A stretch of DNA of 64,000 nt from NCBI GenBank assembly GCA_001600815.1, contig BCKZ01000017.1:225720-289719 (forward strand). The letters run 5' to 3'. This document shows positions 1 to 64,000 of the stretch, piece by piece. The notes under the pieces are model-generated. The model worked only from the letters and a program-made list of their open reading frames with translations, searched no databases and was not told the DNA's origin. The translations under genes and the position numbers were made by a program. Source of the DNA: Alloascoidea hylecoeti (Eukaryota). Numbering within the stretch: position 1 is the first letter of the stretch; every line of letters starts with the position of its first letter.

Positions 1-2
1 TC

Positions 3-146
3 CCTGATCAACCATTAACATTTATGAAACCAATTCATCATGTCGATATTATTACAGGTAAAGCTTTTGCTGATGCACAAGAAGCTAAATATCCATTAAG
101 GACCCCAAGAAATATGTTGGAGAAGATCTGGTTTTGGATTGCCTAA
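3..146 (+). CDS. 3' end of an amino acid permease (YAT/APC family), partial
   Basis: Frame 3 reads PDQPLTFMKPIHHVDIITGKAFADAQEAKYPLRTPRNMLEKIWFWIA, stop TAA at 144-146. The D-x-x-T-G motif and the terminal W-F-W-I-A resemble C-termini of fungal proline/general amino acid permeases. Confidence 0.65.
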   Translation, partial: PDQPLTFMKPIHHVDIITGKAFADAQEAKYPLRTPRNMLEKIWFWIA

Positions 147-696
147 GCGAAATTGATGAAGGCTTATTTTAATAAGGTTTCAAAAGCTTTCGTCAAGACA
201 AATAAATTATTCTTCTAATAAATTATTCGTTATTATGAAGGAAATGAAAAGAAATATAGAGAATAAAAAGATAAAGAACCATATATGAGAAGTGAACTAA
301 GTTCTTCTTTTATGTTATTTTTAACTTTTTAACTATATAAATTATTAAATAATACTGTATTGATCTTATCAAAATTTAAATGTAAAATATTATTAGATAA
401 AGATAAGTACAGTTTGAATACAGAGATTTAGAACCAAAATATATATGATAATTTTTTTTAGTAAATATATCTTATGCAGTATATATATATTTGGTAAGTG
501 ATTATGATGATGAGGGTTGTGGGTTGGATCAATTAAAAAAAGTAAAAATACCGCTGACTAATCACCACACCACACGTGACATATACCAGGCAGATATCTC
601 ACTTCCCAAAAGAGACAGGCAACCTTATATTTTCCTCCATCAGCTTACAAATTATAAGCCTGCAACCCAAAAAGGAAAAAGGAATAAACATTTATA

Positions 697-3600
697 ATGG
701 ACACAAGTGCTATATACCAATGCTTTGTCTCGACACTTTCGCCCGATTCCTCGGTTAGAATCAATGGTGAGCGATCTCTTGAGCAGTATTCAAAATCTCA
801 AGGTTTTACAACTTCTTTAGTGGAAATTATATGTAAACAAGATGCTGAACATTCAATTAGACAAGCCGCTGCAGTTTATTGTAAAAATCATATTCTAACC
901 TGTTGGAAATCGGAGAGTAAATCCAATAATCTCTCTGATTCTTCAATTGTTAATCATCAACATCCTTATTTAATCTCTTCACAAGAAAAACAAATTATTA
1001 GAGAAAAAATCATCCCTGCTTTAATTTCTTTGGATTTGAATTTTCAAACTTATTTGGCGCCTGCTATTGAACATATCACCTTTTTAGAACTATTTAATGA
1101 ATGGTCTCAACTTTATGATATTACTCTTGGTATGCTACATTCCTCAGATATTAAAGTAGTTAATGTTGGCGCGCTTTGTCTTTTAAGTATCATAAAAACT
1201 GTTAAAGGAAGAGGTGGTCCCATCACCATTAATCGAATAGTTTTTAACTCTTTTGATAAACTGATCAGTATAGCAACTGATTTAGTTAAACAAGAAGATT
1301 ATTTCTCAAATCTTGTACTTTGGAGAATATTAAAAATATATAAACATGCTACTGATATGGCTCTTGTTTCTCAACTTAGAACTGAATTAAGTTTAACGAG
1401 TTGGGTATCAATGATTATTACAATTTTTAAAAGAAAGCTGGCTGATTTTGTTTATTCATCAGATGAAATTTCAAGAGAAAAAATTCCAAATGTTAAATGC
1501 AAAAAATGGGGTCATCGAATTTTAACCCAATTATTTTTAAAATATTGTAATTATACAAATGATATTAATAATAGTACACAAATCATACAATCTAATATTT
1601 CTTCTGAGTATAATGGTTTTTCAACTTTATTTATAAATCAATATGCTTCTCCAATTGCAAATGCTTATATTCAATTATTATTTGATTGGCATACTAATCA
1701 GAAATGGATCCCGGAAAGGAGCAGATGTGAAATGATTATGTTTTTAGAAAAATGTTATATGATTGATTCACTTAGACCAACTGTTGATAATGAAAGGGTG
1801 TTTTTGTTTCGTGCTATAATACTCCCATGTTTACAAAGGATTGAAGAAACAATGGCAATGTTTGAAACAGAACCAGCAGAGTATATTTATATGAAAGAAG
1901 ACTTTTTTGAATTGGAGAAAGATATTCGTCTTGTTATTTCTGTTTCTTCTTTTCTTCAAACAATTACTACATATGGCGTGCCCAGCTCATATATCTTCAT
2001 AATTGAAATTTTAACTAAAAATTTTGAAGAGCCTTTAACTGATGAAAACACTTCAATTTGGATAGGAGCATTTAGAACCGTTTGTATACTTTCTCAAACA
2101 AACTCACCAAAATTTCAACAGAGTACTCCGGAATTTTTATCATTAGCTTTAAAATCGGCTGTTGGTGCACTTTTTTCTCCTGTGCCTTTAATCCGAGCCG
2201 AAGCCCTTGCAATGATCCGTGCATTTCCAAAGAACAATCCTGCATTTGTTGATCCTAAAGATTATGTCAACGCTATAATTAAAAACGTTTATTGTCATGA
2301 TGAGCCGGCTCTTCAAATAATGGCTATTTTCACCCTTCGAAGTTTGTTACAGTTTAGCTCAGTGATTAATGCATTATCACAATCAATTTCAGTTATTATG
2401 ACAATTATGCTTAATTTATCTCAATTAATTGATGGTGATATCTTGACACAAACTTTTGAAGATTTTGTTGAAACGTTCAGAGATGATTTAAAAGATGTTG
2501 CCCCATCATTAGCACGTAAACTATTAGATCAATTTATTGAAACTTCAAATTCATTTGATGCAACCGATAGAGAAGATAGAATAATAGAACAAACTGGTTA
2601 TCTTAATACCATGAAGACCTTAATGCTTTCTTTAGAAGCTTATCCTCAAAGAATTAAAGAACTTGAACCAATTTTCTTTCCTGTCATTAAATTTATTTTT
2701 GAAAGAAGAATTTTAGATTTATATCCTGATCTTATTGAGCTCATTGATGATTTTATTTTAACTTCTAAAACAATATCGAACGTCTTACTTAATATTTTTA
2801 AACTTGCATATGATTCATTCCTTCAACATCCTTCAGATCTTGCTAGCGATTTGATTCCTTTTCTTCATTCATTTGTGTTTTATGGTTCTTCACAACTAAA
2901 CGCCGAACCTCAATATATTGGATATTTATTTGACATCGTTAAAAGTACCTTTGGGTTGGGATTATCTTGGTCGGCTGAATTAATTAGTGCCTGTTCATTG
3001 ATTGAGATTTTATTTCTTACAAGCAGTGGTGACGCAATATACCCATATCTTCAAAATATCGTTTTATTTTTCATTCAGCAACTTCAAGCAAATACTCTAT
3101 CAACTTCATTATCTGTTCGAATTATTGAAGTTGTCTTATCAGCAATTTACTATGATGCACGTAAAACATTAAGTATTCTTGAATCTAGTAATTGCCTTAA
3201 TTCATTTATTCATTATTGGTTCTCTTTGTCACCAAAATTCAGAAAAATTAATGATAAAAAATTGTCATGTCTAGCTTTAGTTAGGATAACGGAGGCTTCC
3301 ACTAATAATGGACTAACAGATCAAGCACGCGTATTCCTTAATCAACTTACGAAGGATCTTGGAAGTTTAAATGTCTTGAAAAGTAGTAAGTATACAAAAT
3401 ATATAAATCGCTATTACTTTTTATTGCAAGTACTAACATGGATCTAATTAAAGGGCAAACAAGTATTGTCCCAGGAGAGCTCAACATTGGTTCTTTGTCT
3501 ATGGGTAAGCATCTTAATTAAACTCATATATAATGATGTCGTTGCTTAACTTTATTCAGTCACTAACAACTATCATTTTAAACAGAACAAACACTAGGAA

Positions 3601-3749
3601 CAGGCTATATATCGTTTGACTCTACAGCAGGCTGTGAGTTTGCAGACGATGATATAATTGATGAGCCAATCCTTGATGGAATATTAGGCGATGTTAATAT
3701 TGATGAACTCAACAAGTTAGCATCAAATCTCTCATTTCTGGTTAACTAG
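697..3749 (+). CDS. Importin-beta family karyopherin (importin-7/8; Nmd5/Sxm1-like); exons 697-3385, 3454-3504, 3586-3749
   Basis: IBN_N-like start (TLSPDSSVRINGERSL...IRQAAAVYCKN...W), KCKKW motif and HEAT-like helices. Introns 3386-3453 (GTAAGT..TACTAAC..AAG) and 3505-3585 (GTAAGC..CACTAAC..CAG) keep the frame and add an acidic tail ending at TAG 3747-3749. Confidence 0.85.
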
Positions 3750-4010
3750 GTGTGATTTTTTAAAATTTTACGAATGCGTATATTTTTGTATTGTTGTTTT
3801 AAAAAAAGGAGTATTTAGCTATAGAGATAATTAGCGTATGATAGCCGCATTAATATTAAAAGATTTGACATTTCAAAAATAATTATTACATTGTTAAAAT
3901 ATAAATATAGAAAATAAAATATCATCACCCATCAGTTGACCTTTGCATATTAGACTACTACTATTATTTCGCTTCGAATTCCTCTTCACACATCAGTAAT
4001 AATTACAAGC

Positions 4011-4728
4011 TTAAAGAATTTCTCTAACAACATTTTGTGCACCGAATGTTTGACTTGTTTGAAACTCTTGTTTCTTGAAAGCAGCCAAAGCGTAGAATAT
4101 GGCTCCAATAGTAAAGAAAATCGCCAGAACAATCAAAGAAGTGGCTTGTGGTATAATTGAAAGATATTGTATGACTGCGTTAAGAAAGTAGAAACCTGCT
4201 CTTGGCCAATTTTGGTTGAATTTTGACATGATGTTCACAAATCTTTCTGACATTGGACAGATTTTTAGAAGGAATGGAATTTCCACGAAAACGAGGACAA
4301 GTCCTTGGACACTTTTGAGCAATATGTTAAGAAATTATATTTAGCTTCATTCAATAATTGGTATAAACTTACATCGCAATGACCGAGAACAAAATAACAA
4401 TTGAAAAGTGGAAAATATTGGCGATTCCAAGTGCCAAGCACAAAAATATAGTTATTATCCCCGTCCTATCATCGTTTATATATCTGTTAGTCGTCCAGTC
4501 TTCAAAATGATTTATTGATTATTTCTGTTACTAACCATTGACCATATATACTGTAAAAAGAAGGATTGTTAGAATTTGTTCTCCTATTTCTGTTATTGCT
4601 GTGTCTAGGCTTTAAAAAGGACACTCATCGCGTTCATTCATTCACACGTATCATCGTGTATTTCGAAGTTATCCATACCTAAAGTTTCTGCTCTTCAGCT
4701 CTGTCTTAAAACTCTCGATGATTGCCAT
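4011..4728 (-). CDS. TVP18: Golgi membrane protein Tvp18; exons 4728-4679, 4550-4536, 4465-4373, 4311-4011
   Basis: Spliced product MAIIESFKTELKSRNFSIYGQWTGIITIFLCLALGIANIFHF...VEIPFLLKICP matches the Tvp18 family. Three GT-AG introns keep the frame. Confidence 0.9.
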
Positions 4729-5015
4729 TTTAAACGTAACAGTATTAGATGTTTGAAAATATGATTTATAACAATCTAAAACAATTGATGGCTTTGTGTT
4801 TTAAATGATCCTAGGTCTGTTCAGTCAATTACCCGGAGCATAGCCACAATCCCCGATAAGATTCTTCTAATTGTGTTAGAATCTTGACACAAAACCAAAC
4901 ATTTTTATAATTACATGAATAACTTACAATTTTTATTTTTTGAAATCTATAATTATATTCATTTCTAGGCTATATATATATTTAATAAAAATTATTGTTA
5001 CAGAATATCCCAATA

Positions 5016-8000
5016 TTAATCCTTTAAAATTAAATTCTCAAAACTTAACGATAGTGCAATAGTGCCATCAGGGTTTCTTGCTTTGTTACTATATGGAGTA
5101 ACATGTCCAACCTTGTTTGGCTTCATGTCATGAGTTCTATCAGAGTTGAAAGCATCACTGGGTTTTCCAATGGATAGAAACTTCATGCCAGGGTATGTAG
5201 TTGGAGGAGCATTGTAAAATACAAATGATTCAGGATCATTATCAGCATATGAGTTTGAAGATGAGACCGGCGTCGATTGTAAACTATAACCATCTGCAAC
5301 AGATAAATAATTGTTTTCTCTTACTCCCAATGGAGACGATGTGGATGAATTTCCATTAGCACTGGTTGGGGTTGAGCTTGGACCTTTCAGATTCTCATGG
5401 CTCTTGGAACTATTAGAAACCAATTTCCTTGTAAGTTGTTGATTTGCAAGTTTGTTCTTCTCCAGTCTAGATTCAGCAATATTAAGACGATCTCTTAATG
5501 CTTCCATTTCATGATCTTTCTTTTCTCTTAGAGACCTTAAAGCCTCCCGTAATGCATCTCTTTGCTGTGTGACATTTCTCATTTTATCTCCGTACTGATT
5601 ATTGAAGGCAGTGTCTCTTAACTTCTTATTTTCAAGCTTTAGACCATCAATTTCACGTTGCAATTCCATTGGATCACCAATCATCTTCAAAGTTTGAAAC
5701 TCAGATAATTGACCTTCCAATTCTGGCACTGTAGATTCTCTCAATCTTTTGATTTCTCTCTGCAATTCATCATTTTTTTCCGTCCTTTCTGCCAGGTTAA
5801 ATGAAACCTCTTTATAATCCAATTTCATTTGTTCCATTAGTCGCTCTTTATCTTTCAACTCTGACTCCAAAACATTAGTCTTATATGCTAATTCAATTGT
5901 AGATTCTTTTATATCTTCTCCTTCCTGAAGACTCAAAATATGTTTTTCAGCGATAAAACGTTTTTCTCTTTCAAGATTTAATTCTTGAATCAAATTAAGC
6001 ATTTCTTGTGTTTCCTGGCGCTCCGAATCTCGTAATTTTTTTTCCGATGCAGTATCCTTCCCTAAAGAATAATCTAAATCATCATCCGATTGTAATAATT
6101 CTAGTTTGGATTCCAAATCAAGTTCACGGCGTATAGAATCAGCAAGTTCATTGGAAACAAGTCTTAAATCATTCAATAAATTTTGACCTGATTGGACTAC
6201 TCCCATTTGATCAGCAGTCATTAATATTTGCCTGGATATTCGATTTCCTCTTCTTTCTTCTCTAGGGGAGGTTTGAACCTGATGACTAAACTTTAAGACA
6301 GACTCACGCTTTGAATTAGATACTTCCAAATTTGGATCTGTTTGAACAGATCTATCATCTTTAAGAACAGATATTCGTTTCGGAGCTTCTATTGGAGCAG
6401 ATTGTGTACTCATATCATATCGTTTAGGTTCTCTTGTTTGCGTGCTCATATTTAGAGGTTCAACACTCGTTGTTTGTATCTGTTGTGTTTTGAACATACT
6501 GGATCTTCGTTTTATAGCCACGGGAGATGTTTGATTGAAGCCATCTTCAGTAATCACTGGTGTTCTTTCTATAGTTGATGATCTTGTTAATGAATCACTG
6601 TTACGGAGATCTGAGTTGGATTTTACACCTTTGCTGAGTCGTCTGGCGAACTTAAGCATCCCGTTCTTGACGGAACCGTTTTTAGATGAAATACTAGACC
6701 TTTTTCTTGGTGGTGATGAGGAATTACCACTAGTGGAAACACTTGCCAAATCTGCCTCCGGAGACCTGGTTGCTCTTGGCGTAGGACCATCATTAATAGA
6801 CGAATCAAAATCAGCGAGTCTAGGGGTACGGTCAAAATCATTATCATCACCTTTTTTAAACTGGAGATTATGATTATCAAAATCTAGTTCCATATTTTTT
6901 AACGAATCTTCCCGCTGAGAATCATAGGACTCGGGTTTATTTAGATCATTTTGAGAAGGCAACGAAAATTTAGACCCTAATTTAGAATCGGTTGTGCTTG
7001 ATTCACTCGACAAAAATGAGCCAGCACTGGTTCTATAATCTCCAGTTGGAACCGGAACAGCATGAACATCCGATTTTAAAGAAGCGTTTGGAGAAATTTC
7101 ACTCCCACTTCCATGTGTATTAGATATGCTTAACCCACCAATTCTATCACGATCATACATTTTATTTTCAGGTGAGGAGAATGGGGAGGTGGAAGCAGAA
7201 TCTTGTTGATTGGAAAAAACTGATGGAGGTGAAGAAGCATGAACACTTGAATTATTATGATACGATAATGGTTGTGTCAAATTTTCATCTCCCATTGATT
7301 GTTTTAAATCTTTACCTTTGTTACTTGGATTTGTATACATATTCGATAATGAGCTTCGAGGAGGATTGGAAGATCTTGCATTAGAGCTAGAATTAGAGTG
7401 TCGATATTGATTCGTCCCATTTTGATTTGAGATATTGTCAGGGACTTCTGGAATTGTATCAATAGTAGGTGATGTCACGGATGATAAAGTGTGCTGTGAT
7501 TGTGGAGAATATTGCCCATGAGGTCCATTCCCATGTTGAGGGTTGTAACCATTAGGTGGGCTATTAAATCTCATTGGTCCATTGGGCCCATAAGAACCAT
7601 TGGGTCCATTAGGTCCATTAGGTCCATTAGGTCCATTAGGTCCATTAGGTCCATTAGGTCCATTAGGTCCATTAGGTCCAGGTCCAAAACCACTAGGACC
7701 TGGGCCCATACCCATAGGAGGACGAACATTATTTGTTAATGACATGCTTCGAGGATAATTCTGACCATTTGGAGGAGTTCCATTTCTGGGCACGAAATCT
7801 GTATATGCACCTGTCAAAGAATGTAGAGATCTCACGGAACCTGGGGCAGGAGGCATATTCGGAGGACCACCATAAGGAAACCCAGGTGACATAGGATTTG
7901 GCGGCATATTTGGGTTATTCATATTTCCTATATTTGTCATCATCATTTTTTTGTTGGATATCATTTGCTTTCTATAAACATTATTACTGGCTTTATTGAC

Positions 8001-8456
8001 GTTATTTGTAGTACTGGGAGCTGTCATTAGTGTGGGGACAATAGGAGTGGAATCACCACCACTTATCATAGAACTTAACAACCTAGAGGAATTAGTATCA
8101 CCTTGTCTATTACCTCGAAGGCCGGATATAATATCATCCATTCGAATATCAGTGACGCCGGCGATTTCACCACCACCATCTTCATCCTCTGAATCACCAC
8201 CCCCGTTGCTTATGTCTATTTTTTCACTAATATCTCTCTTCTGGCGACGACGAAAAATAGAATGTTTTCCGGTTGATGAAGAAGCTGTCGAGGATACTGA
8301 AGAACGTCTACCAGGAGGAGCAAAAGGCATATTGCCCATGTTCAAGTCCGTCGCGCTTCTCTGAAAGCCTTGAGCCCGAAACCCGTTGGGAGTAGGAGGG
8401 CCTTGTTGAAATCTTTGAGCTGCACTCATATTTAGGGGTTCTGGATACGCACTCAT
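5016..8456 (-). CDS. Uncharacterised 1146-aa protein with a Pro/Gly/Asn/Ser-rich disordered N-terminal half and a C-terminal coiled coil
   Basis: Long ATG-initiated ORF with a heptad-rich C-terminal third (ELADSIRRELDLESKLE... RNVTQQRDALREALRSLR). Family not recognised. Confidence 0.85.
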   Translation of the reverse strand: MSAYPEPLNMSAAQRFQQGPPTPNGFRAQGFQRSATDLNMGNMPFAPPGRRSSVSSTASSSTGKHSIFRRRQKRDISEKIDISNGGGDSEDEDGGGEIAGVTDIRMDDIISGLRGNRQGDTNSSRLLSSMISGGDSTPIVPTLMTAPSTTNNVNKASNNVYRKQMISNKKMMMTNIGNMNNPNMPPNPMSPGFPYGGPPNMPPAPGSVRSLHSLTGAYTDFVPRNGTPPNGQNYPRSMSLTNNVRPPMGMGPGPSGFGPGPNGPNGPNGPNGPNGPNGPNGPNGPNGSYGPNGPMRFNSPPNGYNPQHGNGPHGQYSPQSQHTLSSVTSPTIDTIPEVPDNISNQNGTNQYRHSNSSSNARSSNPPRSSLSNMYTNPSNKGKDLKQSMGDENLTQPLSYHNNSSVHASSPPSVFSNQQDSASTSPFSSPENKMYDRDRIGGLSISNTHGSGSEISPNASLKSDVHAVPVPTGDYRTSAGSFLSSESSTTDSKLGSKFSLPSQNDLNKPESYDSQREDSLKNMELDFDNHNLQFKKGDDNDFDRTPRLADFDSSINDGPTPRATRSPEADLASVSTSGNSSSPPRKRSSISSKNGSVKNGMLKFARRLSKGVKSNSDLRNSDSLTRSSTIERTPVITEDGFNQTSPVAIKRRSSMFKTQQIQTTSVEPLNMSTQTREPKRYDMSTQSAPIEAPKRISVLKDDRSVQTDPNLEVSNSKRESVLKFSHQVQTSPREERRGNRISRQILMTADQMGVVQSGQNLLNDLRLVSNELADSIRRELDLESKLELLQSDDDLDYSLGKDTASEKKLRDSERQETQEMLNLIQELNLEREKRFIAEKHILSLQEGEDIKESTIELAYKTNVLESELKDKERLMEQMKLDYKEVSFNLAERTEKNDELQREIKRLRESTVPELEGQLSEFQTLKMIGDPMELQREIDGLKLENKKLRDTAFNNQYGDKMRNVTQQRDALREALRSLREKKDHEMEALRDRLNIAESRLEKNKLANQQLTRKLVSNSSKSHENLKGPSSTPTSANGNSSTSSPLGVRENNYLSVADGYSLQSTPVSSSNSYADNDPESFVFYNAPPTTYPGMKFLSIGKPSDAFNSDRTHDMKPNKVGHVTPYSNKARNPDGTIALSLSFENLILKD
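7603..7680 (-). repeat. 9-bp coding tandem repeat (GGTCCATTA)x8 encoding Gly-Pro-Asn triplets
   Basis: Eight perfect units at 7603-7674 plus a partial unit. Confidence 0.95.
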
Positions 8457-8920
8457 TTTTGTGTCTCTCTAAGCCATCACTTTGAAACCTCGATCGCGAG
8501 AGAAGAAGAGAAAGAAATTTAAAGAGGTGTCATAACATCCAAACGCCTATTATCCCCAAATTATAATAATCTCTATGGTAGAATTATAATTAATGAATCA
8601 CTAATGTAGAAACGCCATGGATCTGCAAACTGCCTTTAGTTTAATTTCTGCAATTAAGCTGGCCGGTAGATACTGCTCTGAAACGGATATGGAAACGTTT
8701 GGGTTTGGAACGTTACTATTCTACTTAAATTTGTTATAATGCTAGTGTTGTCAAGCAATATTAAACTTTTAAGCTTGAGTTTAAACTTCTCGATATCTTG
8801 AGCTCGATCAAGCTCCCTATTACATCTGCCAAAAAAAATAAAAAAATAAAAACATAATGCAATGTGTATATAAAACGAATTAGCTATGATACATTTGCAA
8901 GTGGTATAAAATAAGTTAGG

Positions 8921-9209
8921 TGTAAGAATATAGCAGGCAGAAGAAACTGACTTTTGCCATGTTTATAATATAAATATTACCAATTACCAATGTGAAATAT
9001 AAAATAAATTACACCTTAAGCTTTCTAACCCATCTAGTAACCATATATGGTTATATGTAATTGAAGTGTAATTGTCAGGTTCTCAGGTATCAATTGTAAC
9101 TTAAAGTATAGCTACCCGGCTATGAAAGCCTATATAAATAGTAAGTAGTTTCCTCTTTTTATAAGATAAGTTATTTTCACTTCAGCTAAATTATCGCTAT
9201 ATCCTTACA
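8921..9209 (+). repeat. Long terminal repeat (289 bp)
   Basis: Begins TGTAAGAATATAGC and ends GCTATATCCTTACA (13/14 terminal inverted repeat, TG...CA). Internal TATATAAA at 9131. Directly followed by a TGG-initiated PBS-like sequence. Confidence 0.85.
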
Positions 9210-9222
9210 TGGGGGCCGAGCT
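9210..9222 (+). other. Primer-binding site, probably complementary to a tRNA-Pro 3' end
   Basis: TGGGGGCCGAGCT directly after the LTR-terminal CA. It is the reverse complement of AGCTCGGCCC-CCA, a tRNA-Pro-type acceptor end. Confidence 0.65.
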
Positions 9223-9259
9223 TATTATTGATCCTAATACTGCTACACAAAAGATAATT

Positions 9260-10486
9260 ATGACCACTAAACTATCTGCTACACAAAAAAACCTTCAGAA
9301 AGAGTATTTTACTCACTCTTCTACACTCGAAGGATGGTCATTATCCACGCCACTACAACAGCGTCCCAAATTATTGATGTCCATCAAGAAATTCATCTTA
9401 GAATTACCTCCGGACCCTGACTATTTCATTGCTGCTAGTGTCGTGTGTCATCAATGTGAAGAAGACAATGTTTTCACAGATTACACATTCATTAAAGATT
9501 CTATTAAATCAAGACAGGATTTCTTAGATTATTTCTTCTCCAAAGGAACGAAAGATACTGAACAAACTATCTTCCAAATGCAATTATTCAATCAATTGCT
9601 CAACACTAGATTTATTAAATCTATACAAGAATTTAGAACTTTGATCAACTGGTTGAAACGTTCTTTACCTGGTTTAAATTTGTTATCCAGAAGAGTAGTC
9701 TCTATGGCTCTTTTACAAAGCAAATGCTTTAAGAATTTAGAAAAGATCCATATGTTTCTACTTAGAGACATAACTGCTAATAAAACAATGGAATCCAATT
9801 CCGTTTCAAATCTCATCGTGGATATTTGCAGTTTACAACAAGAGGAATATCCGTTTTTACAGTCAAAATCCACAAAAAACTTAAAAGAAGACAAGAAACA
9901 ACCAAAAAACCCATCATCCAAATTAAATAGTAATAAAGATACTTCTGCCTACTATGTAACTTCCTCTGTAAAAGCAAATCCTCTTTTACCTATTGTTACT
10001 ATCAACATCGGTGGAATTCCAACAACAACGTTACTAGACACTGGAGCAGTTGCTTGCTTAATCAACAGCAATTTCGTGATGAAAAACAGGTTAAAATTCA
10101 GTCTCTCAAAATATCAAAAACAAATAACTATACAAGATATAAACCAAGGTTCTCGCACTTTTCCAAATAGGGTTACATGTCAACGCATTCACACGTATTC
10201 CCCTCATACTTTTCATTTAGTAGATAACCTACCTTATGATGCCATCATTGGTTACAACTTTATTTCTTTACATCCTGAAATTTGGAATCTCGTAAATAAT
10301 ACGAAAGCTAATCTAAATTCAAATTCCGATATTGTTAAGGTAAACAAAGTGACCATTACAACATCAACCGCTCCAATTCCCGAGAATGATGAAATTATTC
10401 AAGTTACTAAACCTAAGGTAAACTTAAAAGAGTACATTGAAAATCTTAAAATTCCCGACCTTATTATCGCTATATCCTTACAGTAA
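9260..10486 (+). CDS. Retrotransposon Gag-aspartic protease polyprotein, truncated before RT
   Basis: Uninterrupted ORF (an in-frame ATG also lies at 9209, on the LTR/PBS junction). Retropepsin motif LLDTGA at 10031-10048 and downstream YDAIIGYNFI; the upstream region is a plausible helical Gag. The ORF runs into the LTR-end fragment (IIAISLQ*). Confidence 0.8.
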   Translation: MTTKLSATQKNLQKEYFTHSSTLEGWSLSTPLQQRPKLLMSIKKFILELPPDPDYFIAASVVCHQCEEDNVFTDYTFIKDSIKSRQDFLDYFFSKGTKDTEQTIFQMQLFNQLLNTRFIKSIQEFRTLINWLKRSLPGLNLLSRRVVSMALLQSKCFKNLEKIHMFLLRDITANKTMESNSVSNLIVDICSLQQEEYPFLQSKSTKNLKEDKKQPKNPSSKLNSNKDTSAYYVTSSVKANPLLPIVTINIGGIPTTTLLDTGAVACLINSNFVMKNRLKFSLSKYQKQITIQDINQGSRTFPNRVTCQRIHTYSPHTFHLVDNLPYDAIIGYNFISLHPEIWNLVNNTKANLNSNSDIVKVNKVTITTSTAPIPENDEIIQVTKPKVNLKEYIENLKIPDLIIAISLQ

Positions 10487-13203
10487 TAGTAATAATTCAA
10501 CTAAACTTAATTAATTAGTTATGAATCTATTTATAATTAGTTGATATTGCCAGATCGTTAAGTTCCTCTTTATAGCGTAACAAAATAAGCTCATACTATA
10601 AAACATACTTTATGTTATAAATATTTACGGTATAATCAGTCAAACCGCTCCTATAACTAGTTATTTTTATCAATATCGCTAGAGTGTGACACCAAGTAAG
10701 TACTAGACAGAGACACAAATTGCAACAAGAGGAACGAGAGGGTAGCAATAAAGATCCTAGAGCGACTATACTTTTTGAACCATGCCCTTAAATTTAAGCA
10801 ATATTGGCTGAGGTCCAATTAATATTAATTGATCTCAACGTTAACTAATTACAAATTTTTTACAATTATCAATAAACAGAAAATTGACGTTCTGGGCTTA
10901 ATTAAATAAATAAATTAGATAACACATACTAGCACCTCCTAGCCATGGGTACATAATATATATATGATAAAAAGTAGCTATAGAGAATTTTAAACCCGTC
11001 GCAGTAATATTATCATTATGTTATTGAACTGTGGTCTCATGGTCATAGTTATAACTTACAAGGTATTAGAATTACAGTGCTATCACGATCGTACGAGTAC
11101 CAACATTATATTATAAAACGTTAAGGGTATAACTTGCAATTGTTGTGTAGTTGATTGTGACTTATAATTTCATAGGCTAAATTTTAATGTGCATTATTTA
11201 AAATTATAATTGGCTAGGTCCCTTTAACTGAATTATTACATATTACATAATACATATACATAGCTTATAATTCTGTAATCAGTCCAATGTCCAGACTCCA
11301 TAGACATTTCAGTTCTATTGAATTGTCAAGGGATTCGAAATCTTCAAGTCATACAGCAAACGGGGTGAAAGCTGCTCCTCAAATTCAAATATGCTAAACT
11401 TTGTAGTACACACATACCATAATGGCAAAATATGGTTAACTTTATGGATATATAGATATTTTTCTCTCCAATTTTTATTAATTCTTTTTATCAGGATTGA
11501 TCCTCTTGTACACTTACTGCTCATAATTTGCAATGTGATTCTTGATATTAATAACATAATGAAGTTTTTTTATAGGTTATACACAAGCGATTATGGTTTA
11601 CAAGCGACCCATTTAAGTAATCTTACAAATTACAATATAGTTATGGTCTTATTTTACATTATGTCATGGATAAAAATAGTATTATTTTCCATTTTATTTA
11701 TGTTAATTTCACAATTTTCAGTGTTCTTTTCACATATGTTATACATGTAAGTCTATAATTCTTCAAGTACATGTAATCATAAACTAGAATATCTAATATT
11801 TCTGCAAAAGTAATCTGAGACTTCTATTTTTTTTTAAAATTCACATTTCCCAATATCAAGTTTCTCACTTTCAGGTACACCATCTAACCTTACATTGTAA
11901 ATCTGATCAAATCTTATTATGGAAAGGGTTTATATTTTTTGGAAACTATAACCAAGATTATGATCAATTGTATTGTTTGAATAAAAACAGGCAAGGTAGT
12001 AAAATAGGAGCACAGATAGTTCTTTTGATTGTTCTTACTTTAGTCTATTTGCATTGTTCGGTCCACATCCATTTGTATTGTGTGTCCATGTATAATAGCT
12101 GCATCATAATGCATGAAAATATATTCAGCTCTAGTTCGGAGGTGCCTAAAGTGCAATAGAAATACATAGGTTCCTCGGGATATCGCCCAGCTTTCCAGAT
12201 AAGGATAAAGAGTTCTTTTTAGGCTTGTTTACAACGCTAATATCTAGATACATGTATTAGATACTATTTGTTTAGTTGCCCAGGTCTAATACATAATACA
12301 GTACTTATTCTTTTAGATATTATTATTATGGTATGCATGTGAAGTTGTGAACTAGAATTGGAATTTGGACGTGTGTGAGACAAAGATAACTTTTAAGACT
12401 AATTTGAAATTTGTAATTAATTAAGGCATTGACCACCACAACACCTATATTTCATGGATATCCAGAAAATCCTCCTACATCTTCACGAGTCAGCATTCCG
12501 CTGTCCCGCTAAAAAGCATAAATTTAACGAAGTAGGCTTCATTAAGTAAAGTTCTGGTGGATCAGTACTCGCCAAAACAATTGTGTGATATATTTTTAGT
12601 ACAACTAATTTATTAAAGGCAAATAGTACTCCATAAACTTCATGTTATTGAAACTGTTCCAGAATATGTGTAATTATTCTGGACCCTCACATGTGCACAT
12701 ACTCTGAAAGGGATACTTAACTAAATTTTATTGAACTTTTCGAAATTCAGCTGATAATGTTTCTATAGATAACGCTATGGTTTAATTTACTTTCAATATC
12801 CTATGTCAGCGCGATAGGCTAAACGATATAAATATCTAGAAGTTACGAAATGAAGATTCAACGGTAGAATAAAAGGAGTGAATATAATAGTTTAAATTAT
12901 CTACCCATCAAATATCATAAGATTTTTATTTACCATGATATAATTACTTACAAGAAGAAGTCTTTGTAATTGGAATTGATATTGGTATTCGTTATGGCAA
13001 AACTCTAATTTTTTTATTTATTTAAGTACAAACATTAGATAAATTCCCCATGAAAAATATATCATTTATAATTATACAGTAAGGTATTTCAGCAAAAAGA
13101 AAACAAAATTGCCAAATGCCAAATTATATCTAGATTCCTTAAAGTAATAAGTACTAAAACATTGAAAAATTGAGAGCTCTTGAAATGTGTGTGGAAATTT
13201 TGT

Positions 13204-14076
13204 TTAGACTTTGAAACCCTTTGAATTTCTGCGACCACGACCCTTTTCGAATTTACGTCCCTTGGACAAAATTCTTGGTGCCTTACGCTTATGAGGACCC
13301 ATACCAAAGTGTCTAACGGCTTCTCTGGAATTTCTTGGACCTCTAACAAGGAGAGTGTTTTGTCCCTTAGGGGCACGGATAGCAAGTTGATCCAAAGTAA
13401 GGATTTCACCACCAGCCTTTAAGATTCTAGCTCTGGCGGTTGCAGTAACTCTTAAAGCGGCAAGGGTAACCTTTGGTGTTTCCAAAAGACGGTTATCATC
13501 AGTGACTGTTCCAACAACAACAATAATCTTCTTAGATGCACCTTCTTGATTAAGAGCCTTGGCGACACGGGAAAGGGAAACTGGAGGACTGTTGGTTTTT
13601 GAGAGGAAAAGACTTTTCAAGACAACCTTGTTGAATGGGGCAGCATCAACACGACCTATTATTAAATGTCAGTATATTGTTTCAAAATGTGGATATTTCA
13701 ATGATGGTTGGTAATGATGATTGGTAAGTTTGCTAAGGATTAAAGAAATTTGTGTAAAATCTGTTCTAGATCATAATATTGTCGCAGTTTTAAAAGGATT
13801 TGACTTTACAAATTCAGATGGATTTTATCATAATCTCTCCATTCAAAACATTGGTAATTTTATTTTGTCGATAATTTATATTTTGAGTATAATCCAATCC
13901 TTCAATTCTAACTCAACTTCATCTATCATTTTTCATCATTAAATCTTCATATCATCAAACTTACGGGCCAAAAAGCTGTAGAGCTTAACCAAAAGCTTTA
14001 AGCTGACATCATCTGATTTTGGAGCAGTACGATTTCCACTCTTTACGTGGAGTTTTGAAAATGAATCTTTACCCAT
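13204..14076 (-). CDS. RPL18: 60S ribosomal protein L18 (eL18); exons 14076-13965, 13655-13204
   Basis: Spliced product [39 protein letters not shown]...GTVTDDNRL...[11 protein letters not shown]...[10 protein letters not shown]. Intron 13964-13656 is GTAAGT..TACTGAC..TAG. Confidence 0.97.
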
Positions 14077-14307
14077 TGTTGTTGATTGTAATGCTAAATT
14101 GTAAAGGCCAATTTTGAATCTTTGGTATGAAGAAAATTAGATACTTTAATTTCCCAATTAGGATGTATGTGTGACTGTCTTCTAAATTCAGTTTCAGCCC
14201 TATGGTACACCACGTGCTAAACACGTTTCTAAAATTACGTAACCATATCACCGAGAAAACTGAAAATATCAGGAGTAGATATATGACTACAATCACAAAA
14301 CAGAAAA

Positions 14308-15180
14308 ATGTCTAAACCTCAACCGTAGGTTGATTCTCTAAACCATTTCTTTTCAATTCTCTGTTCTAACGTGAATTTTCAATTTAATTCTAGTATTGTA
14401 AATCCAAGGGGTATACCACAAGCACCATTTGTTGAGAAAGTTGAAGATTTCATTAAGACAGCAGAAGATGTTGATCCGTTATTAAAACAGTTTAATGAAA
14501 TGTTACAGTACGTTGAAAATGCTTATTAAGTTTATTAATTATAATTGGTATTATACTGACCATTAATTAATAGGAAATACCGATTCATGGTAAGAAATGG
14601 GCTTTACTGTAGCTATAATTTAATTATGAACATTCAAAACTAAACTGATAATGATATAGGAGTCAAGTAAAACTACAAATTTGGCATCAGTCAAACAAAA
14701 AATCCCTGATATTAAAAAGACATTGGAAATGGTCACATTTCTTGATTCTAGAAAAGTATGAACTAGAGTTTTCATCAATCATTAACTTCTTATATAACTA
14801 ACATTTTTTAAAGGATTCTGATGAAAGTATTGAAACAAATTATGAATTAAATGATACATTATTTGCAAGGGCATCAATTACACCCTCTGATACAGTTTAT
14901 TTATGGCTCGGTGTAAGTTTTATATACTATTCTTGGATATTTAATAATACAAATTTTATTAACATTACAACTTTTTTAGGCAAATGTTATGCTTGAATAT
15001 CCAATAAGTGAAGCAATTGAATTATTAGAAGAAAAATTAAAATCTGCAAAAGAGTCATTAAAGGTCACAGAAGAGGATTTAGAATTTTTAAAAGAAAATA
15101 TAACTACTATGCAAGTTAATATTAATAGATTATATAATTGGGATGTTCAACGACGAAGAGATTTGAAAAATAAAAAATAA
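14308..15180 (+). CDS. PAC10: Prefoldin subunit 3; exons 14308-14324, 14394-14507, 14574-14589, 14660-14755, 14814-14912, 14980-15180
   Basis: Spliced product contains NPRGIPQAPFVE, KYRFME, KIPDIKKTLE, YELNDTLFA, VYLWLGANVMLEYP and NRLYNWDV, all prefoldin-3 motifs. Five GT-AG introns keep the frame. Confidence 0.95.
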
Positions 15181-15240
15181 GAATTGATATTCATTTCGAT
15201 ATAATATAGATACTTTATGATTATATTATACTATTAAATA

Positions 15241-15585
15241 TTGATTATATCTATTTCTTTGTTTTCTATTCATTAACAAAGGTAATAAAACCTTTTAAAT
15301 TCCCCATAGCTAATAAAGAATGAAAAGTATCATAACCTAATCCCAATTTACTTTCTTTATGATCAAGAACAGGTATCATTCCACAAGATTCGCATTAAAT
15401 TTGAATATTTATTGATAATAATACCATATTCAAACTCTATATTCTAAAGTTTCATTACACTAGATACTATCCTTTTTATTCATTTGTTTTCCAATATCAT
15501 CAATCCCTAAATTTTGATATCTATTTAAGTAGTTAAAAAGAAATCTGTTAATAATGAAATATCATCTTTTATTAAGGCATAACTA
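15241..15585 (-). pseudogene. Decayed duplicate of the 3' end of the VPS38/UVRAG-like gene (corresponds to ~17894-18279)
   Basis: Co-linear similarity to 17894-18279; 15546-15585 matches 18240-18279 at 39/40. Translation fragments SYALIKDDISLLT and CESCGMIPVLDHKESKLGLGYDTFHSLL are interrupted by frameshifts and stops. Confidence 0.9.
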
Positions 15586-16759
15586 AGCAATACCCCTCTC
15601 TTCACAAAACTGAACATTACCATAATACAATTATGGACTTCCAATCCGTTGTCAGACACTGCACAGCGAATTCCAGTCTCAGTTTATTTAACAAAATATT
15701 GTGCAACTCTTTGATATTTCATTGTCTGACACCAATTCACTATAGAGCAATATTTTTGGAGAAACATCTGTATAAAATCTTCTTTTCCTTTTCATATGTG
15801 GTATGAAGTCGACGAGTAGAGGTTAAAACATTATGTTCAACCACATATTCTAATTGCAAATTTGCAATACACTATTTTCAAGCTCAATTTCAATAATTTA
15901 CTCCGCTAATCAAATCTAAGGGATCTTGGCACAGCTTTGGAATATATCTGGCAAGTGAAACTCAAAACAACATATAAGTTGCTTTCGCCCAATAACTGTT
16001 GTTAACAGCCCCTACTGAATCAAGTATGCACATATAAATAATTGATCAGCTTGTAACTCAACTCTGTTACCGTCAAATAAATATCTAAATATTACAATTG
16101 ATCATCTTTACTATGTCACAAATGTGACATTCAGGTTTTATTTTCTTTCTTACTACATTTTTATGCCATACAATTTTAAATTTATTATTGCGACTATTCT
16201 TGCTCTTATCATAAGTAATGTTATGAAATACTTCTCCAATAATTGGTTCATCAACATCAGATAATCTTGTAGTGATATTATATTACACGTTTAAATACAC
16301 ATCAAGGGGACTCAACTCTCGCATTTCCATCATAGTTCTCGAAGATCCCTTAAAAACCATTCGAAGTAAAAATTAGACATCTAAGAGAGGGAAATCCCTG
16401 ATGACACAAACTTCTCCGTGGATAGTGATATTATTTGTAATACTTTATTTATGTTGGTTTTGTAATTCGAGGTTGCGACATAATTTTTGTTGCGGCATCC
16501 GAGAATGGTAACCCGAACTTTTAATTCCTTTTATTCCAAAAAACAAAAAAGATTTACCTATCCACAGAATAATTTGGAAGAAAAAATCCATTAAATCAAT
16601 GAGAATCTAGTTATAAACTGTAAGCTTATAAAGCTAGAACAATTCTAATATATAGATTAAAAGTTATAAATATGATACATTCTGTAATATTAGTTAAATT
16701 ATCAATAAAAAGTTGATTGACAATCGATATCACAAACAAAGTATATAATCAATTACAAA

Positions 16760-17800
16760 ATGGAATATAAAAATCTTGGAAATTCAGGTCTTAAGATCTC
16801 TAAAATTATTATGGGTTGTATGTCCTATAGTGAATCATCATGGTCTGATTGGATAATTGAAGATGAAGAAAAAGTATTTTCATTAATGAAGAAAGCTTAT
16901 GATGTTGGAATTAGAACATTTGATACTGCAGATACTTATAGTAATGGACAATCAGAAATTTTAATAGGAAAATTCCTAAAAAAATATTCAATTAAGAGAT
17001 CAAGTGTTGTTATTTTAACTAAATGTTTTAGTGTTTCTGATCCTATTGATAAACCACCTGCTACTGCTTTGATTGATCCAGCATATGGACCTGTTAATAC
17101 AAAACAGGAGTATATTAATCGAGTTGGATTATCAAGGAAGCATTTGATGGATGCAGTAGATGATTCTATTGAAAGACTTGGAACATATATTGATGTATAT
17201 CAAATTCATAGATTAGACCCTACAACACCAAAGTTAGAGATTATGTCAACTTTGAATGATATTGTCACATCAGGTAAAGTTCGTTACATTGGAGCTTCAA
17301 GTATGAGAGCCGTTGAATTTGCACAATTACAGTTCATAGCAGAGAATCATAACTTGACAAAATTCATTTCTATGCAAAATTTCTATAATTTATTATATAG
17401 AGAAGAAGAAAGAGAAATGATTCCATTTTGTAATGAAACTGGAGTTGGTATAATTCCTTGGTCACCACTTGCTAGAGGAATTTTAGCACGTCCTATTCAA
17501 GAAAAAGCAAGTTCTTTACGTGCTAAGACTGATTTTATCATTCAAGGATATTTGAAGAATAGTTCAGATTCATTAGATGAAATCCATAGAAGAGTTGAAA
17601 AGTTAGCTAAAGAAAAAGGAGTTTTAATGTCTCAAATTGCAATGGCTTATGTTATTTCTAAAGGAATGTGTCCGATTATTGGGTTTAGTAGTGAAAGAAG
17701 AATTGATGAGGCTATTAAAGGGCTTAAAGTGGTTCTTAGTACTGAAGATATCAAATATTTGGAAGAGCCATATACTCCTCAAACAGTAGTTGGATTCTAA
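16760..17800 (+). CDS. Aldo-keto reductase (aryl-alcohol dehydrogenase / YPL088W-like)
   Basis: LGNSGLKISKIIMGCMS, FDTADTYSNGQSE, LGTYIDVYQIHR, GKVRYIGASS, MQNFYNLLYREEEREM, PWSPLARG. Intronless. Confidence 0.95.
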   Translation: MEYKNLGNSGLKISKIIMGCMSYSESSWSDWIIEDEEKVFSLMKKAYDVGIRTFDTADTYSNGQSEILIGKFLKKYSIKRSSVVILTKCFSVSDPIDKPPATALIDPAYGPVNTKQEYINRVGLSRKHLMDAVDDSIERLGTYIDVYQIHRLDPTTPKLEIMSTLNDIVTSGKVRYIGASSMRAVEFAQLQFIAENHNLTKFISMQNFYNLLYREEEREMIPFCNETGVGIIPWSPLARGILARPIQEKASSLRAKTDFIIQGYLKNSSDSLDEIHRRVEKLAKEKGVLMSQIAMAYVISKGMCPIIGFSSERRIDEAIKGLKVVLSTEDIKYLEEPYTPQTVVGF

Positions 17801-17897
17801 TTTCTATTTATTAATTAAACTATATAAGGTTCTCTTAGAATCTTTATCTTAAGATATAAAAATATTATGCTACAATTTATTAATTATTAGTTATTAA

Positions 17898-19757
17898 TTA
17901 TGTTCTATCTCTTTTGTTCATTAAAAAAAGTAATAAACCTTTTAAATTCCCTAATAAAGTATGAACAGTATCATAACCTAATCCCATTCCACTTTCTTTA
18001 TGATCAAAAACAGGTATCATACCACAAGATTCACATAACATTTGAATATTAATTGATAATAATAAAACACCATATTCAAATCTATATTGTAAAGTTTCTT
18101 TACACCATAATGGGAAAATTCTATCCTTTTCATTTATTTTTTGTTTATTATCAATTCCTAAAATTTGATTTCTGTTTAATTGTAATTGAGAATTTGAAGA
18201 TTGTAATTTTGAGTTTAAATTTGTAATTGAATTTGAATTTGTTAATAATGAAATATCATCTTTTATTAGGGCATAACTACCTCTAACAGAAATTGGATAA
18301 CGTAATTGAATCCATAAATATTTTGATAATTGTAAAACTAATTGACATATAAAACTATAAATTGTACCAAGAATTTCTTCTTCTTCTTCATTTAATTGTT
18401 TTATAATTTTATTTGTTGTTGATTTAATAAATCTTAATGGAATTGATAAATTACAAATTGTAAATTGTGGACCAAAATCAATTGTTGATGTTGATGTTGA
18501 AATCGATTGTAATTGAGATTCAGTTGGTTGTAAAGGTTCAATTGGGAAAATAGAATCTAATTGTTTTGCAATTCTTGAATATTCAAGTTCTATGCACTCT
18601 TTAATATTCTTTAAAGCTTGATTTGGATTATTATTATTATGATTATTGTTTTCTTGATTTATTATAAATTCATTATCAATTTCTAAATTTAAATTAGATA
18701 AATTTGATAAATTTGATGATTTATTTAGATAAATTTCTTGCTTAAAATTAAAACTATCAATTTCAATTTGTTTTAATTTTTCTTTATAATGATTTTTATT
18801 AATTAATTCAATTCTTTTATTTTTTTCATCAATTAATTTTTTTAATTGTAAATTTTTTTTTAAAATTAAATTTTTAATTGTTAATAAATCATTTGAAAGT
18901 TGTGATTTATAATTATTAATTATAAAATAATTTAATGATTTATCTTCTTGTTGTGATTTAGTTTGAAAAGATGATAATGATAATGATAATGATAATGATG
19001 ATGATGATGATGATGATGATTTTGGAAGGTATAAAGATATTTGATATTTTGTTATATTAATTGTTTTAATTGTATCATGTAAAACAGATAAAATATTATT
19101 AAATTTTAATAATGAATTATAAGATATTGATTCAATTTTATTAATTTGTTGATTATTTTTATCTTTATATTTTGAAGTTTCTTTTTTCTTCTTTTTGTTA
19201 TCATTGCTATAAATTGGATTAAAAGTATGAAGATTTGGTGAAGAACTTGATCTTCTTAATTTCAACTCTGGACATAAATAACAACCATCTGATAAAATAA
19301 CAATTATTGAATTTGAAGAAACATTTGATATATCTTGTAATGAATGTGATAGATATGTTAAATTATTTAAAGAAATATCTAATTTTTTAAATAATGACCA
19401 ATTAGTTTGAATTGGTGAAACAGAAGACCAAACTCTTATTGTAAAAGAATTTAAATTTCTTGATTTTATTTCTGAAAAATCTACTTCGGAATATGCAGGA
19501 GATATAGAATCTGATATGACTTCACTTATATAAATAGGTTCGTTGTGAAGATGAGAATGAACGGAGATAAAAGTTGATAAAAATAGATTTGTTGATGAAG
19601 AAACGTTGATGATAGCAAAGCCTTTGATATGTCTTATTCTCCTTATATTTGGACGTATTATAGAACCTGTCTTGGATTGTGGGAGAACGGTGTTTGTGAT
19701 TGGTGGCGACCCAGGCGACCCAGGCGGCACTGGTGAGCCAGGCTCAGAGTGGAACAT
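17898..19757 (-). CDS. VPS38: Vps38/UVRAG-like subunit of PI3-kinase complex II
   Basis: C2-like N-terminus, central coiled coil and a BARA-like C-terminus (IFPIEP, LSKYLWIQLRYPI, IFPLW, RFEYGVLLLSINIQML). Confidence 0.75.
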   Translation of the reverse strand: MFHSEPGSPVPPGSPGSPPITNTVLPQSKTGSIIRPNIRRIRHIKGFAIINVSSSTNLFLSTFISVHSHLHNEPIYISEVISDSISPAYSEVDFSEIKSRNLNSFTIRVWSSVSPIQTNWSLFKKLDISLNNLTYLSHSLQDISNVSSNSIIVILSDGCYLCPELKLRRSSSSPNLHTFNPIYSNDNKKKKKETSKYKDKNNQQINKIESISYNSLLKFNNILSVLHDTIKTINITKYQISLYLPKSSSSSSSSLSLSLSLSSFQTKSQQEDKSLNYFIINNYKSQLSNDLLTIKNLILKKNLQLKKLIDEKNKRIELINKNHYKEKLKQIEIDSFNFKQEIYLNKSSNLSNLSNLNLEIDNEFIINQENNNHNNNNPNQALKNIKECIELEYSRIAKQLDSIFPIEPLQPTESQLQSISTSTSTIDFGPQFTICNLSIPLRFIKSTTNKIIKQLNEEEEEILGTIYSFICQLVLQLSKYLWIQLRYPISVRGSYALIKDDISLLTNSNSITNLNSKLQSSNSQLQLNRNQILGIDNKQKINEKDRIFPLWCKETLQYRFEYGVLLLSINIQMLCESCGMIPVFDHKESGMGLGYDTVHTLLGNLKGLLLFLMNKRDRT

Positions 19758-20033
19758 ATTCGAGATGATAGTTAGTTAGGAGGTTAGTTTTGACTGATAT
19801 TAATTAATATCACTTTCCTGTTTCGTTTTCATTTTCATTTTCATTTTCATTTTTCCACCTCTTTCATTTTTCCTTTTCTAACTCCATTTTTCTTTATTAT
19901 TATTACTGATAATTTTGATATTGATATTGATAATGAATATTAATATTTAATTCTTATTGTTTTGTTCGGTTTCCATTTAATTATAAGCTTGGTATATAAA
20001 ATTTAAAAGAAGGACGCACACCTTCTTCTCTAC

Positions 20034-20771
20034 ATGAATATGGCATTTATCATTTGTCTCGCGCATTTTTGTGAACAACACGGACCAACTCCTATTCAAT
20101 GTATTCAAACGGTTCCTTTAGATTTTAAACTACATCCAGAACCACACCCCTCAAGAGATTCGTTATGTGCTTCATGTCGATTTATTCCAACAAATGAAGG
20201 AAATGGAGGAAGATTAGTAACAACAGATTCTAATTCAAAAATACGATTTGTTTCTTCTCAAAATCCTCCCAATCAATCCCGGTTTTCAGCAGTACGACAG
20301 GCATGCGTTCGCAGTTTGTCAGTTGAACATCAGGTTCCTTTGGCCCAACCTTTACTTTTTGGGGATCCAAGTATAGGATATACGCTTTCATTAACATTCA
20401 AATTAGCGGATAAAGCAGCAAGAGGTGGGGAAAGAACATATTCGATTCTCTGTATATCAGAAAGTGAATCACAATTAATACACAATTGGAACCGAATAGT
20501 TTCTAAATTTACAGCGTTAGTGAAATCATTAAAACAGTCATTGAATCTGAATTTGAATCTAAGTTCCAGTGGGAGTGGAAGTGGAAATGGAGCAAATCGA
20601 GGAATCGAAGAAAAAGATGATCTATTTCGACATGACACGTTTTTAAGGAAAAGAGATGTTATCTCAACTCCAAAGAGTTTAGTAACATTATTAGGAGATG
20701 ATAAAGTATTCATTAAAATTCATGCCTGGGGTGCTTATTTAATAAGAGAATTGGAGTTAAACGAAGGATAA
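20034..20771 (+). CDS. LST7: Folliculin-like protein Lst7
   Basis: LAHFCEQHGP, CASC, FVSSQ, VRQACVRSLSVE, LFGD and DKAARGGERTYS are folliculin N-terminal (longin) motifs. Confidence 0.9.
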   Translation: MNMAFIICLAHFCEQHGPTPIQCIQTVPLDFKLHPEPHPSRDSLCASCRFIPTNEGNGGRLVTTDSNSKIRFVSSQNPPNQSRFSAVRQACVRSLSVEHQVPLAQPLLFGDPSIGYTLSLTFKLADKAARGGERTYSILCISESESQLIHNWNRIVSKFTALVKSLKQSLNLNLNLSSSGSGSGNGANRGIEEKDDLFRHDTFLRKRDVISTPKSLVTLLGDDKVFIKIHAWGAYLIRELELNEG

Positions 20772-21106
20772 CTTTTATTTTTATTTATTTTTATTTATTT
20801 TTATTTATTTTTATTGTATATATTTAATAATGGAGTTGTATTTATTTATTTATTTATTTGTTTATATATGTGAATAAGTAGGATCTTGTGAATAACATAA
20901 TATATATTTTTACAAAGTTGATAGTTGATATAATGATAAATATCTCCTTTTGGTATTTGTGGTACAATGGAGAGATGCCGATCGGTTTAAATGCTAACAG
21001 CTATTAACTGCTAAGACCGCAGATGGCCAGCCATGACTTATGACCCTCCGTCTCCATCTTCATATCTCGTCCATTCGCACGTCTCTACCTGTCTGCTCCT
21101 GTAGAT

Positions 21107-21148
21107 GATACTCATGGCATGACACTCATGGCATGATACTCATGGCAT
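21107..21148. repeat. 14-bp tandem repeat GA(T/C)ACTCATGGCAT x3 in a GC-rich promoter region
   Basis: Units at 21107-21120, 21121-21134 and 21135-21148. Confidence 0.9.
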
Positions 21149-21373
21149 TTCTCCATCCGAACACTAATAAGACACTGTGAGACACGCGAATAAAAAAGAA
21201 CGTTGCTAAAACCGTTTGGGATTACGTAACGCATCGCGTAAGCGGCGGTCGTCCGGCCAACGCACCCAGACACCCAAAGCGGCACCGCCAAAACAGCCGG
21301 GACTAAACATCGTTAAACAACAAACAAACAAACAATCCTCCGGTCAAAAACATCCAAATCTCCTCGAATAATT

Positions 21374-23092
21374 ATGGGCGCAAATCAAGCTTTGCCTGGC
21401 ATCGTGGAAGCAGAGAGCGAAGCAGATACAGAGCTAGACACAAACCAAAATGAACCTTCAAGTTCACTGAAAAGGAAAAAACAGGAGGATTTACTACACA
21501 TGTTTAGAGAAAGTGACAATGAGCAACAGGCAAACGAACTTGAAGCCATCGATCAAGAAATCCTTAATATCAACTCCATTATAAACGATAATGATAACAG
21601 GAGTATATCTACTGATAAACAATCCGAATATTTATACAACAATAATGCTTTAACGACAAATAGTGATTTAATCAACATCAATTCTGATTTAAATCCTGAT
21701 TCTTTTAGAAATCAAAATCAACATAATATTGATAGTGAAAATGAATATGGAAACGGAAAAAAGAACAAAAAAATGAGTTACAAATTAAATAATCATTTTT
21801 TAGACAATCATTCAACTGATTCATTGATTATATCTGATTCATTGATTATATCTGATCCTCCTCAATCTCATAGTAGCAATACATCCTATGAAGTTCCAAA
21901 AATAAAATCTCCTGTTGATCACAAATCTCCCATAATGAGTCCAATATTGAGTCCTATAATGAATCCTATAACTAATACCATTAATTCAACAGCTGCTACA
22001 ATTAATGATAACAATTCAATTACACCTTCTTCTGCTCCACAATGGCTTGTCCCTGATTTAGAAGAAGAATGGGTCTCAGATCATGAAACTAACCCACCTA
22101 AAATTTCAAATATTCCTGGTTTTGATATAAATGATGTTGACTCAACAGTAGCTTCAACTAAAGAATTATCAACATATGCTGAAATTGCATCAATTGCTCC
22201 AGATTCAACTATTAATAATGAACAAATTAAATCTTCAATTAATTTAGATGATTTTATAGAAAATGATGGAACTGTAATTCATAATTCAAATGATATTGTT
22301 AATACTGCATCTGTTGAATGGAAAAAAGCATTAAAAGAAAAAGAAAAGGAAAAAGAACACTCTTTTGGACCAATTTTTTCAAGAATGTTTGAATCACCAA
22401 CCGTTCAATCTTTAAAAAAAGTTTATGGTAATAGCAGTAATTTAAATAATAATAATACTAATGCAACAACTGATCTTTTAATGGATACCCAATTTTTTAA
22501 CCAACAAAAAGCAATTATTGAAAATGAAAATGAAAATGAAAATGAAAATGAAAATGAAAATGAAAATGAAAATGAAAATGAAAATGAAAATAATGGGAAT
22601 TTATCAGATGGATCTGAAAAACTTGAAACTGTTTCAATATCACCTTTTAAACTTTTCGCTGATGAATATAATACATATACTGAAAAAAGATTTAATGGTT
22701 TATTAGATCAAGTTGAAAGTGATAATGATGACAAACACAAACACAAAAACAAAAATAACAACAATCAAAATAATAATTATAATTCTGATTCAACTGATTC
22801 AACTGATAGTTTTATAAATTCAAATCAAAGTTATGATAGTATAATAGATCAAAAAAGTAATGTTACTGCTGATGAATTCATGCAAGAAGCAAATGATATT
22901 TTTGCAAAAATTAGTTCAAAAAAGCCAAAACCATATACAAATACAAATAATAATTATAATGGAGGTGGTACAACAACAAATGATGATAGTAATGATGAAT
23001 ATAGTAGATATTCTGGTTCATTTTCAAGTATTAATGATGATTTACAAAATTCAGATTTTTATAATGATGTTCAAATTCAACCATTACAAACA

Positions 23093-23139
<47 letters not shown>

Positions 23140-23950
23140 TAAAGTTATTTCAACTATTGATGAATTTAATGCAAATATTCATCGATTACCATATGAAAAT
23201 CAAAGTACTTTTAATTATAATAATAATCAAAAGAAAAACAAAAATTCTTATGCACCAAAAAACAATAACTTAAGAAATCAACATCATCATCATCATCATC
23301 ATCATCATAATAATAGTAATAGTAGTAATAACAGTAATGATAAAAATCAAATTCAAATGATAAAAGGTAAAACTTCAATTCCAAGATTAAAAAAATTATC
23401 TGATTTAAATTTAAAAACAAAATTAAATTCAAATTTAAATCAAAATTTAAATTTTAAACATCAACCACAAAACCATCAACAACATCAACATTTAAACGCC
23501 GAAATAAAACCACCATTTAATTTTAATCCAAGGATATATTCAAATACTTCAAGACCAAGTTTAAATTCAAAAGCAAGTAGTAAAGCAAGTAGTCATATAG
23601 GAATGGCAATTATTACACCTGATCAATTTAAATTACCTGTAAGAGTTGGAAATATGATATTTGATCCAAATTCTCGAATATGGAAAAAAGATGAAACTGA
23701 TTCAAATGATTCAAATTCAAATAGAGAATTATCTTTTGGAACTTTAGATGCAATTGAAGATTTATCAGTTAGAAGTAGAAAAAATAATTTAACTGATAAT
23801 GATACTGATGATGATGATAATGATGATGATGATAATAATAATAGTTTGTTAAAACATTCAAATCATCAACAGATTTTACAAAAAGTAAATGGAAATAAAA
23901 ATGGGAAACAATTAACTGGTATATTAAGGAATAAAAATAATAATAATATT

Positions 23951-23987
<37 letters not shown>

Positions 23988-25720
23988 TTAGATCAAAACA
24001 ATCACAATCACAAATGAAAAAATCAAATCGTCAAGCGCCTACACCACCATCTTCTTCAAATTACAATCACAATGGTATTGAAAGACGTGAAGTTTCATTT
24101 AATGTTACTAAAGATGACTCATATTATTTAAATGAAGGTGTTACAAATATTCAAGAAATATCATTATCATTTTCATTAAGTAAAAAAACATTAATTGAAT
24201 GTATTTCAAGTACAACAACAAATGATCAAAATAATTTATCAAGAGATTGGGATGATATAACTTCATTAGATTTATCTGAAAAACATTTATCGTCATTGAA
24301 AAGTTTAGATGAATTTTGTCCAAATATTATTAAATTAAATGTATCATCAAATGAATTAGGTTATTTAGATGGTATACCAAAAGATATATTGGAATTAAAT
24401 GCAAGTTCAAATAATTTAAATGGTTTAACTTCTTTTAATGATTTAAAATCTCTTCATAAACTTGATATATCAAATAATAATCTTGAAAGATTTCATAGTT
24501 TAAAAAATTTAAAAACTTTAACACATTTAAATGTTAATTTTAATAAGATTTATAATTTAACTGGTTTACAATTTTTCCCATGTTTAATTAAATTAGAATT
24601 AATTTCAAATGAATTATTTGGTGAAATTAATTTAAATGGAGTTGAATTATCAAATTTAGAATATCTTGATTTTTCATCAAATTCAATTAATTCTTTAATT
24701 GGTTTAGAAAATTTAAAAAATTTAAGAGTTTTAAATTTAAATAATAATGAATTAAATGAATTAAATTGTTTTAAAATTTTAAAAAATTTAAAAAAAATTT
24801 CATTAAAATCAAATAAATTAAAAAAAATTGATTTAAAACCATTTCCAAATTTAAGATATTTAAAAATTGATAATAATAAAAATTTAAATTTAATTAAAGG
24901 TTTAAAAAATTTAAAACATTTAGAAATAATTTCTTCAAAATATATTTATTCAATTCCAATAATTGATTCAATTTATTTAAATTGTATTGATGTTAATAAA
25001 ATTTATATTTCAAAATTATCAAATTTTTTATCATTTGATAGAATTTTTATGAATTTAGAAAAAATTGAATTAATTTCAATTGGTTTAAAAAATTTACCAA
25101 AAAATTTTAATTTAATATTTCCAAATTTAAGAGAATTAAATTTAAATTTTAATTTATTAAAAGATATTGATGAATTAAAAAATTTAAAAAAATTACAAAG
25201 ATTATATATTGTTGGTAATAATATTAAAAAATTTAGTTCAACTATTATTATTTTAAAATCATTATTAAATCTTAAAATTTTAGATTTAAGATTAAATTTC
25301 TTAAATAAAGGTTTTTATCCTTATGTTTTTAATCAATATGAAGGTGATTTAACTAATAAAGGTAGTACTGATGGAACAATATTAGACGTTGATGCTGAAT
25401 CTGGATTGATTCAATTAAATACACCAGAAGATATTGAAGATTTCTCATTACATTATAAATCAAAGCAAACAACTCATGGATTGAAAGAATGGGAAGTACG
25501 AGATTTAAGACATCTTGAAAAGTTAAGAGCTGTTTATGAACATGAATTGAATAAAGGAAGAGAAGGTAATTGTGAAACAACGTTTTATCAGAAAAGATTG
25601 GTATATCAGGCACTTATAGTGAAATCAAGTAAAAATCTAAAAATATTAGATTCTATTTATATTAGTAGAGATATTCGGGAAAGTTTAAAAGAAGTTAGTT
25701 ATGAAATTTTAAATAGCTAG
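21374..25720 (+). CDS. NUD1: Spindle-pole-body LRR scaffold, Nud1/Cdc11-like
   Basis: 1448 aa. Low-complexity N-terminus, GNMIFDPNSRIWKK motif and a long C-terminal leucine-rich repeat array (LDLSEKHL, LNVSSNEL, LDISNNNL...), the Nud1/Cdc11/centriolin architecture. Confidence 0.75.
22520..22591 (+). repeat. (GAAAAT)n coding microsatellite encoding poly-(Glu-Asn)
   Basis: About 12 perfect hexamer units. Further (AAT)n and (CAT)n runs lie near 23093-23139, 23282-23306 and 23936-23986. Confidence 0.95.
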
Positions 25721-26380
25721 TGTAACACATATTTAGTTTTATACAATATCATAAACGGGTTATAATATTTTAAACCAAATAATGAGAGAAAACAATTCGG
25801 ATTGTGATGGAAATATGTATACAACATATACCAGCGCATGCCAGAATAAAGTTCTACCTGAAAAATAAACCACCCATTTTTTGGTATAATGTATTCATGC
25901 TTTATTTCGACTCTGATATTAGCTACCTTGTGCTTTTCATCAATAGAAACAATAGTTAATGAATCTGAATGATTCAGCTTGAAAATTGGGATACTTATGA
26001 ATAATGGTGAATGATTCAGCATAAACATTTAGATAGTTATTAATAATAGTAAATGGTTTAACATAAACATTAGGCAATATGAATGATTTGGATATAATAC
26101 TACGATCTTGGCATGGGTATTGGGACACCTAGAAATAATGGTCAAATTCAATGTGAAAGATCTTGAATAGCTATTGGGGCACTTAAAAGTCATGGCATTG
26201 TTATGAAAGGTAGAAATCATGTTAAATATAATGTTGATATTAATATTGATCAATGTGGTAATAATACGAATTTTTTTTTTTCTTTTCACAGAAAAGTATA
26301 ATATCTCTGGATCAAATAGCGGTATAAAACTATTCCCTATAATAAAGTTCTAAATTTTTGTAAGTCGCTAATGGACGACT
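25721..26380 (-). repeat. Diverged dispersed repeat, copy A (inverted relative to copy B)
   Basis: Reverse complement aligns with ~32875-33615. Anchors: 26045-26074 vs 33235-33264 (29/30), 26365-26374 vs 32877-32886, 25733-25744 vs 33596-33607. Boundaries are approximate. Confidence 0.8.
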
Positions 26381-28447
26381 TATTTTATTGTCGAATTCTT
26401 GGGAAAGTTTATAGATTTGATGGGTGTTTTGGAAAACAATCCACAAAAATGATCTATATTTATCCAAAGTAATAGACGAGTGAGTCAATATTTCATAGAC
26501 AATAAAGTTAAAAGGATTTTTTGACGGGATTATGTGTAATCACTCGTCTATGATATCTCAAGAAAAAAAAAAAAAAAATGCGACTCTAACGTAGCAGAAA
26601 CTTTCATTAAGGTTTTTATGATTGATAGAAAATATTAATTGTTGTATAAAAATTATCTGAAACGGAGAATCATTATAATTATTAGTAATAACTAATAAAA
26701 AACTGATATATTAAAAGGTAAATACTTATGTTTATATACTAAATATTCTAAATATTCTATACTAAATAGGATGGTAATGGACTTATCAGTATAGATTACG
26801 TATACAAATTACAAAACCAACAAAGAGTATAATTTATTATGAATAGTATAACTAAAATCTACCTAATTTTATGATTCTGGTAATATTAATTTGATATTTA
26901 ATTTTTGTCGTTTTTGTTTTCAAGCGCTTTTTTACGGTTGAGCATTATTACATGAGAACCTGACAATGATGTTATTGTTGTTTTTTCCTCAACTTGATTT
27001 AAATCTGAATTGTCTAAAAATGATGTAATCATTCTATAATTAATAGATGTTTAAACAATACTTGATAGTGGAGTATATATTTTATAAAAATGCCTTGCTG
27101 TATCCCATCTTTAATTTTAGAATCTTCATTTATTTTTCATTTTTGTGATTTTATGATTTCAATAAGTTGTATTATATGATTAGTTATAATCTAAATTATC
27201 ATCTATTATTAGCAAAAATATGCTAATTAATAAAATTAGAAATAACTTACAATCTATTTAAAGGCAAAGTTACGAAATAAGGGTTAGAAACATGACGCAA
27301 TTAGTTGTAAGAAGCGTAACTAAATATATATCACTCTGACATTAAAAACAACAAAAAGTATCAACGAAACTAGTCATTCCATAGAATGGTGAATATAAAT
27401 AACATACTTCTGGCTAATATGAGGATGAAATAGATTTCTATGTTTGTTGTGTTACGGAGCGGATTTGAAAAGAGGGTCGTACTTCATCTTAAAATGTGGC
27501 TGGGGTTCCTATTAGTCCAACCTTCGTAGAGGAGACTGTTTATGACGCTAATTATAACACTAGATAGTAAAATAAAGATGGCATTCTATACGGACACGGT
27601 ATGCACAACTTTAAGAACATTTTAAGGCCTTGTAGAGGTTCAACTAATATATATATCACTTATATAAATCTTTATATGTAGTCATTAGCAATAACTGGAT
27701 ATACACTTTGTATACTGATTAGTACTTGTATTATAATCCAGACTCCTGACCAGACTCATAAATATCAGTAGGAGATAGTTCATGAGTCATGATCAGCATG
27801 TTCGACTATATATTGTAGATGGTATTCAATAACAGTGACAGGCTTGCTAGCAGTGCTATTGAATTTCTCCTTGGCATGGTTTTGTGTTGTAGATGGCATT
27901 GAGAATTATTATATAGTATAGCCAATGATTACATTTACATATATCATTATTCATCGAACTTATAATATCTCATCATCCATGAAACTTAGGAATAATCAGT
28001 TCAAGGCCCAATATTATATACTTGATAATTAACCATGATTATGGATGTAAACCTCACATACTGTGTTTCCAAAACTCCAATAATTCCGATACCACACAGT
28101 TATCGGCAAATGTATAGCAAATAGTCCAATAAAAGATCGGGATTACATTCTTCGTCATCGATATTATCTGTGCCAACACCCATATCCTACTCAGCTAAGC
28201 CATTGAATATCCTATATCGAGTCATATTAACTGTTTATAAATCTGTATAGCTTTGCTTATTTTGTGTAAAAACAGTGGTGCCTCATTCTCACGTGAGCCT
28301 CAGTACTGATTATCAGATCGATCTACGAATAGTGTTTTAGAATTTACTTTCACTGACACCTTAACTGATAATTAACTATTTAACTTCTTGGGTTTTCCTG
28401 TTTTTGGCTTAAACTTGAATTAGACATACAAATCCTAGAGTAGTAAT

Positions 28448-30954
28448 ATGGGTTTTAGCGAGAAACAACCTCTTTTATACCAACGAAGACACTCGAGATC
28501 TTCCCGTCGTATGCTCGCCCCATCTCAGCTAAACAGGCAGAGAAGATCTTCCCGCATATTGGCTGCCCAGATTTCCTCTTCTAAAGCTTGCCATACCTGC
28601 GATCACGGGGATGGCTCGAATAATGGTTGGTCTTTGTTTGGAGCTGTGGCTGGCTTGGCTGCCTTTTTTCTAGATCCTTGTTTATTTAACTCCTCCACAT
28701 CCCACTCCTGCAATAAAACTACCGACTTTCCTGAAAACCCCCTTATTTACATGACTGATAAAAACATTGAAAATGGTCTAGTTAAACAGGCCTTAGACAC
28801 CACTGAAAGGCTCGCTGCGTTAAGGAAATTGATGAAGGAACGCGATTTGGATGTCTATAGTATGTTTTAACCCACTGTCTCAACTCTTTTATGCATACAT
28901 AACTTACAGTTTATCTTAGTTGTTCCATCTGAAGATGACCATCAAAGCGAATACACCGGTGCTGCTGATCAAAGACGTGCTTTTATCTCAGGTATGTTTA
29001 AATTTTGTTTGTTTCCTTGAATATTGTTTAAATTCCCTTTAGATCTCTAACCACAACTTCACTAGGTTTTACCGGCTCAGCGGGAATAGCTGTCATCACT
29101 CAAGATGAGTGTGGTTTAGCTACGGATGGCCGGTATTTTCTCCAGGCTGCCTCTCAACTTGATCATAACTGGACGTTGTTAAAACAAGGGCTTCCGGATT
29201 CTATAACGTGGCAACAATTTGCAATTTCAAGAGCACTTAATAAATCCCGTGAATTAGGTTCTAGAAGGGCTTCTATAATTGCAATTGATCCAAAATTAAT
29301 ATCAAATAATACTGCAGTTCAATTACAAAAAGAAATCAAATTAAATTTAGAAAAAGTAAATTTAAAATGTTCTTCTTCTTCTTCATTAAACGTTATTTTA
29401 AAAGGTATTGATGATAATTTAATTGATCTAATATGGTCAAATTTTGAACCAAAACCAATTCGTTCATTATCAAAAATTAAAATTCAATCAATAAAATATA
29501 CAGGTGTATCACATATTTCAAAAATTAAAACGTTACAAAATTTTTTAAATGCTAAAAATTCTAAAGGTTTCATTGTTTCTTCATTAGATGAAATTGCTTG
29601 GTTATTAAATTTAAGAGGAATTAATGATATTGTTTATAATCCTGTTTTTTTTGCATGGCTTATTGTTTTAAAAGATAAAGTTATATTTTATATTAATAAT
29701 GAAAAATTAACAATTGAAATTATTGATTATTTAAATCAAATTGATGGCTTTAAAATTAAAAAATATGATGAATTTTGGAATGATTTATTAATTTATAATT
29801 CTAAATCAACTACTATTTTAAATGATGATAAAAATAAAAATAAAAATAAAAATAAAAATAAAAATAAACAATCTAAATTAAATGATATTGACTTTGAAGA
29901 ATTGGTTAAAGATAATGCTAATAATATATTTGATGATTCTAGTAATAATAGATATTTATCATCATTGGATGCTTCATGGGCAATTGTTTCAAAAATTGGA
30001 TCTGAAAACATTAATTTAATCCAATCTCCAATTGAAAAACGTAAAGGTAGGAAAAATGAAACTGAAATTAAAGCAATGAAAGAAGCTCAACTTAAAGATG
30101 GTGTTGCACATATTCGTTTTTGGTCATGGTTAGAATATCAATTACAACATGGTTCAAAAATAACAGAATATGAAGCTGTTGAAAAAAGTCGTGAATTTAG
30201 AAGTCAAATGGATGATTGGATAGGTGATAGTTATGGAATTATTTCTTCATCTGGTTCAAATGCTGCAATAATTCATTATGCACCAACTGTTGATAATTGT
30301 AGATTAATTAATGTTAATGAAATTTATTTAAATGATTCTGGTTCTCAGTTTTTACAAGGTACAACTGATAATACAAGAACTTTTCATTTTGGTACCCCAA
30401 AACAAGAAGAAATTGATGCTTACACAAGAGTTTTAAAAGGTCATATTGCAGTTGCAAATATTATATTTCCAATAGGTGTTAATGGTTATATGTTAGATAT
30501 TTTAGAAAGACAATATTTATGGCATGAAGGTTTAGACTATTTACATGGATCAGGTCATGGTGTTGGTCAATATTTAAATGTTCATGAAGGACCAATTGGA
30601 ATTGGTTTTAGAGAATCTTTTTTAAATCAACCATTTCAAGTTGGTAATATATTATCAAATGAACCTGGTTTTTATAAAGATGGTGAATTTGGTATAAGGA
30701 TAGAAAATGAAATTCTTGTTGTTGAAAAAAAAACAAACCATCAATTTGATGGTAGAAAATTTCTTGGTTTTGAAACAATCACATTAGAACCATTATATAG
30801 AAAATTGATTAATGTTGATTTATTAACAAAGGTAGAGATTGATTGGATTAATAATTATCATAAGAAAGTTTATGATTCTACAGTGTCTTGGTTTGATTCT
30901 AATGAATTAGCATTAGAATGGTTAAAAAGAGAAACAAAACCAATTATAATTTAA
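28448..30954 (+). CDS. FRA1: Xaa-Pro aminopeptidase P (M24B; Fra1/XPNPEP1-like); exons 28448-28859, 28920-28991, 29066-30954
   Basis: Spliced product contains DTTERLAALRKLM, YIVPSEDDHQSEY, RRAFISGFTGSAG, TDGRYFLQA, DSGSQFLQGTTD, HGSGHGVG, VHEGP, SNEPGFY and GIRIEN. Two GTATGT..TAG introns. Confidence 0.92.
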
Positions 30955-32874
30955 ATCTTATACCATCCTTGCGCCAGAATCAAATTTATTTAAACAAATA
31001 TTTAATGTAATAATATTATTATCTTAATTATGATAAATACAAATGATTAACATTTAGCTATGCCTAGTAACATATAGCTATAGTTATAATAATAACATTC
31101 AAATGACGGATCATAATCTAACAGACATATGCATATGCGACTTTTTTTTGTGCATAAGCTCGCTACTTTCTTTGTCAGTTTGTCACTTTCTTTCATTTGG
31201 GTTTCTTAGTTCCTTCACTATGGTAGCAATAATCCACTATCACAGTTTTATAGCAACTATTCCCATTCTTCTCATTATTATCAATCGCAGACAATCTGAA
31301 TGACTTATAAATATTCTCATTTTCTAATACACTCTAAAATAATAAACCATTGTAATACTAAACCGTCATTGTGAGATGATAGATTAAGATGAACAAATGG
31401 GATAAGGACAGTCTATCTATTTTTATACTAAGTTATCTATTTGAAATGAGACGACGCTGGATCAGTTAGTATTCGGATCTTGATACCTCTTTTGTATCTA
31501 ATAACATATTTAAACAATAGTTATTATCTGTATATTATTATGTATATATCTGTTCTATAAAAACAAAGAAATAGCTGACTATATAGTAAGTACTCAACAT
31601 CGAGCCTCATTTCATAAACTAATCGCGACCAAAACAAACTTTAATTAAGACAACCCTTTTTATCTAACAGTTAGTATTGTTGAAATACATTAATTTTGGA
31701 GATTTGGTTGTTGATTCTCTTTATGCATATATATGCATATGCGTTGCTCCGAATTGTTCATTTTTGCAATGTCAAGTTTTTAATAAAATTTACTTTGATC
31801 AGTTTAGTTCATATTAGTTTCTGATGAACAATATACCTACCGGTATTAATTTACTTTCAGGTAACTAACGTAATCCAAGACAACAATAGGAATAATAATA
31901 AAGCTCAATTATCTGGTTTTCTGGGGACAGCTTCCCCAATGACTATTAAATACCCATATTATTGTTTAGTCTTACATAGGAATAGTATATTGTAAGGTAA
32001 GTCAAATTTAAATACTGGATCTTTATCAGCTTTAGTTGATACATCTACAACAACTTGTCAAAGTTCTTTGATGAAGCTTAGTCGATCCTCAAACTGTATA
32101 TATTATAGGAGTGAAATTGTAATAAATAAAATTAAGATCTTCTGGACAAAACTGTATAAACGGTGCATCTCGTAAGGTTCTCCCGGAATTGACTGCCCAG
32201 TGCCCATGAATATTATAGTATGAAATTGAAATCACGTGTGGAATATAAAATCAATCCATTTTCTTTACCATCCGACCTTAACCTATGATGATGTTGTTAT
32301 TATAGGTTATTTTGTAGATCGCTTCCTGAAAATAGCGGATCCAATCTACTATACTCTTTCAATCGAAATTTCTTCAACTAACGATATTTATTTTCAATAT
32401 TTAATTACTATAGGTCTATAAGCTATTTATAAAAATAATGTTTGATAACTGAAGTCAATACCAGTGAAGTGATACTAAAAACTACTCTGATATCTCTAAA
32501 TAGTGTTTTTATGGAGTTTTTGAGTGGCACGATAGAATTTCTTGGAATGTCAAAAATTGCTTATTTGTTCAATCGCAAATTTAAAGTGCAGCTGTATTCT
32601 ATTCATGATGTGTAAAGTTAGTAATATATTGATGATGATTCTGTTCAAAAATCGACTCCACTGTTTATAGAATCAATTTTATAACTTGCCATGGGATAAT
32701 TAACAATATATAAAAATCACTACATTTTATACACCGAGTTTGAAGATATTGCAAATGGTAAATACTTACTCTAGATCTAGTATATTAATTCTTTACTTAT
32801 ATTAGGCGTCTGTCGTCATCAAGACAGGAAGTTTTTCAAATAACAAAAATATAAGGCCTATTCATTATTTGGAC

Positions 32875-33615
32875 TGCCATTAGCGAGCCACAAAAAAGAT
32901 TCAAACATAAATGAAGAGGTGTCCGCTCTCTCTTTATATTTTTTCCAGCTATTAGCCATCTTTAACAGAGGCCCGAGTTTCAATAATACTATTTCTCAAT
33001 CTATAAAAACATATCCATCAATATTAATGTCAATATTACATTTACCATGACCTCTAATTTCCCAAAAATTAAGGCCGAATCATTTTTCATGACTCTTAAA
33101 TACCCCAATGTCTATGCAAAAACATCTACCTCGAAATCGGCCATTATTTCGAAGTATCCCAATGTTCATGTCGAATCATTCACCATAGCTTCGACTTTTC
33201 CTAATAATTATAAAAAATCATTCATGATTGATTTCCTAATGTTCATGTTAAACCATTTACTATTTTTCATAAGTATCCCGATGTTCATAGCTTCACCTTT
33301 TCCCAAAGTTGATAGCAAATTATTCATTATATAGTTTCTAAGCTTCCCATTGACAATATCATGATTACTACGGTTTTTAAAATTTGCCTCCAATATAAGG
33401 ACTGAACTCTATAGATGACTTTGATTGATGTCCGTTTCTTTCTTGCGATGGTGGGGAGTAGAATAATCAAATTCTGCAGAAACTTCTTTTACTATCCAGA
33501 CTAGACAGCCGAAAGCGTTTTTCCTATGATATTTCTATAATTTACTATTTTTATTAGTCCGAATTAAAAAGAAATGTTATTCATGAAAGACAAGGGTATA
33601 AAACTAATATTGTTG
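32875..33615 (+). repeat. Diverged dispersed repeat, copy B (inverted relative to copy A)
   Basis: See copy A. Contains a degenerate 39-bp unit reading KYPNVHVESFTIA-like in frame 33047-33334. Boundaries are approximate. Confidence 0.8.
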
Positions 33616-33808
33616 GTGCTATCAATCTAAATAAATATAACATATATAAAACGACATTAATTTTTAAATGGTGTCACATTATAATGTATATGACAAAGGT
33701 ATTATATTTACATATATTTTCAATAAACATTGTTATCGTTCTTGTCTCATTTGTTATTAATATTCATGATTACGTGTAAAATCAAATAAAGTCTCCTTTC
33801 ATAATGTC

Positions 33809-35330
33809 TTAATATCTCCTCCCTTGATCAGCATATGATTTTTTCCCATTAGCCCCATTACTGGGACCTTGAGGTATATAAGTGGACACACCAGGTCCTG
33901 AAGCGATTCTTTTTGCAGCTCTATATTCATAGGCTTCTCTTTCTGGATATCCAATAACTTCAGCATCTCTATCTCTTTGTCGTTTCAAGTCCCGTTCTTG
34001 TCCTGGATAACCAAACTGCCAATCTAGACGACCCACATGATTAGGTCTAACAGCATTAGGAGATGAGGTAATAGCCCCTCCTGGTGGGGGCGGAACTCCA
34101 TCGGGCCCACGTCCATAACGATCATAATAATCCCTAGCATATTGCTCTGATGGCGGCTGTGTCCCATAAGGCACTTCTGGTCTTGGGGGATAATAATTAG
34201 CCCTAGATTGTGGATCATATGGTGGTATATCATATCTAGAGCGAGCATCTGATGGCGTTGAAGAGTTTGGATATGAATCCCTTTTAAAAAATCCTTCCTC
34301 GGAAGGTTGTGTTCTAATATAATAGTTAGTTTATAATGATGATCAACAATCTTCAAAAGGTATGAACTCCAAAAACTTGCCTTTTATAGTCTCTAATTTG
34401 ATAATTATCGGGGTAATATTCTTCTCTCTTGATTCTATCACTTTGTGTTTGGGTATTAAAAGCACTGGTATTGTTGAAGTCCGCAGCTGGACCTGTAGGG
34501 GGACTAGCAAGGGAGTGATTGAATTGTAAATCTTTTTCAAACCTATTAACAGCAGCAACTCTATTATTAGAATAAGACTGCTTCTTGACCTGTGCTGATA
34601 TACTCTTTGGTTCCTTTTTAATCCTATCTGGGGTGTTAACCAAAGAATCGTCAACCATTCTCAAGACTGTTTCTGCCGCTATTCGACCCTCATGGGGGCC
34701 AAAACTTAGGTCCATGGACCTATCTCCTTCTTTAGTATCAATTTCAGTGTTTTTCGATTCTCTTAAATCATCAGCTCTATTAATATTTTCATCCGCATTG
34801 TCTGTATATGTATCAGGGAATTCGGGTTTATTTTTTGGCAATATTGATTTTAGTATTGAGTCTGGTCTTTTTAAATCAATCTCAATTGAGCCCAATAGCA
34901 ACGGTTCTTGATTCTTTTCGCAAAGCCTAGCAAAGACAAGGCCTATATCAACAATTGAAGGGTCTAAACTGTTCTCATCATTTTTTCGATTTTTAAGTGA
35001 TCTCACAAGATTGCTAGCTATGATGCCAGGACGTTCGGATTCGGTATCCAAGAAAGTTTCCCTTAATGGGGTCTTCAGAATTTGAGCAGGTCGCTGGGGA
35101 TACACCGGCAATGGAGTATCATTTTTGAAATCACTTGGGTTGATGACAGTAATGGGGGCTGGTAAAATGAATCCTAAAGGGGCATATGCTTTTGGTGTCT
35201 CGATATCGAAAACAGATGATATTATTATTGGAGCCATTGTTGGCTTGGAGAAGTTATGGTGAGGGCCTCCCCCTCTTTTTCCCCCACGACCGTAATTATC
35301 ACCTCTATAATTTCCCCTTCTGTTGGACAT
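33809..35330 (-). CDS. Uncharacterised protein with an RGG-like N-terminus and a Pro/Tyr/Arg-rich C-terminus; exons 35330-34381, 34313-33809 (GC-AG intron)
   Basis: ATG at 35330 (MSNRRGNYRGDNYGRGGKRGGG). Removing 34380-34314 (GCAAGT..AACTAAC..TAG) joins ORFs 34353-35378 and 33809-34174 in frame (...RDYKRTQPSEEGFFKRDSYP...). Confidence 0.8.
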
Positions 35331-35449
35331 GAATGTATAGCAATACTCAAATACTAAGAAGAGTTGAGACCTAAACAATCAATTTTGCTCAACAAACTTC
35401 CAAACACCCCTTAAAACCTCCTTTTAATTATGTTAATAACTTCATTAAG

Positions 35450-38400
35450 ATGAACGAAATAGACTTTAGCGACGAGGGAATATCAAAATCTGCCCCCGAG
35501 TTGCTCCAAAAGATCAGCGATGGAATTGAAAAGTTGATGATACCGGACGCAAAATCCCCGGATCCCGATGCCTTAAACCTGGTTTTAGACACTTTGGGAG
35601 AATTTCAAGCATCCCCACAGCTCTTAGATATAAAGCTACGACAATTTATATCAGATCTATCTGACTTCTACTATAAACATTCCCAGTGGTGGATTGCGAA
35701 AATTATCTATACAATATGTAAGGTCCGTGGTGCAAAGAAAGTTGGTTTATGTTTTAGTAGTGATGTCTATTTATTAAAGACCAATTTGGAGAATCTAGAA
35801 CAGATTTCCACTGATCCTGATAATTTACAAGGAACTTGGGAAGAGAGGTACATTTTGTTATTATGGTTATCAATACTGGTACTGGCACCTTTTAAATTAA
35901 CTACGATAACAGCCACGATTCCACAAAGACTATACGATCTAGCGTTAACATACATTTCCGTAGCTGGTAAGGAAAGAGATGCTGCAACAATGTTATTAGC
36001 AAGACTATTATCACGTCCTGATTTAATAACAAGCTTTTTGAATCTGTTTTATGAACAATCTGAGAGAGAATGGGAAACCTATACAATATTTAAAAAGACA
36101 GGAATCTTGTCATGTATGGCCCAAATTCTTCATCAGGCACAACCTCATGATCTTACTAAGTACCTTCCTCGCCATTTATCTATTATAAGGATCGAAAAAC
36201 TTTCCTCTTCAAGATCAGATAATGGGAACTCGCTTCTTCAGAAATTAATTGTTAAAAATCTAGGACGAATATGTTTATGCTACATCACAAAAAGTGCAGA
36301 TGAGATACCTGAAGAAATCGAGATCATTATTGGAGATCTATTAGATATTATTGGAAATAGGGATACTTTAGTCCGATATGCCGTTTCAAAAGCTATTGCA
36401 AGAATATGTAGCTCCATCGATGAAGATACAAGGAGTGATATAATTGGTGGTGTACTTGAGGAATTGGAATTAGAGGATTTCGATTTTCAGTCTGAAGTAA
36501 CAAATCTTGATCCTGTGAAAACTAATTTTGATTTAGTTTCAGCTGATAGATGGCATGGCGCTATTTTGACAGTAGCTGAACTTTTTAGAAGGAAGTTGAT
36601 ATCTCTGGATTTAATACCTGCAATTTCAAAGATAATAAGGACATCCTTAAAGTTTCAACAGCAGAGAATCACTTATGCAATTGGAAGCAATGTGAGAGAT
36701 GCTAGTTGTTATGTTTGTTGGTCATTATTTCGTACATATAGGGATTTACCCAGTCCTGTTTTACGTGGGTTGATTGAAGATTTAACGGTTTTATCTTGCC
36801 TTGACAGAGAGATCAACATTAGAAGAGCCGCTGCTGCTGCAGTTCAAGAAGGAATTGGAAGACACGGACAGGCTATCTGGAGTAAAGGTGATCCACATGA
36901 TTGGCAAACTGCAATTTCTCTAGTTCAAATTTTAGACCATTTCAACTTAGGTCAAATGAAGAATGCATTTTTAGATGTCCCCATGAAAGTTGCAAATTTA
37001 GGATTGTACATCAATTCTTTTGTTGATTATCTATTAGAGCTAGGAATTACATGTTGGGACCCAGAAGTAAGGAGATTGAGTGGCCAAGCTTTAGGTCGAT
37101 TTACATCTAAGTGTGATAAACAAAAACGTGAACATAATTTGGATGTGATACTAGGAAGAGGTATTAAAAATCATTATTATGAAGGGGATTTGTATGCGTT
37201 GGGTGAAATCATCATCAATACCCCTGAAAATGAGCTTTCACACTCTGTTTTACTTTCCTCCCTCGAGCTTTTACAAGCGGTTTCTAAAAAGATTGATATT
37301 ACAGTTGATCCGGAGTACAAGCATGAAGAAATTATTCATCTTTTTGGTTCACTTCTTATGATAAATAATAAACTCGCTTCGTCTTTCATCACTGATATTC
37401 AGTTTGAAGAGTTGTATGAACAAATGTTCTACATATGCCTTCAGGCAAAGGACCTAATTATCAAGGAAATGAAATTTTTAGCCTCAAATACAAAAAACCT
37501 TCCGGAAGCTATCGCCTCTAAATGGTTAAAATTAGTTTCTTCTGGAAACGTTGTAGCATCGGCTTCATTTGGTTATCTTTCGTTTAGCATAATACAAGAA
37601 AGTATTGACCATATTATAAATGTTATATTGAATAAAACACTTGACCATATTGCTCGTGCCGAAGCTGTTAATACCTTATCACTAGCAATATCAAATGCCA
37701 AAGCTGTTGATTTGACTCAGACATTTATATTGAAATCATGGGACGTTTTTGTTTCACAGTTAGATGACTATACAACTACAGAGCAAGGTGACGTTGGTTC
37801 TAAAGTACGGCACGCTGTTATGGATGCTTTAATTATAAATAAAGATAGATTCGTTCAATATCTACCTCCAAATGGGTTGCATTTATTCACTTGTGAAAAA
37901 AAATTATTACGAATTGCCTGCGAGACTATTGACAAATTACGGTTAACTGCTTTAAAAGCACTTGTCGCATTCAAGTTTGAAGCTTTGGACGATTCTAGTG
38001 TAAAACTTCCCGTTGATTTATATTTCACTAGTATGGACCGTTATTTTAACGTAATGATATCTATCTTTAAAATATTATTAAAGAAAGTTCAGATAGATGG
38101 CCAATATGAAGATATGATATTAGAATTTTTACGTGGGTATATTTATACAGCTGGTGCCATTTTTGCTAGTGATAAAACCATTAGTGTGTCTTCGAATGAA
38201 CTTCTGAATTTATTAAGCGAGGATTCAACTGATGATGAAAAGCTTATGATTTTGAATTATCTAATGACGATACTAAAAGATCCATTGGGAGATGGTGAAC
38301 CCATCGTGAAACTTCCATCAAAGCCTAAACCAAAACCAAGAATTCCAAAATCAAATGACACGCCCAAATCGTTTAAATTTGAAAAAAGATCTTCTAAGCT

Positions 38401-38815
38401 GTTAACTTGTTGCTTGAATGTTTGGGCAAATATTTTAGAGTCAGGATTAACTGTTCCAGCAGCATTTAATTGTAAAATCCTTTATATTCGAGTTTTCAAT
38501 CTTCATATAAATACTATATCTACAGCTAGAATATCTAGCGCTATCAGAATATTTACTTGGTTGGCTAGAGATGGACACATAAAAGAGGCACGACTCCGTC
38601 TAATTAAGATATGTACAGAGAATTCAATGGCAAAATTCAGAGTCTTGGGTTCCGAAGCCTTATTCGAGATTATTTCAGAGGAATTAAATGAATGCGAGGA
38701 TGATGAAGAACTAGAAAGGAAGGAGCAAATTTTAGAAATTATCCAGTCCACAGATTGGACCTTGGATGACATTCCAGAATTCAAACGTTTGTCTAAAAAG
38801 CTTTTGATAGAGTAA
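35450..38815 (+). CDS. CIN1: Tubulin-folding cofactor D
   Basis: FQASPQLLD, ICKVRGAK, WEERYILLLWLSILVLAPFKL, WHGAIL, GSNVRDASCYVCWS, DREINIRRAAAAAVQEGIGR and LDDYTTTEQGDVGSKVR are TBCD motifs. Confidence 0.95.
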   Translation: MNEIDFSDEGISKSAPELLQKISDGIEKLMIPDAKSPDPDALNLVLDTLGEFQASPQLLDIKLRQFISDLSDFYYKHSQWWIAKIIYTICKVRGAKKVGLCFSSDVYLLKTNLENLEQISTDPDNLQGTWEERYILLLWLSILVLAPFKLTTITATIPQRLYDLALTYISVAGKERDAATMLLARLLSRPDLITSFLNLFYEQSEREWETYTIFKKTGILSCMAQILHQAQPHDLTKYLPRHLSIIRIEKLSSSRSDNGNSLLQKLIVKNLGRICLCYITKSADEIPEEIEIIIGDLLDIIGNRDTLVRYAVSKAIARICSSIDEDTRSDIIGGVLEELELEDFDFQSEVTNLDPVKTNFDLVSADRWHGAILTVAELFRRKLISLDLIPAISKIIRTSLKFQQQRITYAIGSNVRDASCYVCWSLFRTYRDLPSPVLRGLIEDLTVLSCLDREINIRRAAAAAVQEGIGRHGQAIWSKGDPHDWQTAISLVQILDHFNLGQMKNAFLDVPMKVANLGLYINSFVDYLLELGITCWDPEVRRLSGQALGRFTSKCDKQKREHNLDVILGRGIKNHYYEGDLYALGEIIINTPENELSHSVLLSSLELLQAVSKKIDITVDPEYKHEEIIHLFGSLLMINNKLASSFITDIQFEELYEQMFYICLQAKDLIIKEMKFLASNTKNLPEAIASKWLKLVSSGNVVASASFGYLSFSIIQESIDHIINVILNKTLDHIARAEAVNTLSLAISNAKAVDLTQTFILKSWDVFVSQLDDYTTTEQGDVGSKVRHAVMDALIINKDRFVQYLPPNGLHLFTCEKKLLRIACETIDKLRLTALKALVAFKFEALDDSSVKLPVDLYFTSMDRYFNVMISIFKILLKKVQIDGQYEDMILEFLRGYIYTAGAIFASDKTISVSSNELLNLLSEDSTDDEKLMILNYLMTILKDPLGDGEPIVKLPSKPKPKPRIPKSNDTPKSFKFEKRSSKLLTCCLNVWANILESGLTVPAAFNCKILYIRVFNLHINTISTARISSAIRIFTWLARDGHIKEARLRLIKICTENSMAKFRVLGSEALFEIISEELNECEDDEELERKEQILEIIQSTDWTLDDIPEFKRLSKKLLIE

Positions 38816-38893
38816 AATTATATACAATTTTCCAATTATTAAGAAATTTAAAACTTTATAGATCTATATACAAGTGCTTAAATTTTACACATA

Positions 38894-39970
38894 TTATTTA
38901 TCATTTATTTCATCGAAAATTGTTTTCATAGAAATTTGACCTGATCCTCTTTCTAAAGGCTGTGGTTGGGTAGGACTTGATTTCCAACCTATCATGAAAA
39001 TCACTTTGAACGTTGCAGGAAGTGAGCCATCCTCCGAATGCATTGCTCGATATATAGGTTCAGCAGCCAGAAGAACATCTTTTGGTAAATAACTTGCCCT
39101 TGATATGACAGCATTTCCTTCTCCCATCATTTTGATATCAGATAGTAACGCCAGTAGATTTGGGTAAGAAACGACAATATTTTCAACATCTACAGTTAAT
39201 AGTTTAAAATTTGCCTTCGATAATAACCCCCCAATGTCGTTAACATCAACTAAAGGTGACATTCTAGGTGATAAACCCCCTTTTCGTTCTAGTTCTGCTA
39301 ATTGCAAAGATGTGCGTAGCTCAAACAATGTATCTCCACCAAGCATACTCCCAAAGAATAAACCATCTGGCTTTAGTATATTGCTAATTCTGCTCAATAC
39401 CCCAGGTAAATCATTGATCCAATGCATACTCATATTTGAGAAAACCGCATCAAATGATTCTGCTTTCAATGAAGGATGATCTAGTGCTTCTTCATCCGCA
39501 ATTAATCTTTGAACTTTTAAATCTTTGTTGAAAGGAAACTCATCGGGATTTGAATCTCTGTACAACATCTCTCTACAACTATCCAGCATAGTGATGACTC
39601 CTAAATTGTTTTTGACAGCCTCTCTATCACCTTTAAAAGAATATCCCTTTACGCTTTCAGAAGGCCTATCATCGTTACTTGAATCACATAGCACCTTTTC
39701 AAAATTCCCGGAATTACATCCTAAATCTAGTACATTAGGAAATTTCCTTTTAATAAAAGCCAATCTTTCAACTGATTTCAAAGCAATTTCATCTCTGAGA
39801 TATTCAACAGTTCTGGAGTTTTCAATATCAGAAGCAGCTCTCTGTCGTTGTTTAAGTTTTGCATCTCTATCAAAAACAGTATATGGTGATGTTGAATAAA
39901 AAGATTTCGATAAATATTTAAATGTATGAGAATGAAGTCCCTGTTTTGGTAAAAGTATATGTGATATCAT
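38894..39970 (-). CDS. NDUFAF5: Mitochondrial complex I assembly SAM-dependent enzyme NDUFAF5
   Basis: VFDRDAKLKQRQRAA, LDLGCNSG, SMHWINDLPG, GGDTLFELRTSLQLAELERKGGLSPRMSP, LPATFKVIFMIGWK, PLERGSG. Presequence-like N-terminus. Confidence 0.95.
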   Translation of the reverse strand: MISHILLPKQGLHSHTFKYLSKSFYSTSPYTVFDRDAKLKQRQRAASDIENSRTVEYLRDEIALKSVERLAFIKRKFPNVLDLGCNSGNFEKVLCDSSNDDRPSESVKGYSFKGDREAVKNNLGVITMLDSCREMLYRDSNPDEFPFNKDLKVQRLIADEEALDHPSLKAESFDAVFSNMSMHWINDLPGVLSRISNILKPDGLFFGSMLGGDTLFELRTSLQLAELERKGGLSPRMSPLVDVNDIGGLLSKANFKLLTVDVENIVVSYPNLLALLSDIKMMGEGNAVISRASYLPKDVLLAAEPIYRAMHSEDGSLPATFKVIFMIGWKSSPTQPQPLERGSGQISMKTIFDEINDK

Positions 39971-40095
39971 CTTTTTATGGTTCTTGAAGTTATGGATGTA
40001 AAGTTACAATATGAAAAGTTGGATGTGAACTTTTTTCCATCACCAATACCAAGGGTTAACCCCAAACCCAGTAATGACTATCAAGAATTGAGATA

Positions 40096-42325
40096 ATGCC
40101 GAATAGCAATATACTGTGGTCAGCAATGTTATTTTCTGCAAATAAATTACCAAAGGTGTCTAGATACATTCAATATAAAGGGATACGTCTTTCATCGTCT
40201 CTTTCAACAGATGCAAACATCTTTGGTACTAATGATCCAAATATCCATAAAACATCAACAAATTGTAAATATGATGGTTTTATTGATAATGGGCGTGAAA
40301 AGGATTGGGAGGAATTAACCATTAACTTAAAGAATTTCAACACATTGGGTAAATATTCCCAAGTAATATCCATCGCTAATGAGATTAGGATTTCGAAGCA
40401 AGTTCCCACTGCTACAATATATGACGAGATATTATTCGCCATGTCAAAGATAAAAAAGCCCGATATTGTAGCACCAGTTGCCTTGAAGATGATGGAAGAG
40501 GCAAAACATTTAAAAACACCGTTGAGTTCATTAGGATTATCAGCACTTGCCTTGGTATGTATTCTTATTAAAATAAAAAAAAATAGAAAAAAGAACAACA
40601 ACTAACTTGATACAATTGGAATCACATTAGATATTCGGAAATGTAACTAATGTTCTTTATCTATGGAGTTATCAGCTACAATTGGAAAGTTTACTTGGTG
40701 ACCAAACTCCTTTGAGTTTGAGAATTGCACCTGTAATGAACCAACTCCTCTTTACAGGTCCTTTCCAGTTGGAAAAGATTGTTGATATTTATGAGCAGGC
40801 TAGCAAGAATTTTGGTATTATATATAAACATCGTCTATCTTCAAATAATAAAAAACTCCGTGAATACGACATTTTGTATCCTTTTGATGAACCCCGCCAT
40901 GATAACGATAGAATCTCCAAATCTGAACGTATAGAGCAAATTGAATCCGATCTACAAAGACGAGGGATTGCTAAATTTATTTACAAAGCGAAAAAGAAAT
41001 ATACACCTGATTCAAAACCTTTTTTCTTACAACAACTCCGGGCGGCATATCTTATGAATGAGATTGCTGCTCAAACTAGGGATACATCAATAGCATTAAA
41101 AATTCTTAAAGATATAAACGAGGCTGAACTATATTTACGGCCAGATCAATGGTGTGGCTTTCTTGTGCTCGCTTTAAGGGAAGGGGATGTTGAAAGCATA
41201 CGTTATGTTTTCAATGAAGTAATTTTAACAAATATTCTCGAACCTTCAGATGCAATTTTAAAAGAAATCTTGATATATGCTGGGCGCAGTGGTGATTATA
41301 AATGGACAATAAAAACTTTAAGGCTGATTAATGATAGATGGCCTTTAAATGAAAATAAACCACAACTAGTCGCATCCTTAATTGAAGCTTACTGTCGGAA
41401 CTTCTACAATGATACTACCGAGACAATATTAAAAGCTGAATCTAACTCAACCGAAATAATTGAACATGCTAAAAAAGTATGGCTGATAACTGATATGCTC
41501 ATAAAGAATGGAGCTGAAATTTCTATGAGGGAGATGGATCCTATGATTAATTTATTGGACGAAAACATGCACCATCCTAATAACAATATGTATAAAACCA
41601 AAGGAATTCGAGGTCCAGAACGTTTGCTAAGTGATGATGAAATTTATGACTTTCTGTCTTTTGGGAAGACATTATCTCATAAGACGAGGAATTTGCTAGT
41701 TAAGGTAGTACTTGAGATTTTTTCTAGACAGCGTCAATTTATTGAAGTAATTAAAATGATGGAGTATATGGTCCGAAATAACTTCATTTTAAGCATTGAT
41801 GATGTTCTAGATAGAGATGTTTTCAGGATGTTACTTCATAAATCACATAGTTCCAAATCAGCCAAACTAACTACGTTTGAGATTTATCTTGAGATGTTGG
41901 TTAAAAATATTCCCTTAACTCCAATAGAATATGAATGGCTGATAAGAAACAATCTACGTGGCAATTCCATAGAAGGTGTCTTTTTTTATTTGAACCAGAT
42001 GCAAGAGAACAATATTCCGATATCGAAATGGATAATCTTCGTTATCAAAAGAGTTTGTAACAAAAGCAAACAATTCAAATATATTGAATGGCTCGAAAAC
42101 AGAGGAAATATTAATGATCAAGATCCAGAGAAGATCAATGCACCTTTTGGAAGTTCTTTGCGATATCCCTCTGTGAAAAGGACATTGAAAGATCGAAGTT
42201 TTAGGCCCGGTTATACAGAATATCTCAGCGGACCGGATTTTATTCAGATGAATATTCTGCGGGATCTGTTCAACAAAAATGAACGACATTTCCAGTTGAG
42301 GCGAAAACTCTTACGATCATCATGA
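40096..42325 (+). CDS. Probable mitochondrial PPR-like helical-repeat protein; exons 40096-40554, 40631-42325
   Basis: Intron 40555-40630 (GTATGT..AACTAAC..TAG) joins two ORFs in frame. Basic presequence-like start and PPR-like segments (PTATIYDEILFAM, PLTPIEYEWLIR, YLNQMQENNIP). Confidence 0.7.
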
Positions 42326-42796
42326 TGTATTTAAACCCAACTAAAATTATTATTATTATTATTATTATTATTATAGATGTTAATCAGCATCCGTTCAGCC
42401 TGATGGCTGGTCATGGATCCTCCACTTCTTAAACCTAGCCTGTAAAACTCTTCAGTTTAAGCTTTCGGTTAAGCTTTCAGATACGCTACAGGTGCCTACT
42501 TTCGAAACAAAATGGTTTTCAGTCTATTTGAGCTTAACTGATTTAGAACCATGCTAACTGGAGAAGGTAAATCTCTTGAATCCTTTATTAAAATAAATTT
42601 ATAGTGCGATCAAAAGATAAAATTATATGTCATAATTATATGTCATAAAATTGATCATCCATGGTCACGTGTAAACTCCATTTTTAAGTTATACAACCAA
42701 AAAAACAAAATAAAAACCTCCTTCTTTCCTCCACCACTTAAATATTTATATATTAGGCTCCACTCCTTTCAAAACAGTTATTGGTTATTCATTCCA

Positions 42797-45700
42797 ATGG
42801 CGGAAAGGGAATATTTAGATTCAGAGTATCTCTATCAAGTAGTGGCGACCACTGAAGGTAGGTCATTTATTATATTAAGAATACTTTCTTTGTTTGTTTA
42901 CCTTTTCAGGAACTAATCTAAATAATTGTTACTAGACTACAATGCTCAAGAAGCAATAATCTCAAAGTTTAAGAACCACGTAAAAAAAGAATATGTTGAT
43001 GTAAGTATTTAACTCATCTATTTATTTGAAAATAGACGTTTTCTGATCATGTCATATATAGCTGCCGAATTCTTTCGGATACTTCCAGGCGATAGCCCTA
43101 GCCTGCAAATCCCCAAGCCATAGAGTGGCTACTGTCGCATTCTCAACACTATGCCATTTAACAAAACGAGTTGGAATTCAGGACGGAAAATATCTTGTGC
43201 AACCAGCAGAAATTGTTGTCCCTGTTTTGCTTCAGACATTAATTGATTTGAAATATAGTGCAAGATTAGCGGCACAACGAGCATTGGAAGATTATTGGGG
43301 ATCTTGTCCAAGGGAAGTTGAGGGTGTCCTAAGAGATTATGGTATATATAACTCAAATTATAGAATACGTGAAGAATGTTTAAATTTAATACAAAAAATT
43401 TGTGATATGAATCCTTCTGCCCCAACATTTGCCTTGATTTATAAAGATATTTTATCACTTCAAAACGATCCATATGAACAAGTTCGCACCTTGGCCCATA
43501 AAATTGCACTGCATAATCCATCATCTTCCACCAATTCAACAAGATCGCGAGCATTCAGGCCTGCAAATACAACTAATGCGTCCTCTACAACTTCCACATT
43601 TCACGCTCCTACTCTTACCAGCAGATCGAATGAGTCCGATCCTTTTCGGGGCTCTGATGCGGATAACGGTCAAACTCAAAACGTCACACAATCAAACTCA
43701 ACCTCAGGTTCTACTTCGCTAAACTCAGATTTGGCTGAATTATTTGAGAATTTAATTCAAACCTTGCCGGGCTATAAACTTGATGCCATTGAGCCACAAT
43801 ATGTTGAATCGGAGGATGATCTTCTATATCAAGTTGATTTAATGAGTCCAGATTTTGAAGGGAAAGAAACAGAATTTAACTGGATCAAACGCGAGAAACA
43901 TGTTATAGAAATCAGGGCTTTACTTCGTGGTAATGCCCCAGGAGATTTTCCAGATGCTATGAAAACCTTCTTGAAAATGTTAACTGGTGCGATTGGTAAA
44001 GCAATAAGTTCGTTAAGAACAACCTTATCTTCTCATGCTTGTCAATTGGTCAAGGATGCTGCCATCATAATGGGAATTCAGATTGATTCTTTATTTGATG
44101 CGTTTTTAGTGCCCCTGATTAAATTAACTGCTGCGACAAAAAAGTTAGCACAACAAAATGCTCATATGGCGATATGTGCTGTTTTCGCAAATATGGGGTA
44201 CCGCTCAAGAATTATGACACAAATCGATTTAACATTTCAGGAGAAAAATGTTCAACCAAGATTGTTTTGTGGAACCTGGCTACACATTCTTATTCTAGCT
44301 CATAGAAATAAGAGAAAAGTGCTTGAGAGTACAAGTGGCATGAAAATTATTGAAAAATGTATAACTAAAGGGTTGGTAGATGCAAATCCTTCTGTTCGAG
44401 AGGTTATGAGATCAACATATTGGGCTTTATATGAAGTTTGGGAGGATATTGGAGCCAGATTGTGGGATAAATGTGACTTGGCTGCGAAAAAAGCGTTAGA
44501 AAAATCAAAGCCTGAACATATGAACTCTTTAAAGGAAACTAATGATGGTGCTGGAAAATCGGCTCCAGCTCATGCGACTAGAGTAACTAGAAATGTTCGA
44601 AGACCACAATCAGGGGATCCAATTATCAATAAACGTAATCCAATAGGGTCAAATTCAAGACCAATCAGTAGGGTTGTTCCTAGTCGAGGCCCTGTTCCCC
44701 GTGCAATGTCTACTCAAAGATCAGGAAGAACATCTGCTCCTCGTCCGATGTCCAGCCAAGGATCAGGAAGGGCGCCTGTTCCTCGTCCGATGTCCAGTCA
44801 AAGCTCAGGAAGAACACCTGTTCCTCGTCCGGCATCTAGTCAAATGTCAAGGAGAACACCTGATATGGGTATTACCTCTTCCAGAGCATCAACTACAACA
44901 TCTGAAGATAGAAGGGTTCAATCTAGTCTTGGGATGGCTCAAAGAGATACAAGAAGACAAGCAAATTTTTCTAATTTTAAATCTTCAAGTCATTCTGCAT
45001 CTACAACAGGACGACCAAAACCATCGAAATCAGCTTCATTCTCCGCTCGGGGGTCTATAGATAAAACAAACCCAAGCGATGAAATAGTACAGCAAGCTAA
45101 AAGCTTACTTCGACAAGAACTTTATTCCAAAGCAGAACCTCAACGCGTCGCCACACCACCAATTATTAATACCCCTGTGATATCGTTCTCTTCGATATTC
45201 CAGGGCTCAGATTTCGAAGCAAAGTGCAATGCTATTTCATGTCTGTATCTTATTTTACTAGAACAACCAATTCCAAACACTTCAACTATTGTTGATACTA
45301 CAATTCCTCCCCCTGATTTATTGGTGAAAGGAATTCTTGCTGTTATTACACTTAGAAGTGAACTGATCACACGCCTAATGGATTCCAATGTTATAATGGA
45401 TAGTATAAGACTATTCTCATTGATTGTGGTTATGTGTATTCTATCAATTCTAAGACCAGAAAATATTTCTTCCGCTAACTTGATGTTTAAAAATGTCCCA
45501 GCAAATGAAATATTTGAATGCCTGCTACAGCTTTTGACAGGCATAGGCTCTAATATTATTTTTAATGAAAAAGATATTATAAAACTTTTCACTACAAAAC
45601 AACAAGTGGATATATTCAAGCATTGCTTGGAATGGTTTGAGTATATGACTACCATTAGAAAATGGTATCTTAACGATTCAACTGCTTTTAACACAACAAC

Positions 45701-48020
45701 CAGTAAGTTGCTATCTGTTTTTAACTATTCTATCGATAACCAGCTAGATCATCAACATTTCTGCATCATCAAGGTCTTATATGAAATGAATCCTGATGGA
45801 TTCCTCAAAGTTTTAGATACAGCTGATCACTCAACTCAAAATCATATAACTTCTAAACTCGGGATAACACATAGACAAATAAGTTCTGCTAGATCATTAG
45901 GAACACCTCAAACTCGTGGAACAACACCGAGGCCGAAGACATCCATTGGAAGAGTATCATTTAGTTCCAATGCAAGCCCACGAGGACCGATTAGTCCATT
46001 GCCACAAGTTACTGAAAAGGGTGCTCGTAACAGACCACCTTCAACCCCCAGAACCTCTAAAATGGGGAATGTGACTCCCAGTGGATCACCAGGTGCTCGG
46101 AATTTAAGAAAGCAAGTTAGCCATGTCTCATTAGCATCACCTCGAACTGGCAGGACCTCGCGGCCAACTTCCCCATCCTCTAGACACTCATCTATTCCCA
46201 GAGCTAATTCTAGGAATCGAAGAGCTTCAATGCCCAGGTCCAGGACTCCCTCAAAAAATCTCGTATACCCTGAGAGTCCCCAGTTGAGACCAAAATCACC
46301 AAGTATGATCCCACTTCGTGTTTCCCCATCGCGTCAACATTCACCAAATCCACCAGTACCTACATTATTCAGAACACAGACTGATCCATTAACGGGCGAA
46401 GAAAATGTGTTTATTAGGAGAGAGAAAGAACGGCGTGAAAAAACTTTTGCAATTGGCGATGAAGCTGATGTGCTCATGGATGACATGAAGGAATCTGATT
46501 TGTATGAAATGACGATGATCAATATTTCAATACCAGACAATCAGAATATGCCTTATTCAATTACAAAATCGCCTATTATCTCTCCAATACATAATACGTT
46601 TGAACAACGTTCCAATGCATCTATCGACGCTGTAATGGAGGATGTCAGACCTGAAAGCCAGAGACTTCGGGAAGATGTGTTATCTATATCTAATAGTGAA
46701 ACTACTACATTGGATGGGAATGAATCTAAACATACTGAGATTGTAGATGAGAAAAAAAGTATCGAATCTCCTTCAAACCACAATGAATCATTTGATCAAA
46801 TTATCACTGAATCTATCGAAGTAATGCATCAGGTTGACGAAGATGTTGATATGCTTAAAGAACAGGATGATCTTTGTGATGATTTGCAAAGGGTTAAAAT
46901 ATCTATGGACCCCATCGAATCTAAAGACAGTAAAATATTATCTGTCAACCTGAATGATGTTACTAATATTCCATCGAAGAACAAGCCCAATAGCATTTCA
47001 TCGTCTCCATTTAAAAATATGTCTCTTTTTGGCAAAGAAAATATTAATAAGGGTATTATTGCTTCCAATGAGAAGACTACATTCAAAGAAAATGCCAACG
47101 AATTTTCTGTTATGGAACAATTTAATAATGCCGGTGATTATAAAAACTTTAATTCGGAGAAAGATAAAACAATATATACTTGGTATCAACTTGAATTATC
47201 ACAGCCAGACTCTGATTCTCTTGCAGAAGCACGACTGGAACTTTCTAATATATTTTACCCACAATTATTAGAACAACTATCAAATAAAAAAATTGATCCC
47301 TATGGGTTCAGACATATTTTGAACTTAGTTCACAATGCAAAAGGGGAGGGTGACATAAATTCTCTGATTAAAAACGATGAGTTAGCTAAATTGATCGATC
47401 TATTGCTTGAATTTCTTTCCACTCCAGAGGAAAGCGACCCAGAGCAAATTAATCACGGACTACTTTTGCTTAAGCAATTACTGATGCAGACTCCAGTTTC
47501 GTTTGCAGATGCCCAGGACAAAGTTTGGAATGCAATTTTGCTGATATCTACTGTTGTTGATATCAGTACATTTGAAAGCGTGATTTCGCCATTATCAGTG
47601 GCCATTGAGGAAATTGGTCTGTCGTTAATAGATGCATTCTCTCCTGTTAAAATGTTAACTTTTTCAATTTCTAGTTACTCCACAGATAATTTTGACGAAA
47701 TCAATGAGGCAAGAATGAGGAAGTTGGTTTATGTTTTATTTATGATACAGGAATGTCTCGAAAAATTTAGATTTTCAAAAACTAAGGTTGCTGAACTTAT
47801 TGCACATTTAGAATTCATACGACCAATATGTCATATCATTCTTGAATGCATTAATGATTCCGAAGTTCAGGTGCGGCGACAGATTGTAGCTATAGCTGTA
47901 TCTTTGAGAAAGTTATTCGGTGATAGTAATGATGTTGTAAATGAGATGTTAAAGAGTTTAAATGAAGGGCAAAAGAGATTGGTTAATTATTACTTTCTAA
48001 AAGCTATGAGATCCAACTGA
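42797..48020 (+). CDS. STU1: CLASP-family microtubule-associated protein Stu1; exons 42797-42857, 42936-43000, 43062-48020
   Basis: CLASP_N/TOG motifs FEGKETEFNWIKRE, SSLRTTLS, EKNVQPR and GLVDANPSVRE, a Ser/Arg-rich linker and the C-terminal helical domain (LNEGQKRLVNYY). Two 5' introns keep the frame. Confidence 0.93.
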
Positions 48021-48503
48021 GCATGTCACAAAAAGAAATACAAACATTTATAAATATTTTTTCCTTCTTATATATTCATTTTTATTTATTATTGTAGCTA
48101 TAGCTGTCATTTTTTGTTTTTGTTTCCTTGTATATCAACCCAACACTTGTTTTTAATCACTTTCAGTTTTAGTTCACCTTTTTAAATTATTAAATTATAA
48201 TTTGTTTAACATAACAAATATAGAAAAATAAATATTATTATTATTATTACACTGGAGAAGAATTTATTCTTAATTATAAGATCTCGAGCTCGTGTGCATG
48301 CTGTTATATACTCTATATAAATCAACATCAAGCGAACATATGAGACCGTAACATCCATACATTTGTTTTCAACAATGTGAAAAAAAAAAATATGAAAAAC
48401 ACTTCACTGGATGGCAATTGATCTTGACCAAATCTCCAAATAAAAAAAACAATCTTCAGGAAGAATACAACAAATCTACACTTGAATCACATATATTTTG
48501 AAA

Positions 48504-49673
48504 ATGTCACTATCTACGAGGGCCCGTTTGTTAATTAGGGGAAGTAGCTTATTAGCACTACGGTTACCAAAAGTTTCAGTTTTAACCACTATACGATGTA
48601 TGTTCGATAAACACTATTGGAATTGAATTGGTATATTTGCTAACTTGAATTTAGTGGCTTCATCACAAGCATATGAACCAAAAGTTACTGTCCTAGAACC
48701 TCATCAGCATCAGTACACAACTCCTAATGACGTTACTAAATTTGGCGAGTACTCTAGATCTGATGTTAAAATGGTCATATCTGAAGAAGAGGCAGTTAAA
48801 TCACCACCATTAATTGCATTACATGCCAGATTAGAACTCACGAATAGCTTTCCATGTTCAACGCTTGCCAGATGTCTAACTTGCAAGTTACCGGACAACG
48901 ATGTGGCAGATAATTATGGACTATCCATCCTTGGTAAAGACTTATTGGCGTATTATGCCACAGAGTATTTAATTGTCACATATCCCCGTATACCAACTGT
49001 AGTTCTAAATGCTGCTCTAGGAGCATATATCTCAAAGGGTGTTCTAGCGGATATCGGAAAAGGGTGGGGTATTGAAAAAGACTCTTCCAGTTCATTATCA
49101 AGGTATTTGAACGACGAACCAGTAGCCATTCAATATGGTAAACTAAGATATCAAAAGCCATTAAAAAGACAAGAGGATGGTATTATCGAATTAGGAGAGA
49201 CGGGTTCTTATGGTAAATTTACCGAAGCCATGTCTTCAGCAGTAAGATCAATTATAGCCGGAGTTCACATTCATCTAGGCAAAGAAGCAGCTAGACAATT
49301 CATTTACGATCATGTCTTATCACGAAAGGTAGATATAGGATCGATGTTCCAGTTTGAACAAGCAACGAGAGAATTGTCAAGATTATGCCTTCGGGAAGGG
49401 CTCGAGGCACCAACAAGCCGTTTGCTAGCAGAGACGGGTAGGTTTTCAGCGACACCTGTGTTTGTCGTTGGTGTATTTTCAGGATCTAATAAGTTAGGAG
49501 AAGGTCAAGGATCTAGTTTAATAGAAGGCAAAATAAGAGCAGCTGTTAATGCCTTAAAATCATGGTATCTTTACCAACCTATCGATCCAAAATTCCCTAG
49601 TGAGGTCAATAAAGACAGAAAGTTCAATGAACAAGGAGAGACTTATATCGATCCTGGTACGGTATTTGTTTAA
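48504..49673 (+). CDS. MRPL3: Mitochondrial ribosomal protein mL44 (RNase III-like plus dsRBD); exons 48504-48597, 48655-49673
   Basis: SPPLIALHARL, TLARCL, YPRIP, FQFEQATRELSRLCLREGLE, SRLLAETGRFS, FVVGVFSG..KLGEGQGSSL, ALKSWYLY, YIDPG. Intron GTATGT..GCTAAC..TAG. Confidence 0.93.
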
Positions 49674-50878
49674 ATAACTTCAACAAAAAATTGAGCTGTG
49701 CTTCATATTTGTTAAGAAGTCAGCTTATTCATATAAAAGTAAGGGTGGCATAGAAAACAAATTGTAAATATGGTTTTAAAAGTTCCATTTTTCGTTATCA
49801 ATTTTTACTGTTTATAAGGGAAGTTATTGGCGTAGTGTATATATATGAGCCAATAAATATGAATATAAACGGATCGATTGTTCACAATATATTAATTAAA
49901 TACAACCTAGATCTAGATCTATTTTTATATAAATATAAACTGTTGATAGTCAAGATCATGATGCATTAATGTATTATATTTCATTTAATATATTCAAGCC
50001 TGTAATCATCTAAAGCCTTTGTTAATTGTAATATAATTTATTCGTAAGATATTTCTACAAGTTTAAGTAGAATCTGGCAGTATACTGTTCCTAATAATGG
50101 GATCATACAATGAAGGGCGAAGTAATACATCGATTATGATAGCCAATGTTCATAAATGAGTGAAATAATGAAGTTGGTGCAAAGATTCGGAAATCATCAT
50201 CACCTTTTGTTCGCACTATTCGTGTAATTTTAGTGAATTTAATTATAGTTAAAAAAGAGGTAACGAATTGTCATGCGAACTAATTTATAGCTAGAAACGA
50301 ATATAGCTTGATATATACCACCAATATATCGATTATTTGCTTCCAACATGAGACTATTTCATTTTGTATTTTTACACGTTAATTTATGAACTCACCTATA
50401 ACCCATATATAATAATGCTTTAGGATATTCCGAAGGCTGAATACTATATGTATAAACCTGTAAGGTTAATATGAATATAGGAGAACCATTATATTATTAA
50501 GCACTTCTAATTATATACATTTACAATATTAATTCTTAGCATCTTCTAATTAAGAATTGATATCGATTATAACTTAAAGTTATTTCAATAACAGACTTAT
50601 AATTGCTTGAAAACAAAATCTTTTCTCTTTTTTCTATAAGAAGATAAATATCCTTAAGTAGAGAGTTATTAGTTTAAAAGTAAAGGTAGTAAAAGAACCA
50701 ATTCCAAAACATTTATTTGATATGATACTTCTTTAATATTAAAGGTTTAATTTTATAATTATATATATTGTGGTTTAAATAATATGTTGATTATAAAATA
50801 ATGCAATGCAATTGAAATATTTTCTTTAATTTTGCCCTCACTAACTAATAATAATAACAATTTATGTATATGAGAAAG

Positions 50879-52849
50879 TTATAATGACATTTGTTCTGAT
50901 GAAGCTGCAAAATTAACAAAGTTCATTATAACTTGATTTTTTCTAGTAGCCAATACTATTAATTTATCATCCTGTACAACCACACTCCATACCATATCAT
51001 AAGAACCTATATCTCTTATCCATTTACCACCATTTCCATTTTCACTGATATGAGGGTGCAAATGAGACAGGGGTTGATTGTGAAAGTTCCATAACCTCAC
51101 CCTTCCATCATTACCACCTGTAACGATTAGTTGATGGTTAATTAAAGAAGCTGCTGCCAATGGTGAATCATGAGCATGCAAATTTAATAAACATTCTCCA
51201 TATTCTTTTTCATGTCTATTGATATTCCAGAATCGTACAGTTCCATCTGCCGCTCCTGATATTAATCCATGAGGAGTTGGAATAAGAAGACCAACTAATG
51301 CTTGATGTCCATTTAGTACTTTAAGACAAGTTCCATCTAATTTCCATAATCTAATTGTTGTATCTAGGGATCCACTTATAATTTGTAAATCATCTTTTGA
51401 ATTTGAATCTGATTTTGAAAATGCAACCGCATAAATTTCTTGATTATGACCTTTTAATGTTGCTTTACAATCACCTTCTAGATTCCATACTATACATGTA
51501 CAATCATAGCATCCACTAACGATCCAACCACCTTTTTTAACGTGATTATTATCATTTAAATAAACATCTAGACATCTGACACTACTCTGATGCTTTTTCA
51601 TAATCTTAATACATTTACCATGCTTAATATCCCATAATCTAATAGTGCAATCTCTTGATCCACTAACTGCTAATTCCAAAGATATTAACTTAACACATCT
51701 TACAGTTGATGAATGTCCTTCTAAAACAAATAATTGAACACCTCTTGATAAATCCCAAACCCGTACTGTTCTATCACAACCACAACTAACCAAGGTATCG
51801 TTAAGTAAAGATAATGCCCAAACACCAAGAACATGACCTCTTAAAACATATAATCTTTCTATTCCACTGCTATGATCAGTTGCAGTTGTAAAAACATGAA
51901 TAAGTGAATTATCCAAAGCTATAACGATATATGAACCAGACATTATAACATTTGTTACTATGACATCTTCATTTGAAACATGATGCGATGTAGTAATATT
52001 ATCATGGTTGATCCAGTTATGCTGTGTAAAATAATGATATTTAAATAATTTATAATAATTTGTAAATGATCGATCATCTATGATGGTTTCGTTATCAATT
52101 TGTAATTGGTTATTTTCAGTTGATGATGATGATGAATTTTTTTTAAATAATAATTTTTTATAAGATGCCGTTTCTCTATAATCATATTCCCGACAAATTT
52201 GTTTCCATAGATATTGATCACAAACAATTTCTCTCCATGAACGACATACTTCACTACATGATAAAATATCTCTTATTCCTCCATGTAAATAATCAAATGT
52301 AGTAGAGTTTGAATCAAGACTAATATAATATAGAATATTTAAAGAAATTTCTTTTGGTAAAACTTGAAATGGATCATGTCGTAATTTTGCAGATAATAAT
52401 GAAGAAAGTAGATTTAAATCTGTGGATGATAACTGAGATAACAAGTTATTAAATAAGGCTTCTTTTGATTCTTGAGGAAGATTTGGGATTAATGATAAGA
52501 TTTCTTGTAGTTGGGAAACATCAAAGTTTGTTTCATTATTTGTTTCTGAAACAGTCCTGGTGGGAATGATATCAACCGGTCGAGGGAGTTGGTCTTGTGT
52601 CAACACCGAAGAAGTTGGAGTTGTATGTCGAGGAGATGGAGCAGGAGTTGGTGGTGGATCAAAGTTAGATTTTGAGTTATGAATTATTGATGATATCAGT
52701 TGGTCGTTTGTTTGTAGTTGATCTACAGTTGTATGGTCTAGCTGTAGTTGTGAGTCTGAAGGAGAAGCTGGGAGTTGTGTATTTATTTGTTCCAGTTCTA
52801 ATTCTAGTTGATCGTGATCGTGATCAACGGTTTGTGATAATTCGGCCAT
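50879..52849 (-). CDS. F-box/WD40 SCF substrate receptor, Cdc4/Fbw7 family
   Basis: F-box (DPFQVLPKEISLNILYY...CSEVCRSWREIVCDQYLWK) followed by about seven WD40 repeats (GHVLGVWAL, GHSSTVRCV, VSGSRDCTIRLWD, HQSSVRCL). First ATG at 52849. Confidence 0.9.
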   Translation of the reverse strand: MAELSQTVDHDHDQLELELEQINTQLPASPSDSQLQLDHTTVDQLQTNDQLISSIIHNSKSNFDPPPTPAPSPRHTTPTSSVLTQDQLPRPVDIIPTRTVSETNNETNFDVSQLQEILSLIPNLPQESKEALFNNLLSQLSSTDLNLLSSLLSAKLRHDPFQVLPKEISLNILYYISLDSNSTTFDYLHGGIRDILSCSEVCRSWREIVCDQYLWKQICREYDYRETASYKKLLFKKNSSSSSTENNQLQIDNETIIDDRSFTNYYKLFKYHYFTQHNWINHDNITTSHHVSNEDVIVTNVIMSGSYIVIALDNSLIHVFTTATDHSSGIERLYVLRGHVLGVWALSLLNDTLVSCGCDRTVRVWDLSRGVQLFVLEGHSSTVRCVKLISLELAVSGSRDCTIRLWDIKHGKCIKIMKKHQSSVRCLDVYLNDNNHVKKGGWIVSGCYDCTCIVWNLEGDCKATLKGHNQEIYAVAFSKSDSNSKDDLQIISGSLDTTIRLWKLDGTCLKVLNGHQALVGLLIPTPHGLISGAADGTVRFWNINRHEKEYGECLLNLHAHDSPLAAASLINHQLIVTGGNDGRVRLWNFHNQPLSHLHPHISENGNGGKWIRDIGSYDMVWSVVVQDDKLIVLATRKNQVIMNFVNFAASSEQMSL

Positions 52850-53173
52850 GATCTTCAACTTCTTGTTTGGTGTCCCTTATAACAACACAACTTCTAATAA
52901 AATAAAAATACAATTATTATTATTTAAATCTAGATTTATAGATATATATAAATGAAGTAAGAATATTAATGATAATGGAATGTCAAAAGAATGAAAGAGT
53001 TTTTTGTCTTAAAAACTAAAAAAAAAAAAAAAAAGATTGATTCAAAGGAAAACAAAGAGGTAGCACGTGGGTATTTAACATTTTATAGGAAATACTTTAT
53101 AATTACATTAAAAAACAACTTTTAGAATTCTCAGCTGATCATGATCATGATATAAATAAAACATAATACATTC

Positions 53174-54486
53174 TTATGGTGCCAGCACCTTGGGAATATT
53201 CTCCAACATTTCAAGGACAGCATAATAGTGATATAATGCACCACCAAGTACAAATATATGCCACATGTTATGTGATTGAAAGATATAATCAACCCAACTA
53301 TACGATTTAATGTAATCCCAAAATGTCGTATATTGGATTGGTAATGGATTTATTAATGGTACACCATTATAAGATTCTTCTGGATTATTAATAAATAATG
53401 TATATGCATCAGAATTTGATTCTTGTGATTGAGACAGATCATTATCATTATCAATATCAATTGTAGAACTTGAAGAATGATGAACATGATGATGATGTTT
53501 ATGTGAATAAGATATACAATCTGTTCTCATTATTTCAGGAAATAATGTTCCATAGAAGATTACTCCAATAAGATAGCTTGTAATACTTTTCAAAATTGGG
53601 AAATAAAAAATGCACATCTTTTTAGTACCGTATAATGAACTAGCAACAGCAAATGCAGATATAGCACCTGTTGCTAATGCAATGAAAAACAAAATTCTAA
53701 AATGTCGATTTTCAGGTTTATCAAAATATGGAGACCAATTAAAGAATAATCCAATAAATCCTAAAATAAGACTAAAACTCATGATTAAATTTCTTTGAAA
53801 TTCATGATAATATAAAGCAGCATATTCAGTTGTTATAACACTTGCAGATACCAATAATGTTATACCTGTATAATCTAAACAAGCACATTTTGTTTTAATT
53901 GATAAATTTGAAGTACAATTAAAAGTATGCCATGAAACAGAACATAATAAACATTGTAATACCATAATGAAAAAGAATCCAATAACTGAACGATCTAGAA
54001 TATTTGAATTGGCATAAACTAATGTCTTTGGGAATTCAACCGCCCAAATATAAATAAAACCAATAAAACCAAGTAAATGAGTCCAAATATTAGCAGTTTC
54101 ATTATGTAATTGAAAAATACTTTTAATAGACCTCAAGAAATTATTATGAAACCTATAACCATTAATGATATAATGATTTTCTCTCCATGGAATTGGAAGT
54201 TCATGAAATGTTAAATTACGATCCAGACCTTGTTTTATAGAATATTGTAGATGAGATTCTATACTATTTCCAATAGAAATAGTTAAATCAGTTGGTTGAA
54301 GTTTTATTTGAGATGAGAAATTTTCCAATAAATTTGTTTTTTGATCTAATAAATCTATTTTAATTGTCAATGTTTTAAAAGAGGCAGGATCATTTAGTTT
54401 ATAATTAACAACGTCATCGTCATTATTATCACTAAACGCCCTTAATAAAGCTTCGGCTCTTGCTTTCCCACGTTCCAGAACACTGA

Positions 54487-54517
<31 letters not shown>

Positions 54518-54934
54518 TGAGAAAATTGTGTCCTGACAGGCTTCTTTAACTCGTGTTAATGTATCATAAGCATTTTGAATTATTTGTGCCTTATCATTTC
54601 CAACGAAGTTGACGATAAAATCAAATAATGTAGCACTTGGTTGAGATTCCGATTCAACCATGCTGCTAGTTTTAATAGTTTGTCTTGGCTTTTTATTATT
54701 ATTGGTAATGAAGAGATTTTCTAATTCATCTAAGCAATTGTCGAGTTTTTCAAGGAATAGATCTATTTTATTAAGGATAGATTCCTCGGGATCTAGAGCC
54801 TCGGAGTTTAGCTCGAGGTCATGGCTGGTATGAACAACATCCAACTCTATTGGTTGTGAAAATGTTCTTCGGTGACATGATCCTTGTGATTCAATACTAT
54901 TCATGTATTGGGGCTTGTTTGGTGTTGAGTCCAT
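53174..54934 (-). CDS. IZH3: PAQR/haemolysin-III membrane protein, Izh3-like
   Basis: LPIPWRENHYIINGYRF, HNETANIWTHL, SVSWHTF, CACLDYTGIT, FPE and SHNMWHIFV, with the long N-terminal extension typical of Izh3. Confidence 0.85.
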
Positions 54935-55815
54935 AGTTGTACTGTATGAAAAGACCGAGAGGAAGATGTATTTATTTGAACAAGGAATCTGGAGATATAT
55001 GGAACAGAATGTTTATTTGGTTGATTTATATTACCTTTGCTATATTGACTGTGATGCGGAACTTGATAAAAATAAATTATAATTAAGGGAGATCAAGCAA
55101 GCTATATCTAATGTATTAGTGGGTGAAATAAACAAAAGAGATGGAAATCGCTCGGAAAAGTAAAAGAGAAAGAGTTTAAATAGATAAGAAAGAGATGGTG
55201 AAAGAAACTAAAAAGGTAAAAAAACGTGGGTTATCTATGTAAATAGAATAATAAGGTGGTGAAAAATGTGGACTATGCAGAAGTTAAGTTAAAACTGGGT
55301 TTTGACAGAATTTTCAACCAATAGATTAAAGCTTAACCTTCCAATTAATTCTCTTTGTCCGTGCCTTTTATATTATTTAGAAATTTAAATTTAATATCTA
55401 TATAGAAGCTGTTTCCATTCGCAAAGCCTGGCTTCCTAAAGTGTTTTGCAATGCCTCCATTTGTGTTCTCAAACTCTCAGACGGCAGACAAGCCACATCT
55501 TCTGTCCGTATCCGTCCAAGTGCAGAACCCCCGCGGTCACGTGGACGGCGGCTGAACTTAAGTGGACGCGGCTCCCGAGAGTTTGACTCCAAGATTACGG
55601 GAACTGAGATTCGTACGATCATCGCATGTCCTATGCAACATGCATGCAACTGCTTCCGTGACTACCGGATGTGACGACTTGCAGGCCTTGTTGCATGTCT
55701 TGTTGCAGCATTTCTCTCGTGATTTTGCTGTTTGTTCCATTTTGAGTTGAATTTTCAAATCTTCTTTCTCAACTCTGCTCCCTCTTCAAAGTCAAAACCT
55801 GATAGATAACACAAA

Positions 55816-58800
55816 ATGTCCGGCAGAAGATCGAGTGTCCAATCTGAAAAATCCGACGAAGAGACTTCTTGGCTTTACAGAACTGATTCGATTCCGCTGT
55901 CCCTTGTTCGAACCAGATCCAGAACCGCCCAGCAAAACGTTAACCAGAACAGAATAGGCCTGATTCAGGAAGAAGACCCTAAACCCCCAACCACTCCGGG
56001 TGATTCGTCTAGCAGTTCAACCCTCGATTTGGACTCAAAAAACGACTCAAAAAATACGTTGGTGGGTGGAAAACCCGGGGCTGTTTCGCAACAGGACGGT
56101 ACTAATCTTGTGAAAACCCAAGACATGCCATCTCCTGTTCCCGCATCTACCCCGTCTACCCCATCCTCTAAGAAAGAAGCTCCGCCATCCACGGCTGCAT
56201 CTGCTGCAAAGCCAAAGAAACAGAAACGCAATCTTTTCAAGTCTTTTTCTTCAAAATTCTCGAGAAAATCCTCCACCGGTAATTTGACCTCTCAGAACGA
56301 TGATAATGTGCATGATAACCATCAGAATGACTTATCTTTGAGAAGAGTCGCAACAACTTCAAATATCAATCGTACCACTTCTTCTGATCATGACCTCTTT
56401 GAACCCTTAAAACGAATTACTAGTTATTCCGTTTCAAATTCACTCTCAAGACATGACAGAGACAAAGACAATTCGGACAAAGAATCCGAAGCCAATTTAA
56501 AACCTCACTCCAAATTAAAAGACGATACACATATAAATAATTCTTCAATTACTACTGGTACTACAGATGGCACCGATAATCATAATTCTAATGGTTCGTC
56601 TTTACCATCATCACCTACATTGGGTCCTAAAAAGGAAGGTTTTTTACATTTTGGAAGAAAAAAGATAAATCATACGAGACCTGCAACAGTTACGAATACG
56701 CCTAGACATTTCCCACAATTAGAAGAACAAAAAGAAAAAAAACATGAAAAAATTGTTTTTTGTAAAAATACAACAAGAGCAACATGTTCAATTAAGGAAT
56801 TACAAAATATTAAACCTTTACAACATGTTAGTTTTGTAGTTGATATTTTTGATGATGATCCACCTCAACAGATTCCATCTCGGACTCCTAAAAAAGGAAA
56901 TGTTGAAATTACTTCAAAAGGTTGTATTGTTCATAAAGTTGATGCAAAAGGTCTTGAAATTCACTATTTAATACCTAAAACTGATCCTTCAGTTCCTTAT
57001 ATTACTGTCCCTGATATGTCTCCTCCTTCTGAGGCATTAAAAAGAAAATTTTCTTTACGGGGTGATATTGATAAGCCGTCGGATGATTTGAAACCACATA
57101 AGGTCATTGATGATAATACCGATGCGGATGCTGCTCAAAGGCATGGAATTGCTGTCAGTGCGGCCGCGGCTGCTGCCGAGGCAAGGGTTAAATCTCAATT
57201 AAATGAACAAGATGATGAGCAGCAACATTTACAAGAAAATGAAAATAAAGATGAAAGTGAAAATGAAAATGAAAAACCATCATTAGAAATTGATACAACA
57301 AATAATAAAAAAGAACATCCAAATCTTGATTTAATTTATACTCGTTGCTGTCATTTACGTGAAATTTTACCTATTAATGCAACATTAAAACAAATAAAAT
57401 CATATACTCAAACACCAATACCATTATTAAAATTAAGAAATACAAGGCCATCAATGATTGAAATTTTAACATTTAGTGATTTTATTTCAATTGTACCAAT
57501 ATTAAATATATCACTTGATGATGTTTCATTATCAAGTGAAATGCTTAGAATTTTATTATCATCTTTAGTTTATTCAAAGGCTTTAAATAAATTATCTTTA
57601 AGAAATGTTGTTTTTGATGATGAAGGTTGGGATTATCTTTGTTGGTTTTTATCAATTAATAAATCTTTAGAAAGATTAGATTTATCTCAAGTACCTTCAG
57701 ATGAAGTTATAGCACGTCGTTTAACAATTAGAGAGGCTGAAGATCATCCAGATCCTAAAAAAAATACATCATCACCTCCTATTAAAAGAATGAGAGCTGA
57801 TGATTTTTCAAGATCTGATATGAATTGGAAACTTTTCGTTTCTGTTTTAGAATCAAGAACTATTGGATTACAAGAATTGTTAATAAATGGTTGTCAAATT
57901 TTAAAAACTGAAGATTTTAAAGATTTATTAAATCGTGGTTGTCCGAATGGTGTTAAAAGACTTGGTTTATCAAATAATGAATTATCTTATGATCAATGTG
58001 TTGAATTATCAAATTGGTTAGCAAAAGATGAAGTTGATATATTAGGTCTTGATTTAGGTTTTAATGATTTTAGTGGTGAAAATTTAGAACCTCTTATAAA
58101 AACTTTTAGAAAAGTAAATGAAAGTACTGTCGTTAAAAATTCTCAAGGTAGTGGTATGATTAGAGATTTATCTCATCATGGTTTAGATGGTTTAAAATTT
58201 ATTTCATTAACTGGTACAAATTTAAATTTTACAAAATCATTTATTGAATATTTTCATTTATTATCAAGATTACCATCTTTAGTATTTTTAGATTTAAGTT
58301 TTAATCCTGATTTATTTCCTGAAATTATTCCAACTTTTATATCATTTTTACCACAATTTAAACAATTAAGAAGAATTCATTTTGATTATAATGAATTACA
58401 TTCAACTACAATTACTGCATTAGCTGATGTTTTACCATTATGTCCAAAACTAGCTCATGTTAGCTTTTTAGGAAATTATAATATGGATAAGAAATCTTCA
58501 GCTGCTCTTATTGCTGCAATTAAAGCATCTACTTCAATAGTTACTGTTGAAATTGAAACTAAAAATGTTCCTCCAAGTTTCTTGGAAACTATGAATTTCT
58601 TTTGTATTAGAAATATGGAAAATTTCGTTTATAATGCTCCTGGTGCAACTAATGATGTAGAAGATGGAATTAATGATGAAAATAAAGATCAATTAACTAG
58701 TGAATTCTCTAAATTAATTGAAAATCCTGACTCATTAAGTGATGCTAAGTTTGTTGAAAAAGCATTATTAATACAATCTACATTGAAATCTACAATGAGG

Positions 58801-59808
58801 TCACTTATTTTACTTAGAGAAACAAATGAATTATCTATTGATGGTAAAGAAACATTATTACGTTTTTACTTCTTAAACATTACATTAGGTAAAATTATTA
58901 CTGCTGTTCGAGAACGTGAGAAATTGATGGAAGATGACGATCATGATTCCAAAACATCAACAACACTTACGCCTCTTCGTTCTGACTCTTTGGTAGGAGA
59001 AGATGTAATGATGCTGGCGCCTTCTCAATCAACCAGGGATAAACGAAAAGCTGCACCTATTTTCCCAGAACCTTTCCCAAATACATTGGTGCATTTCATT
59101 GCAGGAAGTCCAAAGTCTGATGAATATCAATCAAATAAACATGATGATTCAGATATTGTTTCCGTTCAATCATTGGAAGATGGATCCATACATATTTGGA
59201 AATCATCAGAAGCGGGAAAACATGCAAAACAAGCCAAAGAACAGGAGATTGAAGAAGGTAATATTCATAAATTAGGAACAACTTATATTAAAAATACATT
59301 AAAAAGAGAGGTTTCAGGTGCTGATTTAACAAAATTGTTGAATAACACTGAAAATATGGAATCTGTTGACCCGTTGGCTCAAGATATTTCATCTGATCAA
59401 GATCAAGAAATGTTATCTCAATCATCAATATCCGAAGTAGAAACATGCCCAAGTAGTGTTGTTGCACCATCAAACCATATGAACCTAGCCCATTTATCTG
59501 GTGATGATATTAAAAAGCTGTTATTAAATACAAGAGGTTTAACAGAAGTAGCCGAAATGCTCGAACAGTTAAAATCAGATGGTGTTGAAGTAAAAGATCT
59601 TTTTAGAGTTGATCAGAATCAAAATAAAAACGATGAATTAACATCTCCAATAACAGAATCTTCGAGTGACAATGAAATTGACGATAAGAAAAGTAGAACA
59701 ACAGACCAACCAGATGTATCCACTGATGGTAATAAAAATAATGAAAAGGTCATTGATGAAGCATATGATATACTAATAGATGATATGACAAATAATCTTT
59801 ATTTATAA
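55816..59808 (+). CDS. GIP3: Glc7-interacting RNI-like LRR protein (Gip3/Her1/Mhp1 family)
   Basis: HVSF (RVxF-like), DDPPQQIPSRTPKKGNV, IYTRCCHLREILPI, RNI-type LRRs and LSIDGKETLLRF. Confidence 0.8.
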   Translation: MSGRRSSVQSEKSDEETSWLYRTDSIPLSLVRTRSRTAQQNVNQNRIGLIQEEDPKPPTTPGDSSSSSTLDLDSKNDSKNTLVGGKPGAVSQQDGTNLVKTQDMPSPVPASTPSTPSSKKEAPPSTAASAAKPKKQKRNLFKSFSSKFSRKSSTGNLTSQNDDNVHDNHQNDLSLRRVATTSNINRTTSSDHDLFEPLKRITSYSVSNSLSRHDRDKDNSDKESEANLKPHSKLKDDTHINNSSITTGTTDGTDNHNSNGSSLPSSPTLGPKKEGFLHFGRKKINHTRPATVTNTPRHFPQLEEQKEKKHEKIVFCKNTTRATCSIKELQNIKPLQHVSFVVDIFDDDPPQQIPSRTPKKGNVEITSKGCIVHKVDAKGLEIHYLIPKTDPSVPYITVPDMSPPSEALKRKFSLRGDIDKPSDDLKPHKVIDDNTDADAAQRHGIAVSAAAAAAEARVKSQLNEQDDEQQHLQENENKDESENENEKPSLEIDTTNNKKEHPNLDLIYTRCCHLREILPINATLKQIKSYTQTPIPLLKLRNTRPSMIEILTFSDFISIVPILNISLDDVSLSSEMLRILLSSLVYSKALNKLSLRNVVFDDEGWDYLCWFLSINKSLERLDLSQVPSDEVIARRLTIREAEDHPDPKKNTSSPPIKRMRADDFSRSDMNWKLFVSVLESRTIGLQELLINGCQILKTEDFKDLLNRGCPNGVKRLGLSNNELSYDQCVELSNWLAKDEVDILGLDLGFNDFSGENLEPLIKTFRKVNESTVVKNSQGSGMIRDLSHHGLDGLKFISLTGTNLNFTKSFIEYFHLLSRLPSLVFLDLSFNPDLFPEIIPTFISFLPQFKQLRRIHFDYNELHSTTITALADVLPLCPKLAHVSFLGNYNMDKKSSAALIAAIKASTSIVTVEIETKNVPPSFLETMNFFCIRNMENFVYNAPGATNDVEDGINDENKDQLTSEFSKLIENPDSLSDAKFVEKALLIQSTLKSTMRSLILLRETNELSIDGKETLLRFYFLNITLGKIITAVREREKLMEDDDHDSKTSTTLTPLRSDSLVGEDVMMLAPSQSTRDKRKAAPIFPEPFPNTLVHFIAGSPKSDEYQSNKHDDSDIVSVQSLEDGSIHIWKSSEAGKHAKQAKEQEIEEGNIHKLGTTYIKNTLKREVSGADLTKLLNNTENMESVDPLAQDISSDQDQEMLSQSSISEVETCPSSVVAPSNHMNLAHLSGDDIKKLLLNTRGLTEVAEMLEQLKSDGVEVKDLFRVDQNQNKNDELTSPITESSSDNEIDDKKSRTTDQPDVSTDGNKNNEKVIDEAYDILIDDMTNNLYL

Positions 59809-60114
59809 ACAACAATTGAACAAAATATATATATATCCTGTATATTTTTTTTTTTTTCCTTTTTTTTTTTTTTCTCATAATATATTCAAATTCATTAATT
59901 TCAACTTTGAACGAACTTTTAATTTTAGACTCTCATTAATATTCTTTTTTCTATCTTATTACAATTTTATTTTCTATTTTTTACTTTTTATTTTTTTATT
60001 TTTTTTCATAACATATAATAAGCATTTTTGGAATACAAAACATCAATATATAATAAAAATATACAATTATTTAAAGTAATAATCATTGAAAACAAAAACT
60101 TAAAAAAAAAGTAA

Positions 60115-60212
60115 GAGCTCATCACTTAGAGTTCATATTAAAATTTAAGATGTATGGGTGTTTCTTCAACTGTATGAAAAAAAAAAAAATTTATATAATG
60201 AATAAATTTTCA
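60115..60212 (+). promoter_or_regulatory. Ribosome-biogenesis promoter elements (PAC and RRPE) upstream of SOF1
   Basis: GAGCTCATC (reverse GATGAG, PAC) at ~60115-60123; TGA(n)TTT at ~60175-60192 and AAATTTTCA at ~60204-60212 (RRPE-like). Confidence 0.65.
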
Positions 60213-60239
60213 CTCCTAATATAAGAGTTCAACATTAAA

Positions 60240-61652
60240 ATGGTATGTATTTTCTTCAGATTAACATCTTGCAATCATTTATTTTGACTACTAACCATCT
60301 ACCTAATGATTTAGAAAATAAAAACAGTTAGTCGATCGTCGGATACTTATCTACCCGTGAGAAACACACAAGAATCGGTGATTCCAAGAAACTTGGATCC
60401 TTCTTTGCACCCGTTGGAAAGAGCCCGTGAATACACAGCAGCATTAAATGCAACGAAGCTTGAGCGGATGTTTGCTCAACCATTTGTGGGACAATTGGGT
60501 AAAGGTACAGATGGTGTTTATTCAATAGCAAAAAATTTACATGTACTGAATAAAGTAGCTAGTGGTTCAGGAGATGGCAAAATTACATACTGGGATTTAA
60601 CTTCTAGAGATCAAGTTTCAAGTTTTAAAGCACATGATGGGATTGTTCACGGATTAACCGTGACACCAACTGGTCATATGTTAAGTTGTGGTGCTGATAG
60701 AACAGTTAAACTGTGGGAACCTGAAAATGAAAAAAAGTTAGTTAAGACTTATTTGGGAGAGTTTGGATTTGTTTCTGTTGATCATCATAGAACTGATAAT
60801 GTTTTTGCAACAGGAGGAGCTAAAATTCAATTATGGAATTTAGAAAGAAATAAACCAGTTTATGATTTATCATGGGGAGCTGATAATGTAAGTTGTGTTC
60901 GATTTAATCAAACAGAAACTTCAGTTTTAGCATCAGCAGGAAGTGATAGATCAATCATATTATACGATATTAGAACGCATTCACCAATTCAGAAGTTAGT
61001 TACCACAATGAGTACAAATTCCATCTGTTGGAATCCAATGGAAGCATTCAATTTTGCAGCCGCTAATGAAGATCACAATACATACTACTATGATATGCGA
61101 AAATTAGACAGATCATTGAATGTTTGGAAAGGGCATGTTGCTGCAGTTCTCGATGTTGACTTTTCCCCAACTGGTAAAGAAGTAGTAACAGGAAGTTATG
61201 ATAAGAGCATACGAATCTTTGATGTGACACATGGACAAGCGAGAGATATTTATCACACTAAACGAATGCAACGTGTTTTCATAAGCAAATTCACAATGGA
61301 TAGTAAATACATATTAAGCGGTTCAGATGACGGTAATATTCGAGTATGGCGGTCCGTTGCTTCTGATAGATCTAGAATATTGTCAGCACGACAAAGATCG
61401 AAACAAGAATATGGCAACACTCTGAAACAGCGATACAAACACATGCCTGATATTAAGAAGATTGCCAGACACAGACATTTGCCTCATGTTGTTAAGAAGG
61501 CAGCTGAGATCAAAAGAATTGGAACTGAGAGTATGCAACGGAAAGAGCGTAACGTTCGTAGGACAAAGAAGAACCAGGACCTGCCCTATCAAAGCGAAAA
61601 GGCCAAACACATCATTGGGACTGCGATTAAATATAAAGATACAAAGGATTAA
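60240..61652 (+). CDS. SOF1: U3 snoRNP WD40 protein Sof1 (DCAF13); exons 60240-60242, 60315-61652
   Basis: ATG followed immediately by an intron (GTATGT..TACTAAC..TAG, 60243-60314) gives MKIKTVSRS...RNLDPSLHPLERAREYTAALNATKLERMFAQPF...YHTKRMQRVF...IARHRHLP. Confidence 0.97.
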
Positions 61653-61881
61653 TTACATTACACTAGTATGGTTTGATTTGTAATATAAATAGATATAGCC
61701 TTGTGACGTAACGGCATTTAGCTTTGTAGCCAACAGGCAGTACATCCAGTCATGCCAGCGTACTTTACAGTACCCCATGCATGGGTGTTGGCTTACTGGC
61801 GCCTTTGAAGAGACATAAAAAACCCTTCTTCCCAGTACAATAATATATTTTCATTCTTTTACGATCACCAAACCTGTCGGG

Positions 61882-63565
<1,684 letters not shown>

Positions 63566-64000
63566 CAAACATAGATAAATAATCATGTTGCAATATGGAT
63601 ATTATATAACTTATTATCATCCCTCCTTTTTCTACTATCTTTACTTAATCAACATTCACATTTTACATTTGACTTAATTAGCACTGTTTAAATTTGTTCA
63701 TTTTTTAAGTTTTTTAATTGAGACATTTTGATGGATGGCTTGTATGAGCACGTTCATTCATTGTAGCAAAAAGAGTAGCATTAATGGTTATTTGTAGAGT
63801 AAGAGGTGGTCACCTGATGTTATGCATGCAGACTTCTCTGATCTCCAACAATGAGAGCTGCCGAAGTTTTATTAGTGTTTTACTTTTTCTATAAACCAGG
63901 ATTCTGTACCAAGTATTTAAGGGTTTCAATTCGCTGGCATTCTCTATTTTATATATAATCATTTCATTCCTTTGTGGTTTTATTTCAATCAATCTATGAT

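Follow-up and report, generated by a model that had tools for sequence, protein, structure and literature searches.

In this analysis, we asked how an intact aldo-keto reductase gene (AKR) came to lie between the convergent genes PAC10 and VPS38, with a 3' end of VPS38 on either side of it. The locus belongs to a 64-kb window, by which we mean the whole stretch of DNA that was analysed, from Alloascoidea hylecoeti (GCA_001600815.1, contig BCKZ01000017.1, positions 225,720-289,719, forward strand). The host is a budding yeast with an AT-rich genome. In window coordinates, the locus is made up as follows.

14980-15180, plus strand: last exon of PAC10/GIM2, prefoldin subunit 3; its stop ends at 15180 (PF02996, E 7.2e-12)
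15181-15231, no strand: PAC10 3' flank, without a match to the B side
15232-15585, minus strand: copy A, a decayed VPS38 3' end and gene relic, aligned by blastn to 17878-18279; stops, frameshifts and motif loss
15586-16759, no strand: spacer of 1174 bp, the presumed AKR promoter region
16760-17800, plus strand: AKR of the AAD/LPG20 type, aryl-alcohol-dehydrogenase-like, intact, 346 codons (PF00248, E 1.3e-64)
17801-17877, no strand: AKR 3' flank, without a match to the A side, abutting a (TTATTAA)n run
17878-18279, minus strand: copy B, the working VPS38 3' end plus 20 bp of flank in common with A; stop at 17898-17900
18178-18237, minus strand: 21-nt tandem repeat, 3.0 copies, inside B; codes for an N/S/Q-rich loop and is mostly absent from A
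17898-19757, minus strand: VPS38/UVRAG-like gene, intact ORF of 619 codons
20034-20771, plus strand: LST7/folliculin-like gene (PF11704, E 4e-44), divergent neighbour of VPS38, given for context only

Copies A and B are direct repeats, both of the VPS38 3' end, that align at 79.2% identity over 313 columns (self-blastn, E 4.75e-71). At the inner edge, 15542-15585 and 18236-18279 agree in 42 of 44 columns (95.5%, self-blastn), and gap-free blocks of 114 and 57 nt are 90% and 86% identical, respectively. Copy B, at 402 bp, is the longer of the two since the 21-nt tandem repeat is mostly missing from A, and the homology extends beyond the stop codons by 13 bp in A and 20 bp in B. The VPS38 end has only these two copies within the window, where no additional copy was found; among the window's 10 direct-repeat families of at least 60 nt, the A/B pair is the sole two-copy family above 72% identity. 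The duplication is not an assembly artefact, since contigs from two runs on other samples in other studies (X3 and X4) bridge both sides, matching 13500-16786 and 17653-18963 without a single mismatch or gap. The structure is identical in both runs, with no polymorphism among what are only three samples in total, the assembly included. The original prediction had placed VPS38, AKR with its upstream DNA, a decayed VPS38 end and PAC10 in that order, and these structural statements all hold; its count of 39 identical bases in 40 (15546-15585 against 18240-18279) is exact by sequence. It had run copy A from 15241 to 15585, of which the inner end is correct, whereas the homology passes the stop codon and starts near 15232.

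The PAC10 exon matches human prefoldin subunit 3 (7wu7 chain 3, E 1.3e-15). The 619-codon ORF is, as judged from its sequence, a UVRAG/Vps38 homologue with predicted N-terminal C2-like and C-terminal BARA2-like regions; residues 6-163, 464-503 and 539-577 of the query match human UVRAG (7bl1, E 1.6e-14). The query itself contains no Pfam family, and its three distant matches carry PF10186 and PF17649. At E <= 0.001 it retrieved 232 library proteins, itself included (best other E 1.3e-23), and no close relative was present in the collections searched, the best homologue being about 36% identical. In the flanks of distant VPS38 loci, up to 10 kb per side, AKR, PAC10 or LST7 was found in 0 of 80 cases.

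The AKR product covers profile positions 1-288 of 291 of PF00248, a predicted full-length (beta/alpha)8 domain, and matches an aryl-alcohol-dehydrogenase-like protein in the PDB (7utf, E 2.8e-39). Its best outside match over the full length is 65% identical, and its best fragment 73%. A foreign origin had been suggested for this gene; this is not borne out, given that its relatives are yeast AAD/LPG20-type reductases and that its GC3 of 0.16 lies within the range of the window's genes (0.075-0.44). Between 15586 and 17877, AKR is the sole ORF of at least 60 aa, and a search of this interval for a nuclease, a recombinase, a tRNA and terminal repeats found none of them. The spacer has a GC content of 0.305 (intergenic range in the window, 0.22-0.38); in 10 of its stop-free stretches, of 43-76 aa, no Pfam family reached the cut-off (best E 0.031, below gathering), and it contains no tRNA and only a sub-threshold snR69-like match. 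The earlier remark that the cassette carries no endonuclease or recombinase is thus confirmed for its ORFs and for these 10 stretches of the spacer.

Copy A has no function as a coding sequence, and its divergence shows a neutral pattern. It contains stops in all three frames, and its homology to B changes frame several times; the two copies are separated by indels of 1, 5, 6 and 9 nt, and by longer ones, and in B's frame A has two stops that arose by substitution (TGG to TAG and TTA to TAA). Across 97 gap-free codons, 30 differ, 7 of them synonymously, 21 non-synonymously and 2 as stops. Simulated at random, mutation of B would yield 4.7-5.8 synonymous changes (probability of at least 7, 0.18-0.37) and 1.8-2.2 stops. 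Differences fall 14/7/13 over the codon positions (chi-square p = 0.28). The dN/dS between the two ends, an estimate that the original prediction had called for, is 0.69 from 29 substitutions, close to the neutral divergence that the same prediction had set against itself. Pairwise omega values up to 0.3 are rejected (p = 0.03), an omega of 0.4 is not (p = 0.13), and a modest period of coding divergence may be compatible with the observed ratio. It had been argued from five synonymous codon pairs that both ends diverged while coding. All five pairs are present, as is AAC/AAT, twice, but neither this synonymous count, set against its chance expectation, nor the dN/dS, nor the spread over codon positions sustains the argument.

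A and B differ in five conserved columns (R546, F548, P549, L550 and L574), defined as those in which 100 or more homologues align and at least 75% of them share one residue; B keeps the consensus in 5 of 5 and A in none, and A has lost the conserved R-x-F-P-L motif. At column 584, with 20 homologues, the commonest residue is matched by A and not by B. Copy A is a gene relic in the usual sense, being homologous to a functional gene, truncated, and disabled by stops and frameshifts. As in the yeast gene relics described previously (PMC2876123), a truncated copy with in-frame stops and frameshifts accompanies an intact gene in the same genome, and the truncation is at the DNA level, without retro features. 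Compared with the relics presented in that account, this one differs in being a direct repeat of a live gene's own 3' end, 2.3 kb away, that brackets an intact unrelated gene, and it thereby records the rearrangement that placed AKR. The dead copy is also a small fossil, in that the 21-nt repeat, which encodes a loop of the Vps38 C-terminal domain, either grew in the live gene or shrank in the relic after the event.

The two outer flanks of the duplication bear on which junctions are new. The stop of PAC10 and A's counterpart of the VPS38 stop (15245-15247) are 64 bp apart, the stops of AKR and VPS38 are 97 bp apart, and another convergent pair, TBCD/methyltransferase (38815/38894), has 78 bp between its stops, which makes only three convergent spacings from one window. 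On the basis of these spacings, and of homology that ends 13-20 bp past the stops, each of the two flanks, on the A side and on the B side, resembles a native junction of convergent genes. It follows that the only clearly illegitimate junction is 15585/15586, which joins the middle of a coding sequence to DNA 1.17 kb upstream of AKR. This architecture fits an integration in which the incoming DNA brings the gene a new end and pushes the old one aside. Of the integration with gene-end replacement that had been proposed, the layout therefore stands, and coding divergence, a foreign donor and mobility are not supported.

Our best explanation, which we put forward tentatively, is that an old, single repair or recombination event placed the AKR segment and a second VPS38 end between copy A and the gene. 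Copy A would be the original 3' end of VPS38, in its old place beside the convergent PAC10 stop. Between it and the rest of VPS38, a 2.3-kb segment consisting of 1.17 kb of upstream DNA and AKR would have been inserted, the same event giving VPS38 a repeat of its final ~350-400 bp, such that the gene would now terminate in copy B, beside the AKR 3' flank. The most likely route would be one homologous exchange in the 3' part of VPS38 and one illegitimate join, at 15585/15586, either through Campbell-type integration of a circle or through one-ended strand invasion that was completed by end joining. In the donor, AKR would already have lain tail-to-tail with a VPS38 3' end, and this end would have come from VPS38 itself or from an allele very close to it, not from a diverged foreign gene. 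Copy A would have decayed neutrally thereafter, and the segment would have had no means of moving itself. We infer that A is the original end, that one event was responsible, and the route that it took; the (TTATTAA)n run at the right insert/B junction would suit a template switch at microhomology equally well, in which case there would be two illegitimate junctions. A crossover within the 40-bp block of near identity had been proposed. Two differences in 44 bases are not unusual at ~11% divergence, and the proposal lacks support because one crossover that joins diverged sequences would not on its own generate a block of identity.

In yeast, laboratory integrative plasmids that enter by a single crossover ("pop-in") yield their homology as direct repeats flanking the insert. 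The locus resembles Campbell-type integration in that the shared homology is duplicated directly on both sides of the insert, with native-like flanks outside. Unlike in an established circle integration, no circle or ARS is known here, nor any donor in which AKR adjoins a VPS38 end. A natural gene-carrying circle has been described for the Z. bailii region B, found in wine yeasts, which as eccDNA reintegrates in chromosomes (PMC3053389). As presented in that report, region B differs from our locus in that it joins non-homologously, with 2-3 bases of microhomology, and does not duplicate a gene end (PMC3053389).

An alternative that deserves weight, although we consider it unlikely, is that the 2.3-kb segment came from elsewhere, by copying or by transfer, and that its insertion also duplicated ~350-400 bp of the target, the VPS38 end. 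Either an MMBIR/FoSTeS template switch would have returned ~350 bp behind its departure point, or staggered breaks would have been filled in. In that case the insert would have an illegitimate junction at each edge, and B would have been newly copied from A. This predicts exactly the order A, insert, B; it accommodates the neutral divergence, and it puts the right junction in the (TTATTAA)n run at 17877-17901, a plausible site of microhomology. Human insertions of the MMBIR/FoSTeS type provide a precedent, in which an inserted segment has its receiving site duplicated on both sides and microhomology at the joints (PMC5120786). The cases in that source, however, involve tens to hundreds of kb and retain the donor copy (PMC5120786), whereas here no donor copy was found, the best AKR relative being only the 65% full-length or 73% fragment match. 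Chance must also have set the end of the duplication no more than 20 bp from the VPS38 stop and that of the insert just 77 bp beyond the stop of AKR, an objection that selection for intact genes weakens.

It is less probable still that AKR is ancestral, in the order PAC10, spacer, AKR, VPS38, and that A is a local duplicate of the VPS38 end set down 2.3 kb away beside PAC10, either through template switching over a short range or as what a deletion left of a tandem duplication. Such a history dispenses with foreign or ectopic DNA, and it agrees with the neutral A/B divergence, with the ordinary composition of AKR, and with the lack of a close paralogue, as for a long-resident gene. Against this, it asks for two coincidences: that the copied piece ended 13-20 bp past the VPS38 stop, and that it came to lie convergent with PAC10, with 51 bp between it and the PAC10 stop, mimicking a native junction. 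The tandem-duplication route requires in addition a second, nearly exact deletion.

The original prediction had compared the locus with WHO homing elements, which sit at FBA1 in Torulaspora and Lachancea and whose units encode a LAGLIDADG/zinc-finger endonuclease, form clusters that are polymorphic and reach 9 genes, and occupy an essential gene at a cleavage site that diversifies (PMC7282813; bioRxiv 10.64898/2026.08.13.744650). In these accounts, the new 3' part keeps the host gene working, and the old end of ~400 bp is pushed downstream and decays; likewise, copy B is in frame with VPS38 and the decayed copy A lies beyond AKR. We regard it as a long shot that the locus is the eroded remnant of a gene-end-replacement cassette in the nucleus that had no enzyme, in which AKR travelled with a spare VPS38 3' end and entered by recombination there. 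If this were true, it would be the counterpart of WHO elements minus the nuclease, and the neutral-looking divergence would mean only that the donor was closely related. A relic or non-autonomous selfish cassette of the WHO kind, bringing a diverged VPS38 end with AKR as cargo, would account for the working end, the cargo and the displaced dead end as the WHO integration model does (PMC7282813; bioRxiv 10.64898/2026.08.13.744650), but is highly improbable. Unlike at WHO loci, no endonuclease or recombinase, nor a relic of one, was found in the 10 stop-free stretches searched; only one displaced end is present, and no cluster; a metabolic gene is the sole content; and the junction block, near-identical at 39 of 40 bases, has not been recoded as a target site. 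Synonymous differences are not in excess, two other samples have the identical structure, and VPS38 is fast-evolving, unlike the conserved, essential FBA1. The likeness to WHO elements thus does not extend to nuclease, cluster or target site.

That copy A arose when LINE machinery turned VPS38 mRNA into a processed (retro) pseudogene truncated at its 5' end is already disfavoured and scarcely credible. The sharp inner edge at 15585 does resemble 5' truncation, and A includes the 3' end of the CDS with a short flank, but 15181-15231 has no poly(A) trace or A/T run, and there is no short target duplication. It would also take a large coincidence for a retrocopy to insert just 2.3 kb from its parent gene, pointing the same way and about as far from PAC10 as a native neighbour.

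Altogether, the locus looks like a gene relic of an ordinary kind, left by a rearrangement that happened once, and not like a mobile element. If isolates had other cargo or empty sites at this junction, it would mean homology-guided cassette traffic at eukaryotic nuclear gene ends; nothing found here points toward such traffic. The locus instead illustrates neatly, from nature, how a compact yeast genome accepts a gene between two tail-to-tail genes with neither of them harmed, in that the shared 3' region is duplicated, and one copy is in use while the other decays.

The 3' end of the VPS38-like (UVRAG-like) gene is present twice in the window. Self-blastn aligned 15232-15528 with 17878-18179 at 79.2% identity over 313 columns (E 4.75e-71) and 15542-15585 with 18236-18279 at 95.5% over 44 columns, confirming the duplicated gene end of the original prediction; the longest ungapped blocks reach 114 nt at 90% identity. 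Across the whole window, which holds 10 direct-repeat families of at least 60 nt, this is the sole two-copy family above 72% identity. The copies, here called A and B, flank an aldo-keto reductase gene (AKR).

Features of the locus, in window coordinates
up to 15180 (stop end), plus strand: last exon of PAC10 (also GIM2), the prefoldin subunit 3 gene (PF02996, E 7.2e-12; 7wu7 chain 3, E 1.3e-15)
15232-15585, minus strand: copy A, decayed VPS38 3' end
15586-16759: spacer of 1174 bp between copy A and AKR
16760-17800, plus strand: AKR, intact, 346 codons (PF00248, E 1.3e-64, full-length)
17801-17897: intergenic, 97 bp from AKR stop to VPS38 stop
17898-19757, minus strand: VPS38-like gene, intact, 619 codons; its last ~380 bp with 20 bp of flank form copy B (17878-18279)
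20034-20771, plus strand: folliculin/LST7-like gene, given for context

The inner edge of the repeat is sharp (15585 in copy A, 18279 in copy B); past it there is just TGT...AGAGG with two gaps, a likeness that cannot be told apart from chance. At the outer edge, homology runs past the homologous stop codons by 13 bp in A and 20 bp in B. Copy A is broken in every frame and, read in the frame of B, is interrupted by two substitution stops and several frameshifting indels. Copy B is ~43 bases longer, and the extra bases coincide with a tandem repeat at 18178-18237 (unit of 21 nt, 3.0 copies) that encodes an N/S/Q-rich loop in the conserved C-terminal part of the VPS38-like product. This loop separates the motifs IKDDIS and R-x-FPLW, which adjoin each other in human UVRAG, and the shorter copy A indicates that, after the duplication, the loop either expanded in the living gene or contracted in the relic.

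Pfam assigns no family to the product of the 619-codon gene. Human UVRAG (7bl1, E 1.6e-14) matches it in an N-terminal C2-like part and in the C-terminal part, and PF10186 and PF17649 are present in its distant matches; on these grounds the label "VPS38-like" is fair. The AKR falls within an aryl-alcohol-dehydrogenase-like group of yeasts, members of which some sources name AAD16 or LPG20, and its closest solved structure is 7utf (E 2.8e-39). On the PAC10 side, the gene (14329-15180) seemingly consists of several short exons, with pieces placed by eye at about 14389-14508, 14660-14758, 14812-14910 and 14980-15180 and putative introns that, also by eye, start GTA-type; this would be a high intron count for so small a gene in a budding yeast. 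Composition is very uneven between adjacent genes, GC3 being as low as 0.094 in VPS38 (17898-19757) and 0.088 in the gene at 21374-25720, beside genes that reach 0.2-0.44. Long stretches rich in N, S and D occur in both low-GC3 genes, such as (GAT)17 at 18970-19020.

We asked how the two ends diverged by aligning copy A to copy B and reading it in the frame of B. Differences were found in 30 of 97 gap-free codons (31 nucleotide positions), comprising 7 synonymous changes, 21 non-synonymous changes and 2 stops. Over all aligned positions, 14, 7 and 13 differences fall at codon positions 1, 2 and 3, respectively (chi-square p = 0.28), and the Nei-Gojobori dN/dS is 0.69. When 31 sites of copy B were mutated at random, with four mutation spectra, 4.7-5.8 synonymous codon changes (P of at least 7 = 0.18-0.37) and 1.8-2.2 stops resulted. 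Pairwise omega values of 0.2 (p = 0.0015) and 0.3 (p = 0.03) are rejected; 0.4 is not (p = 0.13). If one copy had been unconstrained since duplication, the expected pairwise omega would be (1 + omega)/2, that is, at least 0.5, and the observed 0.69 fits such a history.

The differences were also polarised by aligning the C-terminal region to library homologues, 147 of 149 of which match the region, with at most 134 residues per column. The copies differ at five columns that are filled in 100 or more homologues and in which a single residue accounts for at least 75% (R546, F548, P549, L550 and L574). Copy B has the consensus residue at all five; copy A has instead a serine, a 9-nt deletion over three columns, and a stop. 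Column 584, with thin coverage (20 homologues), has its commonest residue in A and not in B. Polarisation at the conserved columns thus agrees with a copy A that, to judge by its sequence, has been unconstrained. Given the simulation and the polarisation, the seven synonymous pairs are at chance level, and the idea that both ends diverged while coding, for which those pairs had been cited, does not hold. The pattern largely matches an outcome that had been named in advance as counting against the integration of a diverged end: neutral divergence of two ends most closely related to each other, in a comparison of these two ends alone.

Nothing mobile or foreign was found in the AKR-bearing segment (15586-17877). 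Only AKR was recognised within it, and none of the 10 spacer stretches tested reaches a Pfam family cut-off, in keeping with the earlier observation that the cassette lacks an endonuclease or recombinase; the spacer has 15 stop-free stretches of at least 35 aa, the longest of 76 aa. Among the repeats listed, no terminal repeat, inverted or direct, lies at the segment's edges, nor do transposon or LTR ends, and no tRNA was found in the whole window. A match to the Rfam C/D-box snoRNA snR69 (15765-15861, minus strand) covers the full model length but scores 27.3 bits where the gathering score is 50; with this sub-threshold score and its consensus AUGAUGA and CUGA motifs unmatched, it is probably chance or debris. 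Elsewhere in the window, a 425-aa ORF (9209-10486) has a retroviral-type aspartyl protease domain (PF00077, E 2.2e-5) and, by its size and single domain, is probably a cellular DDI1 homologue and not a retroelement. The GC3 of AKR (0.16) lies inside the range of the window's other genes (0.075-0.44), and the GC of the spacer (0.305) inside that of its intergenic stretches (0.22-0.38). Compared with the genes and intergenic stretches of the window, neither shows compositional foreignness, and the proposed foreign origin of the cassette loses its support. The best full-length AKR match has 65% identity, and the top fragments have 70% (covering 44% of the query) and 73% (covering 37%); because its closest library relatives are just 65-73% identical, AKR is no recent copy of any paralogue that survives and has been sampled.

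The structure is reproduced outside the window's assembly. Five of the 10 sequencing runs listed contain the stretch or part of it, and four were aligned at 80% likeness. Two of these come from two other studies, a wood-decay metagenome (X3) and a second sample labelled organism A (X4), and their contigs span 13500-16786 and 17653-18963 with zero differing letters and zero gaps. The insert is thus bridged on either side by independent contigs, and no structural variant was seen in these contigs over the aligned pieces. The other two runs are uninformative on relatives: one (X5) gave short pieces only, some identical, at low depth, and one from another organism (X9) gave low-complexity matches only. 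None of the 15 contig joints listed (at least 16 exist) connects the two copies; 16094>18821 and 16154>18846 are regarded as spurious joints, their shorter side being just 20 letters in AT-rich sequence. Over 15606-16073, X4 gave the bridging contig alone, which is weak evidence for the absence of a second spacer copy. In this organism's own runs, contig depth summed over AKR (16776-17711) is ~10x that of the flanks. Numerous contigs in X4 are 84-90% alike to AKR over its conserved parts, which makes AKR a member of a sizeable multi-copy paralogue family, and the ~10x depth reflects these many paralogues without showing a close donor.

Searches for the locus in other genomes reached distant relatives. 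A protein search with VPS38 gave 3 distant word-sharing matches only, and the best homologue among 1.84 billion representatives had an E-value of 1.3e-23 at ~36% identity, the nearest named homologues being from Pachysolen, Kuraishia and Arthrobotrys. A metagenome scan with LST7 confirmed 0 of 282 pattern matches; one with a 38-sequence VPS38 alignment confirmed 245 of 434 stretches, of which 80 loci were kept. AKR, LST7 or PAC10 lay beside the distant VPS38 in none of the 80 (tblastn, E <= 1e-4, flanks of up to 10 kb per side), whose flanks held just 5 chance-level matches below E 1. Gene order around VPS38 is not conserved at this distance.

How, then, did the locus arise? Copy A and PAC10 are convergent, with 64 bp between the PAC10 stop and the homologous stop of copy A; in the window's two other convergent pairs the gap is 97 bp for AKR and VPS38, and 78 bp for a TBCD-like and a methyltransferase gene. 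By this spacing, copy A occupies the site expected of the VPS38 end had PAC10 and VPS38 been direct convergent neighbours. The AKR/copy B side looks like an ordinary convergent junction, and 15585|15586 alone joins unrelated DNA: here the middle of a CDS meets sequence from 1.17 kb upstream of AKR. In the simplest account, quite possibly correct if short of probable, one homologous exchange and one illegitimate join (15585|15586) would have placed the AKR segment. This may have occurred through Campbell-type integration of a circle. Alternatively, a single end may have invaded a donor and been extended by copying across the gene end, on into AKR and past it, with end joining as the last step. 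Replacement of the gene end on integration, as originally proposed, is thus consistent with the structure; support for a diverged, foreign or mobile cassette fails.

The main rival, which we consider rather unlikely, is a replicative or staggered-break insertion that duplicated its target. Target duplication at the receiving site is documented in the available text of PMC5120786, and the right junction lies within a (TTATTAA)n run, yet such an insertion would be without a donor copy. That AKR is ancestral at the site and the gene end was copied locally later is less probable still, as two positional coincidences would then be needed: a copied piece ending 13-20 bp past the VPS38 stop, and its landing 51 bp from the PAC10 stop in convergent orientation. 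A selfish cassette is very improbable and a retro-pseudogene origin of copy A scarcely credible, each lacking its defining parts.

The footprint left by the favoured exchange and join, a working new 3' part with the old end displaced and decaying, is the same as that of WHO elements as described in the available parts of PMC7282813, where the old end is ~400 bp, and likewise of the preprint bioRxiv 10.64898/2026.08.13.744650. Unlike WHO elements, the VPS38 locus has no endonuclease and no recoded target. Clustering and polymorphism, together the last of the four WHO features compared, were not seen in the three samples available. Gene-bearing circles reintegrate naturally in wine yeasts, according to the text available of PMC3053389 by non-homologous joining, in contrast to the homologous exchange proposed here. 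The locus is better classed with the duplicated, non-processed pseudogene fragments, or "gene relics", surveyed in yeasts (PMC2876123, consulted in excerpt) than with WHO elements. Most likely it is the scar of a rearrangement that happened once and left a gene relic decaying neutrally.
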